Below, one piece after another: positions 1 through 64,000 of a stretch of DNA of 64,000 bases. Where the stretch lies: the NCBI GenBank assembly GCA_037310415.1, contig CP147780.1, forward strand, positions 416,001-480,000. The letters are read 5' to 3'. Every line of letters starts with the position of its first letter. Positions within the stretch are counted from its first letter, which is position 1. This DNA comes from Candidatus Atabeyarchaeum deiterrae (GTDB lineage: Archaea; Asgardarchaeota; Atabeyarchaeia; Atabeyarchaeales; Atabeyarchaeaceae). The notes beneath the pieces are model-generated. The model did no database searches. It worked only from the letters and a program-made list of their open reading frames with translations, and was not told the origin of the DNA. The position numbers and the translations under genes are program-made.

Positions 1-1
1 G

Positions 2-223
2 CGGGAAGATCTGCATGGAGAAGGAAGAAAAAAGATCCTCCTTGCAAGCAGCCCCGGCTACCACCCTAAGGAAAAGGGTGTGAGAAGAAGAAAAATGATA
101 AGAGGTAGCACCCTCACTCGTGAAATAGTCCAAGTAAACGCGAAAGTGACGAAAAAGGGAGAAAAAACGTTAGAAGAGATAATCGGTAGCAGTGGAGTTG
201 CGAAGAAGGAAGAGGAGAAGTAG
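2..223 (+). CDS. rps6e: 30S ribosomal protein S6e (5'-truncated by window edge)
   Basis: Manual translation REDLHGEGRKKILLASSPGYHPKEKGVRRRKMIRGS...TAG; S6e motif; usual position upstream of aIF2gamma. Confidence 0.9.
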   Translation, partial: REDLHGEGRKKILLASSPGYHPKEKGVRRRKMIRGSTLTREIVQVNAKVTKKGEKTLEEIIGSSGVAKKEEEK

Positions 224-273
224 TTTCATTCAGACTTCTTGATCAGAAGGATATCTTGTTGAGGTGACCAGAG

Positions 274-1551
274 ATTAAGAGAAGTGCCGATAAAGAGAGT
301 GATGAGGATATATCACGCCAGGCTGAAATCAACATAGGTACCACTGGTCATGTTGATCATGGCAAGACAACCCTTGTCAAGACTCTTTCAGGCGAGTGGA
401 CGATACGGCATTCAGAAGAACTCAGAAGAGGTGTCACCATAAAGTTAGGATATGCCGACGCAACCATAATGAAGTGTTCTAAATGCTCAGCGCCAGATTG
501 CTACACGACTGACGCAATCGCTGGAGGGAAATGCCCGCATTGCGGGGGAGATCTGGAAATCCTTCGCAAGGTCTCCTTTGTCGATTCCCCCGGTCATGAG
601 ATACTGATGGCAACCATGTTGTCAGGGGCGGCAATTATAGACGGAGCGGTTCTGGTGATTGCGGCGAATGAGCAATGTCCACAGCCCCAAACCAGAGAAC
701 ACCTCGTGGCCCTGAAAATAATCGGGATAAAGAACATCGTAGTCGTTCAGAACAAAATCGAGTTGATCCCAAAGGAGAAGGCATTGGAGAATTACAAACA
801 GATTACCCAGTTTATCAAGGGGATCATTTCGGATAGTGTACCTATCATACCCATATCAGCCATACATGGTGCTAACATCGACTATGTTATAAAAGCCATC
901 GAAGAGAGGATACCGACTCCAGAAAGAGACCTTAGCAGGTCTGTCCGAATGTTTGTGGCACGATCTTTCGACGTCAACAAGCCTGGAACCGAACCAAAAG
1001 ATCTGCTGGGAGGAGTAGTTGGAGGCTCCATAATTCAGGGGGTTCTGAAAGTCGACCAGGAAATCGAGATACGGCCAGGCGTAAAGGTAAGTGAAGGGGG
1101 GAAGGAGAGATATACGCCCATATTTACGAAGATCACAAGTCTCTCTGCAGGCAAACAGGTCAGAGTAACCGAAGCGACGCCAGGCGGTCTGATAGGTGTA
1201 GGAACACTCCTGGATCCATCTCTGACCAAGGCAGACGGACTTGTAGGGAACGTCCTCGGGAAGCCAGAGACATTACCGCCTATATGGGATCAGACTACAA
1301 TACACTTCTCGCTGATGGAAAGAGCAGTCGGAACCGTAGGACAAGAAATTGTAACCCCAATACGCACTAATGAGCTACTGATGCTCAATGTTGGCACCGC
1401 AACCACTGCCGGTCTAGTAACCAGTGCCAGAAGTGATGTGGCTGACATCAAGCTGAACAGGACGGTCTGCGCTGAGGAGAATTCGAGGGTCGCCATAAGC
1501 AGGAGGATTTCGGGTAGATGGAGATTGATCGGCTGGGGTAAGATCAGCTAA
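274..1551 (+). CDS. eif2g: Translation initiation factor 2 gamma subunit (probable ATT start)
   Basis: Frame of ORF 469..1551 is open upstream and encodes [18 protein letters not shown] (G1) and [15 protein letters not shown]; DSPGH and NKIE motifs; no in-frame ATG/GTG/TTG between stop at 265 and 469; SD GAGGTGA at 261-267. Confidence 0.9.
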
Positions 1552-1584
1552 CTGATCTAGCGACAGCCATGGAGCTACAGCCTC

Positions 1585-2073
1585 ATGTCAAGAAAAGAGA
1601 CAGAGCATAGTTGGCCGATTGTGTTATTCGATTCAAGTATACTAATAAGCTTACCTGAGTGTAACATAGATCTGACAACCGAAATAGAAAGAGTCTTGAC
1701 TGTAAGGTTTATACCAACAGTCCTCTCTGGAACATTGTCGGAGCTTCGGGATGTTCTGTCACGCTCGAAAGGAGAGAAAAGAAAGAAGAAGTTGGTGCTG
1801 GCTCTGAAGGTTGCCGAGAGATTCAAGAAACTAGACTATGATTCCGTAAACAACGAAGAAATGGATGATGTAATTGTCAGAGCCGCAAAGGAGATCAATG
1901 CGGTTGTAGCAACTGATGATGGTAGATTACGTAGGACTCTGGTCAGGACAGGCGTACCGGTACTGTTTGTAAGGGAGAAATCTCATTTAGAAATGGAAGG
2001 CTATCTGAACGACTCGGGATATAGTCTAACAGATGAATCTGGTCCTTATGATTACTGGAGAAACCGCGATTAA
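1585..2073 (+). CDS. PIN-domain nuclease (Fcf1/Utp24-like)
   Basis: VLFDSS, DDVIV and VATDD acidic PIN motifs; conserved position between eif2g and rpoE. Confidence 0.8.
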   Translation: MSRKETEHSWPIVLFDSSILISLPECNIDLTTEIERVLTVRFIPTVLSGTLSELRDVLSRSKGEKRKKKLVLALKVAERFKKLDYDSVNNEEMDDVIVRAAKEINAVVATDDGRLRRTLVRTGVPVLFVREKSHLEMEGYLNDSGYSLTDESGPYDYWRNRD

Positions 2074-2109
2074 GAGAATCCTATGACCATTTTGGAGGAA
2101 AGAACCGCT

Positions 2110-2796
2110 ATGTACAAGGTAGTAACCGTCAGAGACATTATTAGGATACCTCCCAACCGTCTCGGAGAGGATATTGCCAAAGTGGCAACGGATATGTTGG
2201 TCAAAGACTACGGTGGGATATCTGACCCTGACATAGGATTTGTGATAAGCATCGTTGATGTCATCGATGTAGGAATTGGAAAGCTGATACCAGGAGACGG
2301 TGGAGCTTACCACAATGTCACCTTTAAGGTACTCACTTTCAAGCCTCAAGTACAAGAAGTACTGGAAGGAGAAGTCGTGGAGATTGTTGAGTTTGGCGCG
2401 TTCATAAGGTTGGGACCGACTGACGGACTCTGCCACGTAAGCCAAGTGACTGATGACTTCATATCATACAACATGAAAAAATCTCAGCTATTCGCAAAGG
2501 ACTCAAAGAAGATATTAAGCGAAGGAGATAAGGTCCGAGTCAGGATCATCGCTATTTCGCTCGGCGAGGGCAGCAGACGAGGAAAGATCGGTCTCACAAT
2601 GAGACAACCATTCTTAGGAAGAATCGATTGGTTCCAGAAAGAGGAGAAGGGAGAGAAAGAAGAGAAAGAAACCAAGAAACCGACGGAAGAAGAGAAGGAA
2701 CAGAAGGAAGAGAAAGAGAAGAAAAAGAAGACTAAGGAAAAAGAAGAAGCGAAGGAGAAGGAGCAAGTCGAAGAATCTAAGCAACCAAGCGAATAG
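2110..2796 (+). CDS. rpoE1: RNA polymerase subunit E' (Rpo7) with E/K-rich C-terminal tail
   Basis: IRIPP, GDGGAY, S1 domain VEFGAFIRLGPTDGLCHVSQ, IGLTMRQPFLG. Confidence 0.93.
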   Translation: MYKVVTVRDIIRIPPNRLGEDIAKVATDMLVKDYGGISDPDIGFVISIVDVIDVGIGKLIPGDGGAYHNVTFKVLTFKPQVQEVLEGEVVEIVEFGAFIRLGPTDGLCHVSQVTDDFISYNMKKSQLFAKDSKKILSEGDKVRVRIIAISLGEGSRRGKIGLTMRQPFLGRIDWFQKEEKGEKEEKETKKPTEEEKEQKEEKEKKKKTKEKEEAKEKEQVEESKQPSE

Positions 2797-2876
2797 AGTG
2801 AGACTTCACCGAAATGTTTAAGGGTTTCTTTATTTTAGTCTGCGAACAAGAATTCTAAGGAGAACACAGATCATCA

Positions 2877-3071
2877 ATGAAAGGAAAAGCTTGCAGAAAC
2901 TGTCATCTGATTGCAAGTAGAAGCAGCAGACAGTCATGCGAAGGATGCAAGTCTTCTGACTTCTCCACAGACTATCAAGGCTTCGTCATAGTGATGGATC
3001 CAAATGGATCTACGGTGGCTGGGAAACTTGGTGTAACGAGGAAAGGATGGTATGCCATCAAGGTTAGGTAA
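2877..3071 (+). CDS. spt4: Transcription elongation factor Spt4 (RpoE'')
   Basis: KACRNC...CEGC zinc ribbon, YAIKVR end. Confidence 0.9.
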   Translation: MKGKACRNCHLIASRSSRQSCEGCKSSDFSTDYQGFVIVMDPNGSTVAGKLGVTRKGWYAIKVR

Positions 3072-3594
3072 CAAGACACTAAGGCTACCCAAAGAGCTCA
3101 GAGATGAACTGAGCAAGCCACGCGGAACCCTAATAAAGGGAAAGGAGCATGAAGCCGCAACCAAGGCCGCTGAATTCGTAAAGAAATCAAGACCACCTAA
3201 GCTTATAACCGTAGGAGACATTGTGACCCGCAGTATGATCTGGGCCGGAGTAAAACCAGATCTTTCAATCATAGACGGGAAAACATTGAGAGGCCCCGAA
3301 CAAAAAGTGGAGTATGATACTGAAAAGAAATACACACTAGTGAACCCCGCGGAGTTGATAACCGCAACCGCATGGAAAGTTATCAACAAGGCACTCAAAG
3401 AAAGCAAAAGGACTCTGATAGTTGTAGAAGGAGAAGAAGACCTACTTGGCATTCCCGTAACATTACTCGCCCCCCTAGGTAGCCTGCTGCTATACGGACA
3501 ACCAAATGAGGGCGTCGTAATCGTGACCGTGAATGATGAAATCAAAGAGTTTGCCAATAGCGTGTTGAGCCGAATGGAGGAAGAGACAACATGA
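3052..3594 (+). CDS. DUF359 GTP-dependent dephospho-CoA kinase
   Basis: TVGDIV, IIDGKTLR, NPA, GEEDL and LYGQP motifs; synteny. Confidence 0.85.
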   Translation: MPSRLGNKTLRLPKELRDELSKPRGTLIKGKEHEAATKAAEFVKKSRPPKLITVGDIVTRSMIWAGVKPDLSIIDGKTLRGPEQKVEYDTEKKYTLVNPAELITATAWKVINKALKESKRTLIVVEGEEDLLGIPVTLLAPLGSLLLYGQPNEGVVIVTVNDEIKEFANSVLSRMEEETT

Positions 3595-3971
3595 GCTTCC
3601 AAATCGAAGTAATATCAGATCAAGAGGACAAACTTATCGAAAGAAGACGGATCAGTTTCAAGGTCACACACCAGAAAACCGCAACACCCAAACGTGTCGA
3701 AATCAGAAAAAAACTGGCTGAGACACTCAGAGTTGAGCCAGAAGCTGTCTTCCTAAGACCACTGCAGCAAAAGTATGGAAGAAATGAAGCGAACGGAACC
3801 GCCTTGATATATAAGTCCGCAGAACGGGCAAAACTAATTGAACCAGAGCATCTCATTAGCCGACTGAAGCCAAAGCAGGAAAAGAAAGAGGAACAGCAGG
3901 AGCAGAAGAAGCCAGAGAAGAAAGAGGAGAAGAAGGAAGAGAAGAAACAAGAGAAGAAAGAGGAGAAGTGA
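3591..3971 (+). CDS. rps24e: 30S ribosomal protein S24e
   Basis: LIERRRI, TPKR and YG motifs; K/E-rich tail. Confidence 0.88.
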
Positions 3972-3972
3972 G

Positions 3973-4200
3973 ATGTCAGCGGAACAACCAAAAGGCAAGA
4001 CCTCACCTGAACAGCCAAAAAAGAAGGAGAAGAAGAGCACTATAGTACCATCCTATTACAGGATCTCTGCAGAAGGCACCTTGCAGAGGAAACTGAAATC
4101 CTGCCCCAGATGCGGCCCCGGAACCTTCTTAGCCGAACACTACGACCGCTTCTCGTGCGGCAAGTGCGGATACGCCGAATTCCGCAAGAAGAGTAGTTGA
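3973..4200 (+). CDS. rps27ae: 30S ribosomal protein S27ae
   Basis: [24 protein letters not shown]. Confidence 0.93.
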
Positions 4201-4429
4201 TTTTATTGATCTGAGCGGTTTCGTTGTTCGAATCGGCTCCATCTCATTCTGTAGGGTTTTTTGGGTATAGTTTGCTACCTCAAGCCTGGGACCAGTGCGC
4301 GTTCGGTCGGAGGTTGTAGTCAAACGACGGCTTGGGAAAGCTAATTAATGGTCCAAGCTGAGGTGTAGTTCAAGAGAAAAAGACGCGCGTTTCGAAACTG
4401 CAACTGGACCGTGTTGTGGATGGACTCTT

Positions 4430-5452
4430 ATGTCGGGACCATCTAAGCCTTTGATTTGCCTTGGTATTGAGGGTACTGCTCATACGATTGGGGTTGGAAT
4501 CGTAGAAGGCGATGGAAAGGTTCTAGCCAACAAGCGGAGCGAGTATGTTCCGAAGAATGGAGGAATACACCCTCGGGAGGCAGCTGAACATCATGCAGAT
4601 GCTGTACCTAAGCTGATAGCAGAAGCACTCAGCGTTGCGAAGCTGAGCGTAAACAAAGTTGACGTGGTATCGTTTTCAATGGGTCCAGGACTAGGACCTT
4701 GTCTTCGAGTTGTTGCAGTAGCCGCAAGAACGCTTGCATGCCTACTAGGAAAACCCCTTGTTGGTGTCAACCACTGTCTAGCACACATTGAAGTGGGTAA
4801 GTTAGTTACGGGGGCGAGGAACCCATTGGCGTTATATGTTAGCGGTGGCAACACAATGGTCGCAGCTTTTGAATCAGGGCGCTACAGGGTTTTTGGGGAG
4901 ACACTTGATATTGCTGCTGGGAACATGTTAGATGTTTTTGCAAGAGAAGCTGGGTTGGCACATCCTGGGGGGCCCAAGATCGAGCAACTTGCTGCAAGGG
5001 GGAGGAACTTCGTAAGTTTGCCTTACACCGTCAAAGGAATGGATCTCTCTTTCTCAGGTTTGTTGACTGCAGCTACTGGTATCTTGAATGGGGGCAAGCG
5101 ACGCCTAGAAGATATATGTTACAGTCTTCAGGAAGTGGCATTTTCCATGCTTTCAGAGGTCACAGAGAGGGCTTTGGCGCATACTGAGAGAAAGGAGGTA
5201 TTGTTGACTGGTGGTGTCGCCGCGAATAGAAGGTTGCAAGAAATGATCTCGATGATCTCAAAGGAGCATTCAGCGCAATTTTACGCAGTTCCATTTGAGT
5301 ATGCCGGCGACAATGGGGCTATGATAGCTTGGACAGGATTGAAATCTTGCAAGGCTGGGATAACTGTCAAAGTGGAAGAGAGTTTCGTTGAGCCAAAGTG
5401 GCGTCTTGACGATATTGAGATTGCTTGGGGGGTTGTTGATGGAGACGCATGA
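4430..5452 (+). CDS. kae1: KEOPS tRNA t6A transferase Kae1
   Basis: LGIEGTAHT, GIHPREAAEHH, GVNHCLAHIE, YVSGGNT, DNGAMIA. Confidence 0.95.
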   Translation: MSGPSKPLICLGIEGTAHTIGVGIVEGDGKVLANKRSEYVPKNGGIHPREAAEHHADAVPKLIAEALSVAKLSVNKVDVVSFSMGPGLGPCLRVVAVAARTLACLLGKPLVGVNHCLAHIEVGKLVTGARNPLALYVSGGNTMVAAFESGRYRVFGETLDIAAGNMLDVFAREAGLAHPGGPKIEQLAARGRNFVSLPYTVKGMDLSFSGLLTAATGILNGGKRRLEDICYSLQEVAFSMLSEVTERALAHTERKEVLLTGGVAANRRLQEMISMISKEHSAQFYAVPFEYAGDNGAMIAWTGLKSCKAGITVKVEESFVEPKWRLDDIEIAWGVVDGDA

Positions 5453-6098
5453 TGTTCTCCCATTCAAAAAAGGAGCTGAGGCTTACCTGTTCAAGGAAGA
5501 ATGGTACGGCGTGGATGTCGTAAGGAAACGCAGAGCCCCCAAAGAATACAGGGTTCCCGAACTTGACCGTGAAATCAGAAGAGCCAGAACAGCATCGGAA
5601 GCACGTTTGATGTTTGAAGCATGTAGAGTCGGGGTTCCAACCCCGAGCTTGTATTTCGTCAGTTTGGAGGACTCAACGATAGTAATGCAGTTCGTTGAAG
5701 GAGAGAAAGTGAAGGATATACTGGATTCTCTTGGGGATGAGGAACGAAGGAAAGTCTGCTGTACTATCGGGCAACAAATCGCTATGCTTCATAAAAGCGA
5801 CATAGTCCATGGTGACTTGACCACTTCAAATATGGTCTTGACAAAGTCAGGCAAAGTATTCTTCATTGACTTCGGACTTGGGGAGTTCTCTTCATCCGTC
5901 GAAGATAAGGGTGTTGACTTGCATCTGATGCGAAGGGCTCTGCAGAGTGCCCACTACAAACACTCTGTTGATTGCTTTGGATCGATCCTCGAAGGATACA
6001 GAGCTACTCTTGGAGAAAGTCAAACCGAGGAAATCCTTCGGAGAATTCGCGAGATCGAGTTAAGAGGTAGGTATTTCAAACGTACAAGCAATAAGTGA
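5439..6098 (+). CDS. bud32: KEOPS kinase Bud32
   Basis: KGAEA, HGDLTTSN, IDFGL, RGRY C-terminus. Confidence 0.93.
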   Translation: METHDVLPFKKGAEAYLFKEEWYGVDVVRKRRAPKEYRVPELDREIRRARTASEARLMFEACRVGVPTPSLYFVSLEDSTIVMQFVEGEKVKDILDSLGDEERRKVCCTIGQQIAMLHKSDIVHGDLTTSNMVLTKSGKVFFIDFGLGEFSSSVEDKGVDLHLMRRALQSAHYKHSVDCFGSILEGYRATLGESQTEEILRRIREIELRGRYFKRTSNK

Positions 6099-6697
6099 AG
6101 CAACAAGAGGAATACCATACAATGCAAACGAGTCTGATTGAGATCAACTTCGCGTCGAAGAACCCACACAAGATAGCTGAAGCCACTGGAGTATTAAGGA
6201 ACTTTGGCATCAAAGTAAATCCAATTAGTTCTAAGGTCCGAGAGATCCAAGCCAGTAGTTTGAAGGACGTTGCCGCTGATTCTGCTAGAACTACTGCCGA
6301 CAAGATAGGCAGGAATGTTGTAGTTGAAGACGCTGGTCTGTTTATAGATTGGCTGAAGGGTTTCCCCGGGCCATACTCTTCGTATACCCATCAAACCATC
6401 GGATGCAAAGGAATATTGAGGTTGCTGAAAGACATTTCCAAGAGGAGTGCGTTATTCAGATCTGCAGTCTCATATTGCGAACCCAACCGTGAGCCCAAAG
6501 TATTTATCGGAGAGATACGAGGGAAGATCTCGATATCGGAAAGAAGTGGAATACAATTTGGCTTCGACCCGATTTTCGTGCCAAATGGATCTACACGGAA
6601 GGCTTTCTCGGAGATGAGTCTTGAGCAGAAGAATAGTATTTCACATCGATCCCAAGCCTTCACCAAGTTTGCGGTATGGTTTCTGAAAGAGAGATAG
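6095..6697 (+). CDS. XTP/dITP pyrophosphatase (RdgB/HAM1 family)
   Basis: SKNPHK, EDAGL, GFPGPYS, FGFDPIF, SHR. Confidence 0.9.
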   Translation: MKQQEEYHTMQTSLIEINFASKNPHKIAEATGVLRNFGIKVNPISSKVREIQASSLKDVAADSARTTADKIGRNVVVEDAGLFIDWLKGFPGPYSSYTHQTIGCKGILRLLKDISKRSALFRSAVSYCEPNREPKVFIGEIRGKISISERSGIQFGFDPIFVPNGSTRKAFSEMSLEQKNSISHRSQAFTKFAVWFLKER

Positions 6698-6858
6698 CTT
6701 TTGATACATCCTACGAATTTGTCGATGCAAAAGAACCCTTTCTTCAAGACCGAAAAGGTTTATAAAAAAACGCATTTAATCCTACTCAACAAGTGAGCTG
6801 CAAAATCCGAGAAGAATACTAGACATTCATGAGACGCTATAAAGACTGGTGATTAAGA

Positions 6859-7314
6859 TTGGCTAGAATGCATAGCAGGGCGCACGGAAAATCTGAGTCA
6901 AAGAGGCCTATAAGAACTAAGGCCCCAGAGTGGGTCAAAATAGGATCAGAGGCAATCACCGACAAGATCGTTGAACTAGCTAGAAAAGGCGTTTCCCAAT
7001 CAATGATAGGGATGATTTTGCGAGACCAATACGGTATTCCCCTCACAAAGCAGACAATAGGCAAGAAAATATCGGAGATACTCAGGGAGCATGACGTCGC
7101 GCCACCGCTTCCACAGGACTTGTTTGACTTAGTGAGGACTGCAGTGAATCTCAGGAGGCACCTCGAGAACTATAAGAAGGATCTGCACGGCAAGCAAGGA
7201 TTGCAGAGGATCGAAAGCAAGATTCATCATTTGTCTGGTTACTATATTAAAGAGGGAGTACTTCCGAAGGATTGGAAATATGTTCCTGAAAAGATGGTCT
7301 TGCTAGTCAGGTAG
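6859..7314 (+). CDS. rps15: 30S ribosomal protein S15/S13e
   Basis: MARMHSRAHGKS, ILRDQYGIP, IESKI. Confidence 0.95.
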   Translation: MARMHSRAHGKSESKRPIRTKAPEWVKIGSEAITDKIVELARKGVSQSMIGMILRDQYGIPLTKQTIGKKISEILREHDVAPPLPQDLFDLVRTAVNLRRHLENYKKDLHGKQGLQRIESKIHHLSGYYIKEGVLPKDWKYVPEKMVLLVR

Positions 7315-7515
7315 AGAGGTTACACCTTACTCTTTCTTCCCCATAGTTTGCTCAGAGACTCCGATTTCTCCTTCATGCCGCGATGTTCTCATTGTGGAGA
7401 TGTGACTTTATAATTGTGATTAGTAACCTCATTATATGATGAAACACTGAGCGTTCTGGTAGGTTCATGGAACGAGTTCCAAGATTTGCACAAATGGTGG
7501 CAACTGGTGAATCAA

Positions 7516-8961
7516 ATGGAACAACATGATTACGAGAAGTTCAAGGCGAAGATAAACGATGCTGCTTCGAAACTACTGAACGAAGCACGAGAGAACACAA
7601 AGATACGAGTAATATCTCATCTTGACGCAGATGGTCTGTCCGCCGCGGGAATCATGTGTTCCGCACTGCATAGGCTTGGGGCAAGATTCCACTTGAGAAT
7701 TCTGAGGCAGCTAAGAAGAAAGAAGATTGAGGAATTGGCAGATGAGATGGAAAAAGATTATGTTTTCCTTGACCTTGGAAGTGGACAGATCGACCACATG
7801 ACTGAATATATGACCAAATCAAGAGTATTCATATTCGATCACCATCCTCCAAAAGCCCTTGGTTCTCCCCTCTTTGTACACGTAAATCCTCATTTTTATG
7901 GCATTGACGGAGCAAATGAGATCAGCGCGGCGGGCATAGCTTACCTCGTTGCGAACGCCATGAGTCCAAGCAATGGCGACTTATCTGCACTCGCTGTCGT
8001 CGGTGCTATTGGAGACCAACAGGACAAGGGTGAACAGCGTTCTGTAACTTCTTTGAATGCTGAGATAGTCAAAGATGGAGAGAAAGCTTCCGTAATCGAG
8101 GCGACCAAAGACATCAGATTGTTCGGAAGAGAAACCCGTCCAATACACACTACGCTAGAATACACAACGGAACCATATATCCCAGGTCTTACTGGCAATG
8201 GAGATGCTTGCGCGAAATTCATTTTGAACCTTGGCATCCAACTGAAGGATGGAGAAAACTGGAGAACCATATCATCACTAACCCAAGAAGAGAAAACAAG
8301 GCTAGTATCAGAACTTGTGAGGAGAATGATCTCAAGAGGGATGGACTCCAAGGATGCTGAGAGTATAATCGGAACTGTCTACAATTTAACAAGGGAGGAC
8401 AAAGGCACCTCCCTTCACGATGCCAGAGAATACTCTTCCTTGCTTAACGCCTGCGGTAGGATGGGTTTTCCTGGACTCGGGGTTGCTGTATGCATGTCTG
8501 ACAGGGGAGAGATCTTGAAAGAAGCACAGAATGTGCTATCGCAGTACCGACGGAAGCTTGCGGAATACCTAGAATTGTTGGAGAGACCTAATTTTGTCAA
8601 GGAAACAGAGCATCTCCAGTATTTCAACGGAGAGAGCCTTATGGATGACAGGATGATAGGGCCAGTTACCTCGATAGCAATATCCTCCCGTATGCTGAAG
8701 GCTGATAGACCCGTCGTGGCACTTGCATACTCTGAAGATAACCTGACAAAGGTATCCATCCGAGCAACTGATGACTTGGTCAGAAAAGGAATCGATTTAG
8801 GCAATGCGATACAAGAAGCAATTCAGCAGATTGAAGGAGAGGTAGAAGGAGGAGGGCACAACATAGCGGCAGGAGCATTCATAACCAAGGGAAGCGAGGA
8901 AGTGTTCTTGGTCAGATTGGAAGATGCAATCAAAAGACAGCTGGAGAAGAAGGGATCCTAA
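7516..8961 (+). CDS. RecJ/Cdc45-like DHH phosphoesterase
   Basis: SHLDADG, DLGSG, DHH, LNACGR, GGGH; usual position between rps15 and rps3ae. Confidence 0.88.
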   Translation: MEQHDYEKFKAKINDAASKLLNEARENTKIRVISHLDADGLSAAGIMCSALHRLGARFHLRILRQLRRKKIEELADEMEKDYVFLDLGSGQIDHMTEYMTKSRVFIFDHHPPKALGSPLFVHVNPHFYGIDGANEISAAGIAYLVANAMSPSNGDLSALAVVGAIGDQQDKGEQRSVTSLNAEIVKDGEKASVIEATKDIRLFGRETRPIHTTLEYTTEPYIPGLTGNGDACAKFILNLGIQLKDGENWRTISSLTQEEKTRLVSELVRRMISRGMDSKDAESIIGTVYNLTREDKGTSLHDAREYSSLLNACGRMGFPGLGVAVCMSDRGEILKEAQNVLSQYRRKLAEYLELLERPNFVKETEHLQYFNGESLMDDRMIGPVTSIAISSRMLKADRPVVALAYSEDNLTKVSIRATDDLVRKGIDLGNAIQEAIQQIEGEVEGGGHNIAAGAFITKGSEEVFLVRLEDAIKRQLEKKGS

Positions 8962-9097
8962 GCACTGAATCTTCTGTTTTTTCGCTCAAGACTATCCCAA
9001 AAGAGTTAAATCCTTTTCATATCATCATTTTTCAAAACCGCAGAGTACCCAAAAAAGCGCTTTTGCGTTACTCTTTTGTACCAGGAGGATTAACAGC

Positions 9098-9664
9098 TTG
9101 TCAACTTGGAGAACTAAGACTTGGTTCACAGTTGTTGCTCCGTCTTACTTCGGAAATGTCGAGATAGGCCTTACTCCGGCCAGCTCCGACGAGAAACTCA
9201 TTGGCCGCCTAATAGAAACCTCATTATATGACCTCACAGGCGATTTCTCTCTAGCCCATGTAAAGTTGTATTTTCGGATAAAGGACGTCAAGGGAAGCAA
9301 GGCGCTGACGACGTTTAAGGGACATGATTTTGCACGCGACTATCTTAGGAGTCTAGTCAGACGAGGAAGTAGCCGAATAGGCGGCATCTTTCAAGTGACC
9401 ACAAAAGACGGATATACATTAATGGTAACAGATATCGCATTCTCTGTTGGAAGAGCAAGAACCAGCCAGAAAAAGATCGTCCGAGACATAATGAAGAACG
9501 TTACAGCGAGAAAAGCCAAGGAACTGAACTTCGAAGGCTTCGTACAAGAGGCTGTCCTAGGCAAGATAGGGTCAGAAATCTATAACGAAGCAAAGAGAAC
9601 CCTTCCCCTCCGGAAATGTGAAATAGTGAAAACCCGCCTCATGAAGGAACCCGCGGCAGCCTAG
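9098..9664 (+). CDS. rps3ae: 30S ribosomal protein S3Ae
   Basis: WFTVVAP, DLTGD, RDYLRSLVRRGSSRI, PLRKCEI. Confidence 0.93.
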   Translation: MSTWRTKTWFTVVAPSYFGNVEIGLTPASSDEKLIGRLIETSLYDLTGDFSLAHVKLYFRIKDVKGSKALTTFKGHDFARDYLRSLVRRGSSRIGGIFQVTTKDGYTLMVTDIAFSVGRARTSQKKIVRDIMKNVTARKAKELNFEGFVQEAVLGKIGSEIYNEAKRTLPLRKCEIVKTRLMKEPAAA

Positions 9665-9690
9665 TAGCATGTAAGTGCGCTCATGCGAGC

Positions 9691-10608
9691 TCAGAATAGT
9701 CCTCCAGAAATCGAAGTTCTTATCTTGCAGTAATTCTCTCTTATCTGCGGGATCTCTTTCTCAAGAACTTGCTTCTTTATCTCGTCGACAGTTCTCAATG
9801 ATTGGGAACTGTCCGTAGTATAGCCCGCAGTCAACCCTTGTATGATGAACCTCGTTAAGAACAGTTCATCGAAGCCTGGGGATATTATGGCGCCAGGTGT
9901 AAGCATCATGTACTCTCGGGCACTACTCACCAATTGCCGTATCTCAGGGGGATCAGTGTACTTCGACACTTTCCGTTTCGCTAGTTCTTCAAGTTCCTTG
10001 CCAACAAGCATTCTATTCATGAACTCAACGTGAGAACTGAGTATCTTGAGACCATGTTGCTTTGGAAACGCGGATGTATCGGAGCAACGTGCATCAAGCT
10101 CCTTGAAAGCGTCCTTGAACGGGGTGAAAACCTTCATAGCCAAAACCCCCCTCTCGTACTCTTGAACACTCAGCGGCTTGTCGATTATTGAGAATGGTAG
10201 CTCTGCCACATGTTCATTTAGGACGAGATCTGTCTCGCCTCGATACTCTTGCCTAGCGGAACCGATAAGTTCCAAGAGGTGAGGCGACAATACCATCCCT
10301 GTTATCTCTTTCGTATCCGCCACTAGTCCTCCTCGAACTTTGAAAGTGCTGTGGAACAATCCTGGACCGATGAGAAGCAGATTGATATCTTCACCTGAAA
10401 GACCGACCACATGAATAGAGTTTACTAGTGAGATCACCCAGTTTCTGGTTACGGTCTCAACATCAGTTCCGCGATACTGCCATAGACGATTGTTAATGTC
10501 CATTAGGTTGTTCCAGTCTTTGATCAGAAGCAGTAGGTTAACATATCTTGAGAACGAACCTTTGGCAATCAATTCGTTTAGGTACGCTTTTGATAAGAAA
10601 CCAACCAT
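9691..10608 (-). CDS. Hypothetical protein (305 aa)
   Basis: Long ORF with upstream AGGAGG SD; no motif recognised. Confidence 0.7.
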   Translation of the reverse strand: MVGFLSKAYLNELIAKGSFSRYVNLLLLIKDWNNLMDINNRLWQYRGTDVETVTRNWVISLVNSIHVVGLSGEDINLLLIGPGLFHSTFKVRGGLVADTKEITGMVLSPHLLELIGSARQEYRGETDLVLNEHVAELPFSIIDKPLSVQEYERGVLAMKVFTPFKDAFKELDARCSDTSAFPKQHGLKILSSHVEFMNRMLVGKELEELAKRKVSKYTDPPEIRQLVSSAREYMMLTPGAIISPGFDELFLTRFIIQGLTAGYTTDSSQSLRTVDEIKKQVLEKEIPQIRENYCKIRTSISGGLF

Positions 10609-10811
10609 CTTTTGATCCTCCTAACGCGCGCCTCTCCCACGCCATAGAATCAGTCTAAGCCGACCTTCCCTTACGATTAGCAAGAAATAACCGTTCACTA
10701 AAAGATTTAAGTCTTCCCTCCAGTTGCTAGTTAGGAACCAGCTTTTATCTCTGGGAGACATCCTAAGAAGATCGGTCATTCATCTTTCAATCGCTGATTT
10801 CAATTCTCTAG

Positions 10812-12455
10812 ATGTGGGGTTATTTGGAGAAAGTGTTTGAGACGAATATAGTCAAGAAGGATCATAGGAAAGTCAATCTTAAGATGGCGCTTTGCTACCC
10901 GGGACCCTACAGAGTCGGAATGTCTTCTTTGGCTGTTCACACGATCTATGGAATGGCCAATTCCCTTAGAGAGGTCGCATGTGAACGAGCATTCATGCAG
11001 TCGACTCCTGGGACTCCTGTTCATACACTCGAATCCAACGCCCCGTTAAGAAAGATGGATATTATTGGATTTTCACTGCAGTACGAGACCGACTATGTCA
11101 ACTTGCTGAGAATATTAATTGACTCTAACATTCCACTATTCTCCAAACACAGAAAGGTCGAAGATCCACTAGTCATCGCTGGGGGCCCTTGTGCGACGGG
11201 CAATCCTGAACCATTGTCAGACTTCGTTGATCTGTTTGTCATAGGCGAAGCCGAACCTGTTCTTCCAAAACTTCTCGACTTAGTAATGGGGATTAAGAAA
11301 CCACGCAACCACCTAGAAGAACTCCTAGATATTGAAGGACTATACATACCGTCGATGGATCAAGATTCAATTAAGCGTGTCTGGGCCAGCGATCTTGACG
11401 CCGCACCACACCCGACAAGGCAAGTCATCACGCACACTGCCCAAAGGAGCGAACATTCACCGATCTTTGGGGAGACTTTCCTGACAGAAGTCACCCGAGG
11501 TTGCAGTCAAGGGTGTAGATTCTGCTACATCGGGTATATTGCGAGACCAAACAGAGAGCGAACGTCAAGCAACATCAGAGAAATCATCGAGCAAGGCACC
11601 GCTCATACAGGTGTCGGTAAGGTCTCATTGGTTGGTTCGAGTCTGTCAGATTGCGCTCATCTCGCAGACACATGTAGTTGGATCGTTAATGATCTTGGAT
11701 TGAAGGTCTCACTCTCATCCATGAGAGCAGACTCGGTCCCTATCGAGCTGCTTAAGACCCTTGCCAAGGGAGGAGAGAGAACTCTGACAATAGCGCCAGA
11801 GACAGGCTCAGAGAGCCTCCGCAACTCTATTAACAAGAAGATCACAGATGATGCAATAGTACAAACAGCAGAGAATGCACTCGAAGCTGGTTTAAGAAAT
11901 GTGAAACTTTATTTCATGATAGGGCTGCCCCATGAGAGAGACGAGGACATTGCAGCCATAAATGGTCTAGTTCAGCGTGTTGCAAAGTTAGGGTATCAAT
12001 CGAGATCCATTAGGCTGAGCATTGTTCCCTTCACTCCAAAACCGCACACGCCCTTCCAGTGGTTCCAGCAAGCACCTAAACAAGACTTGCAGACCAAACT
12101 TAGAATAATTCACTCAGGTCTACATCTGAACAACAGAGTAGATATAGAGTCATTAGACCTGCGATGGGCTAGAATACAGGCAATTCTATCCACTGCAAAT
12201 AGAGGCATGGGCAGAATACTAGAGCAAGTAGCAAGAGAGGGTGGAACCCTGGGCACGTGGAGAAGAGCAATGACTATGGCTGCAAGCTCATTATCGACCT
12301 TCGAGATGGAACGCACAACTGAAACACCCTTACCATGGGACAAGATACAGATTGGGATAAACAAAGGATTTCTGAAAACTGAGATGGAAAAGTCAGTGAC
12401 TGGAATACAATCTCCTTCATGCCTTACGAAATGCTCAAACTGTGGGGTCTGTTAG
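10812..12455 (+). CDS. Radical SAM protein with B12-binding-like N-terminal domain
   Basis: RGCSQGCRFC CxxxCxxC, AGGP, APETGS, C-terminal CxxCxxCGVC. Confidence 0.85.
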   Translation: MWGYLEKVFETNIVKKDHRKVNLKMALCYPGPYRVGMSSLAVHTIYGMANSLREVACERAFMQSTPGTPVHTLESNAPLRKMDIIGFSLQYETDYVNLLRILIDSNIPLFSKHRKVEDPLVIAGGPCATGNPEPLSDFVDLFVIGEAEPVLPKLLDLVMGIKKPRNHLEELLDIEGLYIPSMDQDSIKRVWASDLDAAPHPTRQVITHTAQRSEHSPIFGETFLTEVTRGCSQGCRFCYIGYIARPNRERTSSNIREIIEQGTAHTGVGKVSLVGSSLSDCAHLADTCSWIVNDLGLKVSLSSMRADSVPIELLKTLAKGGERTLTIAPETGSESLRNSINKKITDDAIVQTAENALEAGLRNVKLYFMIGLPHERDEDIAAINGLVQRVAKLGYQSRSIRLSIVPFTPKPHTPFQWFQQAPKQDLQTKLRIIHSGLHLNNRVDIESLDLRWARIQAILSTANRGMGRILEQVAREGGTLGTWRRAMTMAASSLSTFEMERTTETPLPWDKIQIGINKGFLKTEMEKSVTGIQSPSCLTKCSNCGVC

Positions 12456-12518
12456 AGGAGATCTCACTCTCAAAGCAGAAAAACTGATTAATATCGCCAT
12501 TGATAAGTTGATCATGAA

Positions 12519-12908
12519 GTGAGAGGAATGGCGTACGACAAGGAATCGTTCAAGAAAAGGTTCCCTCATCTATACGAAGAAATCGAAGATCCAAAAGAAA
12601 ACAACGTACAGCAACCCACCGACGAAAGCGGCGAAGTCGACTCTCTTAGTGGGTTTGTGCCCGAGGCTACCTCTTACATCAGGAGAGCTCACACTGACGA
12701 TGAGGCGATAGAGATCGTAAGCTACTTGATGAAGAGAACAGAGATATCGAATGAGTATGCGAAAAGCCTAGTTCAGCAAATTCAAGAGAAGGGTGTTAGA
12801 TCGTTTGGAACCCTTAAGACGTGGGGGCATTATGAAAAGACTTACAGAAGAAAGCCGTTGCGAAGCAATAATGACGAAGACGATAACGAGGACGAGAAAC
12901 TTGATTGA
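12519..12908 (+). CDS. Conserved archaeal protein (DUF2095-like)
   Basis: FKKRFPHLYEEI, YIRRA, GVRSFG..K.WGHY. Confidence 0.75.
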   Translation: MRGMAYDKESFKKRFPHLYEEIEDPKENNVQQPTDESGEVDSLSGFVPEATSYIRRAHTDDEAIEIVSYLMKRTEISNEYAKSLVQQIQEKGVRSFGTLKTWGHYEKTYRRKPLRSNNDEDDNEDEKLD

Positions 12909-12986
12909 GAGCTTCACGCAACTGACAATGAAAGCTCTCTTTGTACGGCACACAGCATGATACGTCCGAGCCTGGAGGTTAGCTAT

Positions 12987-14204
12987 TTGGCTGGAATAGG
13001 AATAGTTGGGAAGCCATCATCTGGAAAGACAACCTTCACAAATGCCGCCTGCATGACTTCCTACAAAGTGACAGGCGTTCCGTTCACGACAATAGGCGCC
13101 CAATTTGGGGTGACTTATGTTCGGGTCAAGTGCGCCTGCAAGGAGCTCGGTATTGTAGATAATCCGAACAACTCTAGATGTGTGGATGGCGTGAGATACG
13201 TACCTGTGAAGCTAGTTGATGTAGCTGGTCTGATACCTGGTAGCCACCAAGGAAAGGGGCTCGGAAACCAGTTCTTGACAGACATGGCTGAACAATCTTC
13301 AGCGCTTATCCATGTTGTTGATGCCTCGGGCTCTCGTGATTTTGAAGGAAAGATAATCGGTCCCGGAGCGCAAGATCCACTTGAAGATGTCAGGTTCCTT
13401 GAGAGGGAATTAGATCTGTGGTTTCTTCAGATTATTCAAAGAGATTGGGGAAGGATCGCAACAAGGACCGAGGCTGAGCGAAAGCCCCTTGTAAGCCTTC
13501 TGGGGGAGAAACTCTCCGGTCTTGGCGTCACGACACGTAACATCATTGAGGGCATGACAAAGTCAGGGGTCAAGTCTGAGAAACCAAAGAGTTGGAGTGC
13601 AGAAGATCTCCAGAAGTTCGCTTCGAACCTGAGAAAGGTATCCAAACCCATGGTCATAGCCGCCAACAAGATAGACCTTAGACCAGCGGACGCCAACTTT
13701 CAGCGCATGAAGGAATCACTGAAGGAGTACTCAGTCATTCCAACTACTGTACTCGGAGAATATGCGCTGAGGAAACTTGCTGACGATGGTATTGTCGCTT
13801 ACAATCCAGGTGATCCCGATTTTCAAATTCTGAAGCCCGAGAAACTCTCAGATAAAGACAAGGACTCGCTCACGAAATTGAAGAAAGAAGTGCTGGAGAA
13901 ATATGGCTCGACGGGTGTGCAAGATGTTATTGACAAAGTGGTCTTCGGATTATTAGACATGATCTATGTGTTTCCAGTCGAAGACCAAAACAGCTACACG
14001 GACCACGAAGGAAGAGTGCTACCAGATGTGTATTTGGCGCCTCGAGGAACGACACCCCGGCAGCTAGCTTATATGGTACACACAGAATTGGGCGACTCAT
14101 ATATCGGCGCAGTTGATGCAAGACGAAAACAAAAAATAGGTGAAGACTATGAGTTGAAAAACGGCGATGTGATAAAAATCATAGCCGCTGCTGCCAAGAA
14201 GTAA
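12987..14204 (+). CDS. Obg-family YchF-like GTPase/ATPase with TGS domain
   Basis: GKPSSGKTT, PFTTI, DVAGL, ANKID, C-terminal TGS domain. Confidence 0.9.
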   Translation: MAGIGIVGKPSSGKTTFTNAACMTSYKVTGVPFTTIGAQFGVTYVRVKCACKELGIVDNPNNSRCVDGVRYVPVKLVDVAGLIPGSHQGKGLGNQFLTDMAEQSSALIHVVDASGSRDFEGKIIGPGAQDPLEDVRFLERELDLWFLQIIQRDWGRIATRTEAERKPLVSLLGEKLSGLGVTTRNIIEGMTKSGVKSEKPKSWSAEDLQKFASNLRKVSKPMVIAANKIDLRPADANFQRMKESLKEYSVIPTTVLGEYALRKLADDGIVAYNPGDPDFQILKPEKLSDKDKDSLTKLKKEVLEKYGSTGVQDVIDKVVFGLLDMIYVFPVEDQNSYTDHEGRVLPDVYLAPRGTTPRQLAYMVHTELGDSYIGAVDARRKQKIGEDYELKNGDVIKIIAAAAKK

Positions 14205-14300
14205 GAACAGAATAAAAAAGAGTCATTTTATCAAACTTAAAGCTTAATAGGAGCATTATGAAATTCAGATTCATATCAAGAGAAGATGGAGAAATGATCT

Positions 14301-15662
14301 ATGAAAATAGTTATTATTGGTGCAGGAGCCGCTGGAACAAGTGCCGCAACTGAGGCAAGGAAGATTAACAGAGAAGCAGAGATTACTGTTATCAACAGTG
14401 AAGGGTACCCAGAGTATTCAAGATGTGGGCTGCCATACGCCATCTCAGGTGAGATCAAAGCATTCGAGAACCTCATACTTCATGGAGAGAGCTGGTATGA
14501 CAAGTTTGGCAAAGTGAAGTTAATGCTAAGCACGGAAGTAATGCAGATTCAACTGGACTCGAACACAATAAAGGTCAAGCATCACGATGGATCATCTGAA
14601 GACTTACAATACGATAGTCTTGTGTTAGCCACCGGCTCAAAGCCTAGCGTGCCGCCGATCCAAGGCTTGGAGAAGAAAGGAGTTTTCACTCTGAGAACGA
14701 TCGGTGATGGAAAGAACATTATGAACTTCGGAACACATGGAAAAAGGGCCGTTGTCGTGGGAGCCGGACTAATAGGTCTGGAGCTAGCTGAGGCGCTACA
14801 CTCGAGAGGCGTGAAAGTGACCGTAATAGAATTCCTTCCCAATGTTCTTCTTGCCATGGTTGATGATGACATCGCTGAAGTAGTAAGAAAGAAGATAGAA
14901 GAAGAAGGTGTAAAGCTGATACTAAACACTAAGGTCGACGAAGTGGTCGGCAAGGAGAAAGTTGAGGGAGTTGTGGCTACCAACAGAGAAAACAATGAGA
15001 AGGTGACCGTTGAGGCAGACATGATTGTTTTGGCTGCGGGAATAAAGCCAGATACCAGTCTCGCCGAGAAAGCAGGAATCAAATTGGGTCCAGCAAAGGC
15101 AATCAAGGTTAACGAACACATGAGAACTAGTATCGAGAACATCTATGGCGCTGGGGAATGCACAGAGTATATTGACTTTGTCACTGGAGAATCTACGAGA
15201 GTTGGACTTGGAACTATCGCAGTCAGACAAGGAAAGGTCGCAGGCACAAATGCTGCTGGAGGCAACATTGCGCTGGAACGTCTTCTCAACTGCAGGGTAA
15301 CAAAACTATTTGGAGTAGAAGTTGCTGGCGTTGGGCCAGTCAGTGATGCTGCTACAAAGGCTGGCATCAAACTGATATCAGCAAAGTTCCGTGGATCAAC
15401 CCTACCAGAGTACATGCCAGGCGGGAAGGAGATAGCGGTCAAGGTTCTGGCAGACGAGAAAGGCAAAATCGTAGGCGCCCAGATCGTTGGTGAAGAAGAG
15501 GTTGCACAGAGAATAAACATCTTTGCTGCCGGCATCTTGAAGGGAATCAACGTTGAGGAATTCTCCTATCTCGAGACTTGTTATGCTCCCCCGATCGCGC
15601 CAACTTGGGATTCCATAACAATAGCTGCAGAGTCCGTAGCGAAAAAACTCAAAAGGAGATAG
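14301..15662 (+). CDS. NADH oxidase / CoA-disulfide reductase family flavoprotein
   Basis: GAGAAG, YSRCGLPY redox Cys, GAGLIGLE, YAPP. Confidence 0.88.
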   Translation: MKIVIIGAGAAGTSAATEARKINREAEITVINSEGYPEYSRCGLPYAISGEIKAFENLILHGESWYDKFGKVKLMLSTEVMQIQLDSNTIKVKHHDGSSEDLQYDSLVLATGSKPSVPPIQGLEKKGVFTLRTIGDGKNIMNFGTHGKRAVVVGAGLIGLELAEALHSRGVKVTVIEFLPNVLLAMVDDDIAEVVRKKIEEEGVKLILNTKVDEVVGKEKVEGVVATNRENNEKVTVEADMIVLAAGIKPDTSLAEKAGIKLGPAKAIKVNEHMRTSIENIYGAGECTEYIDFVTGESTRVGLGTIAVRQGKVAGTNAAGGNIALERLLNCRVTKLFGVEVAGVGPVSDAATKAGIKLISAKFRGSTLPEYMPGGKEIAVKVLADEKGKIVGAQIVGEEEVAQRINIFAAGILKGINVEEFSYLETCYAPPIAPTWDSITIAAESVAKKLKRR

Positions 15663-15680
15663 ATCCTCATTATTCGCTCG

Positions 15681-16622
15681 CTACTTTTTTTGCAGTAACT
15701 CCATTATTTTTGCTGATATTATTTCTCCGGCTGCTTCCTGAGCTTCATTAGTCTGCGCTCCGATGTGTGGAGTACAAACCACGTTTGGAAGTCTGACCAA
15801 GTTCAGGTTCTTCGGAGGCTCTTCTTCAAAGACATCGAGTCCTGCACCGCCAATCTTTCCATCCTTGATTGCTTTTGATAGCGCTGATTCATCAATCACG
15901 CCTCCTCTAGAAGCGTTGATCACTACGGCATTCCTTTTCATCAATGCAAACTCCTTTTCCCCAAACATATGGTGCGTCTCCGGCAGAGCTGGGACGTGAA
16001 TCGTTATGTAATCGGAGGTTCTGACAAGTTTTTCTAATGCGGTCCGGTTGGACCCAACAGCTTCGACTCCCATTCTACTTGCGCTCTCAAGAGAAGCTGA
16101 CAATACATCGTAAGCTTGTGCTTTCATTTCAAAAGCAATCGCTCTCCTTGCCACCTCTCTGCCTATCCTTCCAAATCCGACGATACCAAGAATCTTCCCT
16201 CTCAACTCAGAGCCAACCAGTGTATGCTTCAGCCATTTGCCTTCTTTCAAGGCAGCGTCAGCAATGCTAATGCTACGGGCCAAGGATAGCATGAATCCGA
16301 AAACAAGCTCGGCAACCGAGACTGAGGGTGCTTCTGGCGAGTTCAAAACAGTTATTCTCTTGAGCTTTGCTGCGTTTACATCAACATTGTCAAGCCCGAC
16401 ACCCGCCCTTGCGATAACTTTCAGCTTTGTTCCAGCTTCTATGATCTCTTTGGTTACTTTGGTTCGTGATCTGACTACCAGCACGTCAAAATCTTTTATG
16501 GTTTTCAGGAGACCATCTTGACTAAGCTCATTTACAGTCACATCGTAACCGTTGTCCTGCAATTGCTTAATAGCTCCCTTGCTAATTGGATCCGTAACTA
16601 AGATCCTGACTTTCTTATCCAA
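15681..16622 (-). CDS. D-3-phosphoglycerate / D-2-hydroxyacid dehydrogenase
   Basis: RAGVGLDNVD, GFGRIG, NASRGG, DVFEEEP, TPHIGA; no ACT domain. Confidence 0.88.
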   Translation of the reverse strand: MDKKVRILVTDPISKGAIKQLQDNGYDVTVNELSQDGLLKTIKDFDVLVVRSRTKVTKEIIEAGTKLKVIARAGVGLDNVDVNAAKLKRITVLNSPEAPSVSVAELVFGFMLSLARSISIADAALKEGKWLKHTLVGSELRGKILGIVGFGRIGREVARRAIAFEMKAQAYDVLSASLESASRMGVEAVGSNRTALEKLVRTSDYITIHVPALPETHHMFGEKEFALMKRNAVVINASRGGVIDESALSKAIKDGKIGGAGLDVFEEEPPKNLNLVRLPNVVCTPHIGAQTNEAQEAAGEIISAKIMELLQKK

Positions 16623-16849
16623 GGTTCAACACCACAGACCAGTTAATTGGGCGTATTTTACTTAGCTTCCAGGCTATTTATAAAAGGTTTGCTGGACGAA
16701 AGGGAGAAAAATTTAAGTGCATTTGACCACTTGAACCTATGACGTTGTCTTACTAGGCTACATCGACTGCATGTTTTCTTCTCAAGTCTTAAATGGTCTA
16801 TAGGACTATTGGACTAAATCATGCTGGAAATCCAAAGTGAGGGAGTACA

Positions 16850-17440
16850 TTGACTTCAATATACGGCCATATTGCAGAGTACTGGAGAGAAAGGGAGAAG
16901 AACCCTGAATTCACCCGTCTGATGTGGGAGCGGCTGATAGAGTGGAGACGCGAACCGACAGTTACGCGAGTCGACAGACCATCAAGATTAGATCGTGCAA
17001 GGCGACTTGGGTACAAGGCCAAGCAGGGCTACATGATAGCGAGAGTTAAGACCAGAAGAGGGTCGCTGAATAGAATAAGACCCGTGGCGGGCAGAAAGCC
17101 AGGAAAGCTGGGCGTTCAGAAGATTACGCTACTGAAGAACTACCGTTGGGTTGCAGAGGAAAAAGCTGCAAGAAAGTTCCCAAACCTCACAGTTCTGAAC
17201 TCCTATTATGTGGCTGAGGATGGGAAATATAAGTGGCATGAAGTCATCCTGGTTGATCCTCATCACCCATCAATCATTAACGATCTCAGCATCAACTGGG
17301 TATGTAACCCCGTTCAGCACAGCCGAGTGTTCAGAGGAACTACAAGTGCAGGTAAGAAGTCAAGAGGATTACGAAGAAAAGGTCGCGGTGCAGAAAAACT
17401 GAGACCTTCGTTGCTTGCCCACGGGCACCGTGGGAAATGA
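16850..17440 (+). CDS. rpl15e: 50S ribosomal protein L15e
   Basis: RLDRARRLGYKAKQG, VLNSYYV, EVILVDP, RGTTSAG. Confidence 0.95.
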   Translation: MTSIYGHIAEYWREREKNPEFTRLMWERLIEWRREPTVTRVDRPSRLDRARRLGYKAKQGYMIARVKTRRGSLNRIRPVAGRKPGKLGVQKITLLKNYRWVAEEKAARKFPNLTVLNSYYVAEDGKYKWHEVILVDPHHPSIINDLSINWVCNPVQHSRVFRGTTSAGKKSRGLRRKGRGAEKLRPSLLAHGHRGK

Positions 17441-17522
17441 TGTGAAGTGTCCGCATCATTCTCCGTTTTTACTTTTCCCGCTGCAAGTCACGGACCTGAC
17501 GAAGAAAGGAGAAAAAGAAACT

Positions 17523-17978
17523 TTGAACGAAGTACATGTTACAGAAATAAGTATGGAAGTCTTTAGCCATGCTACTGAAGAATCCACTAGAGTCTTGAAG
17601 GCACTATTCTCGCTTATACCTCCCAACTGCAGAACCAAGGTCGAAGTAAAGGAAGAGGCAGTCAGAGGATACTTCAAAAACCCAATAATAGTCTTCCGTG
17701 CAAAGTTGTCGAGGAGACAAGAAGCGGAAGACATGTTCCAGTTTCTAGCTCGTGAAGTTCCTGATGATGACAAGGATCGTCTAGGAAAAGAAATCGGGCG
17801 CCGAATCGATGACTCAGGCAAACTCTTTTTAAGATTTGACAAACAGGCAGCATACAATGGGACCATGTCATTGCGCCAAGATGATGACACAATCAAACTA
17901 GTCCTGCGTTTCTCTGGTTACCCTGCAAGAAGAGAGCAGGTAACGGATCTCTGTAAGGTAAGCGGACTAATCCGTTGA
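17523..17978 (+). CDS. RNA-binding protein (DUF54 family)
   Basis: HATEE, GYFKNPI, LRFDKQAAY; synteny with rpl15e. Confidence 0.8.
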   Translation: MNEVHVTEISMEVFSHATEESTRVLKALFSLIPPNCRTKVEVKEEAVRGYFKNPIIVFRAKLSRRQEAEDMFQFLAREVPDDDKDRLGKEIGRRIDDSGKLFLRFDKQAAYNGTMSLRQDDDTIKLVLRFSGYPARREQVTDLCKVSGLIR

Positions 17979-18019
17979 CGATGCCTCTTTTTGTGAATGG
18001 AATTTGAAGTTGAAGGAAA

Positions 18020-18388
18020 ATGAAAAACGTGAGACACCGATATGTCGCATTTGAAGTTGGGAGTGTTTCAACGGACAGAGATGGTAAGTCGGCAATAGCG
18101 AGGGCCATTTTGAACAAGATTAAGGAAAGGTCAAACATGGCTCAACAAGGCAGGTTTGAGTTCCGAGTCATCGACTATGACAGTTCGAAATCGAGGGGGA
18201 TTATAAAAGTAATTCCTCACAGTGCCATCGAAGAGATAAAGAAACTTGTTCTGTCGATAAACGAAATCAACAATCATCCAACTGAGCTGCGCATTCTGGG
18301 TGTTAGTGGAACCATCAAATCGCTAAGAGGAAAATACATGAGTGACAGAGTTCGATTCAGACCAAAAGTGATAAATCCAGCGGATTGA
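18020..18388 (+). CDS. RNase P protein Pop5/Rpp14
   Basis: RHRYVAF and LGVSGTIK motifs. Confidence 0.85.
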   Translation: MKNVRHRYVAFEVGSVSTDRDGKSAIARAILNKIKERSNMAQQGRFEFRVIDYDSSKSRGIIKVIPHSAIEEIKKLVLSINEINNHPTELRILGVSGTIKSLRGKYMSDRVRFRPKVINPAD

Positions 18389-18978
18389 ATGTATTCAATC
18401 GGAGGGATGATCCAGCCGTCCCAGGATGAGCAGCAAAGCGATGAATTTCTCGCGACGAAGAGACCTCCACTATTCTTGATCTCAGCTGTTTTCCATTTTC
18501 TGTCATACCATTTCCGTTTCCCCTTGAGAAAGGTAATAGGTTAAGAATCTTCATTTTCTTCCATATGCTCGCCTCATGGGCAGCTCAGATGCATTTCTTT
18601 TTCTGCGCTATTAGGAGAGAAACCGATCTACAGAATGCCAAGCTTCACTGTAATTGGCACTTCTCTCAACTGAAGATAAGCAGACAAAGCACCACCTCAG
18701 AGTCCAAGAAATTGAAGATTATCCAAACGACTGGGCTCAACCTCACATATGCTAGATCAGTGTTTGACGGGAAGTACGCCTCGGGTGTAAATAGAAGATA
18801 ATATGCTGTGCTCTGGCTTTCCAAGCGACTACTCGTTTGACTTAACAGCAAGCCATTCTCGATTTGCCTCTCCAAGATCAACTAACTAGAAAGGTTTATT
18901 TCATTGTAGTATTAACAGAGAAGCCATCAATCTTCAGGCGGTTATCGAATAGATTATTGATGGTTATGAGTGGTCTGA

Positions 18979-19374
18979 ATGGGCAAAGACAGCGCTGCTG
19001 AGCCAGATCGGAGGCTGATTGTGAGAACTATCGCCGTCTCTATCATTGTCGCCGTTGTAGCGTTGTCAGTAACGGTGTTTGTTAGGTTGACTCCTTTGTG
19101 GAGTACTTTCAGTTCTCAGCTCGTTACAATGCTGATTCTAGTCTTCCTTCTATGGCTATTCTTCGTGGCGTTTTTGGTTGGTTTCGCAAATTACAGGGAG
19201 TTGGGGAGAAGTGTCTCAGGCTGGCTGGATGTCATAGTTCTTTTGGTTGTTCAAGGAGTCTTATCCTTTTTGATTCTTGCGGATTTGGTATATTTTTCAG
19301 TAGTTATTCTCTTGTGCCTGGCGTTTATCGTGTATCTTCATGCTGCGCAGCCATCATCGAAGACATCGACTTAA
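18979..19374 (+). CDS. Small four-TM membrane protein
   Basis: Four hydrophobic segments; AAAGGTTTATT promoter-like site upstream. Confidence 0.7.
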   Translation: MGKDSAAEPDRRLIVRTIAVSIIVAVVALSVTVFVRLTPLWSTFSSQLVTMLILVFLLWLFFVAFLVGFANYRELGRSVSGWLDVIVLLVVQGVLSFLILADLVYFSVVILLCLAFIVYLHAAQPSSKTST

Positions 19375-19562
19375 CAGTTGTTTTATATGCATGGAATCGG
19401 TATCTGGGTCTAGCAAATCATTAGTTCTAAGAACGAAAGGTAGAGGGAAAAGAATAAGAATAGTAGATGGTTTCTTTCCCCCCCAACTAAACAATCTGCT
19501 TGATGAACATTGTCATTGTCTGCTGAATCGCTGGACTCAGTGATTTAGGAGGATGGTTATGC

Positions 19563-20282
19563 TTGTTTGCTCCACCCGGTACTGGTTATGATCGTGCGAT
19601 TACGGTCTTCAGCCCAGATGGCAGATTATTCCAGGTTGAGTATGCGTTGGAAGCTGTGCGACGCGGAACTACGGCAATTGGCATCAAAAGCAAAGATGGT
19701 GTGGTTCTTGCTGTTGAGAAGAGAGTACTAGGCCTCCAAGAACCCAAGAGTGTTGAGAAGGTATTCATGGTTGACGATCACATGGGAGCAGCAATTGCTG
19801 GTCTGACTGCAGATGCGCGGGTTCTTGTGGATCAGGCGAGATTGGACGCTCAAATCAATAGGCTTACGTATGATGAACCCATCGGAGTTGAGGCGTTAAC
19901 GCGGCAGATTAGCGATCTGAAGCAATGGTGCACACAACATGCAGGCGTACGTCCTTTTGGAGTTTCGCTTCTAATGGCTGGAGTAGATGACTTAGGAACT
20001 CACCTGTACTTGACTGACCCAAGCGGAACATATTGGAGCTATAAGGCTGGAGCAATAGGCGCAGGAGGACAAAATGCAAAGGAGATGCTACAGAAGGAGT
20101 ACAGGGATGACATTTCGGTGGAAGAATGCATAGTACTGGCTTTGAAGATCCTTTCTCAAGTTATCGAAGAAGGGTTTGATCCTTCTAAGGTTGAAGTCGC
20201 GGTGATAAGAAAAGAGATCAGGAAATTCGAGTATCTGACACTCGAGGAAATTGGGAGTTACTTAGAAAAAGTGCAGAAGTGA
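19563..20282 (+). CDS. psmA: Proteasome alpha subunit
   Basis: YDRAITVFSPDGRLFQVEYA, RPFGVSLL. Confidence 0.96.
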   Translation: MFAPPGTGYDRAITVFSPDGRLFQVEYALEAVRRGTTAIGIKSKDGVVLAVEKRVLGLQEPKSVEKVFMVDDHMGAAIAGLTADARVLVDQARLDAQINRLTYDEPIGVEALTRQISDLKQWCTQHAGVRPFGVSLLMAGVDDLGTHLYLTDPSGTYWSYKAGAIGAGGQNAKEMLQKEYRDDISVEECIVLALKILSQVIEEGFDPSKVEVAVIRKEIRKFEYLTLEEIGSYLEKVQK

Positions 20283-20339
20283 GTCAGAAGAGAGAATTTG
20301 GTGTTCCCACGGACACCTTCCTAGTGGACGAGATACATC

Positions 20340-21059
20340 ATGGGCACGTCAATGCGAGGAGAAAAGTGGCTCGACTTAGGTAATGCTGTAATAGCGAAGC
20401 TGGAAATGAAGGGAAGTAGATTCGAGATCTTAGTCGACCCAGATAAAGCATTAGCTTTCAAAAAGGGTGCGACCATAGACATGCATGATGTCTTGGTCGG
20501 GTACGTAATATTCGAAGATGCGCATAGAGGTAAGAAGGCTTCCGAAGAGAAGTTGAAGGCCACCTTCGAAACCGACGACGTCTTTGCAATCGCAGCACTA
20601 ATCATCAAGAATGGTGAAGTTCAGCTTACTGCCGAACAAAGAAGAAAGGTGATAGAGGATAAGAGGAAACGTATTATTGATATACTAGCTAGAAATTGCT
20701 TGAACCCGCAAACTGGACTTCCTCATCCAGCCACAAGAATCGAGGCGGCCATGGAGCAGGCCAAGGTGTCGATTAACCCTTTCAGAGATGCGGAGGAGCA
20801 GGCCAAGGAGATTGTTCAGGCATTGCAGTCAATCATACCGATAAGGATGGAAACATTGAGAATAGCTGTCAAGGTTCCGTCGCCATACGCGGCAAAGGCG
20901 TACAGTGTAATTGAGAGATTCGGTACTATATCGAAGGATGAGTGGGGCTCTGATGGATCGTGGATTTGTGTAATCGAGATACCGGCGGGTCTCAAAGTGG
21001 AGTTTATGGAGAAAGTTAATGAATTCAGCAAGGGGAAGACTCAGATCAAGACGTTGTAA
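20340..21059 (+). CDS. Ribosome maturation factor SBDS
   Basis: FEILVDP, QLTAEQRR, NPQTGLPHP. Confidence 0.93.
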   Translation: MGTSMRGEKWLDLGNAVIAKLEMKGSRFEILVDPDKALAFKKGATIDMHDVLVGYVIFEDAHRGKKASEEKLKATFETDDVFAIAALIIKNGEVQLTAEQRRKVIEDKRKRIIDILARNCLNPQTGLPHPATRIEAAMEQAKVSINPFRDAEEQAKEIVQALQSIIPIRMETLRIAVKVPSPYAAKAYSVIERFGTISKDEWGSDGSWICVIEIPAGLKVEFMEKVNEFSKGKTQIKTL

Positions 21060-21113
21060 GAAATCCGATTAGTTAGTAATGCCTATGTTAGCAGGTATAC
21101 GGAGGTTGATTCT

Positions 21114-21824
21114 TTGAGCGTTAATTTCGGAAAGCATCAGGTAGTTGTTCCAGGCGAGTTGCTCGCTGTAGGTAGGAAATTCAGGATTGGAACAGGGACA
21201 TTCAGGGAGGGTGAGAATGTTCTTGCTTCCGCAGTGGGGCTTGCTGACTTGAACGGGGATGTGATCGAAGTAATAGCTCTCGAAGGAGGCTATTTCCCGA
21301 AAATAGATGATGATGTTATAGGTAAAATAGTTAACGTCACACTCTCATCATGGAGGGTGGACATTAAATCACCCTATTATGCCACTCTGCAGGCGTCCAA
21401 CTTCCTGAAGAAGAGAACAGACGTGGTCATGGATGATTTGAGAAGATACTTGGACATGGGAGACGCTGTCTTTGCTAAGATCATAGAATTCGACAGAACC
21501 ACAGCGCCTCTATTGACGGCCAAAGAAAAAGGCTTAGGTAAATTGAAAGGAGGAACGATAATCGACGTTATGCCAGCCAAGATCCCACGCCTTATAGGTC
21601 GAAGAGGATCCATGATCAACATGATAATAGAAGAGACCAAGTGCAGAGTACTTGTAGGGCAGAACGGGAGGGTTTGGATCTCAGGCGAAAGGTTTGAGGT
21701 AGAAGATCTTGTCGTGAAGATCATAAGAAGAGTCGAACGCGAAGCTCACACCGCAGGTTTGACTGATCGAATAAGAGATATGATTAGAATTGAAATGGCC
21801 AACAAAGGAGTGTCAAAAAGTTGA
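21114..21824 (+). CDS. rrp4: Exosome RNA-binding subunit Rrp4
   Basis: VVPGE, S1 plus KH domains, [25 protein letters not shown]. Confidence 0.93.
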
Positions 21825-22615
21825 TGAGTTTATTGAAACAATCGATACCAACTAGACTTATCGATGATAACGGCATTAGAACTGATGGAAGAAAGCTAGA
21901 TGAGCTCAGACCTATCAAGCTCGAGATAGGCACATTAAAGAGAGCAGACGGCTCGGCCTACATCGAACAAGGAAAGAACAAGATTCTCGTAGCAGTTTAC
22001 GGCCCAAGGGAGCTGCATCCACATCATTTGGCGCTTCCAGACAGATGCCTATTGAGATGTGTCTATCGCATGGCATCCTTCTCCGTTGAAGAAAGAAAAA
22101 GTCCAGCGCCTGGTCGTCGCGAAATAGAATTGTCAAAGGTAATAAGGGAAGCTATCGAACCGGCAGTCTTTCTCGAGGATTTTCCTCGTGCGGGTATCGA
22201 TGTCTATATTCAGATACTTCAGGCGGACGGAGGAACCAGATGCGCCAGCATTACCGCTGCATCACTAGCCTTGGCAGATGCAGGTATTCCAATGCGAGAC
22301 TTGGTTGCCGCTTGTGCTGCCGGTAAAGCAGGAGGTCAAGTAGTTCTTGACATTAATGATGCCGAGGACAAATACGGAAGCGGTGACATGCCTCTTGCTA
22401 TGATGCCGAGAAGAAAAGAAGTGACTCTACTTCAACTTGATGGCATCCTCACACCAGAGGAATTCAAGAAAGCATTTGAGTTCGCGCAGCAAGGATGCCA
22501 ACAGATTTACGAATTGCAGAGAAATGCCATCAAAGACAAATACAAGACTATCCGAGAAGAGGTCTCCGTCGAAGAAAAGAAGGTTACTGAAAAGGAAGGT
22601 GAAACGAAGCAATGA
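21821..22615 (+). CDS. rrp41: Exosome subunit Rrp41
   Basis: RTDGR, VYGPRE, QADGGTR. Confidence 0.95.
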
Positions 22616-23418
22616 TGGGCGAGAGAATCATAACTGAGATAGAGCGCAACTACATCATGTCCATCGTCGAGAAAGGGAAAAGAATTGACAACAGAGGATT
22701 CGAAGACTATAGAGACATAAAGATAGAAATAGGTCTCATCAAGAAAGCAGAAGGATCTGCCCTGGTAACGTTAGGGGACACAAAGGTGCTGGTAGGCGTC
22801 AAAGCAGATATAGGCGCTCCTTTCCCTGACACACCTGAGAGAGCAGTTCTTACTGTCAACGCTGAGTTCACTGCAGGGGCTTCGCCAACATTTGAACCTG
22901 GCCCTCCTGATGAAGAGGCTATCGAATTAGCTCGCGTGGTGGACAGAGGCATCAGGGAATCTGAGGCAGTCGATTTGCAGAAGCTTTGTCTAATACCTGG
23001 AAAGAAGGTATGGGTCATATTCGTCGATGTATATGTACTTGACCACGGCGGTAATCTAATTGATGCATCTGAGCTAGGTGCCATGGCTTCGCTTCTTACA
23101 ACCCAAATACCAAGAGCAACTGTGCATGGCGATGAGATCAAGCTTGAGAACAAGAGACAAGCACTACCAACGAAGACTAGAGCTGTCTCAGTCACGTTCG
23201 CCAAACTAGGAAAACATATATTTGTCGACCCTTCAGTTGATGAAGAGAATGTCATGGAATGCAGACTAACTCTTGCGACTGATGAGGAAGGACATTTCGT
23301 TGCTGCTCAGAAAGGTGGGACGGGAACATTTAGTCCAGAGCAGATCTTGAAAGCTGTCGAAATCACACAAAGGAAAAGTACAGAGCTGCGCAATTTGCTA
23401 CCTATGCGATCAGACTGA
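22612..23418 (+). CDS. rrp42: Exosome subunit Rrp42
   Basis: [26 protein letters not shown]. Confidence 0.95.
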
Positions 23419-23496
23419 GGTCATGAACCCCAACCGGGGTAATGAAAACAGTTACTTGCCTCACAGAAAGCATTGAGAATGGAGATGTGTCTTGAA

Positions 23497-23736
23497 ATGG
23501 GACGTACGAAGAAAGCTGGCACTGCAGGAAGGTTTGGTTCAAGATATGGCGCTACAGTAAGAAAAAGAGTCATGGAGATTGAGACTGAAGAAAAAGCCCT
23601 CCACAAATGCCCCAACTGCGAAACTCTGGCACTCAAGCGCGTTGCAGTAGGGATCTGGGAATGTAAGAAATGCAGGATGAAGTTCGCAGGTGGCGCGTGG
23701 AAACCGTTCCCCATGGAGAAACTACGAAAAGTGTAA
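23497..23736 (+). CDS. rpl37ae: 50S ribosomal protein L37Ae
   Basis: GRFGSRYG, CPNC...GIWECKKC, AGGAW. Confidence 0.94.
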   Translation: MGRTKKAGTAGRFGSRYGATVRKRVMEIETEEKALHKCPNCETLALKRVAVGIWECKKCRMKFAGGAWKPFPMEKLRKV

Positions 23737-23785
23737 GGGTAAAAGTCAGCCAATCTAAGTGCTTTTTCTTTGGGATGAGGGACAA

Positions 23786-24379
23786 GTGATTCTGATCACA
23801 ACATCTCGGCGTCCCTCACCCAGAACACGTTCGCTCTGCAATGATCTGGCTTGGCTATTGCCGGATTCTTTCCGTATTAACCGCGGCAATGCAAGTAGTG
23901 ATGAGCTACTAGTATTGGCCTCAGTCAAACGCGCGAAAACTTTGATCGTGATCGACTCCAAAATGGGAAATCCTAGCGCTATTAGTCTTTATTCGATAGG
24001 TGAAGAGGCAGGAAGGAGTGCCTCCATTAGATTTCGTGTTTCTCAAGTTCGTCTTCAACGTGAAGTCGGGAAAAAGACAGCGAAGATACGCCTATTCAAG
24101 AGACTCGTGGTCAGATTGAGAGAAGGGAGAATGGAAACAGCTACCTTTGCCAGAGTGCTTGCAAGGTTTCTTCAAGGAGAGTTTGCACAGTGCGTATGTG
24201 CAGAGAGATCATACGACATGCCAACGAATGCATGCCTGGTATTGAAAGTGGAGGAAATAGAGGACGAGATTACTCTTAGATTCACTGATATGGATTCCAT
24301 TGTGGAATACGGTCCTCAAATAAAAATCAGGATAAGAGACATCTCAAATCTCAACTTGGAGGGGATTTCGCATGATTAA
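23786..24379 (+). CDS. Brix-domain ribosome biogenesis protein
   Basis: ITTSRRPSPRTR, INRG, GNP motifs; synteny. Confidence 0.8.
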   Translation: MILITTSRRPSPRTRSLCNDLAWLLPDSFRINRGNASSDELLVLASVKRAKTLIVIDSKMGNPSAISLYSIGEEAGRSASIRFRVSQVRLQREVGKKTAKIRLFKRLVVRLREGRMETATFARVLARFLQGEFAQCVCAERSYDMPTNACLVLKVEEIEDEITLRFTDMDSIVEYGPQIKIRIRDISNLNLEGISHD

Positions 24380-24668
24380 ACATCCTGCCATCCAAGCCAT
24401 AAGCGCTGTGATCGAAATAGAAGCGGAGCCGGAGATCCAAAAACTAATCCGTTCGGTACTTTCCCCCGAATTGTCTCAGAGTGTATCTTCAAGGTCCTCA
24501 GTTTCCATCAGCAGCATCAACAACAGACTAAACATTAGGGTTGAAGGGAGGGATTTAAGTAGTTTTAGAGCATCTGCTACCTCAATATTGAGGCTACTTA
24601 GCGTTATAGCCGAGATTCATGAGACCATCGATAATGATTCGCCGCAAGCAAGGAGGTTAGATGTTTGA
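24372..24668 (+). CDS. pcc1: KEOPS subunit Pcc1
   Basis: LSPE...SRS...DLSSFRA..SILR; synteny. Confidence 0.78.
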   Translation: MIKHPAIQAISAVIEIEAEPEIQKLIRSVLSPELSQSVSSRSSVSISSINNRLNIRVEGRDLSSFRASATSILRLLSVIAEIHETIDNDSPQARRLDV

Positions 24669-25030
24669 GCCAAGAAATACCGCCTCAGTTGCAGCAGGAA
24701 CTTGTCATGCGAGAACAGATAAGACAGAAGCTAATTGAATTGCTTGAACGAAAGCAACAGTTCGATATCCTGCTTCACGAAACAGAGGGCGCACTCTCAG
24801 AACTCGAGAAAGCAGACGCTAATACGGCCATCTACAAGAGTGCAGGACCGCTCCTTATTCGTACTGAAAAAGATAAAGCCAAACAAGAGTTGAGTGAGCA
24901 CAAGGAGACTCTTACAATCCAGATAAAAACCCTAGAAAAGCAAGAAGATAGGACAAGGAAACAACTCGAAGAGAAGGATGCTAAGCTGCAGAACGAATTG
25001 AAAACACGTGGCATACTTAGTTCTCCATAA
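24665..25030 (+). CDS. pfdB: Prefoldin beta subunit
   Basis: Coiled coils around IYKSAGPLLI hairpin. Confidence 0.9.
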   Translation: MSQEIPPQLQQELVMREQIRQKLIELLERKQQFDILLHETEGALSELEKADANTAIYKSAGPLLIRTEKDKAKQELSEHKETLTIQIKTLEKQEDRTRKQLEEKDAKLQNELKTRGILSSP

Positions 25031-25088
25031 ACAACAACATGAGCGCACAGCACTTAACCCCTTCCGAGCTGTCGAAGGTGGGAGTAGC

Positions 25089-25358
25089 TTGCTAACTGAA
25101 GATCAGATTGAAAAACTGGTCAAAGCTGGCGAGAGCGCGGCGCGCGTGTATATCACATCAAAATTACATAGACATGAAATCGAGGATCTTGACATAACAG
25201 TGGAAGTCGAAGTCAATGATGACTTGGCAATTAGCGTCGAAGTCAATGTTGATTCGCTTCCGAGTAGGGAAAACTGCCAAGAGCTAGTCGACGGAGCGGT
25301 TGAAGCTGCACATGCAGCCATTAAACAAGAGTTAGATAAATCCAGATCTCGGAGCTAG
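25089..25358 (+). CDS. DUF3194-like protein
   Basis: LT.DQIE..., DLDITVEV; usual position after pfdB. Confidence 0.65.
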   Translation: MLTEDQIEKLVKAGESAARVYITSKLHRHEIEDLDITVEVEVNDDLAISVEVNVDSLPSRENCQELVDGAVEAAHAAIKQELDKSRSRS

Positions 25359-25418
25359 GGGTTAGTCGCGTACCGCGCTTAGTCAAAATCTCCAGTCGTT
25401 CGTGGATGATGAGAGTAT

Positions 25419-26429
25419 ATGAAATTCTGGGAGGAGATCGTAAGTCTCTTCGAAAGGAGAAATGTAAGAAGCGTAGTAGTTCTTTGTCATAGTAACGCTG
25501 ATCCTGATGCTGTGAGTAGCGCCCTAAGCTTGAGGGCACTAATTCACCAACTTTGTGCCACCATTGTTCGAGTCGAAGTAGTGGCCGAAGGAGTAAGTGA
25601 AGCATCAAGTAGGTTGATTGAAGCTTTTGCCGATATCGAAGTGAATGATGAGATCAATGGTGAACCTGATGCCTTTATCTTGGTTGATGCTAATAACGTT
25701 GAACATGTTGGGAAATTCAAGTACATGATTCGGGAAAGCGAAAAGCCTCTCATAGTAATCGACCACCATGTTGCTCAAAGTTCTATCTTCAAGAAAACGG
25801 CTATCACGTACATCGATGAAGATGCTTCATCAACTGCTGAGATCATATCCTTACTGAATGAATCTGTAGGCAGACGTCCCTCAGTAATCGAAGCAACCAT
25901 TCTGCTGATTGGGGTCATCTATGACTCAAAACGCTTCTTGATTCTTGGCAGAAACACATTTCACGCCGCAAACTTTCTTATTACTGCTGGCGCAGATTAT
26001 GATCGCGCTCTCTTGGTTCTGAGTTATCCGATTGGAAGATCGGAAAGAATAGCCCGCCTGAAAGCGGCTCAAAGGACAAGATTGCTTGAATCGAACGGAT
26101 GGATAATCGCTTCGTCAATTGTCAGCTCTTTTGAAGCTAGCGCCTGTAGAGGTCTCATTGAGTTGGGAGCAGACGCAGCAATAGTATCGTCTGACAGAAG
26201 AGACGAGAAAAGGATAAGCACCAGATCAACCAAGGCCTTCCACGATAGGACTGGAATTAACCTGGCCAAAATAATGGAAAAAGTTGGTGAAGAACTAAAC
26301 GGGAGTGGCGGGGGGCATGCAACTGCAGCGACGGTTTCAGGGATTAGTGACATTGAGAAAGGGGAAAGATTAACTGTCAAATACATTGAAGAATGTGTGC
26401 GAAAAGGAAAAGTAGAATCAATGAAATGA
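25419..26429 (+). CDS. DHH/DHHA1 phosphoesterase
   Basis: HSNADPDA, IDHH, GGGH. Confidence 0.88.
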   Translation: MKFWEEIVSLFERRNVRSVVVLCHSNADPDAVSSALSLRALIHQLCATIVRVEVVAEGVSEASSRLIEAFADIEVNDEINGEPDAFILVDANNVEHVGKFKYMIRESEKPLIVIDHHVAQSSIFKKTAITYIDEDASSTAEIISLLNESVGRRPSVIEATILLIGVIYDSKRFLILGRNTFHAANFLITAGADYDRALLVLSYPIGRSERIARLKAAQRTRLLESNGWIIASSIVSSFEASACRGLIELGADAAIVSSDRRDEKRISTRSTKAFHDRTGINLAKIMEKVGEELNGSGGGHATAATVSGISDIEKGERLTVKYIEECVRKGKVESMK

Positions 26430-26513
26430 AACTGCTGTCTTGTCGCATCCATTAGGACAACTCTAGGGACGTTGAAGCGGTAAGCTGCATTGTGAGCGAG
26501 AGGATGACCCAGT

Positions 26514-27344
26514 ATGACAACAATAGTTTGCTCAGAGAACTTGGCATTTGCCTACTCGGGAGTCAGAAGACCTGCTATTAAAAACATTAACCTACAGATT
26601 GAGAAAGGGGAGTATGTCGTAGTGACTGGTCCGACAGGATGTGGAAAAACAACCTTATGCAGATGTTTCAACGGACTCATACCTCACTTTCACCAAGGGA
26701 GGATGACAGGCAGGGTAACGATTAACGGCATCGACACACTTGAGAGGAAAGTTTCAGACCTATCCCAAACGGTCGGACTTGTTTTTCAGGATCCTGAGAA
26801 TCAACTGGTCGCTCTTAATGTTGAAAGAGAACTTGCCTTTGCCCCCGAGAATCTTGGACTTCCTGTAGAGGAAGTCAAAGCGAGAGTTGAGGAAGCAGTA
26901 GAGTTGGTCGGATTAGAACGTCTGAGGTCAAAGGCGCCTTATGAGCTTTCAGGAGGAGAACAGCAGAGGGTTGCTATCGCCTCTGTCTTAACTCTTAGAC
27001 CAAGTCTTTTGGTACTAGACGAACCAACTTCCAATTTGGATCCCGTTGGCGCCAAAAGAGTTCTGAGTCTACTCGGAGACATAAATAAGAACCGCAAGAT
27101 AACAATCATACTCATCGAACATAGACTTGATTTGGTGGCCTCCTATGCAAACAGAATCTTGATAATGAATAGGGGAGAGATCGTAGTCGAAGGGGAGCCA
27201 CGCGTAGTGCTTTCAAATGATTATGTTGAAGAACTGGGTGTTGGTATCCCAAAGATCCTCAAACTCTTCAAGAATCTTCAGATCGAATCGAGAGAACGTG
27301 GTCTTCCGTTGACTCCTGAAGAAGCTGTTGATCTATTAACATGA
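26514..27344 (+). CDS. ECF transporter ATPase (A component)
   Basis: GPTGCGKT, FQDPENQ, LSGGEQQR, LDEP. Confidence 0.9.
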   Translation: MTTIVCSENLAFAYSGVRRPAIKNINLQIEKGEYVVVTGPTGCGKTTLCRCFNGLIPHFHQGRMTGRVTINGIDTLERKVSDLSQTVGLVFQDPENQLVALNVERELAFAPENLGLPVEEVKARVEEAVELVGLERLRSKAPYELSGGEQQRVAIASVLTLRPSLLVLDEPTSNLDPVGAKRVLSLLGDINKNRKITIILIEHRLDLVASYANRILIMNRGEIVVEGEPRVVLSNDYVEELGVGIPKILKLFKNLQIESRERGLPLTPEEAVDLLT

Positions 27345-27350
27345 AAGAGG

Positions 27351-28187
27351 TTGGATTCCGTGATCACGGTGGAAGAGATTTGGTTTACTTATCAGGATGG
27401 ACCAACTGCTTTGAGAGGGGTCTCCGTAGGGATCAGAGATGGAGAGCTTGTCGCTATCATGGGTGAGAACGGTGCCGGCAAAACTACACTAGTCAAACAC
27501 TTCAACGGACTCCTGAAGGCTCAGAGAGGAAGGGTCGTGGTCAATGGATTGGATACTCGTAGAGCTACAATTGCTCAACTTGCTCGGGAAGTTGGATTTG
27601 TTTTTCAAAATGCTGATCATCAGCTGTTTTCTGAGACAGTCTACTCTGAAGTGTCATTTGCGCTTAGAAACCTAGATTTTCCTAAGAAGGAACTGCGGAG
27701 AAGAGTTCAGAATGTTCTCCGTTCCCTGGATTTAGAGAAGTACAGTGGATCGTCACCTTTCTCACTCAGTGGAGGTGAAAGGAAGAGAGTAGCCCTGGCG
27801 TCGACCCTTTGCTTCGATCCAAAGATCCTAGTCTTGGACGAACCCACCATCGGGCAGGATGCTTCTCAGAAGAAGAAGCTGGGAGAGCTAATCCGAACAA
27901 TGAATCTTGAAGGAAAGACTGTGATAGTGGTAACACACGACGTTGAATTTGCTGTAGAGTACTTGAATAGGATCATAGCAATGGCAAAGGGCGAGATAAT
28001 CGCAGATGGATCTTCGAAGAGAGTCCTAACAAATCACCGTGTACTGAATGAATGTGCACTACTGGCTCCGCAGATGACACAGCTTGCTGGCAAGATATCC
28101 GAACGAGTCAATGGTTTTCCAACAGATATCATAACTGTGGATGAAGCAACCTTGGCAATAAGAGAATTTCTTCGGGGGCAGCAATAG
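27351..28187 (+). CDS. ECF transporter ATPase (A' component)
   Basis: GENGAGKT, LSGGERKR, LDEP. Confidence 0.9.
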   Translation: MDSVITVEEIWFTYQDGPTALRGVSVGIRDGELVAIMGENGAGKTTLVKHFNGLLKAQRGRVVVNGLDTRRATIAQLAREVGFVFQNADHQLFSETVYSEVSFALRNLDFPKKELRRRVQNVLRSLDLEKYSGSSPFSLSGGERKRVALASTLCFDPKILVLDEPTIGQDASQKKKLGELIRTMNLEGKTVIVVTHDVEFAVEYLNRIIAMAKGEIIADGSSKRVLTNHRVLNECALLAPQMTQLAGKISERVNGFPTDIITVDEATLAIREFLRGQQ

Positions 28188-28191
28188 AGAA

Positions 28192-28962
28192 GTGTCGATA
28201 TTCCAGGCTTTCAAGTTCAAGAAAAAAGATACCGTGATCCATAGACTTGATCCAAGGACGAAGCTTTACACAGCCATCATGTTATTCGTCTTGAGTTTCA
28301 TATTTGGTGAAGTTGTTCTTCTGTCATTGATCTTATTGTTCTCAATGTTGCTGCTTGCGACGGCGAGGTCACTCGGCCAGTGGTTCAAGACCTTAAGAGG
28401 ACTGTCATTTCTACTGATATTCATAGTTGTTGTTAATACCTTACTCGTCAATACACCCTTTGCGCTTGGCAATGCCATGACCATGGTTATAAGGCTGCTA
28501 GATATAATGGCAAGCTTCTCAATATTCTTTCTTACCGTTCATCCAGATGACTTGGCTCAGGCTCTAATCCAACTTCATGTGCCATTTGATTTTGCATTTA
28601 CTCTTTCGATGGCAACACGCTATGTGCCGACTTTGGCTCAGGAAACTCAAACGATAATGGATGCCCAGATGTCACGAGGATTAGAACTACAGAAAGGGAA
28701 TGTGATTAGACGAATAAGGAATTACATTCCAATCTTGATACCTTTGATAGTTAGCTCCATTCGCCGCGCGATGTCGATTGCAGAAAGTCTGGAGTCCCGT
28801 GCTTTCGGCTCCACAAAGAATCGAACCTACTTGTATCGACTCAGAATGGCTAAGAAGGATTACTTTGTGGTACTTATGATGACTTTGGCGATTGCTCTGA
28901 GCATATACCTCAAGTTCTTTGGAGGACTTCCTCTATGGACCAGATGGCAGATCCCACTGTAG
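28192..28962 (+). CDS. ECF transporter transmembrane component EcfT
   Basis: LDPRTK, AQMSRG, ESRAF motifs. Confidence 0.9.
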   Translation: MSIFQAFKFKKKDTVIHRLDPRTKLYTAIMLFVLSFIFGEVVLLSLILLFSMLLLATARSLGQWFKTLRGLSFLLIFIVVVNTLLVNTPFALGNAMTMVIRLLDIMASFSIFFLTVHPDDLAQALIQLHVPFDFAFTLSMATRYVPTLAQETQTIMDAQMSRGLELQKGNVIRRIRNYIPILIPLIVSSIRRAMSIAESLESRAFGSTKNRTYLYRLRMAKKDYFVVLMMTLAIALSIYLKFFGGLPLWTRWQIPL

Positions 28963-29109
28963 TCTTATCACAGGAAATTGTCAAATTGTGCCCCATGAGA
29001 ATGCTGGTCGGGCGAGTAGCATACTGCTGTAATGCGAATAACTTACACTGTTAGTATTTGTTATGAATATCTTTAGTGTGAAATGCATGATTTATGAGCA
29101 GGTGTCCTC

Positions 29110-29691
29110 ATGAAGATCGTGCGCCTATCATGGGAAGATATTGAACGGGCGTGCAGAATTGTTGCAAGGAAAATGTTAAGGAGCAATTTCACACCAGACC
29201 TGTGTGTCGCGATCAGCAGAGGTGGCTTTCCTCCCGCTCGAATTCTGTGCGATCTTCTTAGTATAAACAACTTGGCTTCTATCAAGATTGAGAACTATTC
29301 CAACATTGATGAGCGCCTAGTGACCCCAAGGTTGGTGTATCCACTGAGCGCTGATACCAAGGGCAAGAGAGTCCTGATTATTGATGATGTAGCTGACCGT
29401 GGTGACAGTTTGATCTTGGCGAGAAAGCATGTTGTTGAGTTGGGCGCGAGAGAGGTAAGGGTAGCGACCCTTCACTACAAACCATGGAGCAAGATCAAGC
29501 CAGACTACTATGCACTAGAGTATAGGAGTTGGATAGTTTATCCTTGGGAAATAACTGAAACTGTTAGGAAGCTTGTCTTGAGATTACTTAAAGAGGGAAA
29601 AAGTATGGATGAGATAAAGAGGAGGTTGCTCAAGCTCAAGATCACCGATACTGAAATCAGCAAGTATGTTAGAGAGTTGGGGCAAAATTGA
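29110..29691 (+). CDS. Purine phosphoribosyltransferase family protein
   Basis: AISRGG, VLIIDDVADRGDS, WIVYPWE. Confidence 0.88.
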   Translation: MKIVRLSWEDIERACRIVARKMLRSNFTPDLCVAISRGGFPPARILCDLLSINNLASIKIENYSNIDERLVTPRLVYPLSADTKGKRVLIIDDVADRGDSLILARKHVVELGAREVRVATLHYKPWSKIKPDYYALEYRSWIVYPWEITETVRKLVLRLLKEGKSMDEIKRRLLKLKITDTEISKYVRELGQN

Positions 29692-29727
29692 CCTAATCGG
29701 GCAACAATAACCCAGAGGATCAATAAC

Positions 29728-30333
29728 TTGAAGCAATTCACAATAGATTTCGATGGGAAGGAGTCTTTGAAGCATTATGTGAGCATTTGTGGTTTCAGGG
29801 GATGTCATGCGCAGAAAGACATAGGGAAGCTGATTGGCAGGATGAAGATGATTGAGCGTGATGAGGAATTATCGGCTCTGCAACTTTTCGATGCTGATAG
29901 AATAGCTACTCATCTTCACCTTTTGGTGAGTGTTTTCTGCGCACTTCATGCTTTCAGGTTCTCGAAGAACATATCGAAGACGATAGGCACCGAGACTCTA
30001 CTTTATGCTTCGGCCCAACGGCAAATAATCGATGCAATAGACAAGGTAGGCGTTCAGTTACTTTCCCATAACATTGCAGTCGTCGCAGTAAGCCAGGGAC
30101 ACGAGAACATGGTCGCGCTGATGCGAAAAGTGAACCAAAATCTTGGAGGAGAAATGGATGATAGTGTACTTGATGTAGCTGAGCAAGGAAAAGCAGAAAT
30201 CGTCAAGAAAACGTTTGGATTAACTGAAGTAGAAATAGAAGCCGCGAGAATTGGCACCAATAGGAAGGACATTGAATCGACAATCCGTAATAGGGTAGTA
30301 AGCAAGATATCGGTTATGGGGATTTCCAAGTGA
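29728..30333 (+). CDS. cgi121: KEOPS subunit Cgi121
   Basis: QLFDADRI...HL, ETLLYASAQRQI.DAI. Confidence 0.85.
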   Translation: MKQFTIDFDGKESLKHYVSICGFRGCHAQKDIGKLIGRMKMIERDEELSALQLFDADRIATHLHLLVSVFCALHAFRFSKNISKTIGTETLLYASAQRQIIDAIDKVGVQLLSHNIAVVAVSQGHENMVALMRKVNQNLGGEMDDSVLDVAEQGKAEIVKKTFGLTEVEIEAARIGTNRKDIESTIRNRVVSKISVMGISK

Positions 30334-30374
30334 TGAAAGGCTTTGTCAACAAGTTTCTACGACCATTGTCTCTC

Positions 30375-30902
30375 CTATTTGCACAGTGAAAGAGTATCAC
30401 TAGGTCCTAACACTGAAAGACCAGTCCATTCCCCAACTACTTCAACTTGAAGAACTTTCTTGGGCTTCTCTAGATCAACTTTTCTATCTATTATCGCCGC
30501 AACTGACTTTATTATGTCCGTGCAGTGCAACTGAGAATGTCTCTTGTTGCAGGTTATTCTGAAAGTGTCATCCTCCAATATACAGTGAACAATCCCTCCT
30601 GATGCTTCGACAATTCGATTCATTTCCGTTGGCACGACTACGTCGAGCGGAACATATTTCAAAGTGTACTGAAAACGCCAAGGATCATCAATTGCAAGAG
30701 TTCTCAGTTTTCCAATCACTGTCCGAGGTTCTAGAGAACTCCTGGCGGCAATCAGACTCCTCACCCCAGTAAGGGCGACTTCGACCAAACTATCGCCTAT
30801 CGTGCTGCCTATAAGATCTTCAGCCTCCATCACGGCGTTTCGTTCCCTGTCTCGGATGCATGAAATAAGCAGATTATAATCTATTTCATCCAATGGCATC
30901 AT
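30375..30902 (-). CDS. THUMP-domain RNA-binding protein
   Basis: TFRITCNKR, VDLEKP, QVEVVG. Confidence 0.82.
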   Translation of the reverse strand: MMPLDEIDYNLLISCIRDRERNAVMEAEDLIGSTIGDSLVEVALTGVRSLIAARSSLEPRTVIGKLRTLAIDDPWRFQYTLKYVPLDVVVPTEMNRIVEASGGIVHCILEDDTFRITCNKRHSQLHCTDIIKSVAAIIDRKVDLEKPKKVLQVEVVGEWTGLSVLGPSDTLSLCK

Positions 30903-31055
30903 AAGCAGGAATCACCATTTGCCAGCAATCAGACCAACTTGAAAACCAGATAACTGAGCATCCTAAGAGTGCTAATCTGGGCGACGTGAGATCATTGACA
31001 AAGGATTCTTCCATGAAAACTGAATCGGGTCACCAAAAAGGAACTGATCCCTGTT

Positions 31056-31199
31056 CTATTTTGATTTGACCTTCTTTACTATCGGGGGCCTTGTTTTGTA
31101 AAGAACACGGTATCCGCAGAACGGGCATTTCACCCCTGGAAGAGATTCGAGACCCTGCAATGAAACTGCCTTCCCACACTTGCCACAAGCGTACGGCAT
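31056..31199 (-). CDS. rpoP: RNA polymerase subunit P (Rpo12), below the ORF-track size cutoff
   Basis: Manual translation MPYACGKCGKAVSLQGLESLPGVKCPFCGYRVLYKTRPPIVKKVKSK; GGTGA SD. Confidence 0.92.
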   Translation of the reverse strand: MPYACGKCGKAVSLQGLESLPGVKCPFCGYRVLYKTRPPIVKKVKSK

Positions 31200-31256
31200 G
31201 TCGATCACCCTAAATTCTCTGAATCGGTTAGACTTCCTACTAAGGCAGGTGGCTGA

Positions 31257-32912
31257 TTAAAGCATTTCGCCTCCAACCAGGCGATCAGACACAGTTTCTG
31301 TTATTTGAACTTTTAGCCTCTTTCCTGGTTCGATATTCTTCTCACGTATTAAAACAACTGGTCCATCCGAAACTGGATAAGTGACAGTCCCCTTTCTTTC
31401 TCCTTGACTGATGTATTTGAACGCCATAACGTCAAGCGTCTTTCCTATGAGCCCTCTTTTCAACTCCATATTCAGTCGGCGAGCGACCTTCTCGATTGTC
31501 TTACTCTCTCGGCTCTTTCTCGCAGGGGGAGCAGGTGGGAATCTCTCGAAGGCAGATAGAGGCAGCGGCTTAAATCGGTATAAGGTTATCTTCTCCGCGC
31601 CCTCATTTGCGATTTCTATCATTGCCTCTACCGTTCTCCTTGCTGTCTCAGCTGTTTGCTCTGGGAGACCGTGAATGAAATATACATAAGGTCTCAGTCC
31701 GTGTCTCACAGCGCTTCTGACTGCATTCAGTGTCTGAATCGGGCTTGATGGTCGTCCAAGTCTGAAGGAGTGTTCCTCGGAGCCAGTTTCGCAACCTAAG
31801 TGTATGGTTGAGTTAGGAAGGTGCTCAGCGATCACAGAAGCAACTTCGTCGTCAAATAGAGAGGGTTTAATATTCTCGGCAGAAAAGTACACATAATCTG
31901 TTTTGGGGACACCAATCATGGGTGGGATCGACGTCAACTTAGATAGAAGACTCTCGATCTTTCCTATGTTTGGTCCCGGATGATTTGGATCTGACAAAGG
32001 TTGAGGAGCGACCATTTCGTCTCTTCCATAATCTAAGAAATCACTTGCGGACAGCGTTATTCTTCTGACACCAGATCTGACTAATTCCCTGACCTCTTTT
32101 ACTATCTCTATTTCTTTCCTGCTTCGAGAACAACCGAAAACAGTCGGCACACTGCAGAAGCCACATCCAGGGGGAATGTTGGCTGGGCACTCTGTTCTTG
32201 CCTCCAAATCCCTGCCTCGACATTTGTCACATTCGATGCATGGGCTTCCGTCTGGGAGAGGGATCGATGTTCTTAGAAAATTCGAGCAACCACGAGCGAT
32301 TTCGACATAGAATTTGAGTGCACGGAAGGCAGGGTAATCTCTAATGCAGCGGGTCGAGGGGCTAAACGTGTCTAGGGCTTCGCTCCTTTGAATCTGATGT
32401 CGATAGCCAGTCGAGTCGCGAGTCCATCGAGTAAATTCTTTGTCTCCACTCTGATATCCAACTCCGTCTAACATTACAGTCTTCCTGTGTCCCGCCAACT
32501 TACTTTCTCCTAATCTATCATCGAGCAGCCTCTGGATACTGATCTCTCCTTCTCCAACAACGGCAATATCGAAGCCGAGATTAAACAGGAGTTTAGGTCT
32601 GCCTGCAATCGGACCTCCGATGATAGCTAGTTGGCTCCTATGCTTGATTCTCCAACAATTGATGATCTTCTGAACCGCCTGCAAGTCTATGGTCATTGCA
32701 CTAACCATTAGTAAGTCATAATCATCCATCAAACTGGGTTGGTTTATTGCATATTCTGCAAGCACTATTTTCACGTCTAGCCTATTGCTTTCAAGAACCC
32801 CCGCTATGCGTCTGGGACCGCATCCGATTGCATCTGTAGAGGAGTGCCTTACGCCGCTTGAAGCGCCCAGAGCATCAACAATGAGTGCCTTCATGTTTCT
32901 CTCCATTCTCAT
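31257..32912 (-). CDS. B12-binding radical SAM protein with Cys-rich insert and C-terminal TRAM-like domain
   Basis: IIGGP, VVGEGE, RGCSN...CIEC..C...GCGFC, GCETGS. Confidence 0.82.
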   Translation of the reverse strand: MRMERNMKALIVDALGASSGVRHSSTDAIGCGPRRIAGVLESNRLDVKIVLAEYAINQPSLMDDYDLLMVSAMTIDLQAVQKIINCWRIKHRSQLAIIGGPIAGRPKLLFNLGFDIAVVGEGEISIQRLLDDRLGESKLAGHRKTVMLDGVGYQSGDKEFTRWTRDSTGYRHQIQRSEALDTFSPSTRCIRDYPAFRALKFYVEIARGCSNFLRTSIPLPDGSPCIECDKCRGRDLEARTECPANIPPGCGFCSVPTVFGCSRSRKEIEIVKEVRELVRSGVRRITLSASDFLDYGRDEMVAPQPLSDPNHPGPNIGKIESLLSKLTSIPPMIGVPKTDYVYFSAENIKPSLFDDEVASVIAEHLPNSTIHLGCETGSEEHSFRLGRPSSPIQTLNAVRSAVRHGLRPYVYFIHGLPEQTAETARRTVEAMIEIANEGAEKITLYRFKPLPLSAFERFPPAPPARKSRESKTIEKVARRLNMELKRGLIGKTLDVMAFKYISQGERKGTVTYPVSDGPVVLIREKNIEPGKRLKVQITETVSDRLVGGEML

Positions 32913-33047
32913 AATGACGTGGTTAGCATTTCTGCTAGATGGATTGGAATGTTGCTTTTAGAAAATGCTTAAATATCAAACTAACAGAATAGGATTCACA
33001 GAATGTGTATTTGAAGATTCTCAGGAAAATGATAGGTCGATAACCTT

Positions 33048-33356
33048 ATGGGCGAAATCTGCCCTACATGTGGGCTACCCAAAGATCTTTGCGTCTGCCA
33101 AGAGATTGTTAAAGAAGAGCAGAGGATCAAAGTCCGCGTCGAAAGGAGAAAATGGCACAAAGAAATGACTGTGATCGAGGGAATCAAGGAAAAAGAAGTG
33201 GATCTGCACGATTTGGCCACGAAGCTCAAGAACAAGTGTGCATGCGGCGGTACGGCGAAGTTGGGCAGAATTGAGTTGCAGGGCGATCACAAGGAAGAGG
33301 TAAAAGGTTTTCTTGTGCAACTTGGTTTTCCGGATCAGAACATAGACGTTCAGTGA
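33048..33356 (+). CDS. Translation initiation factor aIF1 (SUI1)
   Basis: CPTCGLPKDLCVC, CACGGT, IELQGDH. Confidence 0.94.
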   Translation: MGEICPTCGLPKDLCVCQEIVKEEQRIKVRVERRKWHKEMTVIEGIKEKEVDLHDLATKLKNKCACGGTAKLGRIELQGDHKEEVKGFLVQLGFPDQNIDVQ

Positions 33357-33641
33357 GTCGTGTGCATTCTCTTTCGCCACTAGTATTATAGCATTGCTAG
33401 CGGCTTTGACTGGCAAAAAACAAGGCAATCGTTAGGTGGGACTGGTATTCTCTCTTTCCACTCCATTCCAACGCTTGTCAATTGGACACTTAGCAGGTGA
33501 CTTCTGTGAAGACTGTAGAACAGAGTATAAAAAATCTAAATAGAGTGTCCACTTTCTACACCTCTGTGAAAGGTGATAAAGAGTAAGCTATATCTATGAT
33601 CCCAGTCGAAAGTATAGTGTCCGTCAGGGGGTCGAGTAAAT

Positions 33642-34667
33642 ATGCTGAGGCTCGGAATAAACGGATTCGGAAGAATCGGCAGGAACTTCATCAGAGCTGC
33701 ATTCAAGGATAGTTCTTTTACCGAAGAATTCGAAGTCATGGCGGTCAACGATATTACTGATGCAAAGACATTGGCATATCTTTTCAAGTACGACTCTGCG
33801 CTTGGAGTCTACAGCGGCGATGTGTCTTCCCCAGATGACAACACAATCATCATAGATGGGAAGAAGCTCAAGGTCTTGCGCCAAAACGACCCTGCAAAGC
33901 TTCCTTGGAAGGAGCTATCAGTCAGTATAGTTCTCGAGTCTACTGGCAAATTCACCGCGAAGGCCGATGCTGACAAACATATTCAGGCAGGAGCTAAGAA
34001 AGTAGTCATTTCTGCACCTTCGAAAGATGCAGATGCAACAATAGTAATGGGAGTAAACCAATCCAAATACGAATCGGCCAAACACAACGTGATCTCCATG
34101 GCGTCTTGCACAACTGGTGCCCTAGCACCTGTTGCGAAGGTTCTAAACGATAAGTTTGGAATCGAGAAAGGTTTTATGACCACGGCACACGCTTATACGA
34201 TGGATCAGAAGCTCCTCGATGCCCCGCACAGTGACCTTCGCCGCGCAAGGGCTGCCGCAGTCTCGATTATTCCGACCACTACAGGTGCCGCATCAGCCAT
34301 CGGGATGGTTTTGCCTGAGCTAGAGGGAAAGCTAGACGGGTTAGCTTTGAGAGTCCCCGTTCCTGATGTTTCAATTAATGACCTCGTCGTTCTCCTGAAG
34401 AAACAGGTAACTCTTCAAGAGGTGAAGGACGCTCTAAAGAGTGCTTCGATAACCAGTCTCAAGGGGATCATTGAATACACGGAGGAATCCCTTGTCTCAA
34501 TCGATGTACTTCACAACCCTCACTCATCGATTGTGGATGGGCTGAGTATAAACGTGCTTGGTAAGAAGAATAATCTGGTTAAGGTTCTTGCTTGGTACGA
34601 CAACGAATGGGGTTACTCGTGTAGGCTAGTGGATCTAATTAAATACATCGGAGGATATATGAACTAG
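33642..34667 (+). CDS. gap: Type I (bacterial/eukaryotic-type) glyceraldehyde-3-phosphate dehydrogenase
   Basis: INGFGRIGR, ESTGKF, ASCTT, RVPVP, WYDNEWGYS. Confidence 0.94.
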   Translation: MLRLGINGFGRIGRNFIRAAFKDSSFTEEFEVMAVNDITDAKTLAYLFKYDSALGVYSGDVSSPDDNTIIIDGKKLKVLRQNDPAKLPWKELSVSIVLESTGKFTAKADADKHIQAGAKKVVISAPSKDADATIVMGVNQSKYESAKHNVISMASCTTGALAPVAKVLNDKFGIEKGFMTTAHAYTMDQKLLDAPHSDLRRARAAAVSIIPTTTGAASAIGMVLPELEGKLDGLALRVPVPDVSINDLVVLLKKQVTLQEVKDALKSASITSLKGIIEYTEESLVSIDVLHNPHSSIVDGLSINVLGKKNNLVKVLAWYDNEWGYSCRLVDLIKYIGGYMN

Positions 34668-34797
34668 ACCGACCGTGGAACGCGCATGAGCGGTCGGTGG
34701 ATATGCAGAGGATAAGTAAGGTTTCGAGTTATCTCGAATCCGAAATAGTATGGAAGCCCAGAGCAATTGGAAAGTGGCAAAGGTAGGGTGTCAACAT

Positions 34798-35982
34798 ATG
34801 TATTTGATTGGTGAGGCGTTGGTAGGAGAAGGAGATGAGCTGGCACACATTGACCTCATAGTGGGGGACAAGAATGGACCTGTGGGACAAGCCTTCGCTA
34901 GTAGCTTCTCAAATCTTTCTGCCGGCCATACTCCCGTACTTGCTGTGATTCGTCCTAACTTGCCGTCAAAGCCTTTCACTCTTGTAGTCCCTAAGGTTAC
35001 AGTGAAAGACTTGGATCAAGCGAATAGAATATTCGGTCCTGCTCAAGCAGCTGTGGCAAAAGCCATAGCCGATGCCGTCGAGGAAGGTATTGTTCCCAAG
35101 GACGCAGTTGAAGACATGGTAATCATAGCATCTGTTTTTGTTCACCCAAATGCTAGTGATTACAGAAAGATATATCACTACAACTATGGGGCGACGAAAT
35201 TGGCTTTGAAGAGGGCTTTGACAGGATATCCAGATCTAGACAAGATTATGTATGAGAAAGATAGAGCCAAACACCCGATAATGGGGTTCAAGGTTCCAAG
35301 ACTTTGGAGACCTCCTTACCTCCAGATAGCTTTGGATGTCCCAGATGTTCAAAGGACAATGAAAGTTATCGAAGCCACGCCTAGAAGTGATAGGATAATT
35401 CTTGAAGCAGGAACTCCTCTCATCAAGAAGTATGGTGCAAGTGTAATAAAGGAACTGCGGACAGTCGCAAAGGACGTCTTCATTGTAGCTGATTTAAAGA
35501 CACTAGATGTCGGCAAGGTCGAAGTGGACATCGCTTACGATCAGACCGCGGATGCAGTTGTCGCATCTGGCTTGGCAGCTGCCGCGACGCTTGATGGCTT
35601 CATATATGAGGCGCAGAAACTTGGGGTATACGCAATGCTGGATATGATGAATGTCGATGATCCGATAAAGAAACTTTCTTCATTGAAGGAATTGCCTGAC
35701 GTAGTGATTCTTCACCGCTCGATAGATGTTGAGAGAGCGGGCGGGGAAGGTACGTGGAATATCAAGGAGATAAGAGAGGCTTTCAAGGGAAAGAAGATTC
35801 TTGTTGCCGTGGCAGGCGGCATTACTCCTGACAAGGTAGCTCCTGCTCTCAAACAAGGCGCGGACATACTTATTGTTGGCAGGTATATCACACAGTCCAA
35901 AGATATTGAGAGATCAGTACGCGAATTCATAACGAAGCTCCCAGAGTCTGAGATCGATCTGCTTCGTGAGCATGTTGAATAG
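34798..35982 (+). CDS. fae-hps: Bifunctional formaldehyde-activating enzyme / 3-hexulose-6-phosphate synthase
   Basis: GEALVG..AHIDL and [10 protein letters not shown] (Fae); LQIALD, EAGTPL, DLKTLD (Hps). Confidence 0.92.
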
Positions 35983-36221
35983 CCCCATCTTCAACCTTCC
36001 CCCTTTCTAATATTTGGGGAACGTTCCGCAATCGGAAAAATGTTGGGTAGAGCCCAGTTCTTTTTCCTTGATCTTGTCCATTGCATTCTAAGGAACTGGA
36101 TTCGCTATAATCGCTCTTAGAGCGGTTTTTGGAGTCTGGTCTGTTGGAGTTTATATCTCTTCTTTTTCTCAACGATAAGATTGAGAGGAATTCCGACAGA
36201 TAACTGCAGTGGTGGCACGAG

Positions 36222-37730
36222 ATGTCTCGTTCAAAGAAGATACCAGCACTACTAATCCTACTGACTATCACTCTATTCGCGCTGCCAGTCAGCAGTAGTA
36301 GAGCGCAGAGCGAAATGATTTACATCTACTATGTCCAGACTAGCCCAGCTGTTTATGAGATTGGAGAACAAGTGAACGCATCAGCTGCTTGGTATGTTGA
36401 CTATGGGGGTGGCACTCAGTGTAGTGAAGGAGCCATTTCTATATACAACGACAGCTCCTCCACCAGCGCCTTAGCATTCCAACGGTGGGAAAACGAGCCC
36501 CAAGGACACTGTGTTCACCAAACGTTTTTGTTGTTGAACCCTAACGATTGGAGTCCGGGGGAAAACGGGCAGAATGGAGTCGCTAAAGCGTCGCTATCCT
36601 TGCCGCTAGGAAATGACGAGCATTTATCTCAAAATGTGACGTTTGTTGTCACACGCGCCCGACAGAACTGCTCCCTCATTGCAGTAACTTCTACCCAACC
36701 TCCTAGAGATCTGAACTCAGTATCGATTTTGTTTAGAGTGTACAATAGAAACAACTCATCTTTCGGAGTAGGCTTGAACCCTGTCGAATATAGCATCATT
36801 GATCCACTTAACCGCACAATTGTGGCAGATAATGTTACCTTCTCGAATGCTAACGGCGACTTCAGGATTACTTTCAACCCGAACTTCATGAGTGGAAAAT
36901 ACACGGTATCTCTAACGAGTTCTGGGAGTTCGAGGTATCTTGAAGGTAGATTCTCTTTTATGCTTTCTGTCTGGGAATTATGCATAGTTGACGTAGCCAG
37001 CATTCCACAAATAGTTAGTTTCGATCACAATTATAGCGCCAAATACATTTTTCTAGACTCACTCTCCAAAATACCAGTCTCCAATGTCACGGTTACAATA
37101 AGAATAAACGGTTTTCTTCTCATTAGTGGAATCACTGATTGCGACGGAGCGGTAATACTTGGAATCCGTATTTCCAAGGATAGATGCAGGGCAGGTGAGA
37201 ACTCAACATTACTTATTCAAGCATTCACCGTATCTAGTGAGGGCATCTGCTATTGCTACTCTAATAACAGAACTCTTGTCTGCAAGGTGGGGACAGCGAC
37301 GGTTCTAAGGGTCTCCCAACAGGGAATACTTGAAAGTGGCGAAACGATACTCCTTTCTGCACAACTGCTGTCTTTGAACTCAACTCCGATTGAAGGCGGT
37401 TGCCTGATATTTGCGGAATTCGAGAACCGGGAGAGCAATCCCACCAATCGTTATACTAAGGAAACAGATGCAGAAGGTATTTGCACAGTTCTCTTGAAAA
37501 CGTCAAATCCAGGAGTGTTCACTATCATCGTAAGCTTTGAAGGAAACAACACATATGATTCCTCGAACGAAACTTGCTCGTTCTTAGTTCTTCCTACTTC
37601 GCAGGAGCGCTTCTTCTCGTCAGTCCCTGTTACCGCATTGACAGTCATTTTCTCAGTAATCCTTTCATTGAAAGCAATGAAAGCACGACGAAAAGTGAAG
37701 TGGCGTGAGCTGATCATCCGAGAAGTCTGA
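36222..37730 (+). CDS. Secreted / surface protein with Ig-like repeats and C-terminal TM anchor
   Basis: Signal peptide, repeated T-D/N-x-x-G beta motifs, many NxS/T sequons, C-terminal TM followed by basic tail. Confidence 0.75.
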   Translation: MSRSKKIPALLILLTITLFALPVSSSRAQSEMIYIYYVQTSPAVYEIGEQVNASAAWYVDYGGGTQCSEGAISIYNDSSSTSALAFQRWENEPQGHCVHQTFLLLNPNDWSPGENGQNGVAKASLSLPLGNDEHLSQNVTFVVTRARQNCSLIAVTSTQPPRDLNSVSILFRVYNRNNSSFGVGLNPVEYSIIDPLNRTIVADNVTFSNANGDFRITFNPNFMSGKYTVSLTSSGSSRYLEGRFSFMLSVWELCIVDVASIPQIVSFDHNYSAKYIFLDSLSKIPVSNVTVTIRINGFLLISGITDCDGAVILGIRISKDRCRAGENSTLLIQAFTVSSEGICYCYSNNRTLVCKVGTATVLRVSQQGILESGETILLSAQLLSLNSTPIEGGCLIFAEFENRESNPTNRYTKETDAEGICTVLLKTSNPGVFTIIVSFEGNNTYDSSNETCSFLVLPTSQERFFSSVPVTALTVIFSVILSLKAMKARRKVKWRELIIREV

Positions 37731-37789
37731 AGTGTCAATTCCTATCCCTGACATGAGAGAGGACGTCATGAGTCGAGCACGGTGACTCT

Positions 37790-38248
37790 TCACTCAAGAG
37801 CATTTTCTTCGACCCAGCGTTCCGTAGCTTTTCCAGTCGTCTTGTCCATGAGATGCTCCTTTTTGAAGAGAGGCGATTCATGTTTGTATCTTTCAACGGC
37901 TTCCTCCAAGACCTCGAATACCTCGTTCCTGTGTGCTCCAGATACGACTGCGTAGACCAAGTCTTCACTTGGCTCAAATTCTCCTAGATTGTGGAATATT
38001 CTGACGTCGATTATTCCTTTCTTTTTGCTCAAGTCTGAGCTTATCCGAGATAATGATTGATTAGCCTTCTCTTCGTATGCATCAACTTCTAGTTTCGTAA
38101 CCTCTTGCCCATCCAGACTTTTGCGTCTGACAACACCTATGAAGATTCCGACAGCTCCGACCTCTCCGAAATTCGGGATATCTCTGAGGCTCCTCAGAAT
38201 GTCATCTAAAGACAACTCGCCTTTCTTACAGATTCCACTCTGTTTCAT
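37790..38248 (-). CDS. moaE: Molybdopterin synthase catalytic subunit
   Basis: GAVGIFIGVVR, GAHR.E.F, PLFKKE, W.E. Confidence 0.9.
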   Translation of the reverse strand: MKQSGICKKGELSLDDILRSLRDIPNFGEVGAVGIFIGVVRRKSLDGQEVTKLEVDAYEEKANQSLSRISSDLSKKKGIIDVRIFHNLGEFEPSEDLVYAVVSGAHRNEVFEVLEEAVERYKHESPLFKKEHLMDKTTGKATERWVEENALE

Positions 38249-38479
38249 CCAAAAACCCCCTAGTCAAATTCCGGTCAACCGTGATCCATTTTAGTTAGAA
38301 GGTGTATAGCATGCATTTCCTTTACAAGGACTCCCTATATGCTGGCGCATAAACCAGCCCACCCAATCAGACAGGAGATAACTAATGCTTCTTAAGTAGT
38401 TGCCTTACACAAGTGTTCATCGCCGTTCAGCAATTCTTTTAAACCATGAAGTCTTCATACCAAGAACGAGAATATGCAT

Positions 38480-38654
38480 GCAGGGGTAGCCAAGCCGGTC
38501 AAAAAGCAAGGTTTCGGCCTAAGGCGGTGGACTCAAGATCCACTCTCGAAATGGATGAAACGCAAAGAGGCTAAAAATGCGTTCCACGGGAAGGAGTTCG
38601 AGGGTTCGAACATCCTCTTTCACAAGAGGTTTGGAAATCCCTCCCCCTGCACCA
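38480..38654 (+). tRNA. tRNA-Leu(CAA) with three BHB introns (38503-38521, 38551-38592, 38611-38637)
   Basis: Removing the three BHB-bounded inserts gives an 87-nt cloverleaf: GCAGGGG/CCCCTGC acceptor, GTGGA-CTCAAGA-TCCAC, long variable arm, encoded CCA. Confidence 0.93.
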
Positions 38655-38761
38655 ATAATCTGCTCAACAATATTCCCAAAGACTAACGCTTCAATACGCT
38701 TTCTGAATCATGTAGGTAAATCTCAGTTCGCAACATCAACTGTTGAAGTGTGAAATTACGG

Positions 38762-39442
38762 TCACTTCACATCCACTATCGTTCCGACCTTTTCCCCCTT
38801 TGCTGCAAGCAAAATGTTATTGGGATCAAAACCATTAACTACGATTACCTTTGCCTTCTGACTTTCAAGTATCTGAATCGATTGGAGATCCAATATCTGA
38901 TGCATTCCAGGTGTATGGGTTTCCTGAGTGACTGTCTTATAGAGGTCGATATAGGTTAGTTTGTCCAACTTCCTAGCGTCAGCGAACTTCTTAGGATCCT
39001 TGTCAAAGATACCATCTTGATCTGTTGCTTTTACCATGAGTTTTGAGCCAGTAGATCTGAGAACCAGAGCCGCGACAGTATCAGTTGTAATCCCCGGTTT
39101 CAACCCACCCATGACAACGATCTTACCAGCGACAAGTAGCCTCCTAACCTCCTCAACAGTAGAAGGAATCTGCCTTGAACTGTACTCACGAAGCTCTCTA
39201 GCAAGCAATTGACAGTTCAACCTCGAAACCAAGATGGCGATCTCATCTTTATCCTCATCTGATAGCCCCATCTTCTGAGCAACAGATATAAACTCCCTCG
39301 CCACTTTACCACCGCCCACGACCACGACAAGCTCATGCCGCTCATTCTTGAGCGATCTCAAGACTTCAGAATACCTGAGTATGAGTTCGGGATTCAATGG
39401 AGAGGCAATGACTGAGCCACCAATCTTAACCACGATTTTCAT
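38762..39442 (-). CDS. pyrH: UMP kinase
   Basis: VKIGGS, GGGKVAR, PGITTD, DGIFDKDP. Confidence 0.92.
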   Translation of the reverse strand: MKIVVKIGGSVIASPLNPELILRYSEVLRSLKNERHELVVVVGGGKVAREFISVAQKMGLSDEDKDEIAILVSRLNCQLLARELREYSSRQIPSTVEEVRRLLVAGKIVVMGGLKPGITTDTVAALVLRSTGSKLMVKATDQDGIFDKDPKKFADARKLDKLTYIDLYKTVTQETHTPGMHQILDLQSIQILESQKAKVIVVNGFDPNNILLAAKGEKVGTIVDVK

Positions 39443-39584
39443 TACTCAACCAACACCAGTGAGCGAATACATTCACGAAAGTTAAATACCTTGGTTGCTA
39501 AACGATATTTGAATAACCACTTTACGATTATATCAGTGTTACCTGTCCAACGCAAGAAAGCTATTACGGGGAGAAAAAGCAGAC

Positions 39585-40841
39585 ATGCCGAAGTACGACT
39601 CTTTCGAGAAGTTCAAACTTGAGAGGGAACTAGAAGCCCTTTCCAATAAGCATGGATTCCACACTGAACTTATCTCTCTCTACGTCCCTCCTGGAAAACA
39701 GCTCAGTGAAGTGACTAACAACTTGAAACAAGAATACGGCACATCAACAAACATAAAGTCGAAGTCCACGCGACAGCATGTACTCGATGCAATAACGACC
39801 ATCACACAAAGACTGAAGATGATGAAGACTGTTCCAGAAAACGGTCTAGCCATATTCTGTGGCGCGATCCCACAGAATGGGCAAGGAACCGAGAAAATGG
39901 AATTGTATCCGATAGTACCGCTGGAGCCAGTAAACATATACATTTACCGCTGTGACAACAAGTTCTACATCGATCCATTAAAAGACATGTTAAAGGAAAC
40001 AGAAACGTACGGCATAATCATGGTGGACCGGAGTGAGGCAGCTTTGGCCTCACTAAGAGGAAAGCATCTTGATGTTGTCAAAAGACTAACCTCTGGAGTC
40101 CCAAGCAAACACACCGCTGGCGGTCAGTCTCAGAGACGATTCGAAAGACTAATTGAGCAGGCAGTCCATGAATTCTTCAAGAGAGTCGGGGGACATGCAG
40201 ATGAGATATTTCTAAACGTGCCTGATCTAAAAGGAATTCTGATAGGAGGAGCTGGTCCAACCAAAGAGAGATTTGCCCAAGGGGGATTCATGAACTATCA
40301 GCTTCAGCAGAAAGTGCTTTCACTTGTCGACACTGGCAACTCGGGGGAAGATGGCATAGAGGAATTGATCGAGAATTCAAGTGAGCTCCTGAAAGGGGTG
40401 CGCTATACTGAAGAAAAGAAACTTGTACAGAGGTTCCTTGAACTCCTTGCAAAGGACACAGGACTTGCAGCTTACGGAGAGAAGGAAGTCCGGGAGCTTC
40501 TTAATCAAAGTACGGTGGATACACTTCTCCTGTCAGAGGCCCTAGATACTGTCAGAGTGACAGTGTCATGTGCCAGCTGTGGATATAAGAGAGAAGAGAC
40601 AATTCGCCAGTCTAATCTTAGCTCATTCCAGCAAACAGCTCAGAGTTCAACTTGTCCTAAGTGCAATTCCCCGCTTGCAGTAACCGAGACAAAGCCGATA
40701 CTAGATGATCTTGCAGAACTGGCTGAAAAGACGAATGCAAAGGTTGAAGTCATATCAACAGAGACTGAAGAGGGTCAGGAGCTAAAGCAAGGATTCGGGG
40801 GCGTGGCTGCCACACTAAGATACCGCCCTGCCAACTTATAA
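39585..40841 (+). CDS. prf1: Peptide chain release factor aRF1
   Basis: NIKS, YRCD, GGQS. Confidence 0.96.
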   Translation: MPKYDSFEKFKLERELEALSNKHGFHTELISLYVPPGKQLSEVTNNLKQEYGTSTNIKSKSTRQHVLDAITTITQRLKMMKTVPENGLAIFCGAIPQNGQGTEKMELYPIVPLEPVNIYIYRCDNKFYIDPLKDMLKETETYGIIMVDRSEAALASLRGKHLDVVKRLTSGVPSKHTAGGQSQRRFERLIEQAVHEFFKRVGGHADEIFLNVPDLKGILIGGAGPTKERFAQGGFMNYQLQQKVLSLVDTGNSGEDGIEELIENSSELLKGVRYTEEKKLVQRFLELLAKDTGLAAYGEKEVRELLNQSTVDTLLLSEALDTVRVTVSCASCGYKREETIRQSNLSSFQQTAQSSTCPKCNSPLAVTETKPILDDLAELAEKTNAKVEVISTETEEGQELKQGFGGVAATLRYRPANL

Positions 40842-40876
40842 CAGATTTAAATCCTGATAACTGCTCTTGTTCTGAG

Positions 40877-43379
40877 GTGATTACCATTTCTAAACCAGAA
40901 TTTGGAGAGAAGCATTGGTCCGTTAAGACGGAAGAAGAAATACTGCAGAAGTGGAGAAGCAAGAAGAGCTACTCCTTCGACTTGAAGAATGGGAAGCAGC
41001 CGTTTTCCATTGACACACCTCCACCCTACGCAAGCGGTCGGTGGCACCTCGGTGGGGCAGTACACTACTCACAGATTGACATGATAGCTAGATGCAAGAG
41101 AATGGAAGGCTATGAGGTTCTCTTCCCGATGGGCATCGACCGAAACGGATAAGTCCCCCCCAAGTCGGAGAGACTCCGGATTACCGATCGAGGTTCAGGC
41201 GGAAAAAGAGTTCGGGGTTAAGATGAATGAAACACCCAGAGGGGAGTTCATAGAATTCTGCCACAACTTGCTGGACAAATACGAGGATGACATTTTATCT
41301 ATTTCAAGAAGACTAGGGCTGAGCTGCAATTCCCTGGAGCAGAAAGAAGTGTACAGAACTGACAGCCCCGAATACCGCAGGATAACTCAAGCAACATTCA
41401 TTAAACTTTGGAACATGGGCTTAGTATACGAAGATCGGAGGCCCAACAACTACTGCACGGACTGCGGAACCACAATAGCGGATGCAGAAATAGAGTATAG
41501 CGAAATAGAAACATCATTGAACTACATCAGATTTAGGATCGAGGGATCTAATGAGGAGATCATTATTGCCACTACCAGACCGGAGCTTCTCTGCGCCTGC
41601 GCTTGCGTGTTAGTTCACCCTTCTGACGAGAGATATAAGAAATTTCACAAGAAGACCGCACTAATCCCGATTTATGAAAGGAATGTGCCAATAATAGCTA
41701 ATCCTGCTGCCCAAATGGAGTTTGGAACGGGGGCGGCAATGATCTGTTCGTATGGTGACTACACTGATGTCAGACTCTACAGAGAACTTCAGCTGGCGCC
41801 AGTGGACGCCATAGATCATAACGGGAGAATGACGGAAGCTGCAGGAGAACTTAAAGGACTCAAAATACCTGAAGCAAGAAAAGAGATGGTGGCAAAGCTA
41901 AGACACCAAAGCGCATTGATCAAACAGGAAAGAATAATGCACAGGACACCCGTCTGTTGGCGAACAAGAACCCCCATCGAATTCATTGCAATGTCGGAGC
42001 TATATTTGAAACAATTGGATTTCTTGGGAGAATTAAAGAAGACAATCGACAAAATGGAATTCTATCCCCCACCAAGCAAACACATCCTTTCAAGCTGGAT
42101 TAACTCCGTAAGCGTGGACTGGCCGATAAGCAGGAGAAGATACTACGGTACAGAAATTCCATTGTGGTACTGCCTAAAGTGTGGTAAGCCCGTCGTTCCA
42201 GAACCCGGAGAATACTACCAACCATGGAAGGATGCCCCACCGTTCGTTAAATGCTCCCACTGCGGTGCGAAAGAAGGCTTCAAGGGCGAGGAAAGAACCT
42301 TTGACACATGGTTTGACTCAGGGATAAGTGAACTTCAAATCCTCGGTTATCTAAGAGACGAAGAATCTTTCAAGAAGCTATTCCCTTGTTCAATAAGACC
42401 TCAAGGGAAAGACATAGTCCGGACGTGGTGTTACTATTCAATCCTCAGAACCTACCAGCTCCTGAAGGAACGAGCATTCAAGAAAGTCTGGATAAGCGGG
42501 CATGTAATGGACGACAAAGGGGAAAGAATGTCGAAATCGCGCGGAAACGTAACGTGGCCTACCCCACTAATGGACAAGTACGGCGCAGACGCACTCAGGC
42601 TTTGGGGATGCCTGGAAGCGGGTTTGGGAAGCGATATTAGGTTCTCTGAACCCCGACTCGCAAGCGCTCACAGCTTCTTAACAAAGCTATGGAACATATC
42701 GAAATTCATATCGGCTTTTGCAGATCCTGCAGACAAGGACATAGAACTGCTGGCTTCAGATAGGTGGATACTGTCCGAACTTAATCAGATGGTCAATGAC
42801 GCAATTGAAGGATACCAGAAGTTGGACTTCAATATCCCAGCTACCAAGATACGGACATTCACATGGGAGACTTTTGCCTCTCACTACATTGAAATGGCTA
42901 AGGCGAGGGCATACAATAAGGGGAAGATCTTCCCCGAAGGGCAACAGAGAGGCGCGTGGTACACGCTTCACATGTGCCTTAAGACGATAATAATGGTACT
43001 AGCACCCATATGCCCCTTCATAACTGAAGAAATCTACGGGGGATTGTACTCACAGGAGGAAAGCATACACCACCAGTCTTTTCCAAAACCAAAAAAAGAA
43101 TGGGAAACACCACTCAGAACACTTACTCCTCTCATCATGGAGGCAAACAGCGCAATTTGGAAAACGAAGAAGGACAACAAGCTGCCACTGAATGCCCCAG
43201 TAAAGACGCTTTATCTGCCACAGGAACTCGAACAACTGGGGGAAGATCTCAAAAGAATGCATAATGTGGAAAACATAAGCTTTAAACCACCTGCAAAGAC
43301 ACTAACAGAGAAAGAGAAATACATAGTTGTAAAGATCGATCAAAGCAAGAGACAGAGTCAGATATTCATCAGCATCTGA
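40877..43379 (+). CDS. valS: Valyl-tRNA synthetase, interrupted by a 31-nt insertion (join 40877..41150, 41182..43379)
   Basis: Exon 1: IDTPPPYASGRWHLG...GIDRNG; exon 2: LPIE..., TTRPEL, DWPISR, DTWFDS, RPQGKDI, RMSKS. Start may be ATT at 40886. Confidence 0.9.
41151..41181 (+). other. Putative BHB/BHL-type pre-mRNA intron in valS
   Basis: ACGG/CCGG central helix, AT^A and AT^T bulges, AGTC/GACT inner stem; removal restores GGA-TTA-CCG. Confidence 0.75.
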
Positions 43380-43472
43380 AAACAATGCCTCAATAAATCT
43401 TATATTGGCAATCATCATACCAGAAAAACATAACAACAAACTAATTAAGAATGAAAACAAAGGTCGCTCAGT

Positions 43473-43658
43473 GGGCCCGTAGCTCAAAGTGGAGGAGAAT
43501 GAAAGCAAGCTTCCACTGGCAAAGCTTGGCTGGAGCGTTCGGCTGAGCATCTGGGTAACTTTGCCAGATGGGCAACTAACCGAATAGGTTGAGGAAAAAC
43601 CTGAAAAGAACCTTACCCTCGGGGCAGGTCGCGAGTTCGAATCTCGCCGGGCCCACCA
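43473..43658 (+). tRNA. tRNA-Ile(GAT) with three BHB introns (43487-43523, 43547-43576, 43585-43625)
   Basis: Spliced 78-nt cloverleaf GGGCCCG...TTCGG-CTGATAA-CCGAA...CGGGCCC-ACCA. Confidence 0.9.
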
Positions 43659-43687
43659 CTTCTCTATCCAAAAATGTTTGTTGAGTT

Positions 43688-43796
43688 GGGCCGGTAGTTC
43701 AGACTGGAAACCACCTTGCAGTGACTAAGGGTGAACATAAGATACGCCGGCTTCGCAAGCCGGAGGTCGTGGGTTCAAATCCCACCCGGTCCACCA
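43688..43796 (+). tRNA. tRNA-Ala(CGC) with one D-loop intron (~43710-43740)
   Basis: CCGGC-TTCGCAA-GCCGG anticodon arm, G3:U70, CCA; removing 31 nt makes it colinear with the intronless Ala(TGC). Confidence 0.9.
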
Positions 43797-43838
43797 CAAG
43801 TGATCATTCCAGAAAGTTCTCGGAGAGAAACTTTCACC

Positions 43839-43853
43839 ATAAAGCTTATTATA
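43839..43853 (+). promoter_or_regulatory. Probable BRE/TATA promoter for the 16S transcript
   Basis: ATAAAGCTTATTATA upstream of the 16S leader. Confidence 0.5.
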
Positions 43854-44060
43854 TGAACATCGCCTTTAGCATAGACTTGCACAGGTTTTTCGCAGCGAAC
43901 ATCAAACGGCGTCGACCCTAACAGCGGTTGAAAACCTGTGGATGAAGGGTTGTTTTTCCACTGCGAAGAATCAGTGACGAGTAGTCATGAGGACCTAAAC
44001 AAACCGACAGCATGGCTGCCGGAAACTTGGGTCTGATGTGGGCTCAGAGTGAACCCCCAA

Positions 44061-45682
<1,622 letters not shown>

Positions 45683-45791
45683 GGGGACTGAGCCCACCAA
45701 CAACTCATTTCTCCTTCCTTCCCTGATTTGTGGCTTGACCTCTTAACTGATTATGCGGCAATTCTGCTCCAGACACCAGTTCTCGTTCTTT

Positions 45792-45808
45792 GAGAAACTC
45801 TTTAAAGT
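45792..45808 (+). promoter_or_regulatory. Probable BRE/TATA promoter of the spacer selenoprotein gene
   Basis: GAGAAA-CTC-TTTAAAGT about 65 nt upstream of the CDS. Confidence 0.5.
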
Positions 45809-45870
45809 ATGCTGCATTCGTCATATCATCACCATATGCCACTATCTTGTTGATAGGAAGCGTGCGTCTA

Positions 45871-46104
45871 TTGAAACCGAAGCTTCTGGTGAAGTATTGC
45901 GGAGTCTGAGGTTCAAGCTCTGCTACTAGGGAATTGCTTAGGTCTGTCGTTCCGAGCCTAAAAGGGAAAGTCGATCTTGAAGCGATTAGAGAGGACGGCG
46001 CTCATCCGGAGATTCGCGTAAACGGTAAGAAAGTTGCGGCAGACTACAATAACGTGGAGTCGTTGAAGAAGGCACTCCTGACAACCTTGGACAGACTCAA
46101 GTAA
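45871..46104 (+). CDS. SelW/Rdx-like selenoprotein (CxxU; in-frame TGA at 45907-45909)
   Basis: MKPKLLVKYCGVUGSSSATRELLRSVVPSLKGKVDLEAIREDGAHPEIRVNGKKVAADYNNVESLKKALLTTLDRLK; SelW-type YCGxUG and EIxVNGK motifs; downstream SECIS. Start could be GTG 45862. Confidence 0.85.
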
Positions 46105-46124
46105 TGGTGAAAAGAGCCGGCACG

Positions 46125-46175
46125 CCCTGATGACTCCTTCTCCCAAAGGCGCAATGTCACGGAGGGGATGAAGGG
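46125..46175 (+). promoter_or_regulatory. Eukaryote-type SECIS element (form 2-like)
   Basis: ATGAC (46130-34)/TGAA (46169-72) core, TCCTTCTCC/GGAGGGGA helix, unpaired AAA (46145-47), apical GGCG/TGTC mini-stem. Confidence 0.8.
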
Positions 46176-46271
46176 AGGGAAGCCCCCTGGATCAAATGTC
46201 TGTGGCAACGCTTGTCGAATAGACGAGCAAACCTTTGAACATTCTCAAAATGTTCTCCCACTTGATAACCA

Positions 46272-46286
46272 TAATACTTATAAAAG
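46272..46286 (+). promoter_or_regulatory. Probable separate TATA promoter for the 23S transcript
   Basis: TAATACTTATAAAAG followed by a ~250-nt structured leader whose 3' part pairs with sequence downstream of 23S. Confidence 0.5.
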
Positions 46287-46553
46287 ATCTCTGGCACTAC
46301 TCTTGATTTGCAGCAGAGAGACCTAATAACCGATGGATACTCTCTTGACTGCAGTGACGATTTACCGAGATGCAACTCGGGAGGAGCGGTGGAGAACACT
46401 TCTCTCGGGTGAAGGGCACAGTGGGGATCAGCATAGCGGACGTTCCCACAATGACTTGCCACGCATACATTCCACCAAACAGGAAAAGATCGTACAAGCT
46501 GAACAAAGGAGTTCTAACACTATCCGGACCGAGGTTACGAGTAAGGTCTGATA

Positions 46554-49658
<3,105 letters not shown>

Positions 49659-49826
49659 GCAGGCCTGAAAGCCCTCGGTCTGGGTGAATTTAGATCTCCC
49701 ATTTATTGTTCGGCGGGTGGAATTCTGTGCGTGGTGATCTCCTCATTTCTCTTGGACTAGTCAATCCCATGTTTGCCCCCTTGTTGATGGAAATTCTTAT
49801 TTGACATTCCTCGTAAATGTATTCTT

Positions 49827-50239
49827 GGAGTTAGGACGTGGGAGCGCGGCTGCCGGTGCCTTTCTTTCTCTTTGAGGAAGCTAGGTGCTGAGGAAGGTCT
49901 CCCCTCCACCAGACTTCGGTGCAGCGAAAGCTGCGAGGCGAGAGCCTCGCTCCAGGATCAGAAACGACACGTCCACACGTGAAATGACTATGATGCGGTT
50001 GAGGCGATGCTTACAGTGAGCGTCTCCGAGCAGGAGCCAGGGTAACCTAGCTCAATAACCCGCTGAGGATCCTTGTGGGAGCGGTGAAACGGCCTGCCAC
50101 CGAGGAGAAAGCCCAAATAGGCTGTGGATGATGCGTCTGGCTGAACCAGCGGGTAGGGTGAGTAGCTGGATGCCGCAAAGGGTGTTTCGGCGACGAAACA
50201 TCTGGAACAAAAGGGGGCCTACTACCCACACCTGACTCC
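49827..50239 (+). ncRNA. rnpB: RNase P RNA
   Basis: P1 GGAGTTAGG..GTGGG / CCCAC..CCTGACTCC; GAGGAAGGTCTCCC and AACAAAAGGGGGCCTAC P4 strands; TGAAACGGCC, GAGAAAGCCCAAATAGG. Confidence 0.9.
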
Positions 50240-50371
50240 CTTCTTTTTCATCTAGTTGAAGGCGCTCGGCTGACGAATAGTTCCAATAACATTAGGCTGA
50301 ATCTCAAAGTCGAATGTTATCAATTCCAGACTGGTTTGACTTCTAATTTCTTGCACGCAATGACTAGCGGT

Positions 50372-51919
50372 CTATCCTTGACGTCTCTTTATGGGCTTTC
50401 TTGCACGCTGGCTAGTGAGGAGAAATATGCAGAACACGAAGACCGCTGCAACATCCACTGCTATCGCAAGCAATACGTATTCCGCGGCTTGAAACTGGTA
50501 CGTCAAGTATTGTACACCATTTAGATTCTTTACTAGGAAGACATCTGAATCGCTATCTTCGGTGCCAAATACCGTACCAGTGAAGTAAACGTCGCCACTG
50601 TCAGAAATAGCAACTGATTCAGCTGATTGCCCCCTTGAGCCACTACCCCAGATTCCACTCATGATCATATTCCCGGAAGTATCGTACTCATTGATGAAAG
50701 CTCTGGGAGTACCAGCTGATCCGTCAGTTGAGAAGCTTGACGTCTCGCCGCAGAGGTATAGTTCGTTTTTCATTGAGATACTGAGTGAATTCACCGTCTC
50801 TGATTCTGGTCCTCCCCAAGTTCTGTTCCAGACTTGATTTCCATCTGTGTCGTACTTTAGGAGAAATGTGTCCTGGCTACCCGCGCCATAGCTACTTGTG
50901 GATCCTGCGACGTATGTTGCTCCATCAGCGGTACATACGGCGTATGCAACATCGTCCAGGGTTCCTCCGTAAGTTCTGTTCCATATCTGTTCTCCAGACA
51001 TGTCATACTTGGCGAGAAACGCATTCAAGTCGGGTTTATCACTCAAGAATCTTCCTAGGTAGCCTGCAACGTATACGTAACTATCTGCTGAGATGGCGAC
51101 CGATGTAGCTAGATCCAATACTGGGGTCGCAGTCCATCCGAGGCCGTACGGGTCGTACAGGCTCGTGCCCCAGTTTCTTCGCCATAAGATCTCACCGTCG
51201 GAACTGCACTTGACAAGAAGAGCGTCTACATCTACAAGTCCATGACCAGTCTGCCAGTACTCACCCATTTCAAGCCCGCCAGCGATGTATATGTCCCCAT
51301 TTTCGTCGACTGCACCCGAAAGCCACTGCTCTCCGTGAGTCACCCAATAGAATCGATCATGAACATATGGCGGAGAAATGAACCACACCAAGTTACCTGA
51401 TGAGTCATATTTGGCTAGAAGTATGCCTGGTGCAATCCTATGACTCTCGGACACCTTTCCACAGGCTACCTCGCCTACAACGTAAATGTAGCCGTCGTCG
51501 GATAAGACGACATGATTCCCACGGTCCGTGCTTTCGAATCCATACTGAGTACCGTCATCCAGTGTTCTGTTCCAGACCAAGAGCCCTCTCCAATCGAACT
51601 TCATGAGAAGTAGGTCATCCTCAGCGCTGAAGCTCCTCGTTGATCCAGTCACATAAACGTATCCGTCACGGGACACGGCAACGGATCTTGCTTCATCGTG
51701 ACCGCCTCCACCCCACATTGTGATCCATGAGTTGGAAGAGGGTGCTGCTATTACTTGCTTCGCAAACTGAATCTCTGAAAAGGGCATTGATACTGAACAT
51801 AGCAACGTAGCTACAAAGAACGCTGACATTAGCTTCAGATGAAGGTTGCGCGAGGGTTTGGAGTTTGACAAAGAATATATCAGTCTTCCTGATGCATTAG
51901 TTGGAGATTGCCAATGCAA
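50372..51919 (-). CDS. Membrane-anchored beta-propeller (SBBP-like repeat) surface protein
   Basis: About seven repeats of DG.VYV.G...D..L.KYD..G...WNRT.GG; N- and C-terminal hydrophobic segments; true start may be ~51829. Confidence 0.82.
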   Translation of the reverse strand: MHWQSPTNASGRLIYSLSNSKPSRNLHLKLMSAFFVATLLCSVSMPFSEIQFAKQVIAAPSSNSWITMWGGGGHDEARSVAVSRDGYVYVTGSTRSFSAEDDLLLMKFDWRGLLVWNRTLDDGTQYGFESTDRGNHVVLSDDGYIYVVGEVACGKVSESHRIAPGILLAKYDSSGNLVWFISPPYVHDRFYWVTHGEQWLSGAVDENGDIYIAGGLEMGEYWQTGHGLVDVDALLVKCSSDGEILWRRNWGTSLYDPYGLGWTATPVLDLATSVAISADSYVYVAGYLGRFLSDKPDLNAFLAKYDMSGEQIWNRTYGGTLDDVAYAVCTADGATYVAGSTSSYGAGSQDTFLLKYDTDGNQVWNRTWGGPESETVNSLSISMKNELYLCGETSSFSTDGSAGTPRAFINEYDTSGNMIMSGIWGSGSRGQSAESVAISDSGDVYFTGTVFGTEDSDSDVFLVKNLNGVQYLTYQFQAAEYVLLAIAVDVAAVFVFCIFLLTSQRARKPIKRRQG

Positions 51920-52123
51920 AGTAACTGAGGAGCCTTCCCTTAAGTTTTCCGTTGGTTTCGGTGTAAAATGCGGTGTTCTGGCATCGCTTTTTTGGTTATC
52001 TTACGGTGAATCGCAGATTTGTGTGTCGTCTTTTGGATTTCTTACAGTGTCCTGTAATGGCTTCTATACTGCTGGTTTCTTGATAGCTCAGACCGAAATA
52101 AGACGGATTGAGCCAAGTCCTCT

Positions 52124-52969
52124 TTAGTCAGCCAAGGCCAGAAGTTTCTCTATGTTCCCTGAGTCGTCGCGTCGTTCGTCGACTGGCGTCTCCATTATGA
52201 ATGGCAGGTCCTGTAATCGTTTTTCATGCAGAAGGACTCTAAATCCTTTTTCGCCGATTCTTCCTAATCCTATGTGTTCATGTCTGTCTATGCTCGAATT
52301 CAGATCTCCTTTTGAATCGTTCATGTGTATGACTTTCAACTTCTTAATTCCGATCACATTGTCCAGATGATTTATCGTGTTGTTTATGACTTTCTCATTT
52401 CTAAGGTCGTAACCTGAGGCAAACGCGTGTGACGTATCAAAACAGATACCTATTCTTTCATTGTGTTGTTCTGTCCCTTCTATTATTGATTGGATTTCCT
52501 CAAATCTTGAACCCATGCTGTGTAGCGTTCCAGCGGTGTTTTCAAGAAGAAGTATCACCTTGTTCTCCACCTCTGATAAGGCGACGCCCAAAGCGTTCAG
52601 TATGTTCTTGAGACCTGCTTCACGACCCTTTCCTAGGTGACTTCCTAGATGTGTGACCAGAAAGGGGATTCTCAGTCGCTCACATCTCTTAAGCTCCAAT
52701 TTGAGGGCATATATGGATTTCCTGTTTATTGCCTTTCGAGGGGAGGCAAGGTTTGCTAAGTATGGCATGTGAGCAACTACTGGATCAATCCCACTTTTGT
52801 GGACTTTCTCTACGAATCTTGATGCGACATCAATTGATATGGGTCTGGACTTCCACTGTCTCGGGTTTGTGGTGAAAATCTGAAAAGTAGTGCAACCCTT
52901 CTCTGAAGCTCTGTCTATTGCCATGTCTATTGATCCTTGAATGGACACATGAACTCCGATGCGTAGCAA
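52124..52969 (-). CDS. nfo: Endonuclease IV (AP endonuclease)
   Basis: IGVHVS, HMPYLANL, LENTAG, DTSH, HMNDS, DRHEHIG, METP. Confidence 0.94.
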   Translation of the reverse strand: MLRIGVHVSIQGSIDMAIDRASEKGCTTFQIFTTNPRQWKSRPISIDVASRFVEKVHKSGIDPVVAHMPYLANLASPRKAINRKSIYALKLELKRCERLRIPFLVTHLGSHLGKGREAGLKNILNALGVALSEVENKVILLLENTAGTLHSMGSRFEEIQSIIEGTEQHNERIGICFDTSHAFASGYDLRNEKVINNTINHLDNVIGIKKLKVIHMNDSKGDLNSSIDRHEHIGLGRIGEKGFRVLLHEKRLQDLPFIMETPVDERRDDSGNIEKLLALAD

Positions 52970-53091
52970 CGTGGTCCCTACCTTTCGTTTCCCGAATCAA
53001 GTAAAGAGATGGGTACTTTTCATGTTTGGAGTAACACAATGTAGCCGCATTTTCTGTGCCCTAATACTAGCGGGATCCTCAATTCGGTGGT

Positions 53092-53571
53092 TTAGTCTGA
53101 CCTGGGTTCAAATCGGTTGAGTTCCAAGAAGTTCTTACCCCATCCAAACTTGGAGAGCAACTCGTCGGCTTGTTCATGTTCTCCGCACTCAATGAGAGCG
53201 CCTGCAAAGGCCTCAACTGTACTCAACTTATTCCATACGCCATAGTTGATCGGGTTACCAGCCAACATTTCCCGGAGTCGTCTTTTTCTTCCTCTGATTC
53301 TGAATTTTAAAATCTCGCCTGCATTCTCCCAGGAGCAGTCGATTGCAACTAGTCCATATCGAATTACGTTATACTGATCATCTTTTGTCAGAACCATGTT
53401 TGAAAACGGGTCTAGCACAATAGAACTCCGTGATATGTGTGAGAGTCGATCTATGCGTTTAGCTAGACCAAGTCTCAACAACTTCAATGCAGTGCATTTC
53501 TTCGGATCACATTGTGATGCATGATAGACGTATAGCTTCACTTTGCCATGAATCCTGGTCTGGTCACTCAA
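53092..53571 (-). CDS. tsr3: 16S rRNA aminocarboxypropyltransferase Tsr3
   Basis: QCDPKKCTA, DCSW, AGNPINYG..KLSTVEA, FGWG..FLELN. Confidence 0.9.
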   Translation of the reverse strand: MSDQTRIHGKVKLYVYHASQCDPKKCTALKLLRLGLAKRIDRLSHISRSSIVLDPFSNMVLTKDDQYNVIRYGLVAIDCSWENAGEILKFRIRGRKRRLREMLAGNPINYGVWNKLSTVEAFAGALIECGEHEQADELLSKFGWGKNFLELNRFEPRSD

Positions 53572-54529
53572 TTTTTGATTCCTCTCGGCTCTTTTCCAGT
53601 CTCTCCATGGCTGCTGCTACGATCAAGGGAAAAGCGATTGTGGCGTCTCCTATTACGTCAACCCACTCAGCTTCAGGTTTCACTTTGCCCCAAGACTGAG
53701 CTTCTTGAAGCGAAGCACCGCTTAGTCCGCCTGGCTCCGGTCTATCCATTGTGATTTGTATTGCGTAATCAAGTGCCTTACCTGTTAGCATAGCGGACTG
53801 AAGAATATAGTTCTTCGGTACGCCACCTCCCAGGAACACGGCACCGATTCTCTTTGATTCAAAATAAGTATCGATCATTTTCTGGAGATCTTTTCTCAAG
53901 TCTACTCTCAGGTCGTTCTGCTGAGAATAGATCCAAATGTGGAGTCCTAAAATCGAGTCGAATATTGCGGGACAGAATATGAGAGTTCGATTCCTTGCTG
54001 CTGTTCTCAGAATTGACTCATCGTCATCCAGCATAAGTCCGATCTCTCGCAGTAGTTCATAAGAGCCCAGTCCTTGCCTGCGCTTGTCCTGGTCTATGGA
54101 AGTGAAATACTCCTTCAACTTGCTCTCTAATTCCTCGAAAGCTTCATCCCTGACAAAAGCATCAAAAATCCGGTTTATTCTCATTTCTCTGAGCGCGGCG
54201 TCGCCAACTGAGGTAATATCTCTTTCATGTTTCCAACCGGAAGCTTCGACTAAGTCATGTGTAACGTTGGCGCCCGTGAGAACCAAGATGTCGACCATTC
54301 TATTCTCCACTAGATCCCTAATGACTTTTCTTAGCCCGCCGGGTACGAGAGCGCCAGCAACACCGACAGGCTTGAGGATTTCTTTGTCGGAGAGAATTCG
54401 TTCATAGATTTCTGCCCCCTTGCTTACTCGCCCAGCGCCAAATACCCCTGCCTTTCCCATCTCATCGACTAGTTCTCCGACACTCATGCCTGCGTGGATC
54501 CTCATTTGCTCAACGTATTTCCGCTCCAA
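53564..54529 (-). CDS. dys: Deoxyhypusine synthase
   Basis: TGANVTHD, INRIFD, GGGVPKN, GGLSGA...EAQSWGK, DATIAFP. Confidence 0.93.
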   Translation of the reverse strand: MERKYVEQMRIHAGMSVGELVDEMGKAGVFGAGRVSKGAEIYERILSDKEILKPVGVAGALVPGGLRKVIRDLVENRMVDILVLTGANVTHDLVEASGWKHERDITSVGDAALREMRINRIFDAFVRDEAFEELESKLKEYFTSIDQDKRRQGLGSYELLREIGLMLDDDESILRTAARNRTLIFCPAIFDSILGLHIWIYSQQNDLRVDLRKDLQKMIDTYFESKRIGAVFLGGGVPKNYILQSAMLTGKALDYAIQITMDRPEPGGLSGASLQEAQSWGKVKPEAEWVDVIGDATIAFPLIVAAAMERLEKSREESKIE

Positions 54530-54713
54530 GTCAATTCCACCGCCGAATAATGTCGACTTCAGGCACAGGAGATTGTTAACATAGCTTAATTGCTTGTGAG
54601 GTAGATATCAGTTTGGTCTCTCGGCAAATCTCTCCAGTAGATGAGTCTGAAACGAAATCACCTAAGGAAAGCCAGATTAGAAGTAATAAGATCGCTACCG
54701 GCTCGCATAAGGT

Positions 54714-54904
54714 TGGTAGCGGGGGATGGATTTGTCCTTCGTGGGAGTTGATCCCACGGATTTGAACCATCGATCTCAGGGTATCCCAGTGGGACATCTT
54801 ATGAGCCATCCGCAGGAGGATTTGGCTATCTCCTACTGCGGGATCTCCTGAGTGGGCCAACCTACCTCCTGATCCAGAAGTAAGGGTGCCTACCCTACCC
54901 CGCT
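54714..54904 (-). tRNA. Initiator tRNA-Met(CAT) with four BHB introns (54889-54852, 54835-54808, 54799-54783, 54761-54732)
   Basis: Spliced 78 nt AGCGGGG TA GGGTAGTCAGGAGATCCC G CAGGG CTCATAA CCCTG AGATC GATGG TTCAAAT CCATC CCCCGCT ACCA; A1:U72 and three G:C pairs in the anticodon stem. Confidence 0.93.
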
Positions 54905-55105
54905 ATTACGGGTGCGAATTATGTGATAGTTCTGAATGGTTACTCATATATTTTACTCTTTGGTTGCTGTCTCCTGTCAAAATAATCGTGTTCTCTACCT
55001 CTCAACCGGCGTCCAAGATTCATATTGCCAAAATCGGCTATGGCTTCCTTTTAGTCGAAAATAGCTGGCAGGGAATTGCAGAACTGGAAAATGATATCGT
55101 TGGAG

Positions 55106-55180
55106 TGGACCGGGTGGGATTTGAACCCACGACCTCCGGCTTGCAAAGCCGGCGCGGCTTCCAGCCTGCGCTACCGGCCC
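55106..55180 (-). tRNA. tRNA-Ala(TGC), intronless, CCA not encoded
   Basis: GGGCCGG/CCGGTCC acceptor, CCGGC-TTTGCAA-GCCGG, TTCAAAT T-loop. Confidence 0.94.
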
Positions 55181-55218
55181 ACCATAGGAGCCGTTCACTA
55201 GCGAAGATAAGGATTGAG

Positions 55219-55330
55219 GGCCGGGAGCGGGATTTGAACCCGCGTCAAGGGCTCCACAGGCCCCTAGGCTAACCACTCTTGAGACGCTACCCAGCTACTC
55301 ATCGATGGGGAGCGTTATCCCATCCCGGCC
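55219..55330 (-). tRNA. tRNA-His(GTG) with encoded G-1 and a 39-nt D-arm intron (55316-55278)
   Basis: GGGGC-CTGTGGA-GCCCT arm, C73; BHB TGGG/CTCA with AT^A and AG^A bulges, ACGCT/AGCGT inner stem. Confidence 0.9.
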
Positions 55331-55463
55331 ACTTGAACGATCTTTCATTGTAGACGAGGATTAAAGATTTTGTCACTTTTCTTATAAACTCTTTGACCTG
55401 CAACTGCGTAACGATGTCTGACCAAGGATCATCGCCAACGAAAAATAGGAGAGGCTAACCAAG

Positions 55464-55766
55464 TCATTTGAAAAGTCCTTGTAGAACTATTGCAGATGTG
55501 AATAGGGCCCGGTTGCCTCCTACATAATAGGCTATTCTCAGTGCTTCGACAATCTCTTCTTTGGTGGCCCCGACTTTCATGGCTCTCTGACCCAGTGCGG
55601 TGGCTCCTTGTGTTGCCCCATGCTCCGCATCTAATGCCATGGCTATTAGTAGCTTGACCCTTTGGGGTAGTACTCCTTCTGACAAAGCTGTACTTTGTAG
55701 ATGATCGAAGCATTCCATCACTTTCGGATCGAATTTCCTGTAGATATCCATAGGATTACCAAACAT
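55464..55766 (-). CDS. Carboxymuconolactone decarboxylase/AhpD-like protein
   Basis: L..RVKLLIAMALDA, GATKEEIVEAL; no CxxC. Confidence 0.85.
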   Translation of the reverse strand: MFGNPMDIYRKFDPKVMECFDHLQSTALSEGVLPQRVKLLIAMALDAEHGATQGATALGQRAMKVGATKEEIVEALRIAYYVGGNRALFTSAIVLQGLFK

Positions 55767-55923
55767 GATATCACCAATGGCACAGTATAGAGCCGCCTAA
55801 ATAGGATTTGGCTTGTCATGGAGCGCCTCTGGGAAATGGATAGTTCGCTCTCCTATTTGGTAGCTTACTTAGAAGAATGAGTCGGCAAGCTCATGCCGAA
55901 TAGTCTAAGAATGTTTGACCAAG

Positions 55924-56268
55924 TGGTGCGGGGGGTGGGGTTCGAACCCACGCAGGCCTACGCCGATAGGTTTCCTAGAAGATTGCCTAGAGGTCTTGCG
56001 CCTTCTGGAGTCCCCCATAGTTTGGAAGAGTCTTTTCTGCCAGCCCCATTTCCAGTGGTATCGACCCTTACCATATCTCTCCCTCTGAGTTCGAGCAAGT
56101 GCTCACCAACGGCTGAGCCATGAGTGCCATCGTCCAATGTCACCGACGTCAAGGATTGCTTGACCAACTAGCGCATACGCTACCATTTTGTCTGAATAAG
56201 CAAGCTCTTTCATTCTGGGCAAAGTTCTCCTAAGCCTACCTCCTTTGACCAGGCTCGGACACCCCCGC
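55924..56268 (-). tRNA. tRNA-Leu(TAG) with a 257-nt intron at 37/38 (56228-55972)
   Basis: 5' half GCGGGGGTGTCCGAGCCTGGTCAAAGGAGGTAGGCTTAGG; 3' half ACCTATCGGCGTAGGCCTGCGTGGGTTCGAACCCCACCCCCCGCACCA; BHB CTTA/TAGG. Confidence 0.92.
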
Positions 56269-56521
56269 AACAAGGCGGCTTCCGATTTGTCTGCTTAGTT
56301 CTATGAGTAATTTCCCTTTTACCCTTTTTGTCTTCCCTAAGTTATCATGGTGTAGCTATTGAGAACCATCTTGCCAAAGAGGCATCTTCCGTTCAGAACA
56401 GGTCTCCGTCCTGGATAGTCCTTCATTGCATCATTTGCGGAGATCTCTATTCTTATGCGAAACCTTTTTAGTTTTCTTCAATAGTAAGAGTTCAAATGAC
56501 AGCCACAAGAATACTGTCAAA

Positions 56522-57025
56522 ATGGGAGAGTGGCATTATTTGCCAGGCAAAGATACTAAAGTAGATTTGAGTTTGAAGGGAAAAGAGTACGCACCCATAA
56601 AGTTCAAGGTTGAGAAGGCGCACATTGCTGCTTTTGCCCAAGCGGTCGACGATCCAAACAAGCTCTATTTCGATGAGAAGTACGCGGCAAAAACAAAGTA
56701 CAAGGGAATAATCGCCCCCCCAACTTATTCCGTGTGTTTCGGTGGTCCGCTGGAGGTTGGTAAACAGCCACCTACGCCACTGGTCCAAGTTGCTTTAGAT
56801 GCTAAGATAAATGTGGGGATCATGGTTCATGGAGAACAGCAATTTGAGTATCTCACACCAGTACGCCCAGGAGACGACATAACAACGATTGCAAGAATCG
56901 CGAATGTTGAGCACAAGCCGCGTAAAGATGGAAGCAAGCGTGGCATAGTAACGGTTGAAGTTACTTCCAAGAACCAGAAAGGTGAGAAAGTCACTGTTTC
57001 TCATGTCGTCCTAATAGAAAGATAG
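56522..57025 (+). CDS. MaoC-like hotdog-fold dehydratase, N-terminal-type subunit
   Basis: FAQAVDDPN, IAPPT, HGEQQFEY..PVRPGD. Confidence 0.85.
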   Translation: MGEWHYLPGKDTKVDLSLKGKEYAPIKFKVEKAHIAAFAQAVDDPNKLYFDEKYAAKTKYKGIIAPPTYSVCFGGPLEVGKQPPTPLVQVALDAKINVGIMVHGEQQFEYLTPVRPGDDITTIARIANVEHKPRKDGSKRGIVTVEVTSKNQKGEKVTVSHVVLIER

Positions 57026-57048
57026 CGCAAGGAGAAGTGAGAAAGCGA

Positions 57049-57474
57049 ATGAGCAGCCAAGTTGGTTTTGATAAGATCAAAGTTGGAGACATTATTCCTC
57101 CTCTGACGAAGGGTCCTTTAACAAGGGAATGGATTAAGAAATATGCAGACGCATCAGGCGATCACAATCCAATCCACGTCGATGACAAATACGCTACAGC
57201 GTTCGGTCTTCCAGGCGTCATAGCACATGGAATGCTAAACATGGGATTTGTTGCCCAGCACGTGGCGAACTGGGCTGGTCTGGACGGCAACCTAAAGATG
57301 ATAAAGGTTCGGTTCGGAGCGATAGTTAAACCTGGAGACACGGTGACCTGTAAGGGTAAGATAAAGGACAAGAAGACCGAGGGTGGCAAGAAGACGGTTT
57401 TCTGTGAGCTTTGGGCAGAGAACCAGAAGGGTGAACAAGTGATTACAGGAGAAGCTGAAGTGATTTTCTCGTAG
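57049..57474 (+). CDS. MaoC-like (R)-enoyl-CoA hydratase subunit
   Basis: YADASGDHNPIHVD, IAHGML. Confidence 0.9.
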   Translation: MSSQVGFDKIKVGDIIPPLTKGPLTREWIKKYADASGDHNPIHVDDKYATAFGLPGVIAHGMLNMGFVAQHVANWAGLDGNLKMIKVRFGAIVKPGDTVTCKGKIKDKKTEGGKKTVFCELWAENQKGEQVITGEAEVIFS

Positions 57475-57548
57475 CTATGTTGGGTTCATTGGCGGTGCAA
57501 TAAGGTTCCCAATTACCAACTCTTTTTTTTGGTATCCCCGGCTGGGGC

Positions 57549-58574
57549 TCACAACCACTGATCTAGTCCTGTTGGCTTTGCCGATTTAGTCAAGTCTTCG
57601 ATTCTTTTTAGTGCAACTTGAACTCGTTCGAGTGAGAAACCATGGTCGTCGACAAGTAGTCGTGTCACTTTTTCCTTGTCAAGAGGCTTGGATTTGATCT
57701 CATAGTTCTGGGTTATCTTGGGATTAACAAACAATTCTCTAACCTCGCTAAGGGACACGGTTGGAACAATGCCTTTCTCTTTGAGAGCAATTTCGGCGTT
57801 ACCGCTTTTCTTGACAAGCTTCAACGCAGTTTTCGGTCCAATACCCTTTGTTCCCGGATTGTAATCCGTGCCGAGGACTATTGCTATCTCGATAAGCTGT
57901 TCTCTAGTTACTCCAAAACTCCTGAATGACTCTGCAGCGTCCACAAGTTCGGGCTCTACTCTGACATAGACATTTCTGCTCGGCAGCTTCCTTCTTCCGC
58001 TAATTACTATGTTTCGGATAAGTCGGGGTGAGCCGAATAGAATGGAGTCATAGTCTTGGCTGCCAGTTCCCCAAGAGTCGCCTTTCTTGGTCATATAAGC
58101 TGCTTGTGCTTCACCTTCGGAAGGCGCTTGAATCCAGGAAACACCCATACTGTCTAGGAGGTTTTTGCTCTCTTGAATCATCTCATTTGTCATGAATAGT
58201 GCGAATTGAGCGTATTTTCTTGCGGAGGACATATCTCCTGCTGTCAGAGCTTCTTGCCATTTCTGTTTCGCCGCCTCTCTCTGTTTTTGCCGCTCTTTAA
58301 TGGTGTCTTTCTTCAAGCTAGGGGCTTCGCCATCAAAGACGAACACCAGTCGGATGTCCGACTCCATGAGGTTTACGGTTCGATAAAAAAGTCCGCTTAG
58401 GTGTGAAGTAACCCTCATTTTCTGATCCATTAGAGGAGTCCCATCAGGCTGTCTGATGACACTCAGAAAGGCGTAGAGGTAGTTCAAGGCATCGATGGTA
58501 AGAACACGCCGGCTCAGTTCCTCCATACCAACCTTCCTCTTGACCATTAAGTCCCCTAAGTTTTGCACTCCCAA
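57549..58574 (-). CDS. fen: Flap endonuclease 1
   Basis: IRQPDGTPL, VFDG, APSEGEAQAA, SQDYD, GTDYNPG, C-terminal PIP-like LDQW. Confidence 0.95.
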   Translation of the reverse strand: MGVQNLGDLMVKRKVGMEELSRRVLTIDALNYLYAFLSVIRQPDGTPLMDQKMRVTSHLSGLFYRTVNLMESDIRLVFVFDGEAPSLKKDTIKERQKQREAAKQKWQEALTAGDMSSARKYAQFALFMTNEMIQESKNLLDSMGVSWIQAPSEGEAQAAYMTKKGDSWGTGSQDYDSILFGSPRLIRNIVISGRRKLPSRNVYVRVEPELVDAAESFRSFGVTREQLIEIAIVLGTDYNPGTKGIGPKTALKLVKKSGNAEIALKEKGIVPTVSLSEVRELFVNPKITQNYEIKSKPLDKEKVTRLLVDDHGFSLERVQVALKRIEDLTKSAKPTGLDQWL

Positions 58575-58643
58575 CCTCCAATTCACCACCCGACTGATAC
58601 TGGACTGAGAAATGTCTGAGTACTTGCCAGCATCCTTTGCTAA

Positions 58644-58946
58644 CTAGTCTTCACTTACTGGGAGGAATTCCGCGCCCGGTTTGATCGCCTCAATGCGTCT
58701 CTTGGTCTTGGTTATTCTAGATACGTGGATTATTCCATTGATCTCCAGATCCATTAGCGCCTTGTTCAAAGATGAGGGGGATACGTCGCCGTAATCTCTT
58801 TCCAGTATGGCTATCAGTTCATTGTCGAGTATTATGCCCTGATGTTTCGCCAAGACGTATAAGATTACGTTCCTCATGGGAAGTGCGTTCCAAGACCTTT
58901 GTTCCATTGCCGCAGTCTCCTTAACCTTACGTAGCAGGTGGATCAT
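58644..58946 (-). CDS. Small winged-helix protein coupled to cdc48
   Basis: LNKALMDLEINGIIHV wHTH-like motif; start may be ~58907. Confidence 0.7.
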   Translation of the reverse strand: MIHLLRKVKETAAMEQRSWNALPMRNVILYVLAKHQGIILDNELIAILERDYGDVSPSSLNKALMDLEINGIIHVSRITKTKRRIEAIKPGAEFLPVSED

Positions 58947-61135
58947 ACAACTGTATCGGACTCACTTAACCATTGCTTTCTTGGGTTTTGGACAAAAGCT
59001 TCGTATCTCCTCACAACCTCGGGCGTAACTGACGAATGCATTTTCTTCATACTTTGATCGAAGTGAGCATGTTTTACGGTAGCGCTCTTCTCTCTAATAG
59101 CGATTATTGCAGCTTCTCTGCACAGATTCTCGAGGTCGGCGCCCAAATAACCATCAGTATCATTAGCGATTCGGTCAATGTTGACGTCTTGTTCAAGTGG
59201 CATATCTCGAGTATAGATTTCCAGTATTTGAATTCGCTCATCTTTGTTTGGTGGCGGAACATAGATTATTCGGTCAATTCGACCCGGTCTGAGCAATGCT
59301 GGCTCTAAAATGTCAGGACGGTTGGTGGCGCACATGACTGCAACGTTCTCAACGGTAGCCAATTCGTCCATCTCTGTAAGGAGTTGACTAACGACTCGTT
59401 CTGGAACATTTGAGTCATTTGCCGCGTATTCTCTCCTCCGAGCTATGGAATCGATCTCATCTATGAAAATTACTGTTGGGGCAGCAGCACGGGCCTTTCG
59501 AAAGATCTCTCGAATCGCTTTCTCCGATTCCCCGACCCATTTACTAATGACCTCAGGGCCTCTTATGCTGATGAAGTTGGCCTCACTTTCGGTCGCAACA
59601 GCTTTTGCTAAAAGAGTCTTGCCACATCCGGGTGGCCCAAAGAGAAGAACGCTTCTTGGAGGTTTTACTCCCATCTTTCTGAAGTCCCCGCTTTTCTTCA
59701 ATGGCCACTCGACGACTTCCAGTAATTCTTGCTTCACAGCAGCAAGTCCTCCGATTTCATTCCAGTGTACGGAGGGGACCTCGATAATAATCTCTCTCAA
59801 AGCGGAAGGTTGGATATCCTTTAGAGCTTCGTCAAAATCCTGCATTGTAATTTTGAGATTATCTATTGCTTGATTTGGGATGTTTCCCTCTTCAAAGATT
59901 AATGAAGGAATGTGGCTGCGCAGAGAACGCATTGCCGCCTCTCGGCAAAGCGCTGACAAGTCTGCCCCAACAAAACCGTGCGTTTTTTCGCTTATCCTCA
60001 CTAAGTCAACGTCCTCCGCCAGTGGCATCCATCTTGTATGAATCTGAAGTATCTCTAGTCGCTCTCTCGCCGCTGGAACTGGTAGCTCTATCTCACGGTC
60101 GAATCTTCCAGGTCGCCTCAAAGCTGGGTCTATGGTGTTTGCTCTGTTTGTGGCGCCAATCACGATGACTTTACCTTTGCGGTACAACCCATCCATCAGC
60201 GATAGCAGCTGAGCTACTATTCTTCTCTCGGTTTCGGCAGTAGTCTCTTCCCTCTTTGGAGCTATTGCATCAATCTCGTCGATGAATATTATCGCTGGAG
60301 AATTGTCTTCGGCTTCCTTGAAGACTTCACGGATGTGTTTCTCTGATTCGCCATAGAATTTACTGATGATTTCTGGGCCATTTATAGCTATGAAATGCGC
60401 GTCTGATTCATTTGCCACCGCCCTAGCGAGTAAGGTCTTCCCACATCCAGGAGTTCCATATAATAGGACTCCTCGAGGTGGTTCTATTCCCAGTTTGTCG
60501 AAGACCTCGGGATGCTTAAGTGGTAGTTCAACAATCTCGCGCAGCTTGAAGATCGCGTCGCTCAGACCACCAATATCTTCGTAGCTGATATAGGGTATGT
60601 TCCTTGCTTGCGACTGAAGATGTGGTCCGTCACTTACGTGAACTGTTGTTTGTGGTTTAATGATCACGACGCCCTCAGGTCGGGTTTTTGTGACGACAAA
60701 CGAGAGCCCTTTGGTTATCATAGTGACTGAGATGATGTCACCCTGCGAAGTCGGATAATTGATTAACCTGTTTTTAACAAATGCTTCGAACCTAGGATCA
60801 CCAGAAGGTTGTTTAGACATTGGTTTGAGAACAACTGAGACTGCTGGTTTCTCGGAGGCTTTCTTAACGATTACCTTGTCGCCCAGACCAACGCCGGCGT
60901 TTCTTCTGAGATAACCATCCATTCTGATTATTCCAGGATCATCAACATCTGGGCGCGTGGACCAAGCAATGGCAGCTGTCACGCGCTTGCCTTTAATCTC
61001 GATTATGCTTCCTGTTTGAATGTTGAGTTTCTCGAGAACATCGTCACTAAGTCTGGCTTTGAATCTACCAACGTCCTTTCTATGTGCTTCCTCAACCTTC
61101 AGTTGTAAACCACCTGTCCCCTGCAAGATCCTCAC
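58943..61135 (-). CDS. cdc48: Cdc48/VAT AAA+ ATPase
   Basis: N-domain plus two AAA modules ([16 protein letters not shown]), FIDEID, RPGRFD/RPGRID. Confidence 0.95.
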
Positions 61136-61349
61136 CCCTAATACGCGGAGAAGAGTTTGTCATTTTTCGGTTCGATGTTGTGCTCACATTAAGTCAAATA
61201 TCGAGAAAGAGACCTCAATGAGAGTGTCTCATGATCCAAGTATCTATAGGTATTAGTGAATGACTCACCTTGACTTCAAATGAGTTTGCGGATGACTTAC
61301 TGACCGTGTCTAGCATCAATCAAGTCTGCCGCAAATAGAGTACTGAGTT

Positions 61350-61616
61350 CTATAGCCTGCTAACGAACTCAACCTGAACGTCGCTGACACCTTTAACCCC
61401 TCTTATCGTTTCCTCAACAAGATCAGTTCCACCGGAGTCATCAGGCAAGACCAAATTGAGTCTCAATGCTTTGATTCCAAATGCAATTTCCTCTATTTCC
61501 GATTTCCTGATGGAAACCTTTGAGGGTAGCTTGTCAGCGATAGCTTGCTGTAAGTCGTCCATGCTAGTGTCAGCGCTTTCAGGCATCACTTTGACTACTG
61601 CTAGAACCTTTGTCAT
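61350..61616 (-). CDS. ef1b: Elongation factor 1-beta
   Basis: KVMPES, IAFGIKAL, GGTD. Confidence 0.93.
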   Translation of the reverse strand: MTKVLAVVKVMPESADTSMDDLQQAIADKLPSKVSIRKSEIEEIAFGIKALRLNLVLPDDSGGTDLVEETIRGVKGVSDVQVEFVSRL

Positions 61617-61803
61617 ATTACATCGCGCCATTATAACAGATTACTGCTATGAGTATGAAGATTAGATCCTAATGCTCATTAGTTTTCTTTTATTCTTTGT
61701 GTTGAATACCCAGTAGGAAAAGAATAACCACACAGAATAAATCAAACATTTGAGTTAGTCGAACTCATCATAAGAGTTGACCACAACTTCCATATTCACC
61801 CAG

Positions 61804-61980
61804 CTACGGTCCAGTGAAGCTGCATTTTGCGCAACGATAGGTGTTGCCGAACTTTCTGCATTTGCCGCAGCGCCATATTACAACCTCGCCACAATTGGGG
61901 CATGTGAAATGCACAGCTTGATCCCCAGGTTGGATGAAACGACCACAACTCGTGCAAGCAGGCATTTGAATCCGAGACAT
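61804..61980 (-). CDS. Small Zn-finger protein (DUF1610 / HVO_2753-type), below the ORF-track size cutoff
   Basis: Manual translation MSRIQMPACTSCGRFIQPGDQAVHFTCPNCGEVVIWRCGKCRKFGNTYRCAKCSFTGP; usual position upstream of ef1b. Confidence 0.9.
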   Translation of the reverse strand: MSRIQMPACTSCGRFIQPGDQAVHFTCPNCGEVVIWRCGKCRKFGNTYRCAKCSFTGP

Positions 61981-62080
61981 TGCTCTTGCTCACCTTTTTA
62001 GCTTGTCATCGTGTTCGAGTACCCTCGAGGAATAGGGCACAACCATATTTAAATGTAAGGTATTGAATTGAGGAATCTCA

Positions 62081-63031
62081 GTGAGCGCAATGTCTATTAT
62101 TGAGAAATCGAGGAAGATAGAAGAGATAGTGCTGCAGAACACTGGAAGGAGAGGCGTTCAAGATCTTTACCAAGCACTCGTTGAACTGACCGGCGGCTCA
62201 CCAACACTCAGAAGCGCAACCTCACTTCACAAGGCTATTATGGGTCATGGAAACGTTATCATTGCCTCAGGATTCACCATTGCCAGTGTTGGGAAATGTG
62301 AGACCGACGGTCTCATAGGATCGATTGTTCTTGCAGAGTTCTTGAACAAAATAGGTTGCCATGTCATATTCACGACTGATCCACAGAACCAGATAGTGTT
62401 TGAAAAAGTTGGAAGAGCTGCTCATTTGAACTCCTTTGAATGCGTTGGGTTCCCAATTGAACACGATTCCGCCAAGAAGGAAGCAGTTCGATCTTTCAAG
62501 GATCTTGCCCCCACCGCCTTGGTCGCCATTGAGCGCCCTGGTTGGAATAGAAAGATGATATATCATAACATGCGGGGTGAGGACATCTCCAGCAAGACTG
62601 CCAAGATTGACCACATGTTCAATATGGCCCGGTCTAGTAAGATCTTGACCATTGCTGTCGGAGATGGTGGCAACGAGATAGGAATGGGCAATATCCTCGA
62701 GGCAGTCATGAAGTCAATTCCATTCGGTTCAATATGTCAATGCCCTTGCAGAGGAGGAATCGCATGTATCACGAAAGTCGATCATCTCGTAGTTTCGTCT
62801 GTTTCAAATTGGGGCGCTTATGCTCTCGTCGCACTAACAGCTCTTCTGGCCAAAACACCTTTTCGACATACTGCAAGTCTTGAGAAAAAACTCATAGAAT
62901 CTGCTATACAAGCTGGGGCTGTTGATGGAGTAAGTGGTAGGCCCATTCCATTCGTTGATGGTCAGAGTATTGCTATCAGTTCGGATGTTGTCGAAAGAAT
63001 ATCAAAGATGCTCAGCGAACAGACATCATGA
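62081..63031 (+). CDS. DUF4392 / D-glutamate cyclase family protein
   Basis: ETDG, IERPG, YHNMRG, GDGGNEIGMG, VSNWGAY. Confidence 0.85.
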   Translation: MSAMSIIEKSRKIEEIVLQNTGRRGVQDLYQALVELTGGSPTLRSATSLHKAIMGHGNVIIASGFTIASVGKCETDGLIGSIVLAEFLNKIGCHVIFTTDPQNQIVFEKVGRAAHLNSFECVGFPIEHDSAKKEAVRSFKDLAPTALVAIERPGWNRKMIYHNMRGEDISSKTAKIDHMFNMARSSKILTIAVGDGGNEIGMGNILEAVMKSIPFGSICQCPCRGGIACITKVDHLVVSSVSNWGAYALVALTALLAKTPFRHTASLEKKLIESAIQAGAVDGVSGRPIPFVDGQSIAISSDVVERISKMLSEQTS

Positions 63032-63059
63032 TAAATGAGGACGGAACGCGGTGATTTCA

Positions 63060-63998
63060 CTAGAGAATCCCCAAGAACGAAAGGAGAAAGACAATCATTC
63101 TCTTCGGGTTGATTATTGCTGACTTGACCAATTGTGATTGGGTATCTATATCCCCCTTCTCTTCGATCAGACTTCCGAACCCACTATTCCGTATCGATCG
63201 TATCAGCTTATCCGTCAAAAAGTCAGGCAGGTGATTCAATAGACGACGCACTAGGTACATCATTGAAAACTCTTGACCGAGTTGTCGGCGCCAAGATCTG
63301 TCATATCTTTCCAAGTATTGCGCGCTGAAGTTATCCGCAATAACGCTCTCTGATGCAACCTTGCTAGCAATGTGCGCGCAGATGCCGCCTGTCACGACTC
63401 CTCCACCAGTGGTTGGCTTGGTTTGCCCTGCGCAGTCCCCGACAGCTAGTAGCCTAGTTGAGTAAGTTCTTGAAATTGGCCCTCCTGTCAATATCCTCCC
63501 GCCAAGGATGCGCATTGTCTTTGCGCCCCGGAGTTTCTTGGCAGCAACTCTATGGTGAGAAACGAAATGTGATAGTAAAGCGTGCGGCTTTGGCAATGAA
63601 GAAGCCAAACCTACTCTTGCGGAACCATTTCCGGTCGGGATTATCCAGGCAAAGAATCCGCAAGCATAGACATTGCCTAAATATATCTCAACGAGATCGT
63701 CACTCTCCAGTTTGACATGACTCATTTCGAACTGTGTGGCGTAGAGTCTCATCTTTGGATTTGGTACTTCCAAACCGAGGTTACGAGTCAGTCTTGGCTG
63801 GGATCCCTCGGCTAAAACAAGCAACTCCCCTGTCAGTGTTATCTTATGCTTTGCTTTATTACTATCGACAATGTCCGCAATCACTTGAACGCCAGTATTC
63901 TCAATTCGAGTCGATTGTGCTTTCGTGTTTAGCAGTAGAGTCGACCCACTTTCAGTAGCCTCATCTGCAAGTTGCTTATCGAAAGATATCCGATCAGC
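63060..63998 (-). CDS. Geranylgeranyl reductase family flavoprotein (5'-truncated by window edge)
   Basis: DR..FDKQLA, AEG, WIIP, VGDCAGQTKPTTGGG. Confidence 0.85.
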   Translation of the reverse strand, partial: ADRISFDKQLADEATESGSTLLLNTKAQSTRIENTGVQVIADIVDSNKAKHKITLTGELLVLAEGSQPRLTRNLGLEVPNPKMRLYATQFEMSHVKLESDDLVEIYLGNVYACGFFAWIIPTGNGSARVGLASSLPKPHALLSHFVSHHRVAAKKLRGAKTMRILGGRILTGGPISRTYSTRLLAVGDCAGQTKPTTGGGVVTGGICAHIASKVASESVIADNFSAQYLERYDRSWRRQLGQEFSMMYLVRRLLNHLPDFLTDKLIRSIRNSGFGSLIEEKGDIDTQSQLVKSAIINPKRMIVFLLSFLGIL

Positions 63999-64000
63999 AA

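Follow-up and report, generated by a model that had tools for sequence, protein, structure and literature searches.

Which machinery would have to mature the RNAs of an archaeon whose initiator tRNA, 23S rRNA and valS gene are all interrupted by short inserts? The question is raised by a stretch of 64,000 nucleotides (contig CP147780.1, positions 416,001 to 480,000; hereafter the window) from Candidatus Atabeyarchaeum deiterrae. The genome is that of Atabeyarchaeia-2, an Asgard archaeon from wetland soil; it is complete and published, with window coordinates that are the same as those of its Supplementary Data 4, and this bears out the suspicion of a preliminary description of the locus that the lineage is related to eukaryotes. 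Here we show that BHB-type elements occur, as that description had proposed, in all three classes of RNA (tRNA, rRNA and mRNA). The inserts are probably archaeal endonuclease-type (BHB) introns, which would be cut by an (alpha-beta)2 EndA and whose exons would be joined by RtcB.

Interrupted tRNA genes and the motif at their junctions

Seven tRNA genes lie between positions 38480 and 56268 of the window, and only tRNA-Ala(UGC) is uninterrupted (Table 1). The original reading of six interrupted genes out of seven thus stands, while its count of 13 inserts has to be replaced by 15 insert blocks: three each in Leu-CAA and Ile, two in Ala-CGC, one each in His and Leu-UAG, and five in the initiator tRNA (iMet). 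Once the inserts are removed, every product is a normal tRNA with the right anticodon (aragorn), and spliced iMet has an A1:U72 pair as well as an anticodon stem with three G:C pairs. The canonical 37/38 site holds exactly two introns, of 257 nt in Leu-UAG and 17 nt in iMet, in agreement with the preliminary description. The BHB type assigned to the tRNA inserts holds for 11 of the 15 blocks, which have a BHB, canonical or relaxed, exactly at the junction; the other four, D-arm blocks of Ala-CGC and iMet (two each), showed no recognisable BHB in any equivalent register scored.

Table 1. Coordinates of the interrupted genes and their inserts (window positions), with the split points of four further protein genes of the genome
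Feature	Position	Strand	Description
tRNA-Leu(CAA), encoded CCA	38480..38655	+	three introns; spliced 87 nt, aragorn tRNA-Leu(caa)
Leu-CAA introns	38503-38521; 38551-38592; 38611-38637		19 nt, D-loop; 42 nt, variable arm; 27 nt, T-loop 59/60
valS exon 1	40877..41150	+	~91 codons, ends ...FPMGIDRNG; Pfam tRNA-synt_1 positions 2-73
valS intron	41151..41181	+	31 nt, relaxed BHB
valS exon 2	41182..43379	+	LPIEVQAEKE... to stop; Pfam tRNA-synt_1 74-414 and Anticodon_1
tRNA-Ile(GAU)	43473..43658	+	three introns; spliced 78 nt, aragorn tRNA-Ile(gat)
Ile introns	43487-43523; 43547-43576; 43585-43625		37 nt, 14/15, A.A; 30 nt, 35/36, G.A; 41 nt, 43/44, A.G
tRNA-Ala(CGC)	43688..43796	+	two D-arm blocks
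Ala-CGC D-arm blocks	43710-43732; 43737-43745		23 nt; 9 nt
23S rRNA gene	46549..49663	+	Rfam LSU_rRNA_archaea, 2836 bits
23S intron	49344..49377	+	34 nt, inside sarcin-ricin loop (AGUACGAG / intron / AGGAAC)
Initiator tRNA-Met	54714..54904	-	five insert blocks; spliced product 76 nt
iMet BHB introns	54808-54835; 54783-54799; 54732-54761		28 nt, 29/30; 17 nt, 37/38; 30 nt, T-loop 58/59
iMet D-arm blocks	54861-54888; 54846-54857		28 nt; 12 nt; no recognisable BHB
tRNA-Ala(UGC)	55105..55180	-	uninterrupted; aragorn and Rfam tRNA, 60.4 bits
tRNA-His(GUG), encoded G-1	55219..55330	-	one 39-nt intron, 55278-55316, at 13/14
tRNA-Leu(UAG)	55924..56268	-	one 257-nt intron, 55972-56228, at 37/38, strict hBHBh'
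glyA			split between SHMT profile positions 54 and 56
gatE			split at ...CLVEA/DDEPPH
Radical SAM gene			split at CNLTCP/WCQN
mtnP			split at DVVG/MTAYPE

Junctions were fixed independently of the motif, by the cloverleaf, by the reading frame or Pfam profile, or by rRNA alignment, and were scored with a threshold of three inner pairs and q ≥ 6. A random junction pair in the window scores as a BHB with P = 0.010, and a BHB was found at 13 of the 17 junctions (binomial P ~5e-17, allowing three registers per junction). The motif is strict in the 23S intron (H 4/4, h' 5) and in the Leu-UAG intron, and relaxed (3 bp and one purine-purine mismatch, h' 3-8) in valS and the three tRNA-Ile introns. 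The geometry first described for the relaxed form, with the cut two bases into each 3-nt bulge and a purine opposite a purine in the outermost pair, was recovered, including the mismatches A.A, G.A and A.G in tRNA-Ile and A.G in valS. If each strand is cut behind the second base of its bulge, the predicted product is a functional-type sequence for valS, the 23S rRNA and the tRNAs.

The published tRNA table of this genome (PMC11291895, Supplementary Data 4) lists Leu-CAA, Ala-CGC, iMet, Ala-UGC, His and Leu-UAG. Its boundaries agree with ours for the His intron (H 4/4, intron stem 5 bp) and the Leu-UAG intron (H 4/4, h 6, h' 3). For Leu-CAA, in which the central helix is 4/4 in all three introns, it gives one intron by tRNAscan and three by R2DT; for Ala-CGC it gives one intron against our two blocks, and for iMet three against our five (PMC11291895). 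tRNA-Ile(GAU) is absent from the table, was missed by tRNAscan-SE, and is the only such gene that we found. Its ortholog in G001, one of the two other known Atabeyarchaeia species (G001 and G002), has the same three introns and a fourth, in the T-loop, that is confined to G001; the exons are conserved and the introns diverged, the G.A pair being G:C in G001.

Some other parses were tried and set aside. A two-intron parse of tRNA-His was rejected, the BHB belonging to the published single 39-nt intron. A tRNA nested inside the Leu-UAG intron had no Rfam match, and the folding of that intron is unremarkable. For Ala-CGC, a single intron excised through a strong BHB at 43702-43728 would delete the D-loop and is probably unused, and the ortholog in G001, which is compact and without either block, favours the two-block parse; with both blocks removed the product is a 77-nt tRNA-Ala(cgc) (aragorn).

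Inserts in valS, 23S rRNA and other protein genes

One insert in valS and one in the 23S rRNA gene had been proposed, and both were found exactly where they had been placed. Read without splicing, valS meets a TAA at 41150-41152, directly at the junction, and a frameshift; with the 31 nt removed at the relaxed BHB, tRNA-synt_1 profile positions 73 and 74 abut exactly. The central helix consists of the mismatched outer pair A41145.G41179 followed by C46-G78, G47-C77 and G48-C76 (last two digits of the position), the bulges are A49 U50/A51 and A80 U81/U82 (the slash marking the cut), and an intron stem pairs A52-C55 with G72-U75. Pairing between the exons is limited to a weak, displaced helix, with none contiguous beside the 3' bulge, and the fold of the insert is no more stable than that of shuffled sequence (z = +0.9).

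This is the only ValRS gene in the genome. An insert of identical length, 31 nt, occupies the same site in all three known Atabeyarchaeia species (3/3, including G001 and G002), which share 72-73% amino-acid identity. Across the three, the intron stem shows compensatory changes in two of its four pairs, and 97% of cells are paired as against 15-51% in slid controls; the covariation score, computed from only three sequences, is also reached in 53 of 500 shuffles. Outside the class the insert was found in none of 11 relatives, nine other Asgard genomes and two metagenome relatives, in all of which the GxDRNGLPxE motif is unbroken; the latter two, both uninterrupted, came from a metagenome search for further valS introns.

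The 23S insert was located by alignment to seven other Asgard 23S genes and splits the sarcin-ricin loop, AGUACGAGAGGAAC. Its motif is a perfect HBh', with a central helix of four Watson-Crick pairs (UACG/CGUA), two AG/A bulges and an intron stem of 5 bp. It is common to all three known Atabeyarchaeia species and absent from all other Asgard 23S genes examined. G002 has an A for the G at the second position of the 3' bulge, with no change in the predicted product, the canonical loop; cutting at the predicted bonds gives AGUACGAGAGGAAC in each of the three species.

The RNase P RNA encoded in the window also carries extra, lineage-specific hairpins, present in all three species, and its P3 has a BHB-like tip at 49867-49882. 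The hairpins were considered as introns and rejected, as they look like retained expansions, one of them covarying under a GCGA tetraloop.

The genome-wide search for split genes called for in the preliminary description brought out four further protein genes, gatE, glyA, mtnP and a radical-SAM gene, each split at a BHB motif within a conserved motif (Table 1). These interruptions, like those in valS and the 23S rRNA, are conserved across the class. The scan by ORF merging did not discriminate. In that scan 2.6 million relaxed BHB candidates were tested for whether their removal merges two coding-like open frames, and the hits equalled those at shifted-junction decoys at every stringency (25,335 versus ~25,000 overall; 91 versus 75-111 under strict settings). 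Because ordinary adjacent genes also pass, the scan gives no count of mRNA introns.

Splicing enzymes, proposed pathway and alternative readings

The genome holds two PF01974 (EndA) genes, encoding proteins of 238 aa and 198 aa. The larger, alpha, retains what we take to be the Tyr/His/Lys triad, on our assumed residue numbering, as VYQ...DHA...RKK; its best matches are 3P1Z_B, 3AJV_B and 2CV8_A, and the proteins it most resembles are the catalytic subunits from A. pernix and S. tokodaii. In the smaller, beta, Thr replaces the catalytic His of M. jannaschii EndA (1A79). The alignment of alpha with A. pernix alpha is gap-free over YYGQP..(K)P....F..P..LSL, a stretch that we tentatively equate with the published crenarchaea-specific loop allowing cleavage of relaxed motifs. 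The architecture is thus of the (alpha-beta)2 type, one of those that the earlier reading had in mind, and its assumption of joining by RtcB fits a single RtcB gene (an open frame of 495 aa that gives the one PF01139 match, at 582 bits). That the genome encodes a broad-specificity (alpha-beta)2-type endonuclease is supported by these predicted subunits.

The EndA/RtcB pathway is well established for tRNA. In the proposed mechanism, the precursor RNA would fold so that the splice sites lie in 3-nt bulges flanking a 4-bp helix (in several cases 3 bp and a mismatch), a heterotetrameric (alpha-beta)2 EndA would cut each strand after the second bulge base, and RtcB would ligate the exons. Within the class Atabeyarchaeia, BHB introns would also have settled in the valS coding sequence and the sarcin-ricin loop. 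The initiator tRNA, the sarcin-ricin loop and the sole valS copy cannot be functional unless their inserts are removed, and the valS and 23S inserts very probably have to be removed by the tRNA-splicing enzymes; we infer that these RNAs are indeed cut and ligated. One enzyme pair would then be needed for functional ValRS, for ribosomes and for most tRNAs, the initiator among them. Of the earlier wording that one system controls their maturation, the dependence can be read from the genes, and no evidence was found for regulation. It is unlikely that EndA and RtcB form an obligatory genome-wide RNA maturation system, acting on mRNAs for essential translation and metabolic enzymes as well as on the 23S sarcin-ricin loop and the initiator tRNA, by whose activity translation capacity is gated, possibly regulated; if true, such gating would amount to a simple way of controlling mRNA splicing among archaea close to the ancestor of eukaryotes.

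The broken valS frame could in principle be read by translational bypassing of the phage T4 gene 60 type, with peptidyl-tRNA-Gly taking off from GGA 41147-41149, right ahead of the UAA, and landing on GGA 41178-41180, which would give the same protein without RNA splicing. The matching codons, the stop after take-off and a hairpin in the gap are present in all three species, and in gatE a 4-nt direct repeat (AGAC) would permit a bypass. The GGA repeat in valS, however, is a consequence of a central helix that is nearly palindromic (ACGG/CCGG); at the junctions of the radical-SAM insert there is no repeat, and therefore bypassing cannot be the general mechanism; and the tRNA and 23S inserts, in which translation is not involved, are accounted for by the geometry and cut rule that apply to valS. 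Bypassing is, to our knowledge, not known in archaea, and we regard it as very improbable here. No more credible is a break due to assembly or sequencing error, a pseudogene, or a gene divided into two polypeptides, even though the frame is interrupted and its downstream part begins with an ATG at 41112. Exactly 31 nt recur at the same site, with structure-preserving substitutions, in three independently assembled species genomes, and the source assembly was curated and checked with Illumina, Nanopore and PacBio data (PMC11291895). The gene is single-copy and essential; in G001 the downstream frame has no ATG before the junction, and the break falls inside the Rossmann-fold core.

Retention rather than excision is the corresponding alternative for the structural RNAs. 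Large expansion segments are known in Asgard rRNAs (Penev 2020, as cited in PMC12918454), and the RNase P RNA hairpins look retained; yet the 34-nt 23S element splits a universally conserved loop that binds the translational GTPases, the sequences on either side of it pair in a perfect 4-bp helix flanked by two AGA bulges, and its predicted excision gives the universal sequence in three species, including G002 with its differing bulge base, so that a retained expansion segment seems highly unlikely. The D-arm blocks of Ala-CGC and iMet are a different matter. That they are not EndA substrates, being removed by another route or by ordered splicing, or kept in the mature tRNA, is a possibility to be taken seriously, if still somewhat doubtful: besides the missing motif, two of them measure only 9 and 12 nt, and a substantial minority of D-arm inserts in a census preprint are without a canonical motif (10.64898/2026.10.13.758758). 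Retention, on the other hand, would destroy the D-arm, and removal yields textbook D-loops; G001 and G002 share the iMet blocks, in which an internal hairpin covaries across the three species through compensatory changes; and a broad-specificity EndA accepts relaxed motifs that a simple scorer may miss. Because these four blocks are without a recognisable BHB, not every insert can be assigned to the EndA pathway.

Comparison with known systems

Multi-intron tRNA genes with introns at non-canonical positions have been described in Atabeyarchaeia and Freyarchaeia (Valentin-Alvarado et al. 2024, PMC11291895; census preprint 10.64898/2026.10.13.758758), and the preprint interprets the intron-rich tRNAs of Asgard archaea as an independent accumulation. 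The intron-rich tRNAs of this genome are therefore already published (PMC11291895), except for the missed tRNA-Ile(GAU). A text search of both papers gave no mention of introns in protein-coding genes or 23S rRNA, and no report of the valS and other mRNA introns or of the 23S intron was found in the searchable literature, where endonuclease-type splicing of archaeal coding sequence is documented essentially only for crenarchaeal cbf5. Should RNA data confirm it, splicing of protein genes with tRNA enzymes would be an everyday process in some of the archaea known to be closest to eukaryotes, a point relevant to the spread and tolerance of introns before there was a spliceosome. RNA sequencing runs from the source site exist, in the same studies as four DNA runs that match 0.84-0.92 of the sequence words. 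Gene callers fragment such genes and tRNAscan-SE missed tRNA-Ile(GAU), so that the annotation and the metabolic reconstruction of these lineages are systematically affected.

The 16S and 23S introns of Desulfurococcales and Thermoproteales are bounded by BHB motifs, lie in functionally central rRNA regions and are removed by EndA. Unlike these, the 23S insert described here is a 34-nt micro-intron with no ORF, within the sarcin-ricin loop itself, and in an Asgard archaeon. The tRNA introns resemble those of Thermoproteales and A. pernix in their non-canonical positions and relaxed HBh' or hBH motifs (Sugahara 2008; Hirata 2011, PMC3241643; PMC5829648). EndA in those organisms is heterotetrameric, with an extra loop in the catalytic subunit, and the heterotetrameric type is predicted here from sequence; unlike in those organisms, introns here reach several mRNAs.

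The closest counterpart of the valS intron is that of the crenarchaeal cbf5 pre-mRNA (Watanabe 2002; Yokobori 2009, PMC2738675), likewise a short BHB intron in a coding sequence whose removal restores the frame. Both share termination of the unspliced frame, restriction to a clade and the existence of intron-less orthologs, and organisms with the cbf5 intron also have an EndA of the (alpha-beta)2 type. Splicing of cbf5 has been shown experimentally, whereas that of valS is predicted here from sequence. The valS case differs further in the gene, in the phylum (Asgard), in a relaxed motif with an A.G outer pair and in the presence of at least four other interrupted protein genes in the same genome.

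Interrupted protein-coding genes

The single valS copy of this genome is divided by a 31-nt stretch that opens with TAA and puts the two parts out of frame, the upstream ORF matching positions 2-73 of Pfam tRNA-synt_1 and the downstream part positions 74-414 together with the anticodon-binding domain. In the bulge-helix-bulge (BHB) predicted at this site, the central helix H consists of A.G, C-G, G-C and G-C, including the outer A.G pair pointed out in the preliminary description, with bulges AU↓A and AU↓U and an intron helix h' of AGUC/GACU; the exon-exon helix does not lie directly alongside, being shifted by an internal loop. Removal of the insert would join GIDRNG to LPIEVQ in the protein. 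The insert occupies the identical site in 3/3 species of the class Atabeyarchaeia, across which two of the four h' pairs show two-sided changes (G-C to A-U; U-A to C-G), and 97% of cells overall are paired, compared with 15-51% when the partners are slid. Outside the class, nine Asgard genomes have the motif GxDRNGLPxE uninterrupted, as do two relatives from metagenomes (67% and 57% identity).

Four more genes are split (glyA, gatE, a radical-SAM gene and mtnP; see table), and at least five protein genes of this genome are therefore interrupted. A genome-wide ORF-merging test did not discriminate introns, since ordinary gene boundaries passed it equally often. A gene-60-like ribosomal hop over the valS insert is formally possible, and would be permitted by the direct repeat CGGAU found there; the radical-SAM insert, however, has no such repeat, which excludes hopping as the general mechanism. 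Taken over the inserts of this genome, the sequence evidence argues strongly for splicing.

The window is archaeal, contains a 16S-23S operon and RNase P RNA, and belongs (416001-480000) to a single 2,756,679-bp contig. Its tRNA coordinates agree base for base with the published entry 'SRVP_Atabeyarchaeota_2' (Supplementary Data 4, PMC11291895), and the genome is therefore that of Atabeyarchaeia-2, a wetland-soil archaeon of the Asgard group. The aRF1/eRF1 gene adjoins valS directly upstream and is followed on the same strand by valS, two tRNAs, the rRNA operon and RNase P RNA, a dense translation-gene cluster. The tRNA-Ile/tRNA-Ala pair lies ~100 nt downstream of valS here (43380-43800) versus ~1.7 kb in the sister species Atabeyarchaeia-1 (about 1480-1840 of its locus L038), which has additional DNA in between.

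Genes, inserts and RNA elements (window positions unless marked; (-), minus strand)
Feature	Position	Length (nt)	Observation
aRF1/eRF1 gene	39585-40841		
valS, N-terminal ORF	40877-41149		
valS insert, BHB register	41151-41181	31	
valS, downstream part	from 41181		
tRNA-Ile(GAU)	43473-43658		3 inserts: 14/15, 35/36, 43/44; BHB of 3 bp plus outer A.A, G.A or A.G mismatch; h' 8, 7, 3 bp
tRNA-Ala(CGC)			2 inserts, 23 and 9 nt, D-arm
9-nt block of tRNA-Ala(CGC)	43737-43745	9	
tRNA-Leu(CAA)	454480-454654 (genome, published)		3 inserts: D-loop, variable arm, T-loop; all H 4/4
23S rRNA insert	49344-49377 (BHB register); 49342-49375 (aligner register); 2794-2827 (gene)		
RNase P RNA	49834-50233	400	
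RNase P RNA, P3 tip	49867-49882		formally perfect hBHBh'
RNase P RNA hairpin	50178-50203		
tRNA-His		39 (insert)	1 insert, 13/14; H 4/4, h' 5
Initiator tRNA-Met			5 inserts; BHB at 29/30, 37/38, 58/59; D-arm blocks of 28 and 12 nt
12-nt block of initiator tRNA-Met	54846-54857	12	
tRNA-Leu(UAG)	472268-471924 (genome, published)		1 insert
tRNA-Leu(UAG) insert, 37/38	55972-56228 (-)	257	strict hBHBh'
glyA intron	652709-652749 (genome)	41	SHMT profile stops at 54, restarts at 56, split codon between
radical-SAM intron	919007-919059 (genome) (-)	53	strict BHB; CxxxCxxC motif restored
mtnP intron	938160-938197 (genome) (-)	38	DVVG↓MTAYPE restored
gatE intron	2222226-2222266 (genome) (-)	41	strict BHB; CLVEA↓DDEPPH restored
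23S rRNA inserts, Atabeyarchaeia-1 (locus L014)	about 1938-1970, 2099-2147, 2714-2745, 2846-2951, 3017-3050 (gene)	32-106	

An insert in the sarcin-ricin loop

One insert in the 23S rRNA gene is without counterpart in most of seven other Asgard 23S genes in the alignment. It breaks the sarcin-ricin loop (CUCAGUACGAG ↓ A GGGCAAGAGUGCUGUGUGCACCUGCUCC GUA AG ↓ AGGAAC), forming a BHB in which H (UACG/CGUA) is entirely Watson-Crick, both bulges are AG↓A and h' has 5 bp; on its exon side the motif continues as the loop's non-canonical portion, not as a Watson-Crick helix. The insert is also present in Atabeyarchaeia-1 and in the third species of the class, and the loop is uninterrupted, AGUACGAGAGGAAC, in every remaining Asgard 23S gene fetched. 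The 3' bulge of the third species has A in place of G at its second position; a cut at the predicted bond still gives the universal sequence, which a cut further 5' would not. Because the sarcin-ricin loop is the GTPase-activating site, the earlier placing of this insert in the 'GTPase centre' is a fair description.

The 23S gene of Atabeyarchaeia-1 carries five inserts absent from most relatives; of these, the last one alone, in the sarcin-ricin loop, is common to the genome under study. In Odinarchaeum, 30 nt are inserted in 23S at about 2036-2065.

tRNA genes and RNase P RNA

The tRNA introns of Atabeyarchaeia-2 are already published: introns occur in 92-95% of the tRNA genes, with multiple introns in one gene and non-canonical sites both common (PMC11291895), and a 2026 preprint gives a higher figure of ~2.2 inserts per tRNA gene (10.64898/2026.10.13.758758). 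Consistent with this richness, aragorn, run without intron models, recognised no more than 7 tRNAs genome-wide. Of seven tRNA genes located in the window, six are interrupted. Mature sequences were first derived by cloverleaf rules, and only afterwards were junctions scored for BHB (helix H of 4 nt, bulges of 3 nt with the cut following base 2, intron helix h' and exon helix h). All six spliced products are normal tRNAs with the expected anticodons according to aragorn. The 13 tRNA insertions described previously become 15 blocks, with a BHB-type junction at 11.

The relaxed geometry previously noticed in tRNA-Ile(GAU) reappeared on junction scoring. Its exons are identical in the two other species and its introns diverged, with a fourth, in the T-loop, in Atabeyarchaeia-1; a G:C pair in that species at the G.A position of the 35/36 intron supports assigning this outer position to H. 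The gene, the sole one of its kind found, is missing from the published table, which for Ile has only a doubtful Ile-TAT (PMC11291895); its three relaxed introns probably concealed it from tRNAscan-SE. The tRNA-Leu(UAG) intron, which greatly exceeds the others (9-53 nt) in length, gave no Rfam match, long ORF or unusual folding.

Junction scoring gave no recognisable BHB at the two D-arm blocks of initiator tRNA-Met, which both sister species share and which include a covarying hairpin, and none at either tRNA-Ala(CGC) block; the Atabeyarchaeia-1 ortholog of the latter gene is compact and lacks both. The 9- and 12-nt blocks are very short, too short for a BHB of their own; Freyarchaeia tRNA-Ala(CGC) also has a 9-nt intron in the published table (PMC11291895).

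At 400 nt, RNase P RNA is longer than its 288-position model; it has three lineage-specific hairpins, found in all three species. The one at 50178-50203 covaries beneath a GCGA tetraloop and looks retained.

Candidate splicing machinery and precedents

The subunit architecture of the tRNA-splicing endonuclease EndA, a check proposed in the preliminary description, is that of the (alpha-beta)2 type. There are two PF01974 genes, for alpha and beta at about 215.5 kb and 625.4 kb of the contig: the 238-aa product keeps Tyr, His and Lys and shows its greatest similarity (1.9e-46) to the A. pernix, S. tokodaii and P. aerophilum catalytic subunits, and the 198-aa product, aligned to M. jannaschii EndA, has Thr in place of the catalytic His. 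Non-canonical motifs are cleaved by (alpha-beta)2 and epsilon2 endonucleases (PMC5829648). One gene for the ligase RtcB is present. The further proposal that this system 'controls' the interrupted genes finds no support.

Full-text literature searches, with most subscription journals outside their coverage, returned no BHB introns in Asgard protein-coding or rRNA genes; the BHB intron literature that they did return comprises general reviews and the intron of cbf5 in Crenarchaeota (PMC2738675).

What the first reader, a model, noticed from the sequence alone, without database searches (positions are those of the whole stretch)
41136..41191. Candidate spliced intron in an essential protein-coding gene (valS)
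Seen: the ValRS motif GIDRNG|LPIE is split by exactly 31 nt, which creates an immediate TAA and a frameshift. The insert folds as ACGG(41145-48)/CCGG(41176-79) with bulges AT^A and AT^T, inner stem AGTC/GACT and a loose outer stem (TCGA/TCGA). Standard BHB cut positions remove 41151-41181 and give GGA-TTA-CCG in frame. The A.G-closed helix matches tRNA-Ile intron 3 (ACCG/CGGG). Known: the established archaeal pre-mRNA BHB intron is in crenarchaeal cbf5; I am not aware of one in an aminoacyl-tRNA synthetase. A homopolymer error in the C7 run would not explain ~10 extra codons or the TAA, which precedes the run. Caveat: an alternative register (CGGA/TCCG) would excise 29 nt and stay out of frame.
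Basis: partly seen in the sequence, partly recalled or inferred. Interest (0 to 1): 0.9.

Follow-up and report, generated by a model that had tools for sequence, protein, structure and literature searches.

The report
tRNA-type mini-intron inside valS gene
The only valyl-tRNA synthetase gene of this Asgard archaeon is interrupted by a 31-base insert shaped like an archaeal tRNA intron, and 18 related copies show it must be cut out of the mRNA at exact positions, a kind of mRNA splicing published so far for only one archaeal gene (cbf5).

Summary
Observation confirmed; interpretation supported, but no RNA read spans the junction.

valS is split at GIDRNG|LPIE by 31 nt (41151-41181). The valS profile runs on without a gap across the two pieces. 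It is the only valS in a closed 2.76-Mb genome, probably Atabeyarchaeia.

I collected 18 copies of the insert (29-31 nt) from independent assemblies.
- The inner hairpin covaries (0 of 500 shuffles reach the score).
- The intronic CCGG strand is conserved.
- Cutting after the second base of each bulge gives a Leu codon in 18/18 copies, using five different codons. Any other in-frame junction gives a mix of L, I, M and F.
- Both exons are under purifying selection.
- An independent start for the second piece is missing in two lineages, and read-through is blocked in two.

The motif is relaxed: 3 bp plus an invariant A.G, with the 3' site in an internal loop. A tRNA-Ile intron 2.4 kb away has the same geometry.

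The genome encodes two EndA paralogues and RtcB. I verified further introns in glyA, gatE, a radical-SAM gene and, partly, cbf5.

This scan had already noted such mRNA introns in other Asgard genomes and in other genes of this genome. I found no published report.

Confidence 0.85 for endonuclease/ligase splicing.

The parts
40877..41150 (+). valS exon 1: 91 codons to GGA (Gly), plus U41150, the first base of the junction Leu codon
   Evidence: ORF and translation. PRK13208 profile positions 4-88. Codon positions 1+2 are far more conserved than position 3 between lineages.
41151..41181 (+). 31-nt intron (relaxed BHB type). Retained, it gives an immediate UAA (41150-52) and a +1 frame shift.
   Evidence: Homologous 29-31-nt inserts in 17 other copies.
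41182..43379 (+). valS exon 2: UA of the Leu codon, 731 codons and the stop. The spliced product is 823 aa.
   Evidence: PRK13208 profile positions 86-797, 798.8 bits. Intact relatives have open frames of about 800-850 aa.
41145..41148 (+). Central helix, exonic 5' strand ACGG. A41145 faces G41179 as an A.G mismatch.
   Evidence: Invariant in 18 copies. Three Watson-Crick pairs plus A.G.
41149..41151 (+). 5' bulge AUA; predicted cut between 41150 and 41151
   Evidence: AUA or ACA in 18/18 copies. Cutting after its second base gives the Leu junction.
41152..41175 (+). Intron hairpin: stem AGUC 41152-55 / GACU 41172-75 and its loop
   Evidence: Four of six stem pairs show compensatory changes. 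Covariation 0.147 against 0.090 +/- 0.010 in shuffles, reached by 0/500.
41176..41179 (+). Central helix, intronic 3' strand CCGG
   Evidence: Conserved in 16/18 copies although it is intronic and its neighbours vary.
41180..41182 (+). 3' bulge AUU, part of a larger internal loop; predicted cut between 41181 and 41182
   Evidence: Here the outer helix starts only after a 2x2 mismatch.
41136..41142 (+). Exon-exon (outer) helix, 5' strand UCGACCG; pairs with 41185-41191
   Evidence: 7 bp (UCGAUCG/CGAUCGA) in 17/18 copies, 99% of cells paired. C41140 breaks one pair in this genome. Most intron-less relatives use other synonymous codons here, but a few (L016, L034) carry nearly the same exon sequences.
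41185..41191 (+). Exon-exon (outer) helix, 3' strand CGAUCGA
43473..43659 (+). Comparator: multi-intron tRNA-Ile(GAU). Its insert after position 43 has the same A.G-closed helix (ACCG 43579-82 / CGGG 43620-23).
   Evidence: Read. Only the A.G register gives a normal 5-nt variable loop (AGGUC). The all-Watson-Crick register would leave 7 nt.

Best explanation
The 31 nt at 41151-41181 are an archaeal splicing-endonuclease (bulge-helix-bulge type) intron in the valS pre-mRNA. In the transcript, exonic ACGG pairs with intronic CCGG, the intron forms a hairpin, and the two exons pair with each other. A heteromeric EndA cuts after the second base of each bulge (41150|41151 and 41181|41182). RtcB joins the exons to give ...AAC GGA UUA CCG... 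and a normal 823-aa ValRS. Unspliced mRNA ends at UAA after 91 codons. Shown: the insert, its conservation, the structural covariation, the exact junction, and the presence of the enzymes. Inferred: that these enzymes cut and join this RNA.
For: (1) The valS profile runs on without a gap across the insert, and this is the only valS in the one-contig genome.
(2) There are 18 copies from separate assemblies, with introns of 31, 30 or 29 nt at the same site. All database proteins at least 67% identical to exon 1 are 91-98-aa fragments ending GIDRNG. No full-length protein exceeds 68% identity.
(3) Structure: 88% of cells are paired, against at most 50% when the partners are slid. The covariation score and the count of double changes are reached by 0/500 shuffles. 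Four of six inner-stem pairs have compensatory changes. The intronic CCGG strand is conserved.
(4) The junction codon under the BHB cut rule is Leu in 18/18 copies (TTA 7, TTG 5, CTG 2, CTA 2, CTC 2). Exon-2 'TC' occurs only with exon-1 'C'. Leu is found in all 24 intact Asgard orthologues in which the motif was located.
(5) Both exons are under purifying selection, while synonymous sites and the intron loop are saturated.
(6) The same A.G-closed geometry occurs in a tRNA-Ile intron of this window.
(7) Two EndA paralogues are present, one lacking the catalytic His by alignment, and RtcB.
(8) Strict BHB introns with seamless profile continuity occur in glyA, gatE and a radical-SAM gene, and one in cbf5.
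Against: No RNA read or contig spans the junction.
The motif is relaxed. The central helix has 3 Watson-Crick pairs plus an A.G. The 3' cut lies in an asymmetric internal loop.
An all-Watson-Crick register (CGGA/UCCG), which RNAalifold prefers, would remove 29 nt and leave the frame broken.
The single-sequence fold is no better than shuffles. Equally relaxed motifs occur at 0.3% of positions.
The central and outer helices never vary, so covariation supports only the inner stem.
The matched GGA...GGA codons with UAA resemble a translational bypass site.
Confidence: 0.85

Rival explanations
1. Translational bypass, as in phage T4 gene 60. The ribosome takes off at GGA 41147-49, skips 31 nt and lands on GGA 41178-80. 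No RNA cutting is involved.
For: GGA codons are matched in 17/18 copies. In this genome and 11 others UAA follows directly, and a hairpin follows the take-off site.
Against: Six of 18 copies have CAA, not a stop, after the take-off codon. L081 has GGG at the landing site. The codon after the landing site would be L7/I5/M4/F2, at a residue that is Leu in the intact Asgard orthologues. Gap length varies from 29 to 31 nt. glyA, gatE, the radical-SAM gene and cbf5 have BHB inserts without matched codons. Bypass is unknown in archaea (own knowledge).
Confidence: 0.04
2. The endonuclease cuts the all-Watson-Crick register (CGGA/UCCG). That removes 29 nt and leaves the mRNA out of frame, so the element would be a decay or regulatory device rather than a productive intron.
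For: RNAalifold chooses the A27-U53 pair of that register. It has four Watson-Crick pairs, against three plus A.G.
Against: It would leave the only valS without a product, yet both exons are under purifying selection. The junction-codon pattern fits only the A.G register. The tRNA-Ile intron with the same ambiguity gives a normal tRNA only in the A.G register. In the productive register both bulges begin with A in all but one copy (L081: GUU), as in the other coding-gene introns I checked, except the 3' bulge of the cbf5 candidate (UAA).
Confidence: 0.04
3. A split enzyme. A 91-aa N-terminal polypeptide and a separately started C-terminal polypeptide assemble into ValRS.
For: Split genes exist in some archaea (own knowledge). 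In this genome an ATG at 41112 opens the second frame. G002 and mg73 have AUG at the junction.
Against: G001 and mg74 have no ATG, GTG or TTG between the last upstream stop and the conserved PIEVQAEKEFG block. The next start lies 13 codons inside that block. This model explains neither the covarying hairpin, nor the conserved intronic CCGG, nor the Leu junction codon.
Confidence: 0.03
4. A decaying pseudogene, an assembly or sequencing artefact, or a +1 frameshift that reads through the insert as about 10 extra residues.
For: The insert contains a C7 run (41155-61). The gene is called as two ORFs.
Against: The same insert is present in 18 copies from independent sources: GTDB genomes, JGI, ENA, NCBI and Logan. 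This is the sole valS. Both pieces are under purifying selection. G002 and mg74 have stop codons inside the insert in the exon-2 frame. The insert peptide is not conserved.
Confidence: 0.02

Closest known systems
cbf5 pre-mRNA intron of Crenarchaeota (Watanabe 2002; Yoshinari 2006; Yokobori 2009, PMC2738675)
   Same: A short non-self-splicing intron inside a coding sequence. The exon-intron borders form a BHB motif that is often relaxed. The hosts have a heteromeric splicing endonuclease. Yokobori et al. link relaxed-motif recognition outside tRNA to that enzyme type.
   Different: The host gene (valS) and the phylum (Asgard) differ. The central helix is closed by an invariant A.G. The intron is fixed across a whole clade (18 copies). 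The valS intron has no RNA evidence, whereas the cbf5 intron was shown by RT-PCR. As of 2020, cbf5 was described as the only BHB intron reported in an archaeal coding sequence (PMC7714728).
Non-canonical (relaxed BHB / BHL) tRNA introns of archaea, including the tRNA-Ile 43/44 intron of this window
   Same: The same predicted enzyme and cut rule (after the second bulge base). The same A.G-closed 4-position helix and lack of an adjacent outer helix. The likely source organism has introns in 92-95% of its tRNA genes, many at non-canonical positions (PMC11291895).
   Different: The substrate is an mRNA with no tRNA body to help recognition. The junction must restore a reading frame.
BHB intron in the 5' UTR of HVO_1309 mRNA, Haloferax volcanii (PMC7714728)
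   Same: EndA processes an mRNA.
   Different: That intron lies in the untranslated leader, so no reading frame depends on it.
HAC1/XBP1 unconventional mRNA splicing in eukaryotes (own knowledge)
   Same: A small frame-changing intron is removed without a spliceosome, by an endonuclease and (in animals) the RtcB ligase.
   Different: The nuclease is IRE1 acting on twin stem-loops. It is stress-regulated and not related to the BHB motif.
T4 gene 60 translational bypass (own knowledge)
   Same: GGA take-off and landing codons, a stop after take-off, and a hairpin in the gap.
   Different: The defining features are not conserved among the 18 copies. See the rival explanations.

Membership tests
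Strict hBHBh' splicing motif | 4-bp Watson-Crick central helix | tested here: not met
   Three Watson-Crick pairs (C-G, G-C, G-C) plus an A.G that is invariant in 18/18 copies.
Strict hBHBh' splicing motif | Two 3-nt bulges on opposite strands, each flanked by a helix | tested here: not met
   The 5' bulge AUA/ACA is clean. The 3' site lies in a 2x5 internal loop, and the outer 7-bp helix starts two positions further out.
Relaxed BHB (HBh' / BHL) endonuclease intron | At least one canonical bulge next to the central helix and an inner helix; cuts after the second bulge base give a functional junction | tested here: met
   The junction codon is Leu in 18/18 copies through 5 codons. The inner helix covaries. 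The valS profile runs on without a gap across the join.
Relaxed BHB (HBh' / BHL) endonuclease intron | The host encodes a broad-specificity (heteromeric or epsilon-type) EndA and an RNA ligase | tested here: met
   Two EndA paralogues (238 aa with Y/H/K; 198 aa without the His by alignment) and RtcB at 582 bits. The subunit arrangement is inferred, not shown.
Relaxed BHB (HBh' / BHL) endonuclease intron | The intron is absent from the mature RNA | not testable with these tools
   The one RNA-library contig covers 41652-41891 only. No spliced-form protein was found in the databases.
cbf5 intron family | Located in cbf5 of Desulfurococcales/Sulfolobales | tested here: not met
   The host gene is valS of an Asgard archaeon. 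It works like the cbf5 intron but is not a member of that family.
Gene-60-type translational bypass | Stop codon directly after the take-off codon, and matched landing codon | tested here: not met
   CAA instead of a stop in 6/18 copies. GGG at the landing site in L081.
Gene-60-type translational bypass | The resumed codon encodes the conserved residue | tested here: not met
   It would give L7/I5/M4/F2, where the intact Asgard orthologues have Leu.

The most novel reading that the evidence does not exclude
In this Asgard lineage the tRNA-splicing enzymes act as a general, obligatory mRNA-splicing system. It covers essential translation genes (valS, gatE, cbf5) and metabolic genes. Splicing of valS is rate-limiting or regulated, so that ValRS supply is tied to tRNA-processing capacity. 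That would be a prokaryotic precedent for splicing-dependent expression of core genes in the closest relatives of eukaryotes.
Probability: 0.2. Interest if true: 0.9.

Novelty: new member of a known kind. Interest (0 to 1): 0.72.

Why it matters
Published work knows endonuclease-type introns inside an archaeal coding sequence only for cbf5 of Crenarchaeota. Here an essential aminoacyl-tRNA synthetase of an Asgard archaeon cannot be made without removing such an intron. The intron has been kept across a whole clade while its sequence drifted to saturation.

Together with the other split genes in this genome, this indicates that mRNA splicing by the tRNA-splicing machinery is routine in some Asgard lineages. 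That bears on:
- how introns spread from tRNA genes to mRNAs;
- genome annotation, since valS is currently called as two ORFs and completeness tools may miscount it;
- ideas about RNA processing in the archaeal ancestors of eukaryotes.

The A.G-closed relaxed motif also makes a testable prediction about the substrate range of the Asgard endonuclease.

Tried and rejected
RNA evidence: the one run search gave wetland metatranscriptomes. Laying four runs gave a single 240-nt contig at 41652-41891 and nothing across the junction. This says nothing either way about splicing.

Single-sequence folding: z = +0.6, uninformative.

Genome-wide scan for BHB motifs that join two long open frames: the relaxed definition gives tens of thousands of hits and cannot list the coding-gene introns. 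Only strict hits were usable (radical SAM, gatE, glyA, a pcm candidate). I gave up on a genome-wide count.

First alignment of six copies: covariation was not distinguishable from shuffles. It needed the 18-copy set.

Search for full-length or RNA-derived spliced proteins close to exon 1: none above 68% identity. This is weak evidence, because long proteins can crowd out relatives.

The intron sequence has no second copy in the window at up to 3 mismatches, so it is not a repeated mobile element there.

Literature: no paper found on BHB introns in Asgard coding genes.

Not done: mtnP and RuBisCO-like leads (loci L062 and L063 were fetched but not analysed); position of the crenarchaeal cbf5 intron relative to the one seen here.

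Full report
**Observation.** The + strand reads ...CCG ATG GGC ATC GAC CGA AAC GGA TAA GTCCCCCCCAAGTCGGAGAGACTCCGGA TTA CCG ATC GAG.... The ORF 40877-41152 ends GIDRNG*. LPIEVQAEK... continues in frame +1 to 43379. The NCBIfam valS model PRK13208 matches the first piece at profile positions 4-88 and the second at 86-797 (798.8 bits, above its cut-off). The two pieces therefore abut on the profile and the extra DNA is an insertion. Removing 41151-41181 gives GGA UUA CCG and an 823-aa protein. Intact relatives have open frames of about 800-850 aa.

**Organism and copy number.**
- The window is C1:416001-480000 of a one-contig genome of 2,756,679 bp.
- A whole-genome profile search finds only this valS. 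The other hits are IleRS, LeuRS and MetRS.
- The nearest named relative of the protein is a Promethearchaeati (Asgard) MAG, and the RNA runs that share words with it are from wetland.
- This fits, but does not prove, one of the complete Atabeyarchaeia genomes. For those genomes, 92-95% of tRNA genes were reported to carry introns, many at non-canonical sites. That paper does not mention coding-gene introns (PMC11291895).

**The fold alone is weak evidence.** The MFE z-score is +0.6. In my own scan of the genome, a motif as relaxed as this one occurs at 0.3% of fixed position/length combinations. The definition was at least 3 of 4 central pairs, a 3-nt bulge and a 4-bp inner stem. The case therefore rests on comparison.

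**Comparative evidence.**
- The two genomes of the same family carry a 31-nt insert at the same site. The 24 intact Asgard orthologues in which the motif was located read G[IVL]DRNGLP[IV]E without interruption.
- A pattern scan of metagenome contigs gave three more copies.
- A protein search with exon 1 showed that all proteins at least 67% identical to it are 91-98-aa fragments ending GIDRNG, with or without a short tail. Several lie on long contigs. I fetched twelve of them.
- No full-length protein exceeds 68% identity to exon 1.
- Altogether there are 18 copies, with introns of 31 nt (14 copies), 30 nt (3) and 29 nt (1), and aRF1 as the conserved upstream neighbour.

**Structure.**
- On the 18-row alignment (A2), 88% of cells are paired, against at most 50% when the 3' partners are slid.
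- The covariation score is 0.147 against 0.090 +/- 0.010 in shuffles, reached by 0/500. There are 11 cells with double changes against 3.6 expected, also 0/500.
- Four of the six inner-stem pairs show compensatory changes, for example U-A, U.G and C-G at one pair.
- The intronic CCGG strand of the central helix is conserved in 16/18 copies, although the neighbouring intron positions vary.
- The exon-exon helix UCGAUCG/CGAUCGA is paired in 99% of cells. Most intron-less relatives use other synonymous codons there, but a few (L016, L034) have nearly the same exon sequences. This is at most weak support.
- The central and outer helices do not vary, so covariation speaks only for the inner stem.

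**The junction.** Under the BHB rule the cut falls after the second base of each bulge. The junction codon is then the last exon-1 base (U or C) plus the first two exon-2 bases. It is Leu in 18/18 copies: TTA 7, TTG 5, CTG 2, CTA 2, CTC 2. Exon-2 'TC' occurs only together with exon-1 'C'. This is the pattern of a single codon under purifying selection, although its bases lie 29-31 nt apart in the DNA. The other in-frame removal, GGA to GGA, would give L7/I5/M4/F2.

**Selection and the rival readings.**
- Between the deep lineages, codon positions 1+2 are 70-95% identical in both exons. Position 3 is 43-60% identical and the intron loop 22-60%. Both pieces are therefore translated and the intron is old, which excludes a pseudogene.
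- Eighteen independent assemblies exclude an artefact.
- Read-through by frameshift is blocked by stops inside the insert in G002 and mg74. An independent start for the second piece is absent in G001 and mg74.
- Translational bypass is the only non-splicing model that fits this genome's GGA-UAA...GGA-UUA. It fails in the wider set. Six copies have CAA after the take-off codon, one lacks the landing GGA, gap length varies, and the resumed codon would not be conserved.

**The relaxed geometry.**
- The productive register has an A.G opposite pair closing the central helix, and a 3' site in an internal loop. An all-Watson-Crick register (CGGA/UCCG) exists and is preferred by RNAalifold, but it removes 29 nt and stays out of frame.
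- The tRNA-Ile(GAU) gene at 43473-43659 has the same ambiguity. ACCG/CGGG with A.G gives CCGAA|AGGUC, a normal 5-nt variable loop. CCGA/UCGG would leave 7 nt (read).
- In the productive valS register both bulges start with A in all but one copy (L081 has GUU at the 3' bulge). The same holds for the glyA, gatE, radical-SAM and pcm inserts. The cbf5 candidate has AGA and UAA.

**Machinery and context.**
- The genome encodes two EndA paralogues, each with both Pfam endonuclease domains. They are 33% identical, and one lacks the catalytic His by alignment.
- It also encodes RtcB.
- The heteromeric, broad-specificity enzyme type is the one linked to the cbf5 intron and to relaxed motifs (PMC2738675).

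**Other split genes.** Following leads from earlier notes of this scan, I verified three further coding-gene introns by profile continuity:
- glyA: C1:652709-652749, profile positions 3-50 and 52-403.
- gatE: C1:2222226-2222266, profile positions 2-86 and 88-628.
- An AmmeMemoRadiSam radical-SAM gene: C1:919007-919059, profile positions 4-83 and 86-329.

All three have strict 4-bp helices. cbf5 is also split, with profile positions 7-71 and 70-320. A 41-nt strict BHB candidate there joins GHGGTL|DP.

**Literature and earlier notes.** In the library searched, BHB introns inside archaeal coding sequences are described only for crenarchaeal cbf5, plus a 5'-UTR case in Haloferax. Nothing turned up on Asgard coding genes. 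Earlier notes of this scan report the same kind of intron in other Asgard genomes, some with RNA support that I did not check.

**Verdict.** This is a real feature: a relaxed BHB-type pre-mRNA intron in the sole valS, very probably removed by EndA and RtcB at 41150|41151 and 41181|41182. It is a new member of a known kind. RNA proof is still lacking.

Noticed in passing
G000:C1:395677-395717 (outside the window): cbf5 is split too. TIGR00425 matches at profile positions 7-71 and 70-320, 35 nt apart. A 41-nt strict BHB candidate (CUCU/AGAG, bulges AGA/UAA, 4-bp outer helix) joins GHGGTL|DPRVTG at the catalytic Asp motif. I did not compare its position with the crenarchaeal cbf5 intron.
   Followed up: partly
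L059:709-749 (+), L060:2226-2266 (-), L061:1007-1059 (-): glyA (41 nt), gatE (41 nt) and an AmmeMemoRadiSam radical-SAM gene (53 nt) each carry a strict BHB insert. The family profile continues seamlessly across each predicted junction.
   Followed up: yes
G000:C1:321676-321704 (+): A 29-nt strict BHB candidate with an 8-bp inner stem. Removing it gives ...GQTISAPHMVVIM..., which looks like the protein-L-isoaspartate methyltransferase motif (own knowledge). Not checked against a profile.
   Followed up: no
L062 (C1:937001-939500) and L063 (C1:2661501-2665000): Earlier notes report BHB inserts in mtnP (38 nt) and a RuBisCO-like gene (28 nt). I fetched the loci but did not analyse them.
   Followed up: no
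window 43473-43659 and 43688-43796: Two tRNA genes carry several inserts each: tRNA-Ile(GAU) and a tRNA with G3.U70 and anticodon CGC (Ala). ARAGORN misses both, and Rfam scores only the second, weakly. Standard callers under-count tRNAs here.
   Followed up: partly
window 46549-49663 and 49834-50233: The 23S rRNA match spans 3115 nt for a 2987-position model. The RNase P RNA match spans 400 nt for 288 positions. Both may carry inserts.
   Followed up: no
window 39585-40841: The gene upstream of valS (418 aa) appears by synteny to be aRF1. That neighbour is conserved in the related contigs that reach far enough upstream, so aRF1-valS is a stable gene pair in this clade.
   Followed up: partly
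G000:C1:215530-216246 (-) and C1:625319-625915 (+): Two EndA paralogues of 238 and 198 aa, 33% identical. The shorter one lacks the catalytic His by alignment. This suggests a heteromeric endonuclease whose subunits are both two-domain proteins.
   Followed up: partly

What the first reader, a model, noticed from the sequence alone, without database searches (positions are those of the whole stretch)
45871..46104. Hidden SelW/Rdx-like selenoprotein between the 16S and 23S rRNA genes
Seen: reading through one TGA gives a 77-aa protein, LLVKYCGV-U-G...KGKVDLE...EIRVNGKKV...ESLKKAL. Known: SelW/Rdx proteins have VxYCxxU near the N-terminus and a later ExxVxGKxI strand (human SelW VVYCGAUG...EVMVAGKLI), and characterised archaeal selenoproteins are mostly Hdr/Vhu/Fdh/SelD types. 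Inference: an archaeal Sec-containing member of a family well known in eukaryotes, in a location gene callers usually ignore.
Basis: partly seen in the sequence, partly recalled or inferred. Interest (0 to 1): 0.88.

Follow-up and report, generated by a model that had tools for sequence, protein, structure and literature searches.

The report
Hidden Asgard selenoprotein beside rRNA genes
A small, mis-annotated gene between the 16S and 23S rRNA genes of an Asgard archaeon encodes a real selenocysteine protein of a new family, and its closest known relatives are thioredoxin-like accessory proteins of eukaryotic mitochondria.

Summary
Window 45871-46104 (+) is a 77-codon frame (TTG start) with one in-frame TGA (45907-45909) in a CGVU motif. 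It lies between the 16S (44111-45608) and 23S (46549-49663) rRNA genes.

It is a real gene. Eight further loci from Atabey-, Sigyn- and Njord-labelled Asgard archaea keep the TGA at the same column. Third-codon-position changes dominate on both sides of it. Each locus has a eukaryote-like SECIS hairpin (AUGA, about 9 bp, AAA loop, GA or AA) 19-60 nt after the stop; here it is 46125-46175.

The genome appears to be a complete Atabeyarchaeia genome. It has SepSecS, EFsec/SelB, a PSTK-like gene and Sec-containing SelD, HdrA/VhuD and Prx-like genes with similar SECIS elements. TGA is otherwise its commonest stop codon.

The protein folds as a minimal thioredoxin fold (pLDDT 87). It is not a member of Rdx/SelW by curated thresholds, where similarity is weak (E about 0.003-0.01). 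Its best sequence and structure matches are mitochondrial mL43 and NDUFA2 of the L51_S25_CI-B8 domain family (profile E 4e-6; Z 10 against 7-8 for SelW-like proteins and thioredoxins).

No Cys-containing homologue was found. All 35 database relatives are 51-57 aa fragments called downstream of the Sec codon. Published archaeal selenoproteome surveys do not list this family.

The parts
45806..45818 (+). Putative BRE/TATA-like promoter element (AAACTCTTTAAAG) about 55 nt upstream of the start codon
   Evidence: It aligns with GAAACCTATAATT in G001 and GAAAGGTTATAATT in L034 in the upstream alignment. Inferred from sequence only; there are no transcript data.
45871..46104 (+). Selenoprotein coding sequence: 77 aa, TTG start, TAA stop
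   Evidence: Translation. Nine-member alignment A6 with invariant M1, C10, U13, S16, R20, V27, P28, G43, P46, I48, D58, K66, K67. Codon-position pattern. The orthologues start with ATG at the aligned position.
45907..45909 (+). TGA read as selenocysteine (residue 13, motif C-G-V-U)
   Evidence: TGA is at the same column in all nine loci, in CGVU, CETU or CDHU motifs. TGA is otherwise the commonest terminator of long frames in this genome, 449 of 1127.
46125..46175 (+). Eukaryote-like SECIS hairpin (Asgard type I). Lower stem CCCU/AGGG, 3-nt bulge GAU, GA/GA core (AUGA...UGA), an upper stem of about 9 bp, and a 17-nt apical loop starting CAAA.
   Evidence: Alignments A3 and A8 and pair counts: 90-97% of cells paired, register 0 best, 3 pairs with compensatory changes. 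Model R1 finds the untrained L052 (55.5 bits) and L051 (44.3 bits) elements at the same place after their stop codons. It fits the published Asgard eSECIS-like type I criteria (PMC11227280). SelD, HdrA/VhuD and Prx-like genes of the same genome carry comparable elements.
46176..46187 (+). Conserved tail AGGGAAGCCCCC directly 3' of the SECIS; role unknown, possibly a mini-hairpin or an alternative pairing partner
   Evidence: GG.A.GCCCC is conserved in all five Atabey-type loci.
46266..46281 (+). Context: conserved TATA-like box (AATACTTATAAAAG) of a separate 23S rRNA promoter, downstream of the selenoprotein gene
   Evidence: The same element lies at the same relative place upstream of 23S in G001, L034 and L052. 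Its promoter function is inferred.

Best explanation
This is a real, independently transcribed selenoprotein gene that annotation pipelines truncate.

How it is decoded: the ribosome starts at TTG 45871. It reads UGA 45907-45909 as selenocysteine because a eukaryote-like SECIS hairpin in the 3' UTR (46125-46175), whose AUGA core starts 25 nt after the TAA, recruits the archaeal Sec-specific elongation factor with Sec-tRNA. The product is 77 residues.

What the product is: it folds as a minimal thioredoxin fold (strand 1, C-G-V-U loop, helix 1, strands 2-4, helix 2). Cys10 and Sec13 sit at the N-terminus of helix 1, and an invariant proline (P46) lies at the start of strand 3, the position of the cis-proline of thioredoxins. 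The most likely activity is therefore a small thiol/selenol-disulfide oxidoreductase that cycles through a Cys10-Sec13 selenenylsulfide.

Where it belongs: it founds an Asgard-restricted family seen in Atabey-, Sigyn-, Njord- and Loki-labelled genomes and known only in Sec form. The family lies in the Rdx / L51_S25_CI-B8 corner of the thioredoxin-like superfamily and is closest to mitochondrial mL43 and NDUFA2.

Shown here: the gene, the conserved UGA, the coding constraint on both sides, the SECIS, the Sec trait of the genome, the predicted fold and the ranking of relatives. Inferred: the redox activity, the promoter, and actual Sec insertion.
For: 1. Conserved UGA and coding signal. Nine loci share the frame, the start and the TGA column. 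Third-position changes dominate and synonymous changes lie on both sides of the TGA.

2. SECIS. An AUGA (or GUGA) ... GA (or AA) core with an upper stem of about 9 bp and an A-rich start of the apical loop follows every orthologue. The helix sequences are unrelated but complementary between the Atabey type (CUCCUUCUCC/GGAGGGGAU) and the Sigyn type (UGCCCGGG/CCCGGGCG). It meets the published Asgard type I model.

3. Sec trait of the genome.
- SepSecS scores 487 bits, SelB/EFsec 286 bits, and a PSTK-like gene 167 bits.
- SelD has U in its active site (GU-SCK).
- VhuD carries 2 TGA and the frame just upstream, probably HdrA, one more; Prx-like has a UxxC motif. Each has an AUGA...GA hairpin within about 15 nt of its stop.
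- The source paper reports the Sec machinery and eukaryote-like SECIS elements for this genome (PMC11291895).

4. TGA is a normal stop here: 449 of 1127 long frames end in it.

5. Fold. AlphaFold2 gives pLDDT 87.4 for the window protein and 86.4 for the Sigyn member, with the same strand-helix order. Foldseek and VIA-align rank mL43, NDUFA2 and mS25 first (Z 8-10, rmsd about 2 A over 74-77 residues), then SelW-like proteins and thioredoxins.

6. Sequence. The family profile matches plant, ciliate and algal mL43 at E 4.3e-6 to 5.5e-3, through K-h-x-h-x-Y-C-x-x-(U/G)-G-S-S-x-x-h-R ... P-x-L-K ... H-P.

7. Independence from rRNA. Sigyn-type orthologues lie between a GxGYxYP-family gene and a YfbR-like HD hydrolase gene, with ftr just beyond, and no rRNA nearby.
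Against: - There is no direct evidence of expression or Sec insertion.
- No Cys-containing homologue was found. Such homologues are the usual extra support for a new selenoprotein.
- SECIS covariation rests on five close sequences and is statistically modest: 34 of 500 shuffles reach the observed score.
- The start codon here is TTG, whereas the orthologues use ATG.
- The tRNA-Sec was only weakly identified: 25.9 bits against a gathering score of 47.
- PSTK is below its curated cut-off.
- The window protein passes no curated family threshold, so the redox function rests on motif and fold alone.
- The structures are predictions from shallow alignments of 3 and 9 sequences.
Confidence: 0.82

Rival explanations
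1. It is a true member of the Rdx family (SelW/SelT/SelH/Rdx12), that is, an archaeal SelW orthologue.
For: CxxU follows strand 1 and the secondary-structure order is the same as in Rdx proteins. There are weak sequence hits: TIGR02174 at E 0.011 for the window protein and 0.0031 at best; Pfam Rdx in 5 of 9 members at best E 0.0034; SelTWH_Campy at 0.025; MIEN1 at 0.68. SelW-like structures match at Foldseek E about 7e-4 and Z 7.2-7.9.
Against: All Rdx hits are below the curated cut-offs (16 bits against 34.2; PF10262 gives no hit on the window protein or in the six-frame genome search). The family profile finds mL43 at E 4e-6 but no SelW-type solved chain at E <= 10. mL43 and NDUFA2 outrank SelW-like structures by about 2 Z units in two independent models.
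Confidence: 0.15
2. The TGA is a true stop. The real product is the 56-aa protein called by pipelines (TTG 45934-46104), and the conserved upstream codons form a short leader peptide or regulatory sequence.
For: Gene callers predict 51-57 aa proteins in all 35 database relatives. TGA is the commonest stop in this genome. No expression or proteomic data are available.
Against: The 12-13 codons before the TGA are conserved in frame, with synonymous changes and a conserved ATG/TTG start. Together with the TGA they form the strand 1 and CxxU active-site element, without which the thioredoxin fold is incomplete. A SECIS follows every orthologue. The internal starts of the called fragments are not conserved: fragment lengths run 51-57 aa and the start codons differ.
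Confidence: 0.04
3. The region is non-coding. Its conservation reflects rRNA spacer or leader elements of the 16S-23S region, and the open frame is a coincidence.
For: It lies between rRNA genes here and upstream of 23S in four related loci. rRNA leaders are often conserved.
Against: Substitutions have a three-base periodicity. Orthologues at 27-37% identity in Sigyn-type genomes have no rRNA within 3 kb. Folding confidence is high. G001 and L051 have no 16S upstream.
Confidence: 0.01

Closest known systems
L51_S25_CI-B8 domain proteins of mitochondria (mL43/MRPL43, mS25, NDUFA2 = complex I subunit B8; Pfam PF05047)
   Same: They are the best sequence match: family profile against plant mL43 at E 4.3e-6 and 4.1e-5, Tetrahymena 5.9e-4, Chlamydomonas 5.5e-3. 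They are also the best structural match: Z 8-10, rmsd about 2 A over 74-77 residues, in two independent models (Foldseek). The shared N-terminal signature is h-x-h-x-Y-C-x-x-x-G-S-S-x-x-h-R-x-F ... P-x-L-K ... H-P. The first Cys of the CxxU motif aligns with the conserved Cys of mL43.
   Different: The eukaryotic proteins have Gly (mL43) where this family has Sec, and lack a CxxC/CxxU centre (NDUFA2 per PMC8762328). They are larger structural subunits of the mitoribosome or complex I. The Pfam model PF05047 does not match the archaeal proteins at E <= 10. The archaeal proteins are free-standing 74-79 aa selenoproteins.
Rdx family (SelW, SelT, SelH, Rdx12/MIEN1; bacterial SelW-like; Pfam PF10262, TIGR02174)
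   Same: CxxU lies between strand 1 and helix 1 of a minimal thioredoxin-like fold. The proteins are small and a Sec form exists. There are weak sequence hits (E 0.003-0.01) and structural matches (2fa8 at Z 7.2-7.9; mouse SelW at Foldseek E 2.9e-3).
   Different: All hits are below the curated thresholds. These proteins rank lower than L51_S25_CI-B8 proteins in both sequence and structure searches. Rdx families include many Cys forms, whereas no Cys form was found for this family. PF10262 was not found above its cut-off in any of the 301 Asgard genomes searched.
Asgard eukaryote-like SECIS, type I (Mariotti 2016; Huang, Xiao and Zhang 2024, PMC11227280)
   Same: It has the AUGA_GA core (AUGA_AA in L051 and L052), an upper stem of 8-10 bp with at most 2 mismatches, an apical loop of 11-23 nt that starts with adenines, and a 3' UTR location.
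   Different: This family has its own conserved lower stem (CCCU/AGGG with a GAU bulge, a textbook k-turn layout) and a conserved GGAAGCCCC tail. The Sigyn-type elements enclose a second hairpin within a long lower stem, as SelD of this genome does.
Known archaeal selenoprotein families (SelD, FrhA/VhuU, HdrA, FrhD/VhuD, Prx-like, AhpF-N-like, DsbA-like and others; 11 families per the 2026 review PMC13188914)
   Same: Same decoding system and SECIS type. Like the Prx-like, AhpF-N-like and DsbA-like families, it is a thioredoxin-superfamily redox protein found only in Asgard archaea among the archaea.
   Different: It is not among the listed families. The 2024 survey states that no eukaryote-specific selenoprotein family was detected in Asgard archaea. 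The source-genome paper lists only HdrA, Prx-like, SPS and VhuU. Those surveys relied on homology to known selenoproteins.

Membership tests
Archaeal (Asgard-type) selenoprotein gene | In-frame TGA conserved in orthologues, with coding conservation on both sides | tested here: met
   Nine loci have TGA at one alignment column. Codon position 3 carries far more changes than position 2, and synonymous changes lie before and after the TGA.
Archaeal (Asgard-type) selenoprotein gene | SECIS element in the 3' UTR fitting the Asgard eSECIS-like model (GA_[G/A]A core, upper stem 7-15 bp with at most 2 mismatches, apical loop 8-20 nt, leading adenines) | tested here: met
   Window 46125-46175, and the equivalent element in all orthologues. 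Covariation support is modest.
Archaeal (Asgard-type) selenoprotein gene | Sec machinery in the same genome (SepSecS, PSTK, EFsec/SelB, SelD, tRNA-Sec) | tested here: met
   SepSecS, SelB and SelD pass their cut-offs, and SelD itself contains U. PSTK-like scores 167 bits, below its 290.5 cut-off. The tRNA-Sec candidate L050:193-307 scores only 25.9 bits but has a CUUCAAA loop and lies inside the Sec gene cluster. The source paper also reports a tRNA-Sec.
Archaeal (Asgard-type) selenoprotein gene | Cys-containing homologues aligning Cys with the Sec position | tested here: not met
   None was found among 1.84 billion representatives, nor in profile searches of 5.8 billion clusters in the near and longer length ranges. 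The nearest relatives (mL43) have Gly at that column.
Archaeal (Asgard-type) selenoprotein gene | Physical incorporation of selenium (75Se labelling or mass spectrometry) | not testable with these tools
   The organism is uncultured; no proteomic data are at hand.
Rdx family (PF10262 / TIGR02174) | Score above the curated family threshold | tested here: not met
   PF10262 gives no hit on the window protein or in the six-frame genome search, and its best among 9 members is E 0.0034. TIGR02174 scores 16 bits against 34.2.
Rdx family (PF10262 / TIGR02174) | CxxC/CxxU motif between strand 1 and helix 1 of a thioredoxin-like fold | tested here: met
   C10-G-V-U13. The model has strand 4-9 and helix 14-25, and the Sigyn member has the same layout.
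L51_S25_CI-B8 domain (PF05047) | Score above the curated Pfam threshold | tested here: not met
   No PF05047 hit at E <= 10 for any of the 9 members or in the six-frame genome search.
L51_S25_CI-B8 domain (PF05047) | Significant sequence and structural similarity to solved members (mL43, NDUFA2, mS25) | tested here: met
   Profile E 4.3e-6 to 5.5e-3 against four mL43 chains. Z 8-10 for 15 and 11 family members at the top of two VIA-align searches.
L51_S25_CI-B8 domain (PF05047) | Role as a structural subunit of the mitoribosome or complex I | not testable with these tools
   This is an archaeal protein and no interaction data exist. The linkage to the 23S gene in Atabey-type genomes is only suggestive.

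The most novel reading that the evidence does not exclude
This Sec-only Asgard family may be the archaeal sister or ancestor of the L51_S25_CI-B8 domain. On that reading, the mitochondrial accessory proteins mL43, mS25, mL53 and NDUFA2, so far regarded as eukaryotic inventions, would descend from a host-side (Asgard) CxxU redox selenoprotein that lost its selenocysteine and was recruited as a structural subunit. The conserved position of the gene directly upstream of the 23S rRNA gene in Atabey-type genomes could then hint at an older ribosome-related role.
Probability: 0.25. Interest if true: 0.88.

Novelty: new variant of a known kind. Interest (0 to 1): 0.68.

Why it matters
- It would add a twelfth selenoprotein family to the archaeal list. 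Two dedicated surveys in 2024 and a 2026 review do not list it, because their methods depend on homology to known selenoproteins and gene callers stop at the UGA.
- It shows that SECIS-first or read-through-first searches still recover new families, even in closed genomes.
- The family is known only in Sec form and uses the eukaryote-like SECIS. That makes it a compact test substrate (234 nt of coding sequence plus a 51-nt SECIS) for studying Asgard Sec decoding.
- Its nearest relatives are mitochondrial mL43 and NDUFA2. If that link reflects descent, it bears on which partner of eukaryogenesis supplied the extra subunits of the mitoribosome and complex I.
- In practice, at least 35 database entries are truncated and should be re-annotated.

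Tried and rejected
- **Expression:** no RNA holder was listed for window:45650-46500.
- **False sequence hits:**
  - The single-sequence phmmer hits P0003 and P0005 (AHNAK-like repeat giants) and P0006 and P0007 (repeat proteins) are summed weak repeat matches.
  - L043, from a Bacteroidetes MAG, is an N-terminal Rossmann-type (GATG) protein, not a relative.
  - The hits in G010, G200 and G226 lie inside 484-524 aa frames at E about 0.005 and were dismissed on E-value and frame length, without inspection.
  - The PF10262 hit with a TGA in G029 is spurious, with stops throughout.
- **SECIS scans:** model R1, built from three Atabey-type elements, found no other SECIS in the genome. SECIS sequences are family-specific, so this says nothing about the other genes. 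My regex and descriptor scans were too crude and sometimes picked alternative registers. I rely on the alignments instead.
- **tRNA-Sec:**
  - The best genome hit of RF01852 (549981-550088) is an ordinary intron-bearing tRNA.
  - ARAGORN's 'tRNA-SeC' (246125-246215) is a 7/5 tRNA with a CUUCGAA loop and an intron, Arg-like.
  - ARAGORN found nothing in L001.
- **Fused or longer relatives:** none scored E <= 1. The tool itself rates this as weak evidence.
- **Source paper:** its Supplementary Data 11 (selenoprotein coordinates) is not in the stored text. I could not check whether the authors listed this gene; the main text does not.
- **MFE folding:** plain folding of the 3' UTR gives no significant z-score. 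The k-turn core depends on non-canonical pairs that the energy model ignores.

Full report
**Observation.** Window 45871-46104 (+) translates, with TGA read as U, to a 77-residue protein: LKPKLLVKYCGVUGSSSATRELLRSVVPSLKGKVDLEAIREDGAHPEIRVNGKKVAADYNNVESLKKALLTTLDRLK. There is one TGA, at 45907-45909. Rfam places the archaeal 16S rRNA at 44111-45608, the 23S rRNA at 46549-49663 and RNase P RNA at 49834-50233. Under table 11 only fragments are open, including the 56-aa piece at 45934-46104.

**Organism.** The window is G000:C1:416001-480000 of a single-contig genome of 2,756,679 bp. That length equals one of the two complete Atabeyarchaeia genomes in Valentin-Alvarado et al. 2024 (PMC11291895). 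The closest other genome, G001, is titled 'SRVP18_Atabeyarchaeia-1 chromosome', CP147779.1. I infer that the window comes from the second Atabeyarchaeia genome (Asgard archaea).

**Sec trait.**
- The genome encodes SepSecS (487 bits), SelB/EFsec (286 bits) and a PSTK-like protein (167 bits, below its cut-off). These cluster at 203-212 kb.
- SelD carries U in its active site.
- A VhuD-like gene has two in-frame TGA, the frame upstream of it (probably HdrA) has one more, and a Prx-like gene has a UxxC motif.
- The tRNA-Sec was hard to find. The best RF01852 hit and ARAGORN's 'SeC' call are ordinary intron-bearing tRNAs.
- A candidate with a CUUCAAA anticodon loop and two insertions lies inside the Sec gene cluster at 208792-208906. 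It scores 25.9 bits, below the gathering score.
- TGA is otherwise the commonest terminator of long frames, 449 of 1127. Read-through must therefore be site-specific.

**Is it a gene?**
- A six-frame search of relatives found a 59%-identical frame in G001 with TGA at the same codon. It has an ATG start and sits about 440 nt upstream of 23S, but has no 16S within 1.5 kb upstream.
- An exhaustive phmmer search of 1.84 billion representatives found only one true relative, a 56-aa fragment. Its contig again shows ATG, 12 codons, TGA and the rest of the frame, upstream of 23S.
- Among these three genes, differences fall 44-46 at codon position 3 against 9-12 at position 2. Synonymous changes occur before and after the TGA.
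- A profile search of 400 Asgard genomes added two members from another family with a CETU motif.
- A profile search of 5.8 billion clusters returned 35 proteins. All are 51-57 aa, that is, fragments called downstream of the Sec codon. Their labels are Sigynarchaeota, Lokiarchaeota/Lokiarchaeia and Njordarchaeum.
- Reading their contigs gave full-length frames with TGA at the same column: CGVU, CETU or CDHU.
- The nine-member alignment A6 has invariant M1, C10, U13, S16, R20, V27, P28, G43, P46, I48, D58, K66 and K67.
- No Cys form was found.

**SECIS.**
- From 25 nt after the TAA, the 3' UTR reads CCCU-GAU-GA-CUCCUUCUCC-(CAAAGGCGCAAUGUCAC)-GGAGGGGAU-GA-AGGG (46125-46175).
- This gives a 4-bp lower stem, a 3-nt bulge, tandem G.A pairs (a k-turn layout, AUGA_GA) and an upper stem of about 9 bp. 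Adenines open the apical loop 11 nt after the core.
- The same layout follows every orthologue. The AUGA/GA core and the AAA are conserved, with AUGA_AA in L051 and L052.
- Helix II differs in sequence but stays complementary. Within the Atabey type, 90-97% of cells are paired, three pairs show double changes, and register 0 is clearly best. Only 31-34 of 500 shuffles reach the observed score, which is modest support.
- The Sigyn type has an entirely different helix (UGCCCGGG/CCCGGGCG).
- A covariance model built from three elements recovered the untrained L052 and L051 elements at the expected place, at 55.5 and 44.3 bits.
- The element meets the published Asgard 'eSECIS-like type I' criteria (PMC11227280).
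- It resembles the hairpins after SelD (type II, with a ministem), VhuD and Prx-like in the same genome.

**Transcription context.**
- A TATA-like box aligns about 55 nt upstream of the start in three loci.
- A second conserved box, AATACTTATAAAAG, lies between the SECIS and 23S in G000, G001, L034 and L052.
- This suggests that the selenoprotein gene and 23S are separate units and that the '16S-23S spacer' is not a classical ITS.
- The linkage with 23S is conserved in Atabey-type loci.
- Sigyn-type genes lie between a GxGYxYP-family gene and a YfbR-like HD hydrolase gene, with ftr just beyond. No rRNA was found in the two Sigyn-type loci scanned (L037 and L038).
- No RNA run holding the stretch was listed.

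**What is the protein?**
- AlphaFold2 with the 3-sequence alignment gives pLDDT 87.4, with strand 4-9, CxxU loop, helix 14-30, strands 34-40 and 47-50, a short pairing at 53-54, and helix 62-75. A Sigyn member modelled with nine sequences gives the same order at pLDDT 86.4.
- Foldseek against the PDB ranks mL43, NDUFA2 and bacterial SelW-related proteins together (E 3e-4 to 3e-3, TM 0.65-0.78).
- The exhaustive VIA-align search ranks 15 L51_S25_CI-B8 proteins (mL43, NDUFA2, mS25) first, at Z 8.0-10.0 and rmsd about 2.3 A over 71-77 residues. Thioredoxins score at most 7.7 and SelW-like 2fa8 scores 7.2. The second model reproduces this: mL43 at 10.0-9.2, NDUFA2 at 9.1-8.4, 2fa8 at 7.9.
- By sequence, the window protein alone hits plant mL43 at E 0.017 and MIEN1 at 0.68. 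The family profile hits four mL43 chains at E 4.3e-6 to 5.5e-3 and no SelW-type chain at E <= 10.
- The alignment shows K-L-V-V-S-Y-C-N-W-G-G-S-S-R-G-I-R...L-P-A-L-K...G-Q-H-P in mL43 against K-L-L-V-K-Y-C-G-V-U-G-S-S-S-A-T-R...V-P-S-L-K...G-A-H-P here. Sec thus aligns with Gly in mL43.
- Curated models do not claim the protein. PF05047 and PF10262 give nothing for it. PF10262 reaches E 0.0034 in the best of nine members. TIGR02174 gives 16 bits against a cut-off of 34.2. NF049942, 'DF family (seleno)protein', gives 7e-4 in three members.
- PF10262 passes its cut-off in none of 301 Asgard genomes searched, but does so in the Haloferax and Sulfolobus controls.

**Interpretation.**
- The gene is real and encodes a selenoprotein (confidence about 0.9 for that part).
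- The CxxU motif at the N-terminus of helix 1 and the invariant proline before strand 3 are the hallmarks of redox-active thioredoxin-fold proteins. The likely activity is thiol/selenol-disulfide exchange. This is inferred, not shown.
- The family is better described as a new, Sec-only, Asgard-restricted family whose nearest characterised relatives are the mitochondrial L51_S25_CI-B8 proteins.

**Literature.** Huang et al. 2024 list seven Asgard selenoprotein families and state that no eukaryote-specific family was detected. A 2026 review counts 11 archaeal families, none SelW/Rdx-like. The genome paper names only HdrA, Prx-like, SPS and VhuU. I found no paper linking L51_S25_CI-B8 to archaea. 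I could not read the genome paper's Supplementary Data 11.

**Verdict.** This is a new variant of a known kind, a thioredoxin-fold CxxU selenoprotein decoded by an Asgard eukaryote-like SECIS. A more novel reading remains open at about 0.25: that the family is the archaeal relative from which the mitochondrial mL43 and NDUFA2 domain descends.

Noticed in passing
L050:193-307 (G000:C1:208792-208906, outside the window): Best tRNA-Sec candidate. It has a CUUCAAA anticodon loop and insertions of 13 and 24 nt in the D arm and variable arm. It scores 25.9 bits against a gathering score of 47, and lies inside the Sec gene cluster between a SelD-like gene and SepSecS. Standard tools miss it or mis-call other tRNAs as Sec.
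   Followed up: partly
L049:226-313 and L001:1501-1609 (outside the window): ARAGORN's 'tRNA-SeC' (G000:246125-246215) is a normal 7/5 tRNA with a CUUCGAA loop and a 13-nt intron, Arg(UCG)-like. The best RF01852 genome hit (549981-550088) is an intron-bearing tRNA with a CUUACAA loop. Both are false Sec calls caused by introns.
   Followed up: yes
window 46266-46281 (also L019 about 1914-1930, L034 about 1019-1034): A conserved TATA-like box, AATACTTATAAAAG, lies about 270 nt upstream of 23S in four Atabey-type loci. 23S appears to have its own promoter, so 16S and 23S are adjacent but probably not co-transcribed. In G001 and L051 there is no 16S upstream of the selenoprotein gene.
   Followed up: partly
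window 49834-50233: RNase P RNA (156.6 bits) lies only about 170 nt downstream of the 23S rRNA on the same strand. No 5S rRNA was reported in the window.
   Followed up: no
G000:C1:826942-827383 (-), 2423125-2423502 (-), 899256-900400 (+) (outside the window): Other selenoprotein genes of this genome: VhuD-like with two U, an upstream frame (probably HdrA) with one U, Prx-like with UxxC, and SelD with U. Each has an AUGA...GA hairpin within about 15 nt of its stop. The SelD element has a ministem and a second hairpin enclosed by an 8-bp long-range lower stem, an architecture also seen in the Sigyn-type SECIS of the new family.
   Followed up: partly
P0002, P0004, P0008-P0040 (database entries): All 35 database relatives are annotated as 51-57 aa hypothetical proteins that start after the Sec codon. 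One (P0028) is labelled 'thiamine pyrophosphokinase' by its source. This is systematic mis-annotation of the family.
   Followed up: yes
L044, L046, L048, L054 (Sigyn/Loki-labelled contigs): In these lineages the orthologue sits in a conserved neighbourhood: a GxGYxYP-family gene upstream on the opposite strand, and a YfbR-like HD hydrolase and formylmethanofuran-H4MPT formyltransferase (Ftr) downstream. It is not next to rRNA.
   Followed up: no
window 46176-46187: A conserved GGGAAGCCCCC tail directly after the SECIS lower stem is present in all Atabey-type loci. It could form a 3-bp mini-hairpin or compete with the lower stem. Its role is unknown.
   Followed up: no

Follow-up and report, generated by a model that had tools for sequence, protein, structure and literature searches.

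An initiator tRNA-Met gene with four predicted introns in Atabeyarchaeia-2, and intron variation among its orthologues

We describe what is very probably the single, functional initiator tRNA-Met (iMet) gene of the archaeon Atabeyarchaeia-2, interrupted by four introns, a reading based on sequence comparison to which we give a probability of about 0.9. The window, that is, the whole stretch of 64,000 nt that was analyzed, corresponds to positions 416001-480000 of the complete genome, and the coordinates of neighbouring tRNAs match the published ones too. The gene occupies 191 nt of the minus strand, at 54714..54904 of the window (genome 470714-470904). It has a place in the published annotation, where row 39 of Supplementary Data 4 lists an iMet with a CAT anticodon at 470904-470714, a tRNAscan-SE 2.0.12 score of 56.5, and introns at 470835-470808, 470799-470783, and 470761-470732, three by tRNAscan-SE and three by R2DT (Valentin-Alvarado 2024, PMC11291895). 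The boundaries of these introns are identical, in that order, to those of our introns 2-4, so the gene had already been annotated and only the D-loop intron, at 15/16, is missing from the list. The preliminary description of this DNA had expected the gene to escape standard annotation, which proved right in part: tRNAscan-SE found the gene, but the 38-nt D-loop intron was left in the "mature" tRNA.

Two elements are new relative to the 2024 table, namely the 38-nt intron at 15/16 of the Atabeyarchaeia-2 gene and a five-intron orthologue in Atabeyarchaeia-1, for which the published list holds 40 tRNAs with iMet absent (PMC11291895). The annotation of one essential gene would be corrected from three introns to four, and the initiator tRNA gene absent from the Atabeyarchaeia-1 table is now located.

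Exons and identity of the initiator tRNA

Read from 54904 to 54714, the gene starts with AGCGGGG, ends with CCCCGCTACCA, and encodes both A73 and the CCA. All features that follow are on the minus strand and are given in window coordinates. Exon 1 (15 nt, 54890..54904) carries tRNA positions 1-15, comprising the acceptor 5´ strand, the D-stem 5´ strand, A14, and G15, and is invariant in the five orthologues compared below. Intron 1 (38 nt, 54852..54889), in the D-loop at 15/16 and with the central helix GGGT/GCCC, separates it from exon 2 (16 nt, 54836..54851), which holds the remaining D-loop, the D-stem 3´ strand, position 26, and positions 27-29. Intron 2 (28 nt, 54808..54835) lies in the anticodon stem at 29/30, with a CCGC/GCGG central helix and a 5-bp inner helix, and is followed by exon 3 (54800..54807), the 8-nt GGCTCATA that supplies positions 30-37, the CAU anticodon included. 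The canonical 37/38 site is occupied by intron 3 (17 nt, 54783..54799; CTCA/TGGG), after which exon 4 (21 nt, 54762..54782) covers positions 38-58, taking in the 3´ strand of the anticodon stem, the variable loop, the 5´ strand of the T-stem, and a portion of the T-loop. Intron 4 (30 nt, 54732..54761), in the T-loop at 58/59, combines a GTTC/GGAC central helix with a 7-bp inner hairpin, and exon 5 (18 nt, 54714..54731) provides positions 59-73 and then the encoded CCA. Together the five exons and four introns account for 191 nt, 113 of them intronic.

Removal of the four introns leaves 78 nt, which ARAGORN calls as tRNA-Met(CAT) and RNAfold folds into a cloverleaf of normal size (-30.5 kcal/mol) with the CAU anticodon in a 7-nt loop. 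An A1:U72 end pair and three consecutive G:C pairs of the anticodon stem, 29-31:39-41, are hallmarks of initiator tRNAs in archaea and eukaryotes. The spliced sequence carries A1:U72, G29-31:C39-41, a G15/C48 combination, and the encoded CCA, and both the end pair and the three stem pairs are present in all five orthologues compared below. These marks agree with the type given in the published table, and the initiator identity that had been proposed from the letters alone therefore stands.

Upstream of the gene, the box GAGTAAAATATATGAGTAACC (54938..54958, minus strand) is kept with a few substitutions in all five orthologues. In each of them a TATA-like core, AAAATATA, lies approximately 43-50 nt before the mature 5´ end and is followed by a conserved leader. 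The box and the core may together constitute the gene's own archaeal promoter.

Splice motifs and their relaxed geometry

All splice placements compatible with the identical product were scored for bulge-helix-bulge (BHB) geometry. In this geometry, 4 exon bases separated from the 5´ cut by 2 nt pair with 4 intron bases separated likewise from the 3´ cut, and the bulges are 3 nt long and are cut after the second base. The test picked the same four sites as the preliminary description (15/16, 29/30, 37/38, and 58/59), each with a fully paired central helix (4/4), and with one G-U pair in three of the four helices. Thus, the four BHB introns proposed at the outset are borne out by both the geometry and the 78-nt tRNA-Met product. 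For intron 4, which has eight product-equivalent placements in all (55/56 to 62/63), the seven others reach at most 2/4 central pairs and were rejected.

Motifs of this kind do occur by chance. In a null drawn from the genome, at least three of four central pairs were found at 15% of random sites, so relaxed BHB-like patterns are common, and one might ask if the cloverleaf and its four motifs are nothing but a coincidence in non-genic DNA. A full 4/4 helix, however, was found in only 1.9% of random site and length trials, and, allowing for the 1, 1, 2, and 8 placements that are equivalent, we estimate the probability of four such helices together at product-restoring sites at about 2e-6. Moreover, splicing gives an exact initiator tRNA, relatives have the locus conserved and in synteny, and the unspliced precursor folds better than all 200 shuffles (z = -3.9). 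We regard a chance pattern as excluded. The minimum free energy (MFE) fold of the whole precursor reproduces the BHB of intron 1 and pairs the middle of the precursor otherwise, so that it is no useful test of introns 2 and 3.

Outside the central helices the motifs are less regular. The contiguous h/h´ counts are 2/0 for intron 1, 5/1 for intron 2, 1/2 for intron 3, and 1/1 for intron 4, where the canonical classes hBHBh´, hBH, and HBh´ have one flanking helix or more with two or more contiguous pairs. Short or interrupted flanking helices at introns 1, 3, and 4 make these motifs relaxed and not strict hBHBh´. Introns 1 and 4 have good inner hairpins just past a mismatch; in intron 4 the 7-bp hairpin begins just beyond one C.A mismatch, and in the LC30 counterpart of this intron h is 8. 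Relaxed BHB motifs are cut by broad-specificity endonucleases (PMC4033280). The Atabeyarchaeia-2 genome encodes two EndA paralogues of 238 aa and 198 aa, each with the N-terminal and catalytic domains (PF02778 and PF01974), a complement consistent with a broad-specificity two-subunit enzyme, and a single RtcB match (E = 5e-175).

Thermoproteales similarly have several non-canonical BHB introns in one tRNA gene, relaxed motifs, and two or more EndA genes (Sugahara 2008; PMC4033280, PMC8450103). Those organisms differ in being Crenarchaeota, with a stated maximum of three introns per tRNA gene, whereas the present gene is from an Asgard archaeon and has four. Three was also the maximum stated for archaeal tRNA genes in papers of 2014 and 2021 (PMC4033280, PMC8450103), and the preliminary description took a fourth intron to exceed it. 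That suggestion of a record has been overtaken. The 2024 tables already contain four-intron genes for Lys-TTT and Trp-CCA of Atabeyarchaeia-2, for Lys-TTT of Atabeyarchaeia-1, and for Arg-TCT, Ile2-CAT, and Leu-GAG of Freyarchaeia (PMC11291895), and a 2026 preprint reports up to five intervening sequences per tRNA gene in Asgard archaea (10.64898/2026.10.13.758758). Four-intron tRNAs were therefore documented before this work, and our data leave the known intron capacity of tRNA genes, four as tabulated in 2024 and five as reported in 2026, unchanged.

We can sketch how such a transcript might mature, with cleavage, ligation, and splicing order all predicted from the sequence. Transcription from the gene's own TATA-like promoter would give a precursor at least about 200 nt long, with a BHB fold available to each of the four insertions. 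EndA would cut both 3-nt bulges of each motif, eight bulges in total, leaving five exons for RtcB to ligate, and RNase P would take off the leader. In introns 1, 2, and 4 the helix recruits, respectively, the D-stem 5´ strand, positions 24-27, and positions 53-56, which in the mature tRNA belong to the D-stem, the upper end of the anticodon stem, and the T-arm. Since the same bases are occupied by the intron helices, the cloverleaf would presumably form only after splicing. Four metatranscriptome runs compared with window positions 54600-55400 yielded nothing on the iMet gene, a result that speaks neither for nor against splicing; the only match in that interval was a 33-nt piece from another organism, on tRNA-Ala. 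An index search of sequencing runs gave no RNA run with the locus, but with exons of 21 nt or less a mature tRNA would probably escape an index of 31-letter words.

The probable D-loop intron and variation among orthologues

A BLAST search of 40 related genomes, combined with pattern scans in two public collections, brought together five iMet orthologues, Atabeyarchaeia-2 included. Four introns are found in Atabeyarchaeia-2 and in LC30 (JAHPYV010000003.1), five in Atabeyarchaeia-1 (CP147779.1) and on JGI contig Ga0315277_10563394 (489-700), and three on JGI contig Ga0315309_1000917 (7365-7527), where introns 1-3 are kept and the T-arm is uninterrupted. The T-loop intron is thus polymorphic within the family. 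When cut at the BHB sites, four of the five genes give identical spliced products, and the fifth differs at one D-loop base, while the introns vary in sequence, length, and number. Across the alignment, pairing holds in 85.6% of the cells that make up the BHB and inner helices, versus 39-50% when the partners are slid by 1-3 columns, and six helix pairs have changed on both sides. With five related sequences and a structure derived from one of them, this covariation is modest evidence for the intron helices.

The intron at 15/16 deserves separate consideration, since the published model may be right in counting three introns (29/30, 37/38, and 58/59) and the 38-nt stretch would then be kept in the tRNA as an expansion of the D-loop. 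The agreement of tRNAscan-SE and R2DT curation on three speaks for such an expansion, as does the central helix itself, which is 4/4 only in Atabeyarchaeia-2; all four remaining orthologues have G.A at the outermost position and thus a helix of 3/4. On the other side, the Atabeyarchaeia-2 insert sits in a 4/4 BHB with 3-nt bulges, the pairing of its inner helix is kept through sequence change, and both its sequence and its length (38-41 nt) drift among the orthologues around fixed exons. In two other Asgard families, too, iMet has an intron at 15/16, with a GGGT/GCC(C, T, or G) helix, and other Asgard iMet genes are compact at 15/16, without an insert. ARAGORN calls the Atabeyarchaeia-2 sequence tRNA-Met only if intron 1 is removed along with the others; with just the three published introns removed, it mis-calls the sequence as another tRNA. 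A 38-nt insert between G15 and U16 would, in addition, disturb the contact between the D-loop and the T-loop. Retention of the insert in the mature tRNA is therefore improbable in our judgment, and we favor splicing at all four sites.

The omission of this intron from the 2024 table fits a wider pattern. According to the 2026 preprint, approximately 30% of insertions in Atabeyarchaeaceae, Freyrarchaeaceae, and Jordiarchaeaceae are missed by tRNAscan-SE, most of them in the D-arm and situated at BHB motifs (10.64898/2026.10.13.758758). The D-loop intron of the Atabeyarchaeia-2 iMet is a textbook case of the class that this motif-free Asgard census describes as missed, which likewise argues against an expanded D-loop. 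The census takes in only genes detected by tRNAscan-SE, and its main text, as distinct from its per-gene tables, makes no mention of the initiator tRNA. With our analysis, the recent claim of a systematic under-calling of D-arm introns in Asgard archaea gains a further, well-controlled example.

Heavier fragmentation of an initiator gene was found elsewhere in Asgard archaea. In a second genus, represented by four genomes, iMet has five BHB introns, at 15/16, 20a/21, 37/38, 45/46, and 71/72, with central helices that are all 3/4 or 4/4 and a last exon reduced to the 5-nt TACCA. Like the Atabeyarchaeia-2 gene it has introns at 15/16 and 37/38, with a similar GGGT/GCCN helix at 15/16, but 20a/21, 45/46, and 71/72 take the place of 29/30 and 58/59. 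The Atabeyarchaeia-2 iMet is, consequently, not the most fragmented initiator gene.

The Atabeyarchaeia-1 orthologue lies at CP147779.1 ~463769-463981 on the minus strand, approximately 160 nt downstream of tRNA-Ala(TGC), and contains five BHB introns of 41, 21, 17, 28, and 28 nt. Its T-loop intron is at 59/60 (TTCA/TGGG, h 7, h´ 5), and the T-loop intron has thus slid by one position between Atabeyarchaeia-2 (58/59) and the five-intron orthologues (59/60). The fifth intron, at 63/64, is 28 nt long and leaves a 4-nt micro-exon, TCCA, between itself and its neighbor. It is present also on Ga0315277, and lies 4 nt downstream of the T-loop intron in a repeated A|TCC exon context. Aligned without gaps, introns 4 and 5 are identical at 21 of 28 positions in Atabeyarchaeia-1 and at 23 of 28 on Ga0315277 (75-82%), and in Atabeyarchaeia-1 their stems differ at a matched pair, GTGGG...CCCAC versus GCGGG...CCCGC. 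A single intron of 54-60 nt in the Atabeyarchaeia-1 T-arm, in place of two, restores no T-stem and was rejected.

The central helix of the fifth intron, ACTC/GAGG, is 3/4 paired. Two of its bases are the final two of the fourth intron, and it falls to 2/4 once that intron has been removed. This dependence suggests that the downstream intron would be cut first. The iMet genes of Atabeyarchaeaceae may capture the gain of tRNA introns in progress, with the fifth intron arising as a local copy into a nearby look-alike site, a proposal to which we would give even odds. The route by which introns arrive is left open by the 2026 census (10.64898/2026.10.13.758758), and a polymorphism of three, four, or five introns around one near-invariant mature tRNA may help in the study of how they arise.

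We also noted differences in the 3´ trailers. The trailer of the Atabeyarchaeia-1 gene repeats the 3´ end of the tRNA itself, as CCCCCGCTACCA and then TCCCCCCGCTAC, and a partial copy is present on Ga0315277. The Atabeyarchaeia-2 trailer (window 54680-54713, minus strand) contains GGTAGC, the complement of GCTACC, and could fold back on the 3´ strand of the acceptor stem.

A probable single initiator gene and the limits of standard finders

The preliminary description had recognized a second iMet gene as a question bearing on this locus. Neither short-word BLAST with the mature sequence nor a search for the anticodon-arm pattern revealed one in the genome, a single contig estimated to be 97% complete. 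Matches longer than 13 nt to the mature sequence occur at the iMet locus only. Sites with AGCGGG...CCCGCT ends were considered and rejected, as they have neither the remaining iMet exons nor the G:C anticodon stem, and the same was true of a match to GGCTCATAACCC at genome position 674140. This isolated GGCTCATAACCC, which resembles a CAU anticodon loop, is in the interval 674040-674160, approximately 100 nt upstream of tRNA-Ser(GCT), where no tRNA has been published. Given that the published set is without tRNA-Ile2(CAT), it might belong to a missed, heavily interrupted gene.

These searches bear on the possibility that the locus is a decaying pseudogene and that initiation depends on another tRNA gene, elsewhere in the genome, disrupted beyond recognition. 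The modest tRNAscan-SE score of 56.5 bits would fit decay, and since many tRNAs of this genome escape standard finders, a hidden copy is conceivable. Decay is nevertheless hard to reconcile with exons that are identical in four of five orthologues, from two genera and two metagenomes, while the introns have diverged, and with the conservation of the promoter box. Likewise, the single-contig genome contains no other cluster of iMet exons and no other anticodon arm of the iMet type. We therefore consider a pseudogene very unlikely, more so than retention of the D-loop insert, and take the locus to be the functional initiator gene.

The ease with which such genes elude detection is evident at the locus itself: unspliced, it receives no call from ARAGORN, with or without introns allowed, nor from the Rfam tRNA model at E values up to 10. 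In the whole genome, ARAGORN with introns allowed reports 24 tRNAs, many of them mis-typed (the published Arg-TCG, for example, is called SeC), and the Rfam tRNA model reports 22, with 16 at or above the cut-off, compared with 43 in the published table. Asp, Cys, and Ile-GAT are among the tRNAs absent even from that table, and the set is thus not yet complete.

Two other RNA genes in the window are longer than their models. The match to RNase P RNA (window 49834-50233) spans 400 nt against a model of 288 positions, and the 23S match (window 46549-49663) spans 3115 nt against 2987 positions. Both RNAs probably carry insertions.

Follow-up and report, generated by a model that had tools for sequence, protein, structure and literature searches.

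The unusually long tRNA-Leu(UAG) intron of Candidatus Atabeyarchaeum deiterrae is probably a spliceable relic of an ORF-bearing intron

Introns are a general feature of the tRNA genes of Atabeyarchaeia and Freyarchaeia, in which 92-95% of these genes contain at least one (PMC11291895), and archaeal tRNA introns range from 11 to 129 nt according to a 2014 review (PMC4090602). The tRNA-Leu(UAG) gene of Candidatus Atabeyarchaeum deiterrae harbors an intron of 257 nt, and the question that this locus raises is what the additional sequence is and where it came from. The existence of the intron is already on record, without comment, in the published table of Atabeyarchaeia-2 tRNA genes, where its nature is not discussed. 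A first-pass annotation of the locus had proposed a stable circular non-coding RNA, nested introns or the relic of a mobile intron. The analysis reported here leads us to consider it likely that the 257-nt intron is a remnant, still spliceable, of an intron in which a protein gene once resided, and that its unusual length is what is left of that gene. All coordinates below refer, unless stated otherwise, to the window, that is, the whole 64,000-nt stretch of DNA that was analyzed (contig CP147780.1, positions 416,001 to 480,000, forward strand), in which archaeal rRNAs (16S and 23S) and RNase P RNA are encoded as well; the features of the locus are collected in Table 1.

The gene itself is unremarkable once the intron is removed: the joined exons form a normal tRNA-Leu(UAG) with a long variable arm and CCA. 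The motif scan identifies a fully canonical hBHBh' splice motif, in which the central helix CUUA/UAGG has all four of its pairs, the outer helix is the anticodon stem (5-6 bp), and the bulges read GG/A and AA/A, the slash marking the splice site. The inner helix, GAA/UUC (3 bp), runs on into the 14-nt basal stem TTGCC.AGA / TCT.GGCAA, which the first-pass annotation had recognized. With introns allowed, ARAGORN recovers the gene with a 257-nt intron and the same boundaries, albeit with the anticodon shifted so that the gene is called Ser, and the published tRNAscan-SE table lists it as tRNA 36 of Atabeyarchaeota_2 (Leu TAG, 472268-471924, intron 472228-471972, 66.4 bits). Motif scan, ARAGORN and published table all agree with the initial description of a 257-nt intron in a canonical bulge-helix-bulge motif at position 37/38. 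The genome encodes two EndA-family genes (PF01974) and one RtcB gene (PF01139) of its own. As judged from its motif, the restored tRNA and the presence of these enzyme genes, the intron is an ordinary bulge-helix-bulge tRNA intron that would be spliced by EndA.

Table 1. Features of the tRNA-Leu(UAG) locus, in window coordinates
Feature	Position	Strand	Basis or remark
tRNA-Leu(UAG) gene with encoded CCA	55924..56268	-	345 nt including the intron; sequence reading, ARAGORN, published tRNAscan-SE table
5' exon, positions 1-37	56229..56268	-	anticodon UAG at 56232-56230; same sequence in L086, L033 and L034
Bulge-helix-bulge intron, 257 nt, site 37/38	55972..56228	-	motif scan, ARAGORN, published table, independent assembly
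Central 4-bp helix, exon strand (C32-A35, CUUA)	56231..56234	-	followed by the 5' bulge G36 G37 / A, 56230-56228
Central 4-bp helix, intron strand (UAGG)	55974..55977	-	followed by the 3' bulge A A / A38, 55973-55971
Basal stem, 5' strand (GAACUUUGCCCAGA)	56214..56227	-	fold; resembles the 5' end of the ~60-nt introns of relatives (L034, L086)
Basal stem, 3' strand (UCUAGGCAAUCUUC)	55978..55991	-	fold; 12-nt tandem near-repeat with the 3' splice region
5' segment lacking detectable relatives	56132..56213	-	no match to L098 1-258 above shuffles; no family or homologue
Putative remnant of an intron-encoded protein gene (3' end), ~49 codons	55973..56131	-	second half of a winged-helix domain; phmmer, six-frame search, DNA alignment
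P0012, annotated 64-aa 'hypothetical protein', probably spurious	55958..56152	-	frame crosses the 3' splice site into exon 2
3' exon, positions 38-76 + CCA	55924..55971	-	45/45 identical to the L098 3' exon

Neither the reality of the intron nor its exceptional length is in doubt. Over 55400-57100 the window has 100% identity to a 98-kb Logan contig assembled from another run, and contigs from further wetland and soil runs also carry the intron, one of them with three substitutions, which together exclude the assembly chimera that had been named as a possible refutation. The strain differences within the intron are, on the + strand, 56067 C>T, 56146 A>T and 56191 T>C. As to length, the next-longest introns read from the published table measure 62 nt in this genome and 81 nt in a Freyarchaeia genome, so that the intron is 3-4 times as long as any other read there and twice the 129-nt maximum of the 2014 review (PMC4090602); both the table and the review range bear out its initial description as a length outlier. 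A scan of the genome for acceptor and T arms likewise returned this gene as the longest, with 341 nt versus at most 211 nt elsewhere. Two longer 'introns' reported by ARAGORN, of 893 and 491 nt, are false, both lying within coding sequence.

One explanation for the extra length is that this lineage acquired a functional non-coding RNA in the intron, either a guide or a stable circular RNA, and has kept the length for the sake of its function. Archaeal introns are circularized by RtcB, and the tRNA-Trp intron is a box C/D guide (PMC4090602). The intron is in addition identical or 99% identical in several samples and does contain a few local hairpins, of which TAGCG/CGCTA and GTCAAG/CTTGAC, both pointed out in the first-pass annotation, are present in the minimum-free-energy fold. 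However, the intron folds with -72.2 kcal/mol versus -74.5 +/- 4.9 kcal/mol for dinucleotide shuffles (z = +0.47), of which 136 out of 200 reach or exceed its stability, and the whole pre-tRNA has a z-score of -0.33. With both scores at background, the visible hairpins are at chance level, and the intron is no more highly structured than expected by chance. Rfam, searched over 55700-56500 at gathering thresholds and at E-values up to 10, returned only a chance lncRNA match (E 0.55), and no group I intron was among the Rfam matches for the 257-nt intron. The intron contains neither a C box (RUGAUGA, up to one mismatch) nor a CUGA D box, in line with the first-pass annotation, which saw no clear C/D boxes; C' and D' boxes are missing too. 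Comparison of two strains gives 3 changes per 257 nt in the intron versus 7 substitutions and one indel per ~207 nt in the flanking spacers; the somewhat lower count in the intron is compatible with mild constraint, the numbers being too small and the difference far from significant.

Homology searches with the intron argue in the same direction. Neither a copy, a paralogue nor a donor was found in the own genome by blastn, blastn-short or six-frame tblastn, and among 400 Asgard genomes the intron DNA has no copy, giving only matches of 23-34 nt with E > 0.001; a phage collection yielded no match. One tblastn match in the own genome, at 1,479,7xx (E 0.004), was dismissed as chance, the identity being 29% for the translation, with X at stops, and 64% for the nucleotides. 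The sole RNA run listed (X19, peat) provided a contig with the tRNA-Leu of another organism, carrying a 29-nt insert. Nested introns, also suggested in the first-pass annotation, find no support from the motif scan, in which the internal bulge-helix-bulge candidates have flanking helices of only 2 bp and are at chance level, and the only internal repeat in the intron is the 12-nt tandem near-repeat at the 3' splice region. Since, moreover, the nearest relatives get by with ~60 nt or with a different intron, and more than half of the intron sequence is accounted for as dead coding sequence (see below), a functional RNA appears improbable. The first-pass annotation had put such an RNA forward together with Rfam and homologue searches as ways of checking it, and these searches yielded no family and no copy or orthologue outside the species, respectively.

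A different and more informative match was obtained at the protein level. When the 69-codon frame of the intron was searched with phmmer against 1.8 billion protein representatives, the only match besides the locus's own P0012 was a protein designated P0013 (E = 7.6e-4, 53% identity over 45 residues), and in the back-search of P0013 against the six-frame translation of the own genome only the intron was matched (55994-56131, E = 1e-7). P0013 is encoded at positions 2-403 of a 922-bp JGI metagenome contig, L098, where its frame comprises at least 133 codons and is open past the 5' end of the contig. Its stop codon, TAA, directly abuts GAA, the splice site and then ACCUAUCGG..., that is, a tRNA-Leu 3' exon identical to that of the window at 45/45 positions (on L098 the exon reads ACCUAUCGGCG... 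after GAA), and the stop codon lies within the UAAG strand that would pair with C32-A35. L098 thus represents a relative in which the intron at this exact splice site is at least 403 nt long and occupied by an ORF in sense orientation. The ORF-bearing form is known from this one contig, which breaks off within the ORF, so that the 5' splice site, the start codon and any catalytic domain would lie beyond its end.

The correspondence extends to the DNA. Nucleotides 109-256 of the intron (56120-55973, 148 nt) align colinearly with positions 259-405 of L098 with a single 1-nt indel, and the alignment score, computed without the last 22 nt, which are constrained by the splice motif, is 54 versus 23.2 +/- 3.5 for 1000 shuffles (maximum 38), i.e. 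~9 standard deviations above the mean. Mismatches are distributed over codon positions 1, 2 and 3 as 13, 15 and 27; this third-position excess reads as a mark of past selection at the protein level, as expected if much of the divergence arose under it. The ~95 nt at the 5' end of the intron give no match above shuffles to positions 1-258 of L098. Because the homologous block begins at residue 83 of P0013, inside a winged-helix match that spans residues 57-105, the window copy is a truncated form, and because it has acquired a 1-nt insertion five codons before the ancestral stop, its frame passes through the splice site into exon 2. An intact protein gene is absent from the window intron, in which ~49 codons of the 3' end remain. 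On the evidence of these alignments, the window intron appears as a truncated and frameshifted derivative of the longer form, a pseudogene remnant within an intact splice motif. The proposal of a mobile-intron relic is therefore upheld in its main point: the last 148 nt of the intron share homology with the closing part of the ORF, at least 133 codons long, that occupies this site in L098. The ancestor may in addition have been a mobile intron with a homing endonuclease.

It could also be that the additional nucleotides are mere filler of unrelated origin, for instance genomic or mobile-element DNA captured as a fragment or the outcome of slippage growth of a 60-nt intron, and that the match to L098 reflects an independently captured gene fragment or chance. 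The 5' 95 nt of the intron do match nothing, and no route of arrival valid for Asgard tRNA introns in general emerged from a 2026 preprint (bioRxiv 10.64898/2026.10.13.758758). A 21-mer search of IMG/VR moreover returned an exact 22-nt match in IMGVR_UViG_3300007038_000001, located within an ORF of 413 aa and sharing the frame of 'VGQAILD'; this match was treated as chance since it does not extend beyond 22 nt. Filler would nevertheless be hard to reconcile with a match to L098 that is colinear and well above chance and that stops at the very splice site the two share, next to an identical exon, and no donor exists in the own genome. We regard this explanation as quite improbable.

The frames that remain open within the intron invite yet another reading, namely that the relic still encodes a small protein, either from the 64-69-aa frame or from a 36-aa ORF, translated from the pre-tRNA or from the excised intron. 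Across the homologous block the relic frame runs for 65 codons without a stop, it extends to 91 codons when translated across the circular junction, and a gene is on record there (P0012). The 36-codon ATG ORF listed in the first-pass annotation is indeed present at 56213-56103, beginning right after the basal stem within the 5' segment. Yet only the second half of the winged-helix domain is kept in the relic, the ancestral stop has been lost by the frameshift and the frame enters exon 2 through the splice site, and there is no ATG at its head, where the start would have to be TTG or internal. The 36-codon ORF has no relatives in Pfam, among longer proteins or in the ESM Atlas, and Pfam gave no match for any of the four intron ORFs. 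Each of the three strain differences in the intron changes the amino acid in the frame to which it belongs, including both of those that fall within the 36-codon ORF. A surviving protein is thus very improbable, and any RNA or peptide released from the relic would presumably have no role of its own. The annotated 64-aa P0012 is probably a spurious gene call across the intron-exon boundary, since the open frame of the relic runs past the 3' splice site into exon 2.

The state of the same site in relatives allows the two long forms to be placed in context. The gene order CMD - tRNA-Leu - MaoC - MaoC - FEN1 is conserved among relatives, and the sister genome SRVP18_Atabeyarchaeia-1 was located via a neighboring protein. 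Contigs L086/L087, L033 and L034 have an intron of 59-62 nt at 37/38 in the same gene order, the MaoC neighbor of L086/L087 being, with 86% identity to that of the window, the closest found. Atabeyarchaeia-1, LC30, L091, L092 and L094 have no intron at 37/38 and instead a 21-22 nt intron at 30/31. Since the syntenic relatives have only short or 30/31 introns, the 257-nt form is confined to this species. The site is accordingly found in different states: 257 nt in the window, at least 403 nt with an ORF in L098, 59-62 nt in L086/L087, L033 and L034, and empty in the lineages with the 30/31 intron. The ends of the 59-62 nt introns resemble those of the window intron (5' AGAnCUUUGCC, 3' GCAAnUUUCnnnGAA). 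Their apical parts showed no similarity above shuffles to the window intron or L098, except for the 5' 14 nt that are common with L034. The 3' exons of L098 and of this genome share a T-loop variant that is absent from the other relatives. The GNAT-like gene that flanks the tRNA on L098 is not syntenic with the window locus; its best match (68%), which has no tRNA beside it, comes from an Asgard genome belonging to a different family. An exact look-up of the neighboring 42-aa ORF of L098 gave no match.

The kind of protein that the ORF encoded can be suggested only tentatively. Residues 57-105 of P0013 match winged-helix profiles weakly (Pfam HTH_5, E = 0.0025; NCBIfam ArsR-type, E = 0.009; PHROG, E = 0.0024), and the N-terminal 62 residues have no HMM match in Pfam, NCBIfam or PHROG, with no nuclease family matched. 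P0013 forms a singleton cluster without relatives among longer proteins or in IMG/VR, its comparison with 400 Asgard genomes gave nothing beyond generic winged-helix proteins, and its AlphaFold model is unusable (pLDDT 40). In the ESM Atlas, the nearest named clusters include archaeal proteins of 314-381 aa combining LAGLIDADG_3 and HTH_5, with scores of 0.76-0.87 that are below the 0.9 trust level, and the neighbors of residues 1-62 are all LAGLIDADG clusters. A profile built from 21 Asgard LAGLIDADG_3 domains places residues 9-38 of P0013 on the last strand and helix of the domain, with E 0.09-0.2 against this single target. Proteins in which a LAGLIDADG domain is followed by a C-terminal winged helix do exist in Asgard genomes, as in two ORFs of 367-368 aa (L139 and L140). 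Comparisons of P0013 with free-standing Asgard LAGLIDADG(+winged-helix) proteins, L139 and L140 included, were not significant by phmmer, blastp or hhalign. The chances that the lost protein was a LAGLIDADG-type homing endonuclease are, in our judgment, about even. The protein may thus have been a homing endonuclease, probably with a LAGLIDADG and a winged-helix domain, and as such would have made the intron mobile.

Putting these observations together, we propose the following history for the relic. The ancestor or donor would have been a longer intron at 37/38 with a loop taken up by a sense-strand ORF, which would have had a winged-helix DNA-binding domain at its end and its stop codon inside the central helix of the splice motif. 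The present lineage would then have lost most of this ORF by deletion, at a minimum everything ahead of P0013 residue 83, and a 1-nt insertion would have shifted the frame just ahead of the old stop. What remains would be ~148 nt of dead coding sequence and ~95 nt of other 5' sequence, carried by an intact basal stem and splice motif. As the splice motif is untouched, cleavage by EndA is still to be expected: the splicing endonuclease, for which there are two EndA-family genes, would cut both bulges of the pre-tRNA, and RtcB would join the exons and circularize the 257-nt intron as a by-product. Splicing and circularization presumably do occur, given the motif and the enzyme genes.

Such a history has close precedents in archaeal rRNA genes, where bulge-helix-bulge introns with ORFs encoding LAGLIDADG proteins are found alongside remnants and short hairpin introns that occupy the same sites (PMC4496867; PMC6125680). 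In these rRNA introns (LAGLIDADG, e.g. I-DmoI; 16S introns of Thermoproteales, PMC4496867), as in the introns described here, a bulge-helix-bulge motif is the substrate of the tRNA splicing endonuclease, a sense protein gene resides in the intron loop (here in L098), and full, remnant and short hairpin forms exist at one site, which fits a cycle of invasion, decay and loss. The present case differs in that the host gene is a tRNA gene and the window holds a remnant only, and in that the protein of the full form on L098 is seen in part, has a C-terminal winged helix and is a putative endonuclease only. Among bacteria, group I introns with homing-endonuclease genes occur in tRNA genes, for example in cyanobacterial tRNA-fMet (I-Ssp6803I), and are self-splicing ribozymes. 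They have in common with the window intron that a protein gene able to decay is carried by an intron in the anticodon loop of a tRNA gene, whereas the window intron would splice via a bulge-helix-bulge motif and has no group I match in Rfam. The short 37/38 tRNA introns of Atabeyarchaeia and Freyarchaeia (PMC11291895; bioRxiv 10.64898/2026.10.13.758758) share with it the position, the motif and the splicing enzymes; the window intron is, in contrast, 3-4 times longer and contains recognizable dead coding sequence. The euryarchaeal tRNA-Trp intron, a box C/D guide, is likewise a long 37/38 intron that would be released as a circle, but the window intron lacks C, D, C' and D' boxes and any Rfam match and is not conserved beyond the species.

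We came across no description of such an ORF for archaeal tRNA introns in the literature searched. According to a 2026 census, Asgard introns have been gained repeatedly, but no general arrival route was found and 'how they arrive remains open'; the routes that the census tested did not include a homing-type protein-coding intron (bioRxiv 10.64898/2026.10.13.758758). The relic described here points to one way in which such tRNA introns may arise, and the locus, with ORF-bearing, half-eroded and stub forms at one site, provides a concrete and testable lead on their arrival. On a more practical level, the longest intron of the published Atabeyarchaeia-2 table can be explained without a new RNA, and a 64-aa 'hypothetical protein' at the intron-exon boundary that is probably spurious can be flagged for annotation. 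A much wider generalization, that homing-type ORF introns invade Asgard tRNA genes and that many of the short Asgard tRNA introns are their decay products, is speculative and we consider it rather unlikely as it stands. If it were true, three states of the cycle would be represented at tRNA-Leu(UAG) 37/38, namely the ORF form (L098), the half-decayed form (the window) and the ~60-nt stub (L086, L033 and L034), and the 3' exon with its T-loop variant that is shared exactly by L098 and the window would reflect co-conversion during homing. Such a decay cycle would then answer the question, left open by the 2026 Asgard census, of how intron DNA arrives.

The 3′ splice site of the tRNA-Leu(UAG) intron is spanned by a 12-nt tandem near-repeat (AGGTTTCCTAGA / AGATTGCCTAGA), and a motif scan shows that a second, alternative 3′ bulge could form there, 12 nt upstream of the first; this motif is weaker and would yield an intron of 245 nt. 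The CCA at the 3′ end of the tRNA is encoded by the gene. In L098, a metagenome contig with an ORF-bearing intron, the tRNA-Leu has no encoded CCA, and the discriminator A is followed by CTT.

The genome record places a 64-aa hypothetical protein, P0012, inside the intron and extending into exon 2; this annotation is probably an artefact of the ORF relic. A 22-nt stretch of the intron matches exactly the IMG/VR contig L097, where it falls within a 413-aa ORF, and the frame reads VGQAILD in both sequences. Since the match does not extend past these 22 nt, it was taken as chance.

Coordinates of the features discussed (window positions unless a locus is named)
Feature	Position	Strand
12-nt tandem near-repeat at 3′ splice site	55968-55991	+
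Gene-encoded CCA	55924-55926	-
P0012	55958-56152	-
22-nt match, window	56144-56165	-
22-nt match, L097	4634-4655	
16S rRNA gene 3′ end segment	~45579-45613	
L146	G001 451000-452700	
Segment copies flanking L146 frame	L146 48-80 and 1023-1057	

Free-standing ORFs of 367-368 aa at two Asgard loci, L139 (G031:C36) and L140 (G021:C48), combine the LAGLIDADG motif LRGLFDGDGS with a winged-helix-like C-terminal tail, so Asgard genomes do encode proteins of this architecture. At L139, a tRNA T-arm-like match lies ~160 nt from the ORF on the opposite strand. Locus L146 of Atabeyarchaeia-1 holds a two-motif LAGLIDADG frame of ~230 codons, interrupted by one in-frame TAG and terminated by a second. On either side of the frame lies a copy of a 33-35 nt segment with which, in the window genome, the 16S rRNA gene ends at its 3′ side. 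The arrangement resembles an insertion carrying an endonuclease gene at the 16S 3′ end in the sister genus, absent from the window genome.

A contig from the peat metatranscriptome X19 carries tRNA-Leu exons resembling those of the window and a 30/31-type insert of 29 nt, and represents either unspliced pre-tRNA from another Atabeyarchaeia-like organism or DNA carry-over.

In the sister lineages, the orthologous tRNA-Leu(UAG) genes of Atabeyarchaeia-1 (L065), LC30 (L064) and the metagenome contigs L091, L092 and L094 all have a different intron, of 21-22 nt at 30/31, and none at 37/38, and that of Atabeyarchaeia-1 has an extra insert of ~31 nt in the T-arm/acceptor region. From these intron differences between orthologues, we conclude that a single syntenic gene, tRNA-Leu(UAG), undergoes intron turnover.
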